From positions 1 to 29,717 of IMG/VR virus record IMGVR_UViG_3300007778_000025: 29,717 nucleotides of DNA. One strand, 5' to 3'. This document shows, one piece after another, positions 1 through 29,717 of the stretch. The position numbers and the translations under genes are program-made. Under the pieces are notes generated by a model. The model ran no database searches. It saw nothing but the letters and a program-made list of their open reading frames with translations, and had not been told where the DNA came from. The stretch is from a virus. Lineage: Duplodnaviria; Caudoviricetes. The stretch's first letter is position 1. Every line of letters starts with the position of its first letter.

Positions 1-1455
1 CGATGCACTTTCGTTAACCGTTGCAGACGCTGCCATGTACTGCGATACCGCTGTCTGATAGGCTTCATCTGTTTCCAGATCTTGTGGGTCAAGTGTCGCT
101 TCCTTAGACTTCATAATGGTAGCGGCAGTCGTCATAGTCTTCTGCGCTGAAGCGATGTCGTCTGAAGGCATACCCATCAGCTGCTCACCAGCACGAGTCA
201 AGAAGTTATAGGACATACCTTGGCGGCTGATTTCTTTACCGTCTTTTTTGAAGATCAGGGTAAAGCCGCCTTCATCTTTCTCAGCGATGTCCATGTCATC
301 GAAGTCTAGCCCTGTAGTTTTCTTCAGGTCGTCGATGATTAAGTCACGGTTCTTATCGATCAACTGGTTGGCTAAACGCTCGTCACCAGTGCGAAGGTCG
401 TCTGCCATGTAGGTTAACTGAAGTCCTGCATCAGCATCTTGAAGTTTGTCTAACTCAAACTGGTTAGCCGCGTAGGCTTGCTCTGCTGCTTGGAGGTCAG
501 AGGCAGTGGTTGCTTCTTTCATGGCGAGTTCTGCACGACCCATCTCTTCCAAGAAATTCTGCTTACGCTCACCAAGTTGAGTGCGAATAAGGTCAAGATC
601 GTTCTCTTTACCCCACTGAGTAACTTGCGCGTCTAGCTTTTTGTTGCCAAGAGCTAAGTTACCTTCGGTGCCCATTCTATCGGTCTGTGCTTTGAATCGC
701 TCAATACCTAAACGCTCCGCGTCGATACCAAGTGAGCTTAGCAGCCGCGTGTTCGTGGTAACGAACTGGTCGTTGTCTTGCGCCAGTGCGGCGTACTTAT
801 ATTTTAACTCGTCTTTGGCCTGCTGAGTCATGTCTTTCATGCGATCTATGTTAGCGTAAGTCTCCTTAAGACCGGCTTGCAGACCTTCTAACTTCAGAGG
901 TATGGCGGCAGTGTCGAATTTGTTCTGTATATTCTGGCCTTCAGCACGCTCTCCAGTAAGGGCAGTCTCCGCTTGCATGGCTCTGACTTCTTCAGGCGTC
1001 AGCGCCGTAGTACGCTCAGTCTGCGCTTGTTTGTACCCAATATTTGCCAAACCTTCGGCGGCTTTGATCCCCTCGGTGGGAGAGTACTTCATCATGGTAT
1101 CAATCATAGCGTTACGGCGAAGACCTTGGATTTGCGTGGGGTCTAAACGCTGCTCGTAGGATTGACCTAAGAACTGAGTGCGGCCTGACTGTGGTAGAAC
1201 GCCAACGGGTTTATACTCACCTGTGGTAGGATCTAACGCGCTAAAGGTCTGACGACCCTGAGCATCTACTTCACCCATCTGGTAGTAGTTTTGCCCCTGC
1301 TCATTTTTTAAGTCTTGGAGGTCAACTGCTTCTTGAGCCATTTGCTTTTCTTCAGCAATGCGAGCAAAGTCCTCTTTCATGAGGCGCTCATTACGCATGT
1401 CAACAGCTTGTTTAACGCCAGCTAAGCCAGCCTGAAATCCTGATGCAAAGCCCAT
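1..1455 (-). CDS. Internal virion/ejection protein, 3'-truncated by the window edge (at least 485 aa); absent from the ORF track
   Basis: ATG at 1455 overlaps the upstream TAA (TAATG). Manual translation MGFASGFQAGLAGVKQAVDMRNERLMKEDFARIAEEKQ... stays open to base 1. A/Q/E/K-rich helical composition and position after the GNAT and pilot genes fit an ejection protein. Confidence 0.8.
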   Translation of the reverse strand, partial: MGFASGFQAGLAGVKQAVDMRNERLMKEDFARIAEEKQMAQEAVDLQDLKNEQGQNYYQMGEVDAQGRQTFSALDPTTGEYKPVGVLPQSGRTQFLGQSYEQRLDPTQIQGLRRNAMIDTMMKYSPTEGIKAAEGLANIGYKQAQTERTTALTPEEVRAMQAETALTGERAEGQNIQNKFDTAAIPLKLEGLQAGLKETYANIDRMKDMTQQAKDELKYKYAALAQDNDQFVTTNTRLLSSLGIDAERLGIERFKAQTDRMGTEGNLALGNKKLDAQVTQWGKENDLDLIRTQLGERKQNFLEEMGRAELAMKEATTASDLQAAEQAYAANQFELDKLQDADAGLQLTYMADDLRTGDERLANQLIDKNRDLIIDDLKKTTGLDFDDMDIAEKDEGGFTLIFKKDGKEISRQGMSYNFLTRAGEQLMGMPSDDIASAQKTMTTAATIMKSKEATLDPQDLETDEAYQTAVSQYMAASATVNESAS

Positions 1456-2426
1456 TATACTGTCTCCTCTTCGACATAGCCGATGGTTTCCATCTCAATG
1501 CCTAGCATTGCGTAGTTAACTGCATAGTAACCGTTGTCCATAGTGATGACAGCATCTGGGTAAAGTTCTGCAACTTCGTCAGCCATGACACCAACATGCA
1601 CGTTGTTATCACCAATGTAGTTAAACTTGTACTTGGTAAGATCAAGTTCTTCGTAAGCGCCGATAACTTCGATATTCTCTTTGAGGCGGCGGTCAGAAAT
1701 CGCACCATAAGCACCAAGACCAGTACCCAATGCAGTACCAAGCATTTCACCTTTAGTGGCTATACTCTGCATGTAAGCTTGGTTCTGCATGCCAGCAACG
1801 CTGCCCATGGTTTGACCTGCTTGACCAAGACCTTGCATGTATTGACTGCCGGGAGCCATTGCTGAGTTAAGCCCTGCTGTACCCGCGCCAGTAGCGCCAG
1901 CGTATGCATTAAGTGAGTTGGCAGCGAGAGGGTTACCAAGACCGATTGCAGTAGCTTGCAGTGCGCGTCCTTCTTGGCGAGCAGCTGTTCTAGCACCCGT
2001 CATAGCATTAGCACGTTGGGCTGAGGCCATAAGAGCGGCACTTCTATCTGCGCCACGTGCAGCGCCAGAGTTAGGGTTTACACCACGAGCGGCTAAACCA
2101 CGTGCTTGTTGTGCTTGAATGTTCTGGAAGGCATTAGCTGATGCGGCGGCTGCTTGAGAAGCTAACTCTTGTCGTCGGGCATCAGTATTGAAAGCTTGCG
2201 CTTCTTGGATGAACTGATCTTCTAAGGGCCTAAAGACACCTATTGACCTAGCTCTATCTTCAGCAGCGAAGTCCATCTGCTGTTGCTGAGCCGCCATCTG
2301 TTGACCAAAGACTTGCTCGGCAAGTGGCTTCATATCCGCGTACTGTTGCTTAGAGAACGCTAATTGCTCTCTGCCGAGAGCTTCCAGACCTGAGTAATCG
2401 GGTGCAGGTGCGCTTTTACCACCCAT
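1455..2426 (-). CDS. Pilot/ejection protein with C-terminal Peptidase S74-type intramolecular chaperone domain
   Basis: N-term MGGKSAPAPDY, A/Q/G-rich body, Gly-rich hydrophobic segment GTALGTGLGAYGA, then SDRRLKENI...GVMADEV...YYAVNY (about 1455-1697). Confidence 0.8.
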   Translation of the reverse strand: MGGKSAPAPDYSGLEALGREQLAFSKQQYADMKPLAEQVFGQQMAAQQQQMDFAAEDRARSIGVFRPLEDQFIQEAQAFNTDARRQELASQAAAASANAFQNIQAQQARGLAARGVNPNSGAARGADRSAALMASAQRANAMTGARTAARQEGRALQATAIGLGNPLAANSLNAYAGATGAGTAGLNSAMAPGSQYMQGLGQAGQTMGSVAGMQNQAYMQSIATKGEMLGTALGTGLGAYGAISDRRLKENIEVIGAYEELDLTKYKFNYIGDNNVHVGVMADEVAELYPDAVITMDNGYYAVNYAMLGIEMETIGYVEEETV

Positions 2427-2429
2427 ATT

Positions 2430-2852
2430 TTAATCCTCCCGCAACCATCTGCAATTATCAGGTCGCATAACTAAAACCATCATATCAGCGCCGGGAGCGC
2501 CATCTTTCATTACGAACTCTTCTTCAAACCCCAAATGCTTATCAAACGCGATAATGTGAGGTTCGTTTGTTGGTACCATACCCGTTAGTCTCTTAAGTTT
2601 ACACTGTAGAAACACATACTTACAGACAATCTTGAACAAAGGTATTAATAGTTTAGTACGTTTTTTGATCGCTATGTGACAAGTTGCGTTTGCACCGTTC
2701 ATATTATTGATGACAACACCTGCAACTAGCTCGTCGTCGATGGCCGCACCGAACGCATAAAAACTACCCCAGCCGCCATGTTGATCGACTTCTTCGGCAA
2801 CCCATGCACCTACGCGCTCTTTGTCATACAGCACTAGCTGAGATGTACTCAT
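2430..2852 (-). CDS. GNAT-fold acyltransferase, virion-module associated
   Basis: LVAGVVINN...CHIA...KRLTGMVPTNE...HLGFEEEFVMK pattern. Located immediately before the ejection genes, as is common in podoviruses. Confidence 0.75.
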   Translation of the reverse strand: MSTSQLVLYDKERVGAWVAEEVDQHGGWGSFYAFGAAIDDELVAGVVINNMNGANATCHIAIKKRTKLLIPLFKIVCKYVFLQCKLKRLTGMVPTNEPHIIAFDKHLGFEEEFVMKDGAPGADMMVLVMRPDNCRWLRED

Positions 2853-3304
2853 ACTGGTTTCTCAGGCCATACAATGTTGGTGAAATCTTGTTCAGTTACA
2901 TATGCAGAGGGTAGATCGCGCAGGGCTTGTCTGTAAACACGCCACTCGTTTTTCTTGGTAGCGTCAAACGGCGAATCCGCAATCTGTGTCCAGTCGCTAC
3001 TAGACAGTAGATAATCACGTTGTGCTCGTAGCTCAGCTGAAGCTGCAACTAAATCAATACCCCACCCACTTGCAGTCCATATGTGGCTGTTACTCGGCCT
3101 CGCTCCACGCTCTATAAAATTGCCGTTGCTGTCTTTATAGTAAAACTCCATCAACTGGCCTGTTGAAACATCTAGGTCAGGCATTTCCTGTACTGTCTCA
3201 GTCTCCGCGTCATGTGGCACATTACCCATGTACATAGGGTCAGATACAGTTACACCGCGTGTAATCTCTCCGGTTTCGTTGTTAACTACTATGTAAGTTT
3301 TCAT
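2849..3304 (-). CDS. Tail fibre assembly chaperone (Phage_tail_APC-like)
   Basis: C-term LRAQRDYLLSSSDWTQIADSP...WRVYRQALRDLP...WPEKP. Start moved to ATG 3304 because of SD-like GAGGGG. Confidence 0.85.
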   Translation of the reverse strand: MKTYIVVNNETGEITRGVTVSDPMYMGNVPHDAETETVQEMPDLDVSTGQLMEFYYKDSNGNFIERGARPSNSHIWTASGWGIDLVAASAELRAQRDYLLSSSDWTQIADSPFDATKKNEWRVYRQALRDLPSAYVTEQDFTNIVWPEKPV

Positions 3305-3312
3305 AATCCCCT

Positions 3313-3960
3313 CTAAAACTCTGCGACTAACCACTTGGGCGTAGAGCTTAATGTATATGGTTGCTGTGGGCTGTCCGTAAGTTGTTGGCTCATAAGCTCT
3401 AATACAGTGGTAACTTGCCCTGTGGTAAAATTCATACCTGTCCAGTAGAAACTCACCGTTTTAATAGTTCCACTCCCAGCCACAGTAACTTTTCCTAAAA
3501 TGGTGCTAGCCGATACCCACAGATTACTACCAGAGTATGACGTCCCTGCGTTTTGCAAAATAGCACGAAGCCGTGCAGCTAGAGCATTGGATGAAAAAGC
3601 CAGCTCATTGCCGCCTGACTTATAAATGTTAAGGCCGTACCCTGTTTCTAACCCGCTGATGTTTTCTACCAATCTAAATATTTTGTATTGTATAGTGACG
3701 TAAGCGCTAGTCGAGTAAAAGATAATGGCACTCTGAGTAGTAAACGCGAACACCTTAACGTTAGTGGTGGGGCGTATAAAAACTATAGACTCAGCGCCAA
3801 GTGTAGGAATGCTTACACTCGCGGTAGACCTGAACCCGCTTATCGCGCCAGTAGTGACAGAGCCATTTTCAGCCGTAGATTCTTGGTATAACGTAGTACC
3901 GCCTTCAGTACTGATAATTAGATCACCGCTATTGTTCCAGACTTTAAAGCCGTAACTCAT
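3313..3960 (-). CDS. Tail-tip accessory protein with two YG[FL] modules
   Basis: MSYGFKVWNNSGDLII and internal GYGLNIYKSGGNELAFSS. Beta-rich, directly downstream of the J-like fibre. Confidence 0.65.
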   Translation of the reverse strand: MSYGFKVWNNSGDLIISTEGGTTLYQESTAENGSVTTGAISGFRSTASVSIPTLGAESIVFIRPTTNVKVFAFTTQSAIIFYSTSAYVTIQYKIFRLVENISGLETGYGLNIYKSGGNELAFSSNALAARLRAILQNAGTSYSGSNLWVSASTILGKVTVAGSGTIKTVSFYWTGMNFTTGQVTTVLELMSQQLTDSPQQPYTLSSTPKWLVAEF

Positions 3961-4268
3961 AGCGCGACCCCACCCATAACAGCGTAAGTAACTGTCTGGC
4001 TAGGCAAAGGTTGGGCAGACGTTACGCGCAAAACGCGACCAGTAGGGTACACATATGTCACTTCTGCGTATTTAGTCGTCATAGTGCCGTTAACAATCTC
4101 GAAACCTATTACATCAGCAGAGACTGGGATAGTCTGGTTAGTTAACACGAAGTCAGTTTGTGTGCCGCTATAAGTGCCAATAACAAGCTCATAGAATACG
4201 ACTAGGTTATCCGTAACACCTAGCCACAGTTCCTGATTTGGGCCGTATATCTCTAAACCGTAAGCCAT
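3957..4268 (-). CDS. Small tail-tip accessory protein (YGL module)
   Basis: MAYGLEIYGPNQELWL N-terminus. Coupled to the fibre gene by TAATG. Confidence 0.65.
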   Translation of the reverse strand: MAYGLEIYGPNQELWLGVTDNLVVFYELVIGTYSGTQTDFVLTNQTIPVSADVIGFEIVNGTMTTKYAEVTYVYPTGRVLRVTSAQPLPSQTVTYAVMGGVAL

Positions 4269-7200
4269 TACGCTAGATTCCCTAGTCTAACTCTCATGCC
4301 AGTAGCATCATAAATCTTAATCGTGCTAGCTGTCATTTCCATGCGTGCGCCGCTAGACGCTGACTTAATATTAAAGGTCGGTGATATACCAGCTATAGTC
4401 ACGGCGCTTGCGTCCAAGGTACCTGTTTCTATAGCGTCTGCGCTTAGGTATTTAATATAAGTAGAATAGTTAGAGCTGTTAATCTCACTTACAGTAGCAA
4501 ACGCACCTTGGCCTACTATGGATTTAGCATCAAGTAGCGCGTCAGGGTAGTCAACGTGTTGCGACCAACCGGAGACGGAACTAGCGACATCTATACTCCA
4601 GCCCGTTCTCCATTGAGATACACTGTAGTTAGTATGCCCACCGACCCAATTCTTGACAGCGACTTTTGGGTAACTCCAACTAGTAGAAGTAAGACCAATC
4701 AATATAACAGCTTTACCGGACGAGTCAGTGCCGAACCTTACGCGGTTTTGAGCCGCCGTACTACCTACTAAGCTAGCAGAAGTTCTTGTCCACAAAGGGC
4801 CATTATAAGTATACCCACTTAGATGCAACGTAAAACTAGTGTTTGTTCCATAGTCAAACACCGCCACTTCAAACGACATCATTGTGTTGGTAAAGCCTTG
4901 AGGCAATCGTATACGAATACAACCAGTTATAGATGAAGCGCTTGAGTTGTAAGACCCACCTTCAGGGTTGCTTATGCGAGTGACAGCATTTTCTTGTAAA
5001 TAGTTGGATACCCTTGTGTCATCGTAGTTAGTAACGTCTGCGTTATCCGCTGGCCTGCCAGTACCTGTAACACTATTCCAAACAGCAGTGTCGCCTAAGC
5101 CTGCGCCATCTGTTAACTCATTAGTGTTAGTTATATCGTTAGCGACTTTTTCCCATGCGCTGCCGCTATAAGCGTAAAGCGCGGTAGGGTCAGCGTCAGT
5201 GTCATACCATAGATCACCTAAAACATAAGTGCCACCCGTAGGCTGAGAGTTTTGTCTATAGATCGTGTTTCTTGTAGCGTTGTCAGCAGGTTTACCAGTG
5301 CCCGTAACTCCAGTCCATTCCGCCGTGCCACCTAAGTTAGCGCCGTCATTGAGTTGGTCTGTATCGGTTGTGTAGTTACCTATAACTGTCCAGCTAGAAC
5401 CGTTCCACTGACTTACAGTAGTAGGCACTGAATCGGTATCGATCCACAAATCGTTGGTTGAGTACGTGCCGCCCGTAGGCGCTGAAGTTTGTCGATAGAT
5501 ACTACTTTTTGTAGCGTTGTCCTCTGGTAAGGCGGTGTTAGTTGTCATAAGGCTAACTAACTGATCAATACCAGTATCGTTTACCGTGTCTGTACCTACC
5601 GTGGTTTTAGAGCCATAAGCAACAATGCAGTCGGTATCTAGTGGCGTAAATACTTGCCTATTGTTGTAGTTATCGACAGCGAACCAGCGTTTATAGTAAT
5701 CGTCATATACAGCAATGAAAAACTGAGTAGTGTTTGCCGCAAGGAAAGTAAGTGACGAGAAACGAGTTTTTACATTAGACGCAGAGTACAAAACAAAAAA
5801 TCTGTCTTGGACACAAGAACCTTCGTAGTTTGTGTTTATCTCGGAAGCAGTGACGTCAACGCTTGTTCCGTTAGGGTGGTAAAACCTACCCGCCGTTATT
5901 TGTATTTCGCCATTGTTGCCCGTTCCATTAACGAGGGAGTTCTTAATGAACTGGAAGCTACCCATGCCACCAATGGCTGCTCCTGAACTTGCCATGTCTG
6001 CGGCGGCGTCAGGATTAGTGTTCATCTCTTCGATGCGGAAATAATCTACTTCTGTAACCCCTGCAACGCCGGAATAGTTTACGAGTAATAACGGCCTAAA
6101 GAACTTTGCGCTAGAGTGCATCACGCCCGGATTGGTGTAGTCCGGCTTATACCCAGTACCATTACCTGTTGAAGAGAAGTAACCTGTATACTCTGTCCAA
6201 GCGGTTGGCGCATTAATCCCCACACCAGCGAAGTAATGCTGACTACTAGTGGAGTTTGTACCGCTAATATTTACCCACGCTGTGTCAGTGGCGTTACGAC
6301 CAGCAACGCCTAGGTAGAGAATGCCGCTCCCCGCCGTTTGTCTAATTCTAACTTTAATTCTATAAAGCTTACCCGGTGAGATAACGTAACTATTATTGCC
6401 TATTAGCCATTGTTGGTCATTGCCGGAGTTATTACCGATGCGAAGTACTTTACCATCGTATTCACCTAGCCCTGTTGGCAGACTAAGTTCACCTAACCCT
6501 GAATAGTTAGTCCAAGGAAGCTGAGACGTGGACGTATAATTAAACGTTTCTAAAAACCTAGTAGTACTTAGCGTGCCGCCTGTATCTAAGCTAGACCCGC
6601 CAGAGCGGAGAAGTAGCGTCCCATCATCTGCATAAATAGCAACGCGACTAAATTCGGCATCGCCACCGCGATCAATGTACCAGTAAGGACGCCCTGACAC
6701 AGTACTTAGGCTAGACTGAATCGTACCGCTTATCTTCGCATTGGTAATAGCTGCATCGTCAATCTTAGCGTTAGTAATAGCGCCGTCAGCAATCTTAGCT
6801 TCGTCAATGGCAGCAATGCCTACCTTAGCGCTAGTAATACTTGCGTCAGCAATGAACGCTGTGTCGATATACACACCTGCGGGGACATTCACTCCACCCA
6901 CGTTTTGATCCGTAGTTTGTACAATAAACGGAGAGGTGGGGGTAAATACTTCCCAACCAGAGCCGTTGTGGCGGTAGTAAATTTTGTCGTCAGTGTCATA
7001 CCACAGCTGGCCTAAGCTACCAGCAGGTGCTGTATCTTGGGAGTAATCCGTGTCTGGATAAATATAGAAACGGTCAGCGTTAATGCCAAATGCAGTAGTT
7101 GCACCGCCCGCCTCGTTCAAGTCAGATATAAGACCAAAACCTGCAACAGCACCGTTGTTATCTACTTTTACTGAATACTTACCTTGGATGCCGTTAATAG

Positions 7201-8962
7201 ATTGAGCGTTGGTCTGTACAGTAGTAGTTAGAGCGTCCTCACCATCATAGAGAGTAGTATTAACTTGGAAGACCGCCTGCGCTAATGCTGAACCACTGTC
7301 TACTGCTATATTATTTAGCTCATTAATTTCACCATGTGCAGCTGGTAGGCCAGTATTTGGGTCGTTAACTGCGGCTTTTATAGTTGCAAATTGACTAGCT
7401 AGAACTGAGTCACTATTTACATCTATGGTATTAAGAGATGTAATCTCTCCATGTGCGGCGGCCAAGCCAGTATCAGGGTCGTTAACTGAGGCTTTTATAG
7501 TTGCAAATTGGCTAGCTAAAGCAGAATCACTATTTACATCTATGGTATTGAGTGATGTAATTTCACCATGTGCGGCAGCTAGACCAGTATCAGGATCGTT
7601 AACTGTGGCTTTTATAGTAGCGAACTGACTAGCTAAAACAGAATCACTATTTACATCTATGGTATTAAGAGATGTAATCTCCCCATGGGCAGCGGCTAGA
7701 CCAGTATCAGGATCGTTAACTGTGGCTTTTATAGTTGCAAATTGGCTAGCTAGAACTGAGTCACTATTTACATCTATAGTATTAAGTGAAGTAATTTCAC
7801 CATGAGCGGCGGCTAAGCCAGTATTTGGGTCGTTAACTGAGGCTTTTATAGTAGCGAATTGACTAGCTAAGACAGAATCACTATTTACATCTATGGTATT
7901 AAGGGATGTAATTTCACCATGAGCAGCTGCTAAACCAGTATTAGGGTCGTTAACTGTGGCTTGCATAGTCCAAAGCGCTCTAGCAGCGGCTGAATCAGAA
8001 GTTGCTGAAACATCATTAAGTGCAATGATAGCCGCCGAGCTAGTATCAGTTTCTTCTTTAAGTATGCTGAAGTTGCCTAGCTCTTTCCAATAGGTAGTGT
8101 TAGTTGGCACGTTACCTGTTGTAGTTTGTTTAGCTTCATACAACTTCTTATTGTAGTAAACCATGTCCCCTGCTTGGTATGTCGTTGCGGGGTCATAGGC
8201 AACTGCATCTGCAATAGCTTCAACATGGTTGTTGATATTAGTTACGTTGTTATTTATGGTCGGTATAGTAGTGTTTTCTATGTAGTCTATATCGTTATTT
8301 ACTTGTTCAATGTAGTAATTAATTGATCCTTCGACAGTGGAATCAGCGTCAATTAGATCAATCCTACCCGCTAGATCGTCAGCTAACTCGTTTTGAGTTA
8401 TTGATTTGTTAAGTACTTCTAGCAGAAACTCTACGTCAACAGCAGTCTCAGCAAGTGTGCCTCCAACAGCATTAATTGGGCCGCGTTCGTCTGCAATGTT
8501 TACGTTCCTAGCCCAGTAGTATCTAGACTTGCTACCGCCAACAGGGTCGCTATAAACAGCGCCGCCAGCGATACCTACGACAACGGCATTCTCTACGTCT
8601 TGAAACGGAGTAAGGTCGGCGGGGGGTGTTAGTGTATCAAAAGGATCAGTCGCTAAAATCTCTGTATACGCATGGCCCAAATAAGAGGGTAAATCCCAAT
8701 CTAAGGTAACGATGCGGTACCCGCCTGTGGCAGTGAAGCCAGTAACAGGCGAGGGAGTAACATAGCCGCCGCGCTCGAAGTCCTGATCTATTAGGTTGCC
8801 GTTGCGGTCAATAATCCCGTAACTAACTAAATCATCTTTAGTGATAAGGCCATTGGCACCTGCGCCAGATAGCACATCACGAACTCGATCTAAATAAGTG
8901 CGTAAATCTCTAGGTATATTAGAGGTGACTGTAGGTAACTTTGAGCCGGGCTTACTAGACAT
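4268..8962 (-). CDS. Large mosaic tail fibre/host-specificity protein (1564 aa)
   Basis: FN3-like N-terminal part. CBM5/12-like YDPATTYQAGDMVYYNKKLYEAK...YWKELG (about 8075-8197). 39-aa repeats. DUF1983-like GKYSVKVDNNGAVAGFGL...ADRF...VYIDTAFIADASITSAK (about 6760-7230). Lectin-like beta-sandwich (about 6025-6560). 79-aa repeats. J-like end ARMEMTASTIKIYDATGMRVRLGNL. Confidence 0.9.
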   Translation of the reverse strand: MSSKPGSKLPTVTSNIPRDLRTYLDRVRDVLSGAGANGLITKDDLVSYGIIDRNGNLIDQDFERGGYVTPSPVTGFTATGGYRIVTLDWDLPSYLGHAYTEILATDPFDTLTPPADLTPFQDVENAVVVGIAGGAVYSDPVGGSKSRYYWARNVNIADERGPINAVGGTLAETAVDVEFLLEVLNKSITQNELADDLAGRIDLIDADSTVEGSINYYIEQVNNDIDYIENTTIPTINNNVTNINNHVEAIADAVAYDPATTYQAGDMVYYNKKLYEAKQTTTGNVPTNTTYWKELGNFSILKEETDTSSAAIIALNDVSATSDSAAARALWTMQATVNDPNTGLAAAHGEITSLNTIDVNSDSVLASQFATIKASVNDPNTGLAAAHGEITSLNTIDVNSDSVLASQFATIKATVNDPDTGLAAAHGEITSLNTIDVNSDSVLASQFATIKATVNDPDTGLAAAHGEITSLNTIDVNSDSALASQFATIKASVNDPDTGLAAAHGEITSLNTIDVNSDSVLASQFATIKAAVNDPNTGLPAAHGEINELNNIAVDSGSALAQAVFQVNTTLYDGEDALTTTVQTNAQSINGIQGKYSVKVDNNGAVAGFGLISDLNEAGGATTAFGINADRFYIYPDTDYSQDTAPAGSLGQLWYDTDDKIYYRHNGSGWEVFTPTSPFIVQTTDQNVGGVNVPAGVYIDTAFIADASITSAKVGIAAIDEAKIADGAITNAKIDDAAITNAKISGTIQSSLSTVSGRPYWYIDRGGDAEFSRVAIYADDGTLLLRSGGSSLDTGGTLSTTRFLETFNYTSTSQLPWTNYSGLGELSLPTGLGEYDGKVLRIGNNSGNDQQWLIGNNSYVISPGKLYRIKVRIRQTAGSGILYLGVAGRNATDTAWVNISGTNSTSSQHYFAGVGINAPTAWTEYTGYFSSTGNGTGYKPDYTNPGVMHSSAKFFRPLLLVNYSGVAGVTEVDYFRIEEMNTNPDAAADMASSGAAIGGMGSFQFIKNSLVNGTGNNGEIQITAGRFYHPNGTSVDVTASEINTNYEGSCVQDRFFVLYSASNVKTRFSSLTFLAANTTQFFIAVYDDYYKRWFAVDNYNNRQVFTPLDTDCIVAYGSKTTVGTDTVNDTGIDQLVSLMTTNTALPEDNATKSSIYRQTSAPTGGTYSTNDLWIDTDSVPTTVSQWNGSSWTVIGNYTTDTDQLNDGANLGGTAEWTGVTGTGKPADNATRNTIYRQNSQPTGGTYVLGDLWYDTDADPTALYAYSGSAWEKVANDITNTNELTDGAGLGDTAVWNSVTGTGRPADNADVTNYDDTRVSNYLQENAVTRISNPEGGSYNSSASSITGCIRIRLPQGFTNTMMSFEVAVFDYGTNTSFTLHLSGYTYNGPLWTRTSASLVGSTAAQNRVRFGTDSSGKAVILIGLTSTSWSYPKVAVKNWVGGHTNYSVSQWRTGWSIDVASSVSGWSQHVDYPDALLDAKSIVGQGAFATVSEINSSNYSTYIKYLSADAIETGTLDASAVTIAGISPTFNIKSASSGARMEMTASTIKIYDATGMRVRLGNLA
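5054..5527 (-). repeat. Two tandem 237-bp (79-aa) repeats in the large fibre
   Basis: P[EA]DNA starts at 5527, 5290 and 5053 (237-bp spacing). Unit: IYRQ..PTGGTY...DLW.DTD...L.DGA.LG.TA.W..VTGTG. Confidence 0.85.
7260..7961 (-). repeat. Six tandem 117-bp (39-aa) repeats
   Basis: [ga]tcgttaact recurs at 7361, 7478, 7595, 7712, 7829 and 7946. Unit ATVNDP[ND]TGLAAAHGEITSLNTIDVNSDSVLASQFATIK; five near-identical copies plus one diverged. Confidence 0.95.
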
Positions 8963-10556
8963 TCGCTAGCTCCTCCATAGATTGAGCAATAGCTACTTGG
9001 AAAACTTCAGGGGTGCCTGTCAGTTCAAACTCCCAATCCCTAGCTGATACAGCTGGCAAACGGAATGGAAACCTTGAGTCTACTGTCTGTGTATGAATAA
9101 GATTACCGTCAGCGTATATTTTAGCTGTAACTGGGTAGCTTTCAGCTTCAACCTGCATACATGACATACCTAACACGCGAGGGAGCGAAAACTTCTTAGA
9201 CTTCCACTGGTACGCTACGGCACTGCCTGTACCCCACGGGAGAACAGCTCCGGCTGAACTAGCTAAGTAAAGGACATCAGCACGCATGTCATGGTAACCA
9301 ACTTCATAGTAAAAGTTGTTGAGAGTAAGCTGCTGCGTACTAAAGTCGTAAACAAACGAACCTTGTTTAGTACCTGTATCATAAAACGCTACGTACTTCA
9401 TGTCAGTATGGAAGCCGACAATGGACGCGGGGTTAAACGCTGCACGCCACTGTTCGGGAGTATAGCTATCCACAGTTATCATGCGTGATCCGCTTGAACT
9501 AAGTGACATAAGGCCATCAGGCGAAGCATACACTACGGTGTTATTGAAGCTGACAATGCTACGTTTAGAAAGGCAGGATTGCTCCATATCAGAACGAACA
9601 ACCACCATGGAATCAGGATGTGAACCTTGGATAAAGTATGGCGTACCCTTAGTTAATACAACCAAGGTCGTGTCTATAACGCCAAGTCCTACAACAGGAT
9701 AATCTAGTGTTTGGCGGTAAGCATCTGGCCATGCATGAGGCACATAAGGCTCGCAGAAAAATACATCGCGCCCATCAAAACCAGCCATCACGCCGTTTGG
9801 TAAGTTAATTAAGCCCTTCAGCGTGTCGGGGGGTTCTAGCCAGTCCAAAGACGGGATAACTTCACCGAGCAATTCTGGATCAACAGTGTCAGTAGTGCCG
9901 CCTAGTGCGCTAGCGTAGGTTACTTCTTTTACGAACAAAAACGTGCCGTCAACCGCACGGTAATAACGAACGTGCGTTGCGTTATACCCCGAAGAAATAG
10001 TACCAACGCTACCTAAAATGGCGTTCTGGCCGGGGTAAATATCTACAGTGCCAGAGGCCGGAGCGGGGGCAGACTCAATACTGCGACTTCCTACTTTGTA
10101 TACATATGTGTAAGTGTATACACGCGTCTCGGCGACTAGCTGATCAACATCTGCAGGGGGAACGCCGGGAGTTGCTGATATCGGAGTTGCTGGAGCTGCG
10201 ATGCCTAAATGAATTGGAGAGCCTGTGGCACCAGCACGGATAGCTTTGGGATACCCATCGCCCGTATAGAATGTCCACTCTTCAGTATCACCTGCGATCT
10301 GGCTACGACAAACATCTACGTCTGTGCTCCAAGAGAGCCACCCAGTAGCAGGATTATCAACGTCCTGACCAAACTTGTAGATCGTCTGTTTATTAGTGCC
10401 TACAGAAGCAACTTGAGAACCCAAAGCCTTAATAGGCTTCAAACTACCGCTAAACACGTCACTATTATCCGCAATCTGTGCTTGAGAGTCTTTTAGATAC
10501 CGCGCTGGAATTTTCGGAGAAATGCCATCGAAAGAGCGAATGTTTAAAGCGACCAT
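8955..10556 (-). CDS. Tail nozzle/stabilization protein (podovirus, beta-propeller type)
   Basis: F.GISPKIPARYL..SQAQIA.N N-terminus, FCEPYVPHAWP, QSCLSKRSIV, VVYASPDGL and YQWKSKKF. Size and position fit a P22 gp10/T7 gp12 analogue. Confidence 0.75.
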   Translation of the reverse strand: MVALNIRSFDGISPKIPARYLKDSQAQIADNSDVFSGSLKPIKALGSQVASVGTNKQTIYKFGQDVDNPATGWLSWSTDVDVCRSQIAGDTEEWTFYTGDGYPKAIRAGATGSPIHLGIAAPATPISATPGVPPADVDQLVAETRVYTYTYVYKVGSRSIESAPAPASGTVDIYPGQNAILGSVGTISSGYNATHVRYYRAVDGTFLFVKEVTYASALGGTTDTVDPELLGEVIPSLDWLEPPDTLKGLINLPNGVMAGFDGRDVFFCEPYVPHAWPDAYRQTLDYPVVGLGVIDTTLVVLTKGTPYFIQGSHPDSMVVVRSDMEQSCLSKRSIVSFNNTVVYASPDGLMSLSSSGSRMITVDSYTPEQWRAAFNPASIVGFHTDMKYVAFYDTGTKQGSFVYDFSTQQLTLNNFYYEVGYHDMRADVLYLASSAGAVLPWGTGSAVAYQWKSKKFSLPRVLGMSCMQVEAESYPVTAKIYADGNLIHTQTVDSRFPFRLPAVSARDWEFELTGTPEVFQVAIAQSMEELANV

Positions 10557-10618
10557 GTGAATACCCTAAATGTAGTTCTTATTCAGTATATTACAGTAGT
10601 ACTCAGGCCGCTAGGAAG

Positions 10619-10640
10619 AAAAAACTCCTAGTTTCCTAGG
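10619..10640 (-). terminator. Putative intrinsic terminator after the lysis cassette
   Basis: Minus strand CCTAG-GAAA-CTAGG-AG-TTTTTT (5-bp stem, GNRA loop, U6). Confidence 0.5.
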
Positions 10641-10677
10641 GGAATATCATGAAATATAAGGAGTATAACTAAAATGC

Positions 10678-10700
10678 TAGTCAGTCAGGGGAACTGACTA
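10678..10700 (-). terminator. 8-bp hairpin downstream of the lysozyme, possible terminator
   Basis: Minus strand TAGTCAGT-TCCCCTG-ACTGACTA followed by GCATTTT. Confidence 0.45.
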
Positions 10701-10721
10701 TTATAAGCTTAGTACACTCTA

Positions 10722-11144
10722 TCAAATATGCCACTCGTCAGTAGCCATCATTTTAGCTAACCTAACAGCCCGTATACCTACTTGTTTGGCCCATCGAGAG
10801 TCAAGCATCTCAGCAGCGGCTTCCATGTAATCGCCAATCTCAAGTGCCGTGAGCATCTTCTGGAACTGCATGAGACGACTAATGCCGAGATTAAAGCACA
10901 TATCTATTAGTACGTCTTGGCGAGTCTCAGAAAGTCTTCTAAAGCAAGGAACAGACTGAAGTAATTCTGCCTGTACTCGCATAAGGTCGTTGCGCAGCAG
11001 GAAATCTATCTCGCCATCTGTTAGCCCTAGATCTTCAAGGTTGCGCCCTACACCAATAGTAAGCTTGCCGGATGAACACTCGTACACATGATGTCGCTTA
11101 CCCTCATGGAGGATAAGCATGTCAATTAATCGTCTATCGCTCAT
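10722..11144 (-). CDS. Endolysin, GH24/T4-lysozyme-like muramidase
   Basis: HEGKRHHVYECSSGKLTIGVGRNL gives the E-x8-C-x5-T triad. Also DMCFNLG and AAAEMLDSRWAKQVG.RA.RLA. Confidence 0.95.
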   Translation of the reverse strand: MSDRRLIDMLILHEGKRHHVYECSSGKLTIGVGRNLEDLGLTDGEIDFLLRNDLMRVQAELLQSVPCFRRLSETRQDVLIDMCFNLGISRLMQFQKMLTALEIGDYMEAAAEMLDSRWAKQVGIRAVRLAKMMATDEWHI

Positions 11145-11539
11145 TTTGATCTCGCCACTCCTTTGACTTTTTCATATCCTCTGATACCTCCAAGACCCAG
11201 CATACCCAGAAGCACAGGAAGCATGACGTCCATATCAAGAGGAGTAGGTACAGGCACATCTAAAAATATACTACATACATAGTTGGCAATAGGTAACACA
11301 ATATAATTAAAAGCAAGTGCAGAAGCACACACCCAGCCCGTAAAGGGCCGCCATCCGGCGACAAACATCGATGGATTGCTAGCTTCAGCTTTGTTAGTTT
11401 CGATTTGAAGTTTTGCCAGCTCATGGGCTTGTCTCTCTGCCAGTGTTGCTATCTCATGGGCTAATTTAGCTGCCTCTGTCTTATCAGGGATAACCTTGTT
11501 AAGTAGTGGAGTTATTGCACCGATAAGTAATTCGATCAT
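11141..11539 (-). CDS. Holin, GTA 3TM family
   Basis: NKAEASNPSMFVAGWRPFTGWVC...LLGMLGLGGIRGYEKVKGV. Start moved to ATG 11539 (AGGAG SD; ATGA overlap). Confidence 0.9.
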   Translation of the reverse strand: MIELLIGAITPLLNKVIPDKTEAAKLAHEIATLAERQAHELAKLQIETNKAEASNPSMFVAGWRPFTGWVCASALAFNYIVLPIANYVCSIFLDVPVPTPLDMDVMLPVLLGMLGLGGIRGYEKVKGVARSK

Positions 11540-11727
11540 AGTAGACTCCTGATATCCACCAAAAGGACAATAGTTAGCCCTAACACCGCTATTGAACAAA
11601 TAACCGCAATACCTAACGCAAGACATAACTTAACTTGACGCCCTGCCCGTTGGTCTTGTAGCTCTAGGCTCGTAGCAATACTACTTAACACTCTTAAGAG
11701 ACCACGGTATTCTTCGCTATTGTTCAT
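11536..11727 (-). CDS. Small membrane protein of the lysis cassette
   Basis: Long hydrophobic stretch LCLALGIAVICSIAVLGLTIVLLV. Overlaps both neighbours by 4 nt. Confidence 0.6.
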   Translation of the reverse strand: MNNSEEYRGLLRVLSSIATSLELQDQRAGRQVKLCLALGIAVICSIAVLGLTIVLLVDIRSLL

Positions 11728-12140
11728 AGCCCGCCTTTAGCTGTGAAGTACCAGACTAAAACCGTACTAACTAAACCGCTCACCCATGCCACTACGGTTT
11801 TTTTGTTGCTTACTAGGTCGTTGGTTTTTAGACTGTTTTCAAGAAAGGCCGAGTTCAGCTTGGCAGTGATATCTTCTAAGGTATCAATCCTTAGAAGAGC
11901 ACGATCTAACATCATGGAAGTCATGTGGGCATCTTTGGCAGATTCAATCAGCTTAATGTGCTCGGCATAACCTGCCTCCATCTTCTTCTCCATGACCACG
12001 ACACGCTGATTCATAGATAGCAGTTTTTCTTCGGTGCGAGCAAGAGTCTCTAGAGCATCAGCAACCTTATCAAGCTTTAGCTCAATACGATCAAGTCGTC
12101 TATCAGATTCGAATCTGTATTGTGCCCTATCCTGATCCAT
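11724..12140 (-). CDS. Coiled-coil protein with C-terminal transmembrane helix (lysis accessory)
   Basis: RLDRIELKLDKVADALETLARTEEK heptads and TM VVAWVSGLVSTVLVWYF. Start is ATG 12140 or GTG 12152. Confidence 0.7.
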   Translation of the reverse strand: MDQDRAQYRFESDRRLDRIELKLDKVADALETLARTEEKLLSMNQRVVVMEKKMEAGYAEHIKLIESAKDAHMTSMMLDRALLRIDTLEDITAKLNSAFLENSLKTNDLVSNKKTVVAWVSGLVSTVLVWYFTAKGGL

Positions 12141-12167
12141 GGCTCTGCCCACGCTAATTGCTTAAAT

Positions 12168-12196
12168 ATTATACAGCTTTGTAACAATACTAGCAA
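12168..12196 (-). promoter_or_regulatory. Sigma70-like promoter for the lysis cassette
   Basis: TTGCTA (12196-12191), 17-nt spacer, TATAAT (12173-12168), in an intergenic gap. Confidence 0.7.
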
Positions 12197-12203
12197 TCAG
12201 AGC

Positions 12204-14963
12204 CTATGTATTTTCCAACGTCGTTAGCCTAGCATCTAGCTCTTTGATAGCGTTTACGACAATAGGATAAGTTTTCATCGGATCAGCTTCCCACTTCTCG
12301 GGATTGTCTTTGTGGACTAGGCGGGTATACGGATGTGACTGCCATTTCTCTTCCACAGCATCAAGTTCTTGAGCAATGAAACCAATGTCAACCTTACCTT
12401 CCATTGATCCGTCACGGCGTTTCCATGTGAACTTAACAGGACGTAGATCCTTGATGAAATCAACACCATATGGGATATCTTCAATTTCATCTTTATCACG
12501 TTCATCGGATAGTGAAGAAATAGTTGTATCGTTACAACGAAGGTTAGTAACTGAAGAGTTGCCTAATGTGATTTCGTTAGAAGCAGCGGTAGAACTTGGT
12601 ACAGCAGCATAACCTAAAAGTGTATTATTGCTGCCTGTCGTTAAGTTACTACCCCCACTACAATATCCAACAGAGGTATTGTGAGAGCCTGTTGTGCCGT
12701 AATTAGCAGCATACCCACCTAAAGCTGTGTTGCCATCTCCTGTTGTATTAGCATAACCAAGAGCACTAAAACCTAAGGCAGTGTTAAGGCAGCCAGTAGT
12801 GTTATTAGCCATAGCAAGTTTGCCAATCGCAGTATTCCACCTACCGGTAGTATTACTGTTAGAAGCAAGCATACCAACTGCGGTATTTTGATCGCCCGTA
12901 GTATTAGCACGTAACGCACAAGTACCTAAGGCAGTGTTATCACACCCTGTTGTGTTACTGAAAAGAGAACCGTAACCTACAGCAACGTTGCTAGAGCCTG
13001 TAGTTAAACTTGCTAGAGCATCAGTACCAGCCACAGTGTTAAAACTTGCATCGGATTCAACTCCACCGCCAGCGGCAGCTAGTGTTATTTTAGATCCATC
13101 ATAAGTAAGTACATCACCAGTAGTGGCACCGGACTGTAAGCCCGGAATTCTTAAACTAGTAATACTAGTATTACCCAGTGTGATTTCATTAGATACTGCA
13201 GCAGCGCTAGGTAACGCATTGTAACCTAAAGCTATATTATTAGAGCCTGTGTATGTTGTAGTACCACTACATGCCGCTGCTGCACCTATGTACGTGTTAT
13301 TGGCAGCGGCACTACCTCTAGACCTACCAGTGTTTGCGCCAATAGATATATTATTTGTGCCAGTAGTACTAGGGAAAACACTTGGCCCTGCGCACTTACC
13401 AATAGCGACGTTACACGATCCATTGTCACCGGAGCTTGCGCCGTTTCCTAAAATTACGTTGTAAGCGCCAGAAATAATTCCATAGCCTGCTTGGTAACCT
13501 AGACCGATATTATCGCTACCCGAAGTAACGTTACACAAGCTCCACAAGCCTAGCGCAACGTTGTCCCAACTAGTAGTAGCAGCACACAATGCTTGATAGC
13601 CAATAGCTATTTGGTCACCGCCCCCATTCTGATTTAAGAGTGCTCCACAGCCAATAGCTACGTGCCAATCACTAGTTGTATTGTTCCTTAGTGCGCATTC
13701 TCCTAGAGCTACGTGGCCATCACCTGTCGTATTACTGTAAAGAGCACAAGTACCTACTGCGGTGTTACTAGATGCTGTATTGGCCCGCAACGCTTGGTAG
13801 CCTACAGAAGTATTGTTATTACCTCCCGCATTACACCTCAATGTGCTCAGTCCTATTGCGGTATTTCGTGACCCAGTAGTGCTTCCATATAGAGAAGCAA
13901 GGCCAACAGCAGTATTACTATTACCGGTTATATTGCTGGACATACTCACATAACCAAGCGCTACATTATTATAACCTGTTGTATTAGCTATAGATGACTT
14001 AAATCCTATCGAAACGTTGTTATTCCCGTAAGTATTAGCACTAAGAACACATTGACCTATAGCCACTGTACTACTACCAAAATTGCCATCATTGCTCATA
14101 ACACATTCACCGATGGCTACTGTTCCATTGGCAGATGGACTACCACATAAAGCGTTATAGCCTATAGCAACAATTCCATAAGAGGTATGTGCCTTTCCAG
14201 CAAAAGCTCCTATTGCGGTATTTCTTTCGTCTATTGTATTAGAATAAAGAGCGCAAGTACCGACAGCAGTATTATTACTACCAGTTGTGTTATTACGAAG
14301 CGAATTAGTACCAACAGCAACAGAATCACTACCTGTTGTATTAGATCTACTAGCTCCATATCCTATAGCAATATGGTTATTTCCGCTGGTATTAGAAAAA
14401 AGAGAAGATGGCCCTAGAGCAGTATTAAAATTTCCAAGTGTGTTAAATCTAAGAGCGTTATGCCCGATTGCAGTGCTGTACGCGCCAGTTGTAGTAGCTC
14501 TAGCGGCATTTACCCCAATTCCTAGATTATAACTACTTAAACTAGCATTTAACGCACCATATCCTACAGAAATATTGCCATAGGTATTTGCAGAAAAGAA
14601 AGAAGCCCTACTACCAACAGCAACGTTTCGTCTTCCTGTAGTATTACAGTATAAAGCATATGATCCTATTGCAACGTTATCAGCACCTGTTGTATTGCTA
14701 TAGAGCGATTGGGGCCCTATAGCAGTGTTATTAATACCAGTCGTGTTATTACGAAGCGAATTAGTACCAACAGCTACGTTGCTATAACCTGTTGTGTTAC
14801 TAGTAAGAGCATCGGTACCAGCGGCTACGTTACACAGTGTAACGTCAGATTTATACTCCAAAGAAGTTTCGACAGCGCTTTTAGTAGTAGCGTCCACAGA
14901 AGCTACGTTTTGCAAGTCGCAACTATCGCCTATAACAGTAGTACCTTGGATTTTGATAGCCAT
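12204..14963 (-). CDS. Cys-rich beta-solenoid fibre/spike with C-terminal Peptidase S74 chaperone (919 aa)
   Basis: Many approximately 17-aa NTTGxxNxA[VIL]GxxAL repeats. C-term SDERDKDEIEDI..GVDFI..LRPVKFTW...GFIAQE...AIKEL (about 12204-12509). Confidence 0.9.
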   Translation of the reverse strand: MAIKIQGTTVIGDSCDLQNVASVDATTKSAVETSLEYKSDVTLCNVAAGTDALTSNTTGYSNVAVGTNSLRNNTTGINNTAIGPQSLYSNTTGADNVAIGSYALYCNTTGRRNVAVGSRASFFSANTYGNISVGYGALNASLSSYNLGIGVNAARATTTGAYSTAIGHNALRFNTLGNFNTALGPSSLFSNTSGNNHIAIGYGASRSNTTGSDSVAVGTNSLRNNTTGSNNTAVGTCALYSNTIDERNTAIGAFAGKAHTSYGIVAIGYNALCGSPSANGTVAIGECVMSNDGNFGSSTVAIGQCVLSANTYGNNNVSIGFKSSIANTTGYNNVALGYVSMSSNITGNSNTAVGLASLYGSTTGSRNTAIGLSTLRCNAGGNNNTSVGYQALRANTASSNTAVGTCALYSNTTGDGHVALGECALRNNTTSDWHVAIGCGALLNQNGGGDQIAIGYQALCAATTSWDNVALGLWSLCNVTSGSDNIGLGYQAGYGIISGAYNVILGNGASSGDNGSCNVAIGKCAGPSVFPSTTGTNNISIGANTGRSRGSAAANNTYIGAAAACSGTTTYTGSNNIALGYNALPSAAAVSNEITLGNTSITSLRIPGLQSGATTGDVLTYDGSKITLAAAGGGVESDASFNTVAGTDALASLTTGSSNVAVGYGSLFSNTTGCDNTALGTCALRANTTGDQNTAVGMLASNSNTTGRWNTAIGKLAMANNTTGCLNTALGFSALGYANTTGDGNTALGGYAANYGTTGSHNTSVGYCSGGSNLTTGSNNTLLGYAAVPSSTAASNEITLGNSSVTNLRCNDTTISSLSDERDKDEIEDIPYGVDFIKDLRPVKFTWKRRDGSMEGKVDIGFIAQELDAVEEKWQSHPYTRLVHKDNPEKWEADPMKTYPIVVNAIKELDARLTTLENT
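14287..14774. repeat. Exact 32-bp direct repeat in the 919-aa fibre gene
   Basis: gtgttattacgaagcgaattagtaccaacagc at 14287-14318 and 14743-14774, 456 bp apart and in frame. Confidence 0.9.
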
Positions 14964-14971
14964 AATAACCT

Positions 14972-15349
14972 CTAGGTGTATTCTTTCTCTTCAACTAGCG
15001 TTGAGTTTAGTAAAACGTTAATCTCGCGCTTGAATGCGGCGCGGCGGTCGTTGGTTTTATACACAGACCGTGCTAACGCAATAAAATCGTCGTCAAACTC
15101 GTTGAGTTTTTCTTTTATGCGTATCGCGTCTTCTATATCCCAAAGCTGCTGATTCACAAGGGATAATCCTTGTAGAGGCTCTGCTATGAGGTGCTTATCT
15201 AATTCTATACCTTCAACAATATTTAGCAAGCAAGTCAGCTCATTACGAACGTTAGCAAGCTTAATAGGGTCTGTAATTTTATCGAGCTTAATTTCTAGAA
15301 TTGTTATCTTATCTAGAAGCTCACCAATGCTAACGGGGGCGCTAATCAT
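14972..15349 (-). CDS. DUF6165-like helical protein
   Basis: APVSIGELLDKITILEIK...VNQQLWDIEDAIR...FIALARSVYKTNDRRAAFKREIN...EEKEY. Start moved to ATG 15349, which overlaps the upstream stop. Confidence 0.85.
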   Translation of the reverse strand: MISAPVSIGELLDKITILEIKLDKITDPIKLANVRNELTCLLNIVEGIELDKHLIAEPLQGLSLVNQQLWDIEDAIRIKEKLNEFDDDFIALARSVYKTNDRRAAFKREINVLLNSTLVEEKEYT

Positions 15350-16250
15350 TGTGGGGTACACTCGGCACAGAGAAAGGCTTACCCATAATATGTTCATCAA
15401 AGAACTGCACTAACACATCCGGCGTTATCATTATGTTTCTAGGGTCATTAATATCAACAGGTGTAAAGTCGTTAGCATGTTTCATAGCGTATGAAAGATT
15501 CTGGTTGTGCGACCAACCAAACTGGTTCCAACGGGTATTCCCCCAAACAACAACACCGCTAACGCCTGTACCTGCACAAAAATGCTGTAAACACGAATCA
15601 ATACTAATAAACCCTGAACTACCTTTAGATAACTCATACACAACAGGCCAAGGCATATCGCACTTAATAGCTTGGGGGTATGCAGCTTCATTTGGCAGTG
15701 TGCAGTCGATAATCGCTACATCAGGGTATTTTTCTTTCAACATAGCCACCAACATATTGGCGAAATACGGAGGGTAATTCCTAGCTATGTTAGAACTTGT
15801 ATAGGGGTTAGCAGGGTTAAATCCGATTGGAGACTGCCCACCAGTCAATTGCACCATGATGTAATCGCCCGTTACGCCGACATCACTAAGCCACTTGCTA
15901 GCCGTATCTGCTAGGTGATCAGTGTAGACTTCGGGTGTCATATCAGTACTAAATTCAACGCCTAGTAAATCACAGTAGCTTTTAAGTAAGTGATCTTTCC
16001 CGCGAACAAACAAACTTTTGTAAGGCTCTACATAAACAATGTCATCAGACGCTAAGATACGAGGGTCATCTAGCATAATAGATCCCATATCGAACGCCAT
16101 CTTGACGTGGGGGTTATTTGCGTAGACGTCTACATAAGGAGTGTGAATTTGCACAGGTTCGCCGTTCTTTTCTGCGAGTTTGGGTAATAGCGAAGTAAAT
16201 GCTACTTGTTTGCCAATACCACCTTCTACTACATATGTTACTAGCGCCAT
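15342..16250 (-). CDS. GT-B fold glycosyltransferase, GT9 (heptosyltransferase)-like
   Basis: N-term YVVEGGIGKQVAFT and C-term FISIDSCLQHFCAGTG..GVVVWGNT...FGW. Start at ATG 16250 after AAGGA. Confidence 0.8.
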   Translation of the reverse strand: MALVTYVVEGGIGKQVAFTSLLPKLAEKNGEPVQIHTPYVDVYANNPHVKMAFDMGSIMLDDPRILASDDIVYVEPYKSLFVRGKDHLLKSYCDLLGVEFSTDMTPEVYTDHLADTASKWLSDVGVTGDYIMVQLTGGQSPIGFNPANPYTSSNIARNYPPYFANMLVAMLKEKYPDVAIIDCTLPNEAAYPQAIKCDMPWPVVYELSKGSSGFISIDSCLQHFCAGTGVSGVVVWGNTRWNQFGWSHNQNLSYAMKHANDFTPVDINDPRNIMITPDVLVQFFDEHIMGKPFSVPSVPHND

Positions 16251-16252
16251 AG

Positions 16253-17074
16253 TTAATTTCCTTGTATCCAATTAAGGGTAGACTTATCAATAGCCTCCCA
16301 AACATTTAGTTGCTTATATTGTTGCCACAAATCATCTGGTATAACCCGTGGCTGTTTTTTATACTCTACTTTGCGTCGGGTGGTATGTAGCCCATCAATT
16401 TTAGCGGCGTCATCAAACTCATCGTATGACGACTCCACGTTATTAAAATCGTGTTGGTAAAACGGTTCACCTAAAAACTCATACACAATCCGCATAACAT
16501 CTGCAGGATAATTAACTAGCGTGCCGTAGGTTATATACAACATGTTGTCTTTGTGGCGACTAACAAAACTAGACGCTAAGTTAACTAGCGGGCCTTTTAC
16601 GTACCCTGCAAGGTCAGTCTCACCCGCTAAAATAGCGCAGCGCTCATAGACGTTAGCGGTATCTCTATGGTGGTACAAAGGCTTAATTGTGAGTGGGTTT
16701 TTTAGATGGAGATGTTCAAAGGAGTTTAAGATATGAGGTACATCGCGTACCAGTACTATCATACGAAAATCAGGATACAAATTGTGTAGCAGCTCTGTAT
16801 CAGCTCACCACCCACGGTTAGTATTAAAGCAGACGTCCGGGCCATCAGCATAAAAGCTATCAAACAACGCACGCATTAACTGCTTGCGCTTTTCAATAGG
16901 GACTAGCGATCCCACACCAACAGAAGATTCAGTATCTCGGATAATAGAGTGGCAATATGCATGTAGTGGGTCTGAAATACTCGCCTTAAATTGAGGGTTC
17001 TGATTTAAAATAGCAGTAAGTAGTGTAGACCCAGAGCGTGGTAGTCCAGAAATAAACCTATATTTCTTCGTCAT
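16253..17074 (-). CDS. Sulfotransferase (273 codons) interrupted by one in-frame TGA at codon 90 (16807-16805); recoded gene, pseudogene or sequence error
   Basis: The two track ORFs 16805..17092 and 16253..16780 share a frame: ...FNTNRGW*ADTELLHNLYPDFRMIVLVRD... The 5'-PSB motif ISGLPRSGSTLL precedes the stop and the 3'-PB-like VRD.....S follows it. Confidence 0.85.
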
Positions 17075-17723
17075 TAGAAGTAACCTGCGCAATCCATGGC
17101 TGAAAGTTACCGATCCAACGTTTTTCTCCGCTATGCGCAGAGTCGATTGTAGGGTCTATATAAACTTTACCGCCAAGAGCTTTCCATTTTGCGCAGAAAA
17201 TAACGTCTTCAGAGTGTAGCTTTCCATCAACAATACCAATGTTAAATACCATGCGGCATGTCTTATTGTCTTCTGAATATTCTTCAGAGTCGTCCCACAG
17301 TTGCTGCAAAGCATCTTTGGTAACCCGTAAAAAACCTGTCCCTACGGAGTCTACTTCCACTAAGCCATTGTCCAAAACTTTATAAGGTTTGGAAACTAAC
17401 TTAATGTTGTATGTAGGAACGTCAGATTTTTTTGGTACAGGGCATCCAACGACGTCAACATCGTGAGATAAAAGCTTAAAGAAGTCTTGGGGGTTCCAAT
17501 CTTGGTCAGTATCAATAAACACCAAGTCGTCTACACCCGTTTTTAGCGCAAGCTGTACAATGTCATTACGAGCACGCTGAACAAGGCTATCAAACGACAT
17601 ATAGATAGGGATAATATTAACCCCATTCTGTATACCGATTTTAGCTGTTTCCGATAAAGCGCACGCGTGCCAAACACCAACAGTGCCGTCGTAAGACGGC
17701 GCTGCTAACATTACGGTACGCAT
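17058..17723 (-). CDS. GT-A fold glycosyltransferase (GT2-like)
   Basis: SLVQRARN, DxD motif FIDTD, VGTGFL, and SEDVIFC..W...GGKVYIDPTI...HSG. Confidence 0.85.
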   Translation of the reverse strand: MRTVMLAAPSYDGTVGVWHACALSETAKIGIQNGVNIIPIYMSFDSLVQRARNDIVQLALKTGVDDLVFIDTDQDWNPQDFFKLLSHDVDVVGCPVPKKSDVPTYNIKLVSKPYKVLDNGLVEVDSVGTGFLRVTKDALQQLWDDSEEYSEDNKTCRMVFNIGIVDGKLHSEDVIFCAKWKALGGKVYIDPTIDSAHSGEKRWIGNFQPWIAQVTSNDEEI

Positions 17724-18031
17724 TACTCGTTAGGCAATGACGTCAATGGGAAGTCAGGCTTGCGCTCAGTAACGGCTGGAGTGTTGTGGGCTTGCCAATG
17801 CGCGTCAAATACGTGATCATTGATTTGAACCATGGCCAACAGCTCAGCTTTTGTAAACTGCTCAGGGGTTTTACCTAAGTATTCTACTTCTTCGCGCTCA
17901 TTGTAAGTGGTTTTCCAACCATTAGAGTCAGCAACGCAGATTACTTCCAATTCCCACTCAGTAACAACACCGTCAGCAGTGCGTACAGTAGGAACAGCTT
18001 TTTTGAGAGTTTTAGTATAAGTCTGAGCCAT
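17723..18031 (-). CDS. Hypothetical protein, first gene of the modification cassette
   Basis: Strong GGAGGT SD. Coupled to the GT-A gene by TAATG. Confidence 0.75.
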   Translation of the reverse strand: MAQTYTKTLKKAVPTVRTADGVVTEWELEVICVADSNGWKTTYNEREEVEYLGKTPEQFTKAELLAMVQINDHVFDAHWQAHNTPAVTERKPDFPLTSLPNE

Positions 18032-18072
18032 TTTCGACCTCCGAAGGATTACTAGGCTGTATTTAAAAACCT

Positions 18073-18101
18073 ATAGTAGTATGTTTATACAATAGATGCA
18101 A
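18073..18101 (-). promoter_or_regulatory. Sigma70-like promoter for the modification cassette
   Basis: TTGCAT (18101-18096), 17-nt spacer, TACTAT (18078-18073). Confidence 0.6.
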
Positions 18102-18903
18102 CGCTATCTATGCTTCCAACTACTTCTAAATTGCCAGTGCGGCCTAAACGCATAAGCGCTGTACCGTTGTACTTAAATACGATACCTGCGCCTGTGTCCT
18201 CAGTTGTCCACCCAGTAGGAAGTAGAGCGACATCGCCCCATGAGGCGTTTGTACCGTCAGTGGTTAGGTACTTACCTGAGTTGCCGGTCTGGTCAGGTAG
18301 TGAGATGGGGGCGTCAGCTGGCTCCCAATACCCCGCAGAGTTCCACGTGAGAAGTTGGCCGCTAGTAGCAGTTGTAGTGGCTACGTCGTGCAGCTCGTGG
18401 AGGTGGAATCCGGTAATGGGGCGACAAAACAACGTGCCGTTCGAGGCGTGCGTCGCCACAACCATCGCTACAGAAATTACTTGATTGGGCGCGGTAGGCT
18501 CAACATTAGTAAGTCCACCCGCAGTGGTTGGCGACGCATAAAGTACCGTACCGTCTACCCACGTTTCGCCTTGTGCGGTACCGTTAGTAGCGATACCTTG
18601 AATCTCGCCAAACGACTTTACGTTGCCGAACTCGCCTAGGGCCATAGCATCATCAGCTACACCTAAGACGTATAATTCTTCAATCGTATTGTTGGCGATG
18701 TACTTAGAAACTTCAATCGTGCCGGACGCGCCTACAGCACCCGACGCATAAACAACATCACCTTTAGCAATGGCTTCTGCTGCTTTTACATAGAAAACTT
18801 GTGAACGCAACTCAATAAAGTTAGCGTCCAATTCAGCATTAGTAAGAGGGGCACCTTTATTAGTAACACCCGTAGCTGTTGTTTGGCGAGTTATGATAGC
18901 CAT
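18085..18903 (-). CDS. Short fibre/appendage protein
   Basis: N-term KGAPLTNAELDANF, AAEAIAKGDVVY domain, and fibre motifs LHELHDV...SGQLLTWNS..W and LPDQTGNSGKYLTTDGT. Confidence 0.7.
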   Translation of the reverse strand: MAIITRQTTATGVTNKGAPLTNAELDANFIELRSQVFYVKAAEAIAKGDVVYASGAVGASGTIEVSKYIANNTIEELYVLGVADDAMALGEFGNVKSFGEIQGIATNGTAQGETWVDGTVLYASPTTAGGLTNVEPTAPNQVISVAMVVATHASNGTLFCRPITGFHLHELHDVATTTATSGQLLTWNSAGYWEPADAPISLPDQTGNSGKYLTTDGTNASWGDVALLPTGWTTEDTGAGIVFKYNGTALMRLGRTGNLEVVGSIDSVASIV

Positions 18904-18925
18904 CTAATGGTGCCCCTTATGCTAA

Positions 18926-19384
18926 TTAGGCTGCGCTAAGAGTAATTGTCCAAGTAATACTCATAGTATCTTCCGCGCCTTTGTTAACTGTGGCGAATAC
19001 TGTACGACACAGCATATCACCAGTAGCAACGCTAGGATCATTGAAAATACCAGCTTCTACGATTGCGCCTGAACTTACTCCAGCACCGAAAGTGGCAGTG
19101 TAAGTCACAGTATTATTTGTAGCTGTACCGTTATTATCAGTAGCTATGCGTGTGCCCAAGTAACCTAAAAGGTCAGTCTGACCAGCTGCAGCTGCAGTAT
19201 TGTCAGAACCTACGGCCATGTATCCCATAACAGATGACGCAGTGCCAGCCATACGCGAACAGATGAAATCGAGACCTGAGTCTACGACCAAGTTCTTTTC
19301 TTTGCGCTCTTCTTTGACCTTACCGTCTTTGTCTTTTAGGACGATGGTAAGCTCACCGCTTAATTTCAATGTTTCATTAATCAT
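18926..19384 (-). CDS. Virion structural protein resembling a tail-collar/fibre-anchor domain
   Basis: NLVVDSG...YMAVGS...IVEAGIFN...GDMLCRTVF..VNK...TMSITWTIT. Start moved to ATG 19384 (GAGGT SD). Confidence 0.7.
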   Translation of the reverse strand: MINETLKLSGELTIVLKDKDGKVKEERKEKNLVVDSGLDFICSRMAGTASSVMGYMAVGSDNTAAAAGQTDLLGYLGTRIATDNNGTATNNTVTYTATFGAGVSSGAIVEAGIFNDPSVATGDMLCRTVFATVNKGAEDTMSITWTITLSAA

Positions 19385-19392
19385 GTTAAACC

Positions 19393-21012
19393 TCAAAATG
19401 GTTGTGAGTTACCAACAAAGTCTTGGGCAAAATAAGTCATATCGACCGTGTAATCTTGCCAAAATAGTGCGCCAAAATCGGTAACAGAACCTTGGTCACT
19501 AATTCCCTTACTTACTGATTTTATAGTAGATTCGCTAACACTACCAATTTCTGTTAGATTTTTATCTACATCTATTAATGTAGCATCTCCAACAGTAGCA
19601 TTGTCAGCGAAAGTACGCAGGAAAGAAAGAAAATATGAAAAACTATCACTAACGCTTGCGCTATCGACATAGTTTCCAACAAAACCTAAGAAAATCTCTA
19701 GCGCATCTGACACAGCGGCTAGATCGTTAATTCCTTTACCTACTGATTTTATAGCGGACTCATCGACGCTACCAACTTCAGATAGGCTTTTGTGTACACC
19801 TAGCGCAGTAGCATCGTCAACAGTAGCATTGTCAGCAAAAGTACGCAGGAAAGAAAGGAAGTACGAAAAACTATCGCTAGCACTTGCGCTATCTACATAG
19901 TTTCCAACATAGCCTAAGAAAATCTCTAGCGCATCTGACACAGAACCTTGGTCACTAAGTACCTTACTTATTGATTTTATAGCAGATTCGCTAACACTAC
20001 CGACTTCCGATAGGCTTTTGTGTACACCTAGCGCGGTAGTATCTTCAAAAGTAATATTGTCAGCGAAAGTACGTAGGTAAGAAAGAAAATAAGAAAGACT
20101 ATCGCTAACGCTTGCGCTATCAGTATACGTACCTACAAAGTCTAAGAAAATTTGTAAGGCATCTGACACAGCAGCTGCATCAGAATAACCTCGACTGTAG
20201 TTAACTGTTCTGTCAAACAAATCACTGACTTGCGCTGTTTCTATGCGTATTTTACTAAACGCTACAGATATCTCGTCTACCGCCGAAGCAAGACCATCTA
20301 AGTCATCTGTCGCATTAACAACATCAATAAACGTTCGCAGGAAATCTACTTGGTATGCAATAGAATCACTGGCGCTAGCCGCATCGCTGGTAGCTTTGTT
20401 TACGTTTAATGCTAACTGCTCGTCAACGGTGTATGCATCAGCAAACTCACGAAGGTAAGAAACAACACGAACAAATGTGTCGGAAACAATAGAGTCGTCG
20501 GATAACGACTTATCTAAGCTAAAGTTAAGCGTATCCGTACCACTCGCCGCGTCAGCTAAGTGATAATCTAGCGAATAAGATAAAGATTCCGTTACTGATG
20601 TTTGGTCTTGATATGTAGTGCCAAAATCATAACTTAAAGTATCAGTAGCGCTAAATGTGTCTGTTAGTAATTTGCCCGCCGACCATGAAATAGAATCTTG
20701 TGCGGAAGATACGTCAGAAAGTTTTTTGTTTACACTTAAAACGCTAGCATCTACGAAGCTCACTTCATTAGATAGGGCTTTAGTAAGTCCAACAGATACA
20801 ATGTCAGATACAGTAAATGTGTCAGATAGCTGTAAAGCTAAAATAAACTGCCCAAAAAGAAGAGGCGTAGTGGTTATAAACTTAGCGTTTACAGCGCCAG
20901 ATATATCTTGGGCAGTAACATCAGAAGATAACGCTGTATAGGTAAGCGTAGCTTTAGGGCTAGCTGCAGCTAGCGAACCCGCTACATTGGAAGGCGTTAT
21001 CTCCATAGCCAT
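19393..21012 (-). CDS. Ser/Asp-rich repetitive structural protein (about 19-aa period)
   Basis: Recurrent K.LSD.xS.SD and RTF.D motifs along most of its length. Flanked by structural genes. Confidence 0.75.
   Translation of the reverse strand: MAMEITPSNVAGSLAAASPKATLTYTALSSDVTAQDISGAVNAKFITTTPLLFGQFILALQLSDTFTVSDIVSVGLTKALSNEVSFVDASVLSVNKKLSDVSSAQDSISWSAGKLLTDTFSATDTLSYDFGTTYQDQTSVTESLSYSLDYHLADAASGTDTLNFSLDKSLSDDSIVSDTFVRVVSYLREFADAYTVDEQLALNVNKATSDAASASDSIAYQVDFLRTFIDVVNATDDLDGLASAVDEISVAFSKIRIETAQVSDLFDRTVNYSRGYSDAAAVSDALQIFLDFVGTYTDSASVSDSLSYFLSYLRTFADNITFEDTTALGVHKSLSEVGSVSESAIKSISKVLSDQGSVSDALEIFLGYVGNYVDSASASDSFSYFLSFLRTFADNATVDDATALGVHKSLSEVGSVDESAIKSVGKGINDLAAVSDALEIFLGFVGNYVDSASVSDSFSYFLSFLRTFADNATVGDATLIDVDKNLTEIGSVSESTIKSVSKGISDQGSVTDFGALFWQDYTVDMTYFAQDFVGNSQPF
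19487..20170 (-). repeat. Three tandem 228-bp (76-aa, 4x19) repeats
   Basis: gcatctgacaca at 19703, 19931 and 20159. Unit VSDAL.IFL..VG.Y.DSAS.SDS.SYFLS.LRTFADN... Confidence 0.9.
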
Positions 21013-21386
21013 TAGTCAAAGTCTTCACGCACTTTAAACTTAATAAGATCGTACATAGTCTGTACAGTACCAGTATTGTCTGTAACTTCGACTTCGCCTT
21101 CGTATAAACCACTTGCAGTAAACGCATTACCTACAAATGAGAAAGCAACCGAACCTTCTAAAGGAGCCGCAACAACACCTAATAAATCGGAAATTATAGC
21201 AGTGCCGCCCACTTCGCGGATACGTAAGTGCACGGTTGCGCCCGTCAGATCAATAGGTGCCCATGTATTGGAATCGTTGGCGTCATAAGTTACACCGTCA
21301 GGGGCGGTATTAGAATCCTTAAGCGTAAGCTTAATATCGGGGCCAGTATCGCCCACCACCATTTTTACGGTCTCTATGTACGCCAT
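21012..21386 (-). CDS. BppU N-terminal-like/Ig-like structural protein
   Basis: GDTGP.IKLTLKD...PIDLTGATVHLRIR...G.YEGEVEVT...G.VQT...KFKVREDF. AGGAG SD. Confidence 0.7.
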   Translation of the reverse strand: MAYIETVKMVVGDTGPDIKLTLKDSNTAPDGVTYDANDSNTWAPIDLTGATVHLRIREVGGTAIISDLLGVVAAPLEGSVAFSFVGNAFTASGLYEGEVEVTDNTGTVQTMYDLIKFKVREDFD

Positions 21387-21395
21387 GATCTACTC

Positions 21396-22070
21396 CTAGG
21401 CTACAGCTGGGCCAGAAAGTGTTACTTTAGGAGCAACGCTTGTCGTACCTTGAACCTCTATACCTAATGCATTGGCAAACGCTTGGTAGTGCGCCATAGC
21501 GCGCTGAGAATTACCAGCGTATTCACTGTCTTTAGTGTAAGCGCGGTATAACATGTAGTCGATAATTACGTTGCCGTAGATATCTGGCACGTCTAAGTTG
21601 CCCACAACATCTGTGTAGTCCGCACCTTCAGCTGGCTCTGCAACGTCTGTAGGATACGCTGAGTAAGACATCTCGATAGAGGTGTTAGTAGTCGCTGGTG
21701 GGTAGACGTAAAAAACACGAGCATCACGAGGATCGTACATAAAATGTACAACGTTATCTGCGCCCGTTAATGAGTACCAGTTAGGTGTTTGCGCGTCTAT
21801 AATCTCACGCGGTACTTGGCGAATTGCGCCGCCAGAAGTATTACGCACGATATCGACAAGCTTTGCGCCATCAACAGGTAAGGACTGCTTAGGGCCAGCA
21901 ACGCAAGTGTGGGAAACATTTTTAATTGTTGCATCAGGGCGATACAAAATAACTTCACGTTGACCATCGTTGAGGTAGCGAACAAGCTCAGCTACTGGCC
22001 ATCGTACTGATGTAGTGTCCTGAAGCGTACCTACTACGCGCTGAACAATGGATTGGGCTAAAAGTGCCAT
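21396..22070 (-). CDS. Head-tail adaptor (DUF6682-like)
   Basis: LQDTTSVRWPVAELVRYLNDGQRE...RPDA, FYVYPP, and DYMLYRAYTKDSEYAGN..RA.AHYQAF. Confidence 0.8.
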   Translation of the reverse strand: MALLAQSIVQRVVGTLQDTTSVRWPVAELVRYLNDGQREVILYRPDATIKNVSHTCVAGPKQSLPVDGAKLVDIVRNTSGGAIRQVPREIIDAQTPNWYSLTGADNVVHFMYDPRDARVFYVYPPATTNTSIEMSYSAYPTDVAEPAEGADYTDVVGNLDVPDIYGNVIIDYMLYRAYTKDSEYAGNSQRAMAHYQAFANALGIEVQGTTSVAPKVTLSGPAVA

Positions 22071-22081
22071 ATCAAATTACC

Positions 22082-22711
22082 TCACACTAGTGGTCGTAGA
22101 GCTACACGAGTAGAAGACCTAACTCGTCCTTGGTAGCTATCAATTTTTGCTGCTTGGCAGTGTCGCATAAATTCATTACGCTTATACATTGCCAAATCAG
22201 AGTTACTAAACGGCATATTAGGAGTTCCGGCAATACGTGCAACAGCGCCACAACTAATAGCCTCACCCCAATAATCTACTAAATCGTCTTCAATCGACGT
22301 CGCTCCAAACGCAGGAGCATAAGCTACCGTAAGTTGGATCGTGTATTTATCATCGGGGATTGGGTATAAGTTAACCTGTAATACAGAGCCTGTACGGGTA
22401 GTGTAAAACCCCATGGGTTTACCGTCAGTTTTGGTTAACTTAGCTGCGTCTGTGGTATGTATGCCAGCAACAATCACATCGTCAACTTTTGCTGATATGA
22501 TACGAGACACACGCATCTGCGTATTTGGGACGTCAACATCGTACTCGGCAATGCCCTTAGACGTTGGAAACGCATCTAAAGTTTCTGCCATAGCCGCCGT
22601 TTTATCACAAAACTCAATGGCAGCTTGCACAATAGCCTGACGCGCCAACGGCTCCGAGCATCCTGTGACGAACGGAAGAACGTAAGGAAAAAGCGTGTCT
22701 ACAGAAATCAT
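22082..22711 (-). CDS. Head-tail adaptor/tail tubular A-like protein
   Basis: PYVLPFVTGC.EP...QAI..AAIEFC.KT, LYPIPD, and EAI..GA.AR....P..PFSN. Confidence 0.75.
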   Translation of the reverse strand: MISVDTLFPYVLPFVTGCSEPLARQAIVQAAIEFCDKTAAMAETLDAFPTSKGIAEYDVDVPNTQMRVSRIISAKVDDVIVAGIHTTDAAKLTKTDGKPMGFYTTRTGSVLQVNLYPIPDDKYTIQLTVAYAPAFGATSIEDDLVDYWGEAISCGAVARIAGTPNMPFSNSDLAMYKRNEFMRHCQAAKIDSYQGRVRSSTRVALRPLV

Positions 22712-22739
22712 GCTACACCTATGAGCTAAATTCTATTTG

Positions 22740-22748
22740 ATTCTAGCA
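22740..22748 (-). promoter_or_regulatory. Extended -10 promoter candidate before the adaptor genes
   Basis: Minus strand TG-C-TAGAAT, intergenic and downstream of the capsid terminator. Confidence 0.45.
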
Positions 22749-22752
22749 CCTA

Positions 22753-22992
22753 TTATGAGGCTTTGCGAGATTTTGTACTGGTAGTTGACTTTTTCGCAGG
22801 GGCTTTCGGCGCAGGGGCTTCAGCCTTAGCTTTTTTGCGAAGTTCATTCGCTAATAACTGACCTTCTGGAGTGAATTCAAATCCTTCTGCGCCGGGTCTA
22901 GCGATTATGACTGCTTTGTTTTTGACACGGGCTTGGATGCGTCCACCTACAACTTGGCCGTTGTGGTGCTTCATTACTTCTTCAGGTGTCAT
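22753..22992 (-). CDS. Small hypothetical protein with K/A/P-rich tail
   Basis: AGGAG SD. Directly follows the capsid gene. Confidence 0.75.
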   Translation of the reverse strand: MTPEEVMKHHNGQVVGGRIQARVKNKAVIIARPGAEGFEFTPEGQLLANELRKKAKAEAPAPKAPAKKSTTSTKSRKAS

Positions 22993-23003
22993 AGTATTCT
23001 CCT

Positions 23004-23030
23004 AATAAAAAGGGAGCCGAAGCTCCCTTC
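23004..23030 (-). terminator. Intrinsic terminator after the major capsid gene
   Basis: Minus strand AAGGGAGC-TTCG-GCTCCCTT-TTTATT (cUUCGg loop with U-tract). Confidence 0.9.
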
Positions 23031-23043
23031 TAGTGCTGAGCTA

Positions 23044-24042
23044 TTAAGCTTCAACAACCGCTGTTACCAACGCGTCGTCTTTAACAACTTTGCGACCGTA
23101 AACGGCTAAGCCGCGTACTTTGTCACCGAAGTCGTCTTGGTTACGCAAGGTTTCAGTTTTGCTGATTGTCGCTGCGAATGAAATCGCGTGCTTAGTGCCA
23201 GCAACCATCATGGTGCGATCAACAGCAGAAGCAGAAGCTCCGGGAGTCAATGAACCCAAGCCGTCGTTCCAAGCTTCGTCAGCAGCGCCGCGTGGCAACA
23301 AGTTAGAAACGTATACAGTGAAACGATCCAACATGCCGATTTTGCCAGTGCGGATAACACTTGACTGGTCGCCAGTGAAGTATGCTTGTGCGATGTTAGA
23401 AGACATCAAAGCATTACGTTGGTTAGGAGTGATTACCAAGAAGCGGCCATCTTCAGGTACGTTTTGCTCGTCCAATACTGCTGACATCTGCAAAATGGTA
23501 GACAAGATGTTAGCTTTAGTAGAAGCTGCAACGTCAGTACCTAAGTTGTAGCCAGCTGAGATAGCACCAGCAGTAGCGCCAGAGTTAGCAGCAGCGGCAC
23601 CTTCGGTGATGAAAGAGTTGTAGAACACTTCGTTTTCGATAGCGATTTTCAACTGCTTGGCAGCATCTTCGGTGAACATGTTCATCAAGTTCATGTCTGA
23701 CTGTTGAGCCAACACGTCGTTGGTTTGTACTGAGAAGTACTTACCTTTGTTGATTTGCATGTCTTGGTAGAGAGGCTCTGGAGTTTCAGTAACCAAGTTC
23801 ATACCAGCGGTATAGTCTTGGATGCTGATTGAAGGCGCTGTACGGATACGAATGGTATCACCTTGGTTCTTCAATTCACCTTCGTAGTCAGTGTTGCAGA
23901 TCTCTGACAACATGGTGTTTTGGTAGAACTTAGCAAGTAGCTTGCCTGACCAGAGAGTAGGGATAAAAGTACCGCTATAAGCAGTAGTAGTATCCGCGTA
24001 GTTAGTTACGGGATAGACCGCACCGGGAGTAATAGTAGCCAT
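23044..24042 (-). CDS. Major capsid protein (HK97 fold)
   Basis: FIPTLWSGKLL...NTDYEGELKNQGDTIRI...LDEQNVPEDGRFLV...FGDKVRGLAVYGRKVV. Lies between the scaffold gene and a strong terminator. Confidence 0.93.
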   Translation of the reverse strand: MATITPGAVYPVTNYADTTTAYSGTFIPTLWSGKLLAKFYQNTMLSEICNTDYEGELKNQGDTIRIRTAPSISIQDYTAGMNLVTETPEPLYQDMQINKGKYFSVQTNDVLAQQSDMNLMNMFTEDAAKQLKIAIENEVFYNSFITEGAAAANSGATAGAISAGYNLGTDVAASTKANILSTILQMSAVLDEQNVPEDGRFLVITPNQRNALMSSNIAQAYFTGDQSSVIRTGKIGMLDRFTVYVSNLLPRGAADEAWNDGLGSLTPGASASAVDRTMMVAGTKHAISFAATISKTETLRNQDDFGDKVRGLAVYGRKVVKDDALVTAVVEA

Positions 24043-24077
24043 AATAAAATTCCTAAATATTTAACAGGGTTAATACG

Positions 24078-25079
24078 CTAACGTACACGGCCTTCCATGA
24101 ACGCTGCGTCGATTTCAGCTTCAAGTTTACGAGCTTCCTCAGTCGCACCCATCTTGGCAATTCTAGTGAACATATTCTGAATATCAGCTTGTGTATATGT
24201 CGCACCTTTGCTTGAGGGGGCTGCGTTGCTAGACGCTGACCGACTCGGCTGAATCTGACGTTCAAGTTCTGCTTTGGCTTTTTTCGGAGCCTCAACTTCA
24301 ACGGGAGCTTGGCTTTGCTTAAACAAATCGACGTAATACGCCACTGCTTCTGCATCACCCGACTCATACGCTTGTTGAGCAACGGTCATACGCGGCCCTC
24401 TCAACAGGGGGTCTACTTCATTTAGCCAGTCTATCCACTCGGGACTCGTGTTCACCTGATCAAAGTCAGGCACTAAACGATGTAAACGCTGTTCAAAGGA
24501 TGCGGTTGAGACTTTTGAATCAGTAGATGAGGCCATCTTACGAAGGCTTTCATTCTCTTCTTTCAATGCGTCGAGTTCTGCGCGGAACTCCGCTGCCACT
24601 TCGCGTGCGACTCGTCGCTGCACGTCGATGAGGTCTTCACCAAATTCTTTAACGTCTTCATCTGTGACAAGACGAAGTTGTTCTTGGGCTTCCTGCTTCG
24701 CTGCTTGTGCTTTCTCTGTAGCGGCGGTCAAAGATTCAACCTTAGCTGTCAGTTCTTTCACTTGCGAGTGAAGACGAGGAACTTCGGCGTCGTACATACC
24801 CTGAAGGGTTTTGTACTTCTGCTCCCATTTCCTAATTTCGTCCGTCTTTTTGGCTTCTTCCGCTTTTGGTTGACTAACTTCTTCAACGTCTGCGTCATCT
24901 TCCGGCTGTGCCAATACTTCTTCAGGGGCTTCAACAGGCTCTGCCTCTTGCGTTACTTGAGGTTGCTCAACGAACGCTTGCGGCTTGTTAGGGTCTGCTA
25001 GTTCCTGTTCTCCGTATAGCTGCTTTTCTAACTCTTCAGTTTGTTTAAGTTGTTCTTCAACTTGGCGTGGTAAAGCCAT
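24078..25079 (-). CDS. Capsid scaffolding protein
   Basis: Acidic N-terminus, coiled coil WEQKYKTLQGMYDAEVPRL, C-term LEAEIDAAFMEGRVR. AAAGGAG SD. Directly upstream of the capsid gene. Confidence 0.85.
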   Translation of the reverse strand: MALPRQVEEQLKQTEELEKQLYGEQELADPNKPQAFVEQPQVTQEAEPVEAPEEVLAQPEDDADVEEVSQPKAEEAKKTDEIRKWEQKYKTLQGMYDAEVPRLHSQVKELTAKVESLTAATEKAQAAKQEAQEQLRLVTDEDVKEFGEDLIDVQRRVAREVAAEFRAELDALKEENESLRKMASSTDSKVSTASFEQRLHRLVPDFDQVNTSPEWIDWLNEVDPLLRGPRMTVAQQAYESGDAEAVAYYVDLFKQSQAPVEVEAPKKAKAELERQIQPSRSASSNAAPSSKGATYTQADIQNMFTRIAKMGATEEARKLEAEIDAAFMEGRVR

Positions 25080-25163
25080 TACACATCTCCTTTAAGCTCC
25101 AACTCTGTTAAACGCTCCCTTGGGTGTGCGAAAAACGTAATGGTTTGCTAGGACTACATTTGC

Positions 25164-25412
25164 TTACTTACGTAAGCGCTCTAATACATCGGGGCTGATT
25201 TCAACAGCCTCAATGAGTTCTTCCAATACCCTCACCATGCCCTGCAATCGATAAATTCTTGCCTGATCTTCTGCACTGACTAAAGCGTCTTTTGTGCGAG
25301 TAGAAGCTTCTCGAATTACCTCAAGCAGTTTATGGCCTAATTCACTTTGCTTACAGTGCACAAGGGCTTGTATGTGCTGTGGATTAGGTTTATTGCTGAT
25401 GAATGTATTCAT
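25164..25412 (-). CDS. Small helical head-module protein
   Basis: IYRLQG..RVLEEL motif, typical of the small gene between portal and scaffold. Confidence 0.7.
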   Translation of the reverse strand: MNTFISNKPNPQHIQALVHCKQSELGHKLLEVIREASTRTKDALVSAEDQARIYRLQGMVRVLEELIEAVEISPDVLERLRK

Positions 25413-25418
25413 AAGTAA

Positions 25419-25449
25419 ATTATATAACAGTTAACTGGCAGTGCGTCAA
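25419..25449 (-). promoter_or_regulatory. Sigma70-like promoter for the head operon, probably leaderless
   Basis: TTGACG (25449-25444), 19-nt spacer, TATAAT (25424-25419), then 6 nt to the ATG at 25412. Confidence 0.6.
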
Positions 25450-26058
25450 TTATAACCATGCAATTAAACTGATAAGTTCCTCATTTGAAGGATTTTTTAC
25501 TGTTTCTGGAGGTAAAACTACACGAAGTGGTGCAGCATACGCATCCACAGCGGTCGTTTCGACTCCTGCTTTAGGTCTAGTAATAACGGTATTTACCGCT
25601 AATTCGTGTGACACTTCTGGCGCAGAACTTGCTGCTGTAGGGACTAATACTAAAGTATTAGTGGTTAATTTTTGTTCAATGGGTTTAGTAAGGACAGAAA
25701 CCCTAGGTAATACATCTGGCTCAAACGCCGGAATCTCTACAGGATTAACAACCTCTTCACGCAGAATACGCGTAAGCGCGGGTGTTAACTTAACAATTTC
25801 TGGTATGGTAGGCTGGAATAGCGAGTAGTTAGACCATGCTTTAGCCGTTACTTCTGGTGTCTGTGTGCCAAACTTGCGACGGAATGGTACTGATCCGTCT
25901 TCATTAACAATCGGATCTTGTGGGGTAGGCGGTACATAGTCGCCATAAATGGAGTTTTCAAACGCCTGATCAGGGTCGAAGTTATACCCCATGTTAGCGG
26001 TAGTTTGTGGAGCGTAACCAACACCAAGTACCGCGATAAGGCGAGTATCAATAGCCAT
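25450..26058 (-). CDS. Hypothetical P/T/V-rich protein
   Basis: TAATG-coupled to the upstream gene. Extended low-complexity body and C-term NEELISLIAWL. Confidence 0.7.
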   Translation of the reverse strand: MAIDTRLIAVLGVGYAPQTTANMGYNFDPDQAFENSIYGDYVPPTPQDPIVNEDGSVPFRRKFGTQTPEVTAKAWSNYSLFQPTIPEIVKLTPALTRILREEVVNPVEIPAFEPDVLPRVSVLTKPIEQKLTTNTLVLVPTAASSAPEVSHELAVNTVITRPKAGVETTAVDAYAAPLRVVLPPETVKNPSNEELISLIAWL

Positions 26059-27284
26059 TACTGCCTCGTAATGGTGGTATCACCTTGTTCGTTAACAACA
26101 ATGCTTTGCGTAATATTCCCCGCAGATCGTGTCGTTTGAGTCACCGTCATTGGTTTCCCTGCAACAAGTCCGTGAATAGAGCGAATTTCGTCTAGATGTT
26201 TAGTTACAGTTTCGTCGTCGACGGTGGCTGTATATCCGGCCTCGTATTCAACTTCGCCCATGCCGTAAATACCAAAATCACCTGCCGCTAAGTCAGACTC
26301 GATATGAACGTGCCCTGCCGCGAGATCAACGTGAGCACGGACTGCTGGCATAGTGCAGCCAGAAAGTCCTAAGTTGCCGGAATAGCGAGTCACAACGAGA
26401 TCGCAGGTGACACCGGGTGGCCATATAATATAAGGGTATAAGCCTTCCGCTTCTTTAGCTGTTCCGGTATAACAGTTAGCCATTACACAAGTAGTGCCTT
26501 CGCCTAACGTAACATCACCGATAATCGCGCTTTCGTAAATATATCCGTTAATGTGTAATAGATCATTCACAATACAATCGCGGACAACGTTGTTGTTATC
26601 TAACACCCCTGTAACCGTGGCATTTCTGAACGTCGCGTTGTCTACTTCAGCGGGGGCAAGAATTGTAATAGTCGAATGGTTGGGGTTGTCGCCTAAAAAT
26701 TCATACCCATTGATATAAACACCAGCGTCGATGGTGAGATCCCCGACAATAACGAACTTTTTAATGCCCCTAAAGTCAGCAATAGCTTTCGCATCGAAAA
26801 GGTTATTAACAGGATATCCACGGGTTCCAATAGGGAAAGTCGTGCCAGAAAAGTTCGAAGTAACGTCAATCGTCACGCCGCCCTCACTGAATGATGCGGC
26901 TTGTAGTGATGTTAGATCCTGTAGACCCGCGCTGTTCGCCGTCCTAACGCCCACGTTGTTGATGTTAACTTTGTCAGCAATGTTAGAGTTGCCGTTAGTG
27001 ACGTTGACCGCATATTGTCCGTCTTCAAACGTAACAGAGTATGGGTCAAGAACCTCGACAACCTGTGCTAACGTTACACCAGAAATCGTTGTTGGGCCTT
27101 TGTAGTTATGCGTAGAGGGATGCACCATACCTAACGCATCATCTTCTAAAGCGCGCAGCGCAACGTGTAACTCCGTTAAGTCAAGTTGGCGTACTTCAAT
27201 TGGGTTAGACTGTAGCAATAGCATGTCAGCACGAGCGATATTGATCGTGTATGTTGCCCAGTCTATTGATAAGTTTAACGCCAT
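26058..27284 (-). CDS. Hypothetical structural protein with central beta-helix-like region
   Basis: 408-aa beta-rich ORF. NATFRNATVTGVLDNNNVVRDCIV-type periodicity and C-term HGL...PMTVT.TTRSAG.ITQ. Confidence 0.7.
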   Translation of the reverse strand: MALNLSIDWATYTINIARADMLLLQSNPIEVRQLDLTELHVALRALEDDALGMVHPSTHNYKGPTTISGVTLAQVVEVLDPYSVTFEDGQYAVNVTNGNSNIADKVNINNVGVRTANSAGLQDLTSLQAASFSEGGVTIDVTSNFSGTTFPIGTRGYPVNNLFDAKAIADFRGIKKFVIVGDLTIDAGVYINGYEFLGDNPNHSTITILAPAEVDNATFRNATVTGVLDNNNVVRDCIVNDLLHINGYIYESAIIGDVTLGEGTTCVMANCYTGTAKEAEGLYPYIIWPPGVTCDLVVTRYSGNLGLSGCTMPAVRAHVDLAAGHVHIESDLAAGDFGIYGMGEVEYEAGYTATVDDETVTKHLDEIRSIHGLVAGKPMTVTQTTRSAGNITQSIVVNEQGDTTITRQ

Positions 27285-27288
27285 TGTA

Positions 27289-27483
27289 TTATCTCATATT
27301 CGCTATTGCGTTAAGTAACGACCTAAGCTCTGATATTTCATTATGCAGCGTCGCTACCGTTCTACGTAACCCTTCAATCTCGGCATGTAGTCTGTCGCTG
27401 CGAACACGTTCTAACTTCATGGCCTCATTGAGGGCAATGATATTGCGCTTATTAAGTATGACACCTTCGCTCTCAACATTCAT
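27289..27483 (-). CDS. Small coiled-coil protein
   Basis: Heptads LHAEIEGLRRTVATLHNEISELRSLL. TAATG coupling. Confidence 0.7.
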   Translation of the reverse strand: MNVESEGVILNKRNIIALNEAMKLERVRSDRLHAEIEGLRRTVATLHNEISELRSLLNAIANMR

Positions 27484-29060
27484 TACTGATCCAAACTTAA
27501 AATAGCTGTGGAGCTAAAACCGGATGATGTAATCGTCCCAGAGATTGGCCCTTGTTTATAGTATGGCGCACTAGAAGACTTACGTGCCCACCCATAGACA
27601 GCTTCATCCGCTGTATACGTGTACGCGGTATTCTGTACTACCCCGTTTGCATCAGTGAGGGCGTTAAAGATCACGCTGTCATCTGAGACACGAGCTAAGT
27701 AGACACGTGCATTCTCTAGCTTAGTGCCATCTGCTGTTTGTGCCGTTACCTTAACAGTCACTGCACCAGAGACAATGTTAACTGTACCTGTACCTAAGTT
27801 ATGTACAGATAGACCACTGCCCTCGTTATTGATCGTCAGTGTGACCCCGTTATTGACGGTCACAACGATTAACTCATCACCACTAGAAGCATCAGTGTAT
27901 CCACTGGCGCTGCTATTCCACGTCATAGACGTATTGGAAGAGATCGTCCCAAGATTGATCCCATAGCCTGTACCGTCAGAGACAAACGTACAAGCATCAA
28001 AGTCATCTAACGAGCTAGCAACTACGGGAGCTGTTAGCTTATTTAATGTACAAGATGTCATTGTACCTGTCAGTGTAATAGCACCGCACAAGTTAAAGGT
28101 AGATCCTGTAAGTGCGTTAGCAATAGTGGAGGTTCCACCAGACTGGAATACCACACCACTAATACTGTTACCACTCGCTGTGGTTAATGTGTTAAACGCA
28201 GCTAAAGAACCACCAGACATGGTGAAGGATGTCGCTCCAGAGGAATCGAAGTCATAAGACACAGCGCCTACTGATGATACGTTGCTATTGTTAAAAACCA
28301 CCGTACCAGTGATATCCATGTTGTAGATATAAGAGCCGCCCACTGTATCGGTAAACACTAAGGTTTCCGCATCCGAGGTTTGCGCTGTTCCGCTAAACTC
28401 AATGCTTCCCTGACTAAAGATAATACCGTTTTCTAATTTCAATATGCCTATAGCGGTGTTGTCGTCAACAATGGCCGATTCAGTAAACAAAGCATCGCCT
28501 GTGGTGGTACCCTGAAACGTCAGCCCTGTACCGACATCTATCGCATCGACCACCATATTATCAAAACGAGTTGTAGTGCCGCCCACATCGCATACAAAAC
28601 CTACGGCATCAATGCTACTGATCGTAGCTGCTGCCCCTGAGTTTTCGAAAGGTGCTTTAGTTGTATCGATTGCCCACTTAACGAAGCCGCCAGAGTAAGT
28701 GTCACTACCCGCTACGTTATAGTAATTCGTATTGGAACCCGTGGTCAGCGCAATCTGCATACCACCATTGGCTTTAGTGAATGCTGAACCTGCCGCCAGA
28801 AACGCGCCCCATAAATATACAATCTGATTTGTTAGGTTTTGGGATGATCCGGTGTACCTAAGTTCTACCCTCTGCTTGTTCGCAATGGAAGCCACGGCAT
28901 TGTTGCCTTCAGCTACAAGGTCAATACTACCTACAGAAGCAAATGCAGATGGGGAGCCACCTGACCCTTCAATCTTAATAGCAGACCAACCTGTCAACGA
29001 GTCAGCGTTACTCAATCGTGAGACTGAATAAGTGCCACCAGTGTTGATTGAAACAGCCAT
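27483..29060 (-). CDS. S/T/G-rich structural protein (beta-sandwich, beta-helix and C-terminal Ig-like domain)
   Basis: 525 aa with GGAG SD. C-term VTVKVTAQTADGTKLENARVYL...ARKSSSAPYYKQGPISGTITSSG. Confidence 0.75.
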   Translation of the reverse strand: MAVSINTGGTYSVSRLSNADSLTGWSAIKIEGSGGSPSAFASVGSIDLVAEGNNAVASIANKQRVELRYTGSSQNLTNQIVYLWGAFLAAGSAFTKANGGMQIALTTGSNTNYYNVAGSDTYSGGFVKWAIDTTKAPFENSGAAATISSIDAVGFVCDVGGTTTRFDNMVVDAIDVGTGLTFQGTTTGDALFTESAIVDDNTAIGILKLENGIIFSQGSIEFSGTAQTSDAETLVFTDTVGGSYIYNMDITGTVVFNNSNVSSVGAVSYDFDSSGATSFTMSGGSLAAFNTLTTASGNSISGVVFQSGGTSTIANALTGSTFNLCGAITLTGTMTSCTLNKLTAPVVASSLDDFDACTFVSDGTGYGINLGTISSNTSMTWNSSASGYTDASSGDELIVVTVNNGVTLTINNEGSGLSVHNLGTGTVNIVSGAVTVKVTAQTADGTKLENARVYLARVSDDSVIFNALTDANGVVQNTAYTYTADEAVYGWARKSSSAPYYKQGPISGTITSSGFSSTAILSLDQ

Positions 29061-29077
29061 AGGGTCTCCAAAAGATT

Positions 29078-29096
29078 AGGGGAGCTAAGCTCCCCT
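29078..29096 (-). terminator. GC-rich hairpin, weak terminator or attenuator
   Basis: Minus strand AGGGGAGC-TTA-GCTCCCCT followed by AATCTTTT and the next SD. Confidence 0.6.
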
Positions 29097-29104
29097 TATT
29101 AAGC

Positions 29105-29716
29105 TTAAAGGTCTGAGGTGCGAATCGCCGATACCGAACCGCCTGAAGCGCCCAACGTAGCAGGAGTTTCAAAGGTCTTAATCGGAGATGCGCCGCCATC
29201 ACGTACACGGACAAACAGATCACGTGGTGCACTATATACCACAGTGAACGAAGCGCTTGCCGCACCCGCTAGGGCATCGATGTAAGTGATGTAAGCATTG
29301 TTACCGTTAGATACTGCGTCGTTCTCGGCTGTGCCTGAGAAGTCGTAGCTGCTAATAGTAAACGTATCACCTGAGAAGCTAGAGTAGGTTAACAACACAT
29401 GGAAACCACTGTCGTTGATAACACGTAACGTACCAGAGGCTGGAGTATCTGTTGGAATAGAAGTTGTCATCTGAATCGATGTTACCGCTGCGCCATTGAT
29501 GGGGCCAACCACTGAAAGCTGTGCTGTATCCAACGCACTGCCTGTACCGGGGCCAACCAATACTCGGTCTTCACCAGACACCAAACCAGATACAGTGAAC
29601 TGTACGTTGTTTGGAGGAGCAACGAGACCACCCGTTAACTGAGTGAGTGAATCGCTTGCCGACAAGTCTGCACCGTCAACACCGATACCGTAAGCACCGA
29701 TCAATGCTGAACCTGT
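29105..29716 (-). CDS. Structural protein, 5'-truncated by the window edge
   Basis: The frame stays open upstream of the track's TTG (...TGSALIGAYG...). Beta-rich, ending RVRDGGASPIKTFETPATLGASGGSVSAIRTSDL. Confidence 0.75.
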   Translation of the reverse strand, partial: TGSALIGAYGIGVDGADLSASDSLTQLTGGLVAPPNNVQFTVSGLVSGEDRVLVGPGTGSALDTAQLSVVGPINGAAVTSIQMTTSIPTDTPASGTLRVINDSGFHVLLTYSSFSGDTFTISSYDFSGTAENDAVSNGNNAYITYIDALAGAASASFTVVYSAPRDLFVRVRDGGASPIKTFETPATLGASGGSVSAIRTSDL

Positions 29717-29717
29717 A

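Follow-up and report, generated by a model that had tools for sequence, protein, structure and literature searches.

A six-gene block in the structural region

The window, by which we mean the whole 29,717-nt stretch of DNA analysed, carries six genes on the minus strand (Table 1), and the ORF coordinates confirm the tight packing originally reported for them, the junctions in gene order being a 1-nt overlap, a 17-nt overlap, a 2-nt gap, an 8-nt overlap and an 8-nt gap. The block also lies within the structural region, as had been claimed: its neighbours are virion and lysis genes, with no replication gene among the 31 ORFs scanned in this fragment. The promoter that the first-pass annotation placed at 18073-18101 (minus) was unsupported; the segment matches 7 of the 12 consensus bases, is not one of the 17 hits in the 10-20 kb interval, for which shuffles give 20.7, and is probably not part of the cassette. 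In L077, a relative, the fibre stop and the 102-aa gene lie just 10 nt apart. Membrane segments are absent from the five cassette proteins, and neither a sugar-synthesis nor an APS-kinase gene was found among the window ORFs scanned. A T4-like phage carries the same five-gene cassette.

Table 1. Genes of the block and their source, in order of transcription
Feature	Position	Strand	Basis
Source contig, freshwater phage (Caudoviricetes)	29,717 nt (29.7-kb fragment)		IMG/VR record IMGVR_UViG_3300007778_000025
102-aa protein, DUF7936-like	18031-17723	minus	ESM Atlas feature score 0.92 to viral DUF7936 clusters
GT-A-like glycosyltransferase (phrog_1574)	17723-17058	minus	phrog_1574 E 3e-18; DTD motif at residues 69-71
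PAPS-type sulfotransferase, 273 codons	17074-16253	minus	PF13469; TGA-interrupted in assembly
GT9-fold (GT-B) transferase	16250-15342	minus	structure model; Lys14 at canonical catalytic Asp position
DUF6165 protein	15349-14972	minus	PF19662 E 4e-7
919-aa fibre/spike	14963-12204	minus	phrog_23837 E 3e-139; Peptidase_S74 chaperone aa 819-870

The initial family assignments were upheld for the sulfotransferase (PF13469; E 2e-14 for the intact copy, which is that of L001 and scores 54.6 bits vs a cut-off of 27), for DUF6165 (PF19662) and, by structural model, for the GT9 fold. The GT-A assignment is indirect: the window protein itself has no Pfam match, whereas 15 of 35 aligned relatives match Anp1 and 13 of 35 Glycos_transf_2. 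Its DTD motif is present, profile matches are weak (including PDB 2c0n A197 at E 0.0036), and the family has at least 573 viral matches. The 102-aa gene usually immediately precedes the GT-A gene near a repeat fibre; it occurs in 9 of 88 new fibre clusters, mostly adjoining Cys-poor fibres, and its product is likely a fibre accessory. Many of the longer DUF6165 homologues are fused to TPR and/or PF01075 GT9 domains, and DUF6165 is thus likely an accessory to the GT9-like enzyme, a sequence-based pairing drawn solely from these fusions.

The sulfotransferase gene has an in-frame TGA at codon 90 (16807-16805), which had been overlooked earlier. This site reads TGC in a 99.9% identical twin contig and in all three covering runs; these runs are contigs, and hence a minor nonsense allele may exist, and two of the three may be the window's own source. 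Selenocysteine or programmed UGA readthrough was rejected, as none of 97 alignments has a stop here; the aligned sequences carry S, P, T, A, N, G or I, and Cys occurs in the twin contig only. P12, R13, G15, R110 and S118 are invariant in the family, and we take them to belong to the 5'-PSB and 3'-PB PAPS-binding motifs. In profile searches the best solved relatives are the tyrosylprotein sulfotransferases (E 2.5e-15), with TPST1/2 as the closest, and the PAPS-binding motifs are common to both; however, the phage protein is soluble and devoid of a membrane segment, and the similarity is distant, covering CurM and NoeE too. Tyrosine would be an alternative sulfate acceptor to a glycan; when GT9-negative fibres were compared, Tyr lay outside the six top fibre differences seen with the sulfotransferase. 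Among 74 sulfotransferase loci, an APS-kinase-like gene is found in 52 and RCC1-repeat proteins in 13. The sulfotransferase neighbourhoods of phages S-SKS1 and S-SRM01 are mostly unannotated, and the function of phage sulfotransferases has been described as unclear (PMC10580990).

A GT9-fold enzyme with Lys or Arg in place of the catalytic Asp

The model of the GT9-like protein (pLDDT 93) has a GT-B fold of the GT9 type: its structural matches to GT9 enzymes, including WaaF, TibC and WaaC, span Z 23.9-19.4 (WaaF 21.2 and WaaC 19.9, rmsd 3.2 over about 250 aligned residues), against 12.6 for the next unrelated GT-B. A chain of the chloroplast NDH complex, tied with WaaC at Z 19.7, also has this fold, and we take it to be non-catalytic. 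All 122 phage enzymes share the motif GG.G[KR], with Lys or Arg where WaaC has Asp13, its catalytic base; WaaF has Asp at the same position, as do all 73 motif-matched proteins among 120 fused to DUF6165. The equivalence of K14 with D13 derives from the ungapped N-terminal register and the alignment start points. The donor-binding residues are kept: in weak hhalign matches, D218 and H223 align with D261 and H266 of WaaC, and R157 with the WaaF equivalent of the donor-binding Lys192 of WaaC; across the family D218 and H223 never vary and R157 hardly does. Position 9 carries an invariant acid, found also in bacterial relatives in which the Asp is retained. A dead enzyme would likewise be consistent with the missing Asp.

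Every NCBIfam model of LPS enzymes scored far below its cut-off. The subfamily is nearly confined to viruses, with three cellular loci in 185,579 genomes, and its genes cluster with carbamoyl-, methyl- and additional glycosyltransferases. When the GT9-like protein served alone as the query of a locus search, the twin contig and one weak match were all that came back, and an alignment search was used instead.

Fibre cysteines co-vary with the GT9-like gene

The fibre is built of 17-residue YadA-like repeats, xxALxxNTTGxxNxA[IV]G, that are predicted to form a left-handed beta-solenoid; for the modelled segment aa 641-800, the YadA head is a match at Z 14.6, a score equalled by left-handed beta-helix enzymes. 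The fibre sequence has no match in the PDB, and Foldseek gave none at E<=0.001. The Cys-richness ascribed to this fibre amounts to 21 of its 919 residues (2.3%), mostly at the variable repeat positions 1, 2, 5, 6 and 11; five large structural proteins that were counted have 0-0.75%. Across 2414 units, Cys occupies positions 1, 2, 5, 6, 11 and 12 at 4.5-13.6% each and the others at no more than 0.5%. These variable positions are probably surface-exposed. Ladder disulfides at identical positions were rejected, since same-position Cys pairs between adjacent repeats, the one geometry compared, showed no excess over shuffles (39 vs 35.6, 23 vs 29.1, 39 vs 38.4 and 16 vs 16.2).

The linkage of enzyme and fibre, tested by co-occurrence, holds across unrelated phages. 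A repeat fibre is present in 64 of 80 GT9-anchored viral loci, these being the best 80 of 346 matches without de-duplication, and in 53 of the 80 the fibre ends within about 370 nt upstream. Given this linkage and enzyme families compatible with the decoration of proteins, the objection that such cassettes might show no linkage to fibres fails. The median number of Cys per repeat unit is 0.56 in 98 GT9-bearing fibre clusters vs 0.02 in 21 without the gene (p 3e-8), and in a fresh sample, selected by the S74 end of the fibre, Cys-rich fibres were 8 of 8 with GT9 vs 3 of 40 without (Fisher 4e-7). A Cys-masked tree of 148 rows gave a table of 53/6/3/86; in 10 independent pairs Cys changed in the same direction in 5.6, in the opposite in 0 and did not differ in 4.4 (p range 0.03-0.25; quick and FastTree trees, about 140 columns). 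Repeat fibres poor in Cys can be accompanied by other proteins with 10-11% Cys, which lie directly upstream of the enzyme (P-SSM2, L178). As exceptions, the GT9 gene adjoins a Cys-free fibre in L139 and the upstream protein of L120 has 0% Cys; six Cys-rich fibres without GT9 on their contig are each cut by the contig end. What co-varies is the GT9-like enzyme with the cysteines of the fibre.

The remaining enzymes do not form the one fixed pathway initially envisaged. The block is modular, with the sulfotransferase in 14, GT-A in 9 and DUF6165 in 13 of the 80 GT9-anchored loci, again the best 80 of 346 matches. Sulfotransferase and GT-A genes are also found beside Cys-poor fibres, and are thus separate add-ons; together with the sulfotransferase loci that have RCC1 proteins, this leaves a single pathway unsupported. 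Tyr at variable fibre positions is higher where GT-A is present (0.57 vs 0.27 and 0.83 vs 0.57), a rise accompanied by an Asp/Glu shift.

Candidate function and alternatives

We propose a mobile cassette that would travel with the repeat tail fibre and modify the phage's own fibre post-translationally. Since the GT9-like enzyme accompanies Cys-studded fibres across many phages, the reading we favour is that it joins sugar to the fibre via sulfur: its substrate is probably the Cys-bearing fibre of the same phage, and the S-glycosidic nature of the bond is put forward tentatively, a little short of an even balance. The sugar would be moved from a nucleotide-sugar, possibly an ADP-heptose-like donor, to Cys at variable repeat positions, with DUF6165 assisting. 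GT-A and the sulfotransferase would be separable add-ons that draw on donors of the host, contributing an extra sugar and a sulfate, respectively, to the fibre glycan or to nearby hydroxyl residues such as tyrosine; whether sulfate ends up on the virion is evenly balanced. The modification might tune receptor binding or cap reactive thiols. As an overall explanation from sequence, decoration of the phage's own fibre by Cys S-glycosylation and sulfation is a leading but provisional reading, somewhat under even. More tentatively still, the widespread, virus-specific subfamily with Asp replaced by Lys/Arg may be a protein Cys S-glycosyltransferase that sets tens of thioglycosides on fibres of several folds, with GT-A, GT4, carbamoyl-, methyl- and sulfotransferases as optional tailoring enzymes. 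Abundant aquatic phages, among them phages of SAR11 and Prochlorococcus, would then have a sulfated virion glycan code built on thiols.

An alternative that we consider unlikely is that Ser, Thr or Tyr of the fibre are O-glycosylated, or Asn N-glycosylated, in the manner of TibC or HMW1C, with the glycan then sulfated and the Cys enrichment a linked trait. TibC/AAH with TibA/AIDA-I (PMC4358343) have in common with the phage pair a GT9-like GT-B fold (Z 20.2), an adjacent beta-helical adhesin as partner and many repeated sites; here, too, the GT9-like gene adjoins the fibre, whose solenoid fold comes from a model. The fibre contains 23% Ser+Thr and 38 sequons vs 23 +/- 4 in shuffles, the invariant acid at position 9 is a possible base, and the Tyr increase with GT-A would agree with a hydroxyl acceptor. 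Compared with TibC, the phage enzyme has Lys/Arg for Asp110, the catalytic base of TibC, and is without the conserved four-Cys iron finger (no Cys in invariant or near-invariant columns) and the N-terminal beta-barrel (residue 1 of the model pairs with residue 96 of TibC); against TIGR04414 (BAHT) the window protein gives no match and relatives 13-16 bits vs a cut-off of 200. Its partner is a YadA-like fibre in which the co-varying residue is Cys and not Ser, which is in fact lower with GT9. Against this alternative, the position-9 acid is also found in bacterial relatives with Asp, and the Tyr trend, coupled as it is to the Asp/Glu shift, may reflect habitat or lineage. The HMW1C-like Asn route raised initially finds no backing, as sequon frequency is 0.62 both with and without the GT9-like gene and the model is closest to GT9, not GT41; N-glycosylation at N-T-T was rejected, the sequons exceeding shuffles yet being independent of the enzymes.

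Also unlikely is that the GT9-like protein has no catalytic role and is a chaperone or binding factor, helping a Cys-studded fibre to fold or holding its thiols apart, with the Cys serving disulfide cross-links or metal binding. This would account equally well for the Cys co-variation and accords with the lost Asp, with the NDH-complex chain being as near as WaaC, and with the extensive disulfide networks described for virions of phage Milano (PMC10491603). Against it stand the conservation of the three donor-binding residues, the shuffle-level occurrence of same-position Cys in neighbouring repeats or the clustering of the gene with carbamoyl-, methyl- and more glycosyltransferases.

Remodelling of host LPS or another surface glycan against competing phages, with fibre adjacency because both concern the receptor, appears quite improbable. 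GT9 enzymes are LPS heptosyltransferases, and the GT9-like homologue in P-SSM2 is adjoined by heptose-pathway genes; the pelagimyophage host-recognition clusters (PMC7029224) and the P-SSM2 carbamoyltransferase/heptose block resemble our locus in having sugar enzymes among tail-fibre genes, and the published reading of the former is host O-chain modification. The words 'cysteine' and 'sulfotransferase' are absent from the main text of that study. An LPS target does not predict position-specific fibre Cys and is at odds with the sub-cut-off NCBIfam scores, the near absence of the subfamily from cellular genomes and the lack of a membrane component encoded by the cassette. Hypermodification of phage DNA, for which phage glycosyltransferases acting on DNA bases offer precedent (bioRxiv 2023.12.21.572611), is highly improbable, as the frequent annotated neighbours are structural, lysis and sugar-tailoring genes and the fibre Cys co-variation would be left without explanation.

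Returning to S-glycosylation, the glycocin S-glycosyltransferases are GT-A enzymes. Sublancin, glycocin F and thurandacin likewise have a sugar on Cys sulfur, but at single sites on small peptides, whereas here a GT-B enzyme would act at many proposed sites of a structural protein; protein S-glycosylation is described as rare (PMC9877059). In mycobacteriophages, too, phage glycosyltransferases are proposed to decorate virion proteins, with glycans on capsid and tail tube subunits, whereas here the fibre is the likely target and a GT9-fold enzyme and a sulfotransferase are present (PMC11256854, PMC12619734). We found no report of S-glycosylation or sulfation on a phage particle in the literature searched, subscription journals and supplements being outside its scope. 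The co-variation points to a specific target residue of aquatic-phage sugar genes usually taken as host-LPS modifiers. If true, the proposal would imply a new host-recognition chemistry, and a many-site S-glycosyltransferase would be useful for stable glycoproteins. Venkman and CRP-7, from which the GT9-like gene is absent, would serve as natural negatives for the cultured carriers that make the hypothesis testable, namely P-SSM2 and the Pelagibacter phages HTVC111P and HTVC112P, which have both the fibre and the GT9-like gene.

Linkage of the enzyme genes to repeat fibres

The cassette is real, widespread and linked to fibres. The window's ORFs bear out the six tightly joined genes of the first-pass annotation, and the block is present in contigs from three freshwater metagenome runs; the promoter placed ahead of it found no support in a promoter-site search, where promoter-like sites overall were at chance number. 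The sulfotransferase carries a TGA at codon 90 in the window. TGC stands there in a twin contig 99.9% identical over 12.2 kb and in 3/3 runs covering the site, and none of the aligned homologues has a stop at this position. Judging from these sequences, the TGA reflects a minor allele or an error of assembly, and recoding is rejected. The window, 29,717 bases long, looks like a short-tailed phage. On its minus strand lie genes for a P22-coat-like major capsid protein and an SU10-type adaptor, for holin and lysozyme, and for tail and internal virion proteins.

The co-occurrence with repeat fibres raised in the first pass is seen across loci: counting loci with duplicates kept, the fibre is present in 64 of the 80 GT9-anchored loci (best 80 of 346 matches), with the sulfotransferase in 14, GT-A in 9 and DUF6165 in 13. 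The 74 sulfotransferase-anchored loci include GT-A (55), GT9-like (38), APS-kinase-like (52) and carbamoyltransferase (32) genes, with the fibre in 25 and RCC1-repeat proteins in 13; GT-A-anchored loci (80 of at least 573 matches) have the sulfotransferase in 55, the fibre in 45 and the GT9-like gene in 44. In viral locus L077, with T4-like neck genes, the same five genes recur in identical order at 53–64% identity, with the fibre upstream; since the window looks short-tailed, cassette and fibre were likely transferred as one unit. The fibre gene adjoins the GT9-like gene in cultured HTVC111P and HTVC112P; the records of Venkman, CRP-7 and vir515, which also carry the fibre, contain no GT9-like match at all.

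Cysteine content of the fibres

The fibre combines 17-residue repeats with an S74 chaperone, and residues 641–800 model as a left-handed solenoid nearest the YadA head (Z 14.6, rmsd 2.2, 130 aligned), with LpxD/GlmU-type helices tying as the match. Its variable repeat positions are probably exposed, given their variability and polarity, and Cys is restricted to positions 1, 2, 5, 6, 11 and 12 (the negative table of this analysis was pre-filtered to Cys-poor rows and is valid for positions only).

The first set comprised 163 fibre ORFs in 127 clusters at 70% identity, 125 having at least five units. Median Cys per unit was 0.56 in 98 clusters with the GT9-like gene vs 0.02 in 21 without, the latter requiring at least 2 kb downstream, with six more negative rows excluded for short flanks; the contigs are mostly fragments, 5–79% complete. 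As this set was partly gathered via the enzymes, we drew 158 new loci by the S74 end only (best 80 of 604 and best 80 of 539, minus two already in the set; the query alignment comprised 4 Cys-poor and 11 Cys-rich rows). Enough repeats were present in 111 of these loci, which formed 88 new clusters. At a threshold of 0.15, fixed after a look at the results, Cys richness was seen in 8/8 scorable clusters carrying the gene and in 8/62 lacking it, or 3/40 lacking it when at least 1.2 kb downstream was required. Across a tree of 148 rows built with Cys masked, whose S74 ends may recombine with the repeats, there are 17 changes of gene state and 15 of Cys richness; ten independent pairs gave 5.6 concordant, 0 opposed and 4.4 without difference (median p 0.03, up to 0.25).

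The association extends beyond this fold: an upstream non-enzyme protein with at least 1.2% Cys occurs at 88/103 GT9 anchors vs 7/32 GT-A-only ones. In the cultured cyanophage P-SSM2, genes 304 and 306 (355–356 aa, 10% Cys) lie directly upstream of a GT9-like homologue and of carbamoyltransferase and heptose genes. Three loci (L143–L145) place the GT9-like gene amid several 320-aa Kelch-like repeat proteins with a CTESYNG motif (1.2–3.4% Cys).

The GT9-like enzyme and its proposed chemistry

The 302-aa protein gives a confident model (pLDDT 93) matching GT9 enzymes including WaaF, WaaC and TibC (Z 19.4–23.9). Its N-terminal motif is EGGIGK vs TSSMGD in WaaC, and Lys or Arg occupies the catalytic-Asp position in 122/122 distinct full-length phage homologues in the collected loci; bacterial DUF6165-fused relatives have EQGxGD in 73/73 with a motif match, among 120. 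The proposed base is Asp13 in WaaC (bioRxiv 2021.06.16.448588) and Asp110 in TibC (PMC4358343). The subfamily has 346 viral-contig matches vs 3 in 185,579 cellular genomes, by searches whose patterns differed slightly. The enzyme falls outside both BAHT and canonical GT9, but the cassette would work most like the TibC/TibA pair.

A thiol acceptor should need no general base and be helped by a nearby cation, on chemical grounds. Together with the Asp-to-Lys/Arg swap and the Cys scattered at variable positions, this points to a GT9-like enzyme that would S-glycosylate fibre Cys in the cytoplasm. Heptose-pathway genes next to some homologues make an ADP-heptose-like sugar the likely donor, and the remaining enzymes would tailor the product. 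Known precedents are virion glycosylation in mycobacteriophages (as cited in PMC11256854 and PMC12619734), adhesin heptosylation by TibC (PMC4358343) and S-glycosylation in glycocins (PMC9877059); that the cassette's chemistry is new we propose only tentatively.

O-glycosylation of fibre Ser, Thr or Tyr (or N-glycosylation of Asn) with sulfation of the glycan is unlikely; in its favour, fibre Tyr is higher with GT-A, a difference confounded by an Asp/Glu shift. It is improbable that the GT9-like protein is a non-catalytic chaperone or binding factor for the Cys-studded fibre: although its model also resembles chloroplast NDH chains (Z 18.4–19.7), the C-terminal donor residues D218, H223 and R157 are retained in the alignment. 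Remodelling of host LPS or another surface glycan, the kind of host-surface role that PMC7029224 gives to sugar genes amid aquatic phage fibres, is distinctly improbable, and no membrane segment is predicted in any of the five cassette proteins.

Companion enzymes and other features

GT-A and the sulfotransferase also occur beside Cys-poor fibres and are thus separate modules. The sulfotransferase keeps its PAPS motifs and is nearest TPST1/2 by profile. The glycosyltransferase gene is a putative GT-A by indirect assignment, which includes a profile hit to PDB 2c0n (A197), a GT-A from an archaeal virus. DUF6165 homologues are frequently fused to TPR and GT9 domains. Larger cassettes (L002–L032, L189–L260) add a carbamoyltransferase, GT4, FkbM methyltransferase, epimerase, APS-kinase-like gene and second sulfotransferase, and have the most Cys-rich fibres (about 0.9 per unit). 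A second sulfotransferase context (L033–L045), with neither GT9 nor repeat fibre, is RCC1-repeat protein arrays with DUF4376, 2OG-Fe(II) oxygenase, methyltransferase and TPR genes.

In 41/88 new fibre clusters an uncharacterised protein of ~82 aa comes after this fibre type (also in L156 and L158), both where the GT9-like gene is present and where it is absent. It is likely to act in fibre assembly.

Positions of individual features in the window and in two collected loci
Sequence	Position	Strand	Feature	Remarks
Window	1455-2426		S74-bearing internal virion protein	adjoins the acyltransferase-like gene
Window	2430-2852	-	acyltransferase-like gene (phrog_4470)	among virion genes
Window	4268-8962	-	1564-aa tail protein	weak CBM5/12 match; 29 sequons, no excess over shuffles
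Window	7324-7969		5.5 copies of a 39-aa repeat	within the 1564-aa protein
Window	12168-12196	-	top-scoring promoter-like site, 10/12	just past the fibre gene, ahead of lysis genes
Window	14289-14313		ten substitutions in 25 bases vs twin contig L001, in a repeated fibre segment	four residues altered, one Cys added; either repeat exchange or mis-assembly
Window	19393-21012	-	539-aa Ser/Asp-rich protein of the structural region	three 76-aa repeats (228-bp period); no Cys; possible alternative acceptor for GT-A
L126	6312-6560		~82-aa protein
L159 (P-SSM2)	23562-26428		genes 304 and 306, directly upstream of the GT9-like homologue
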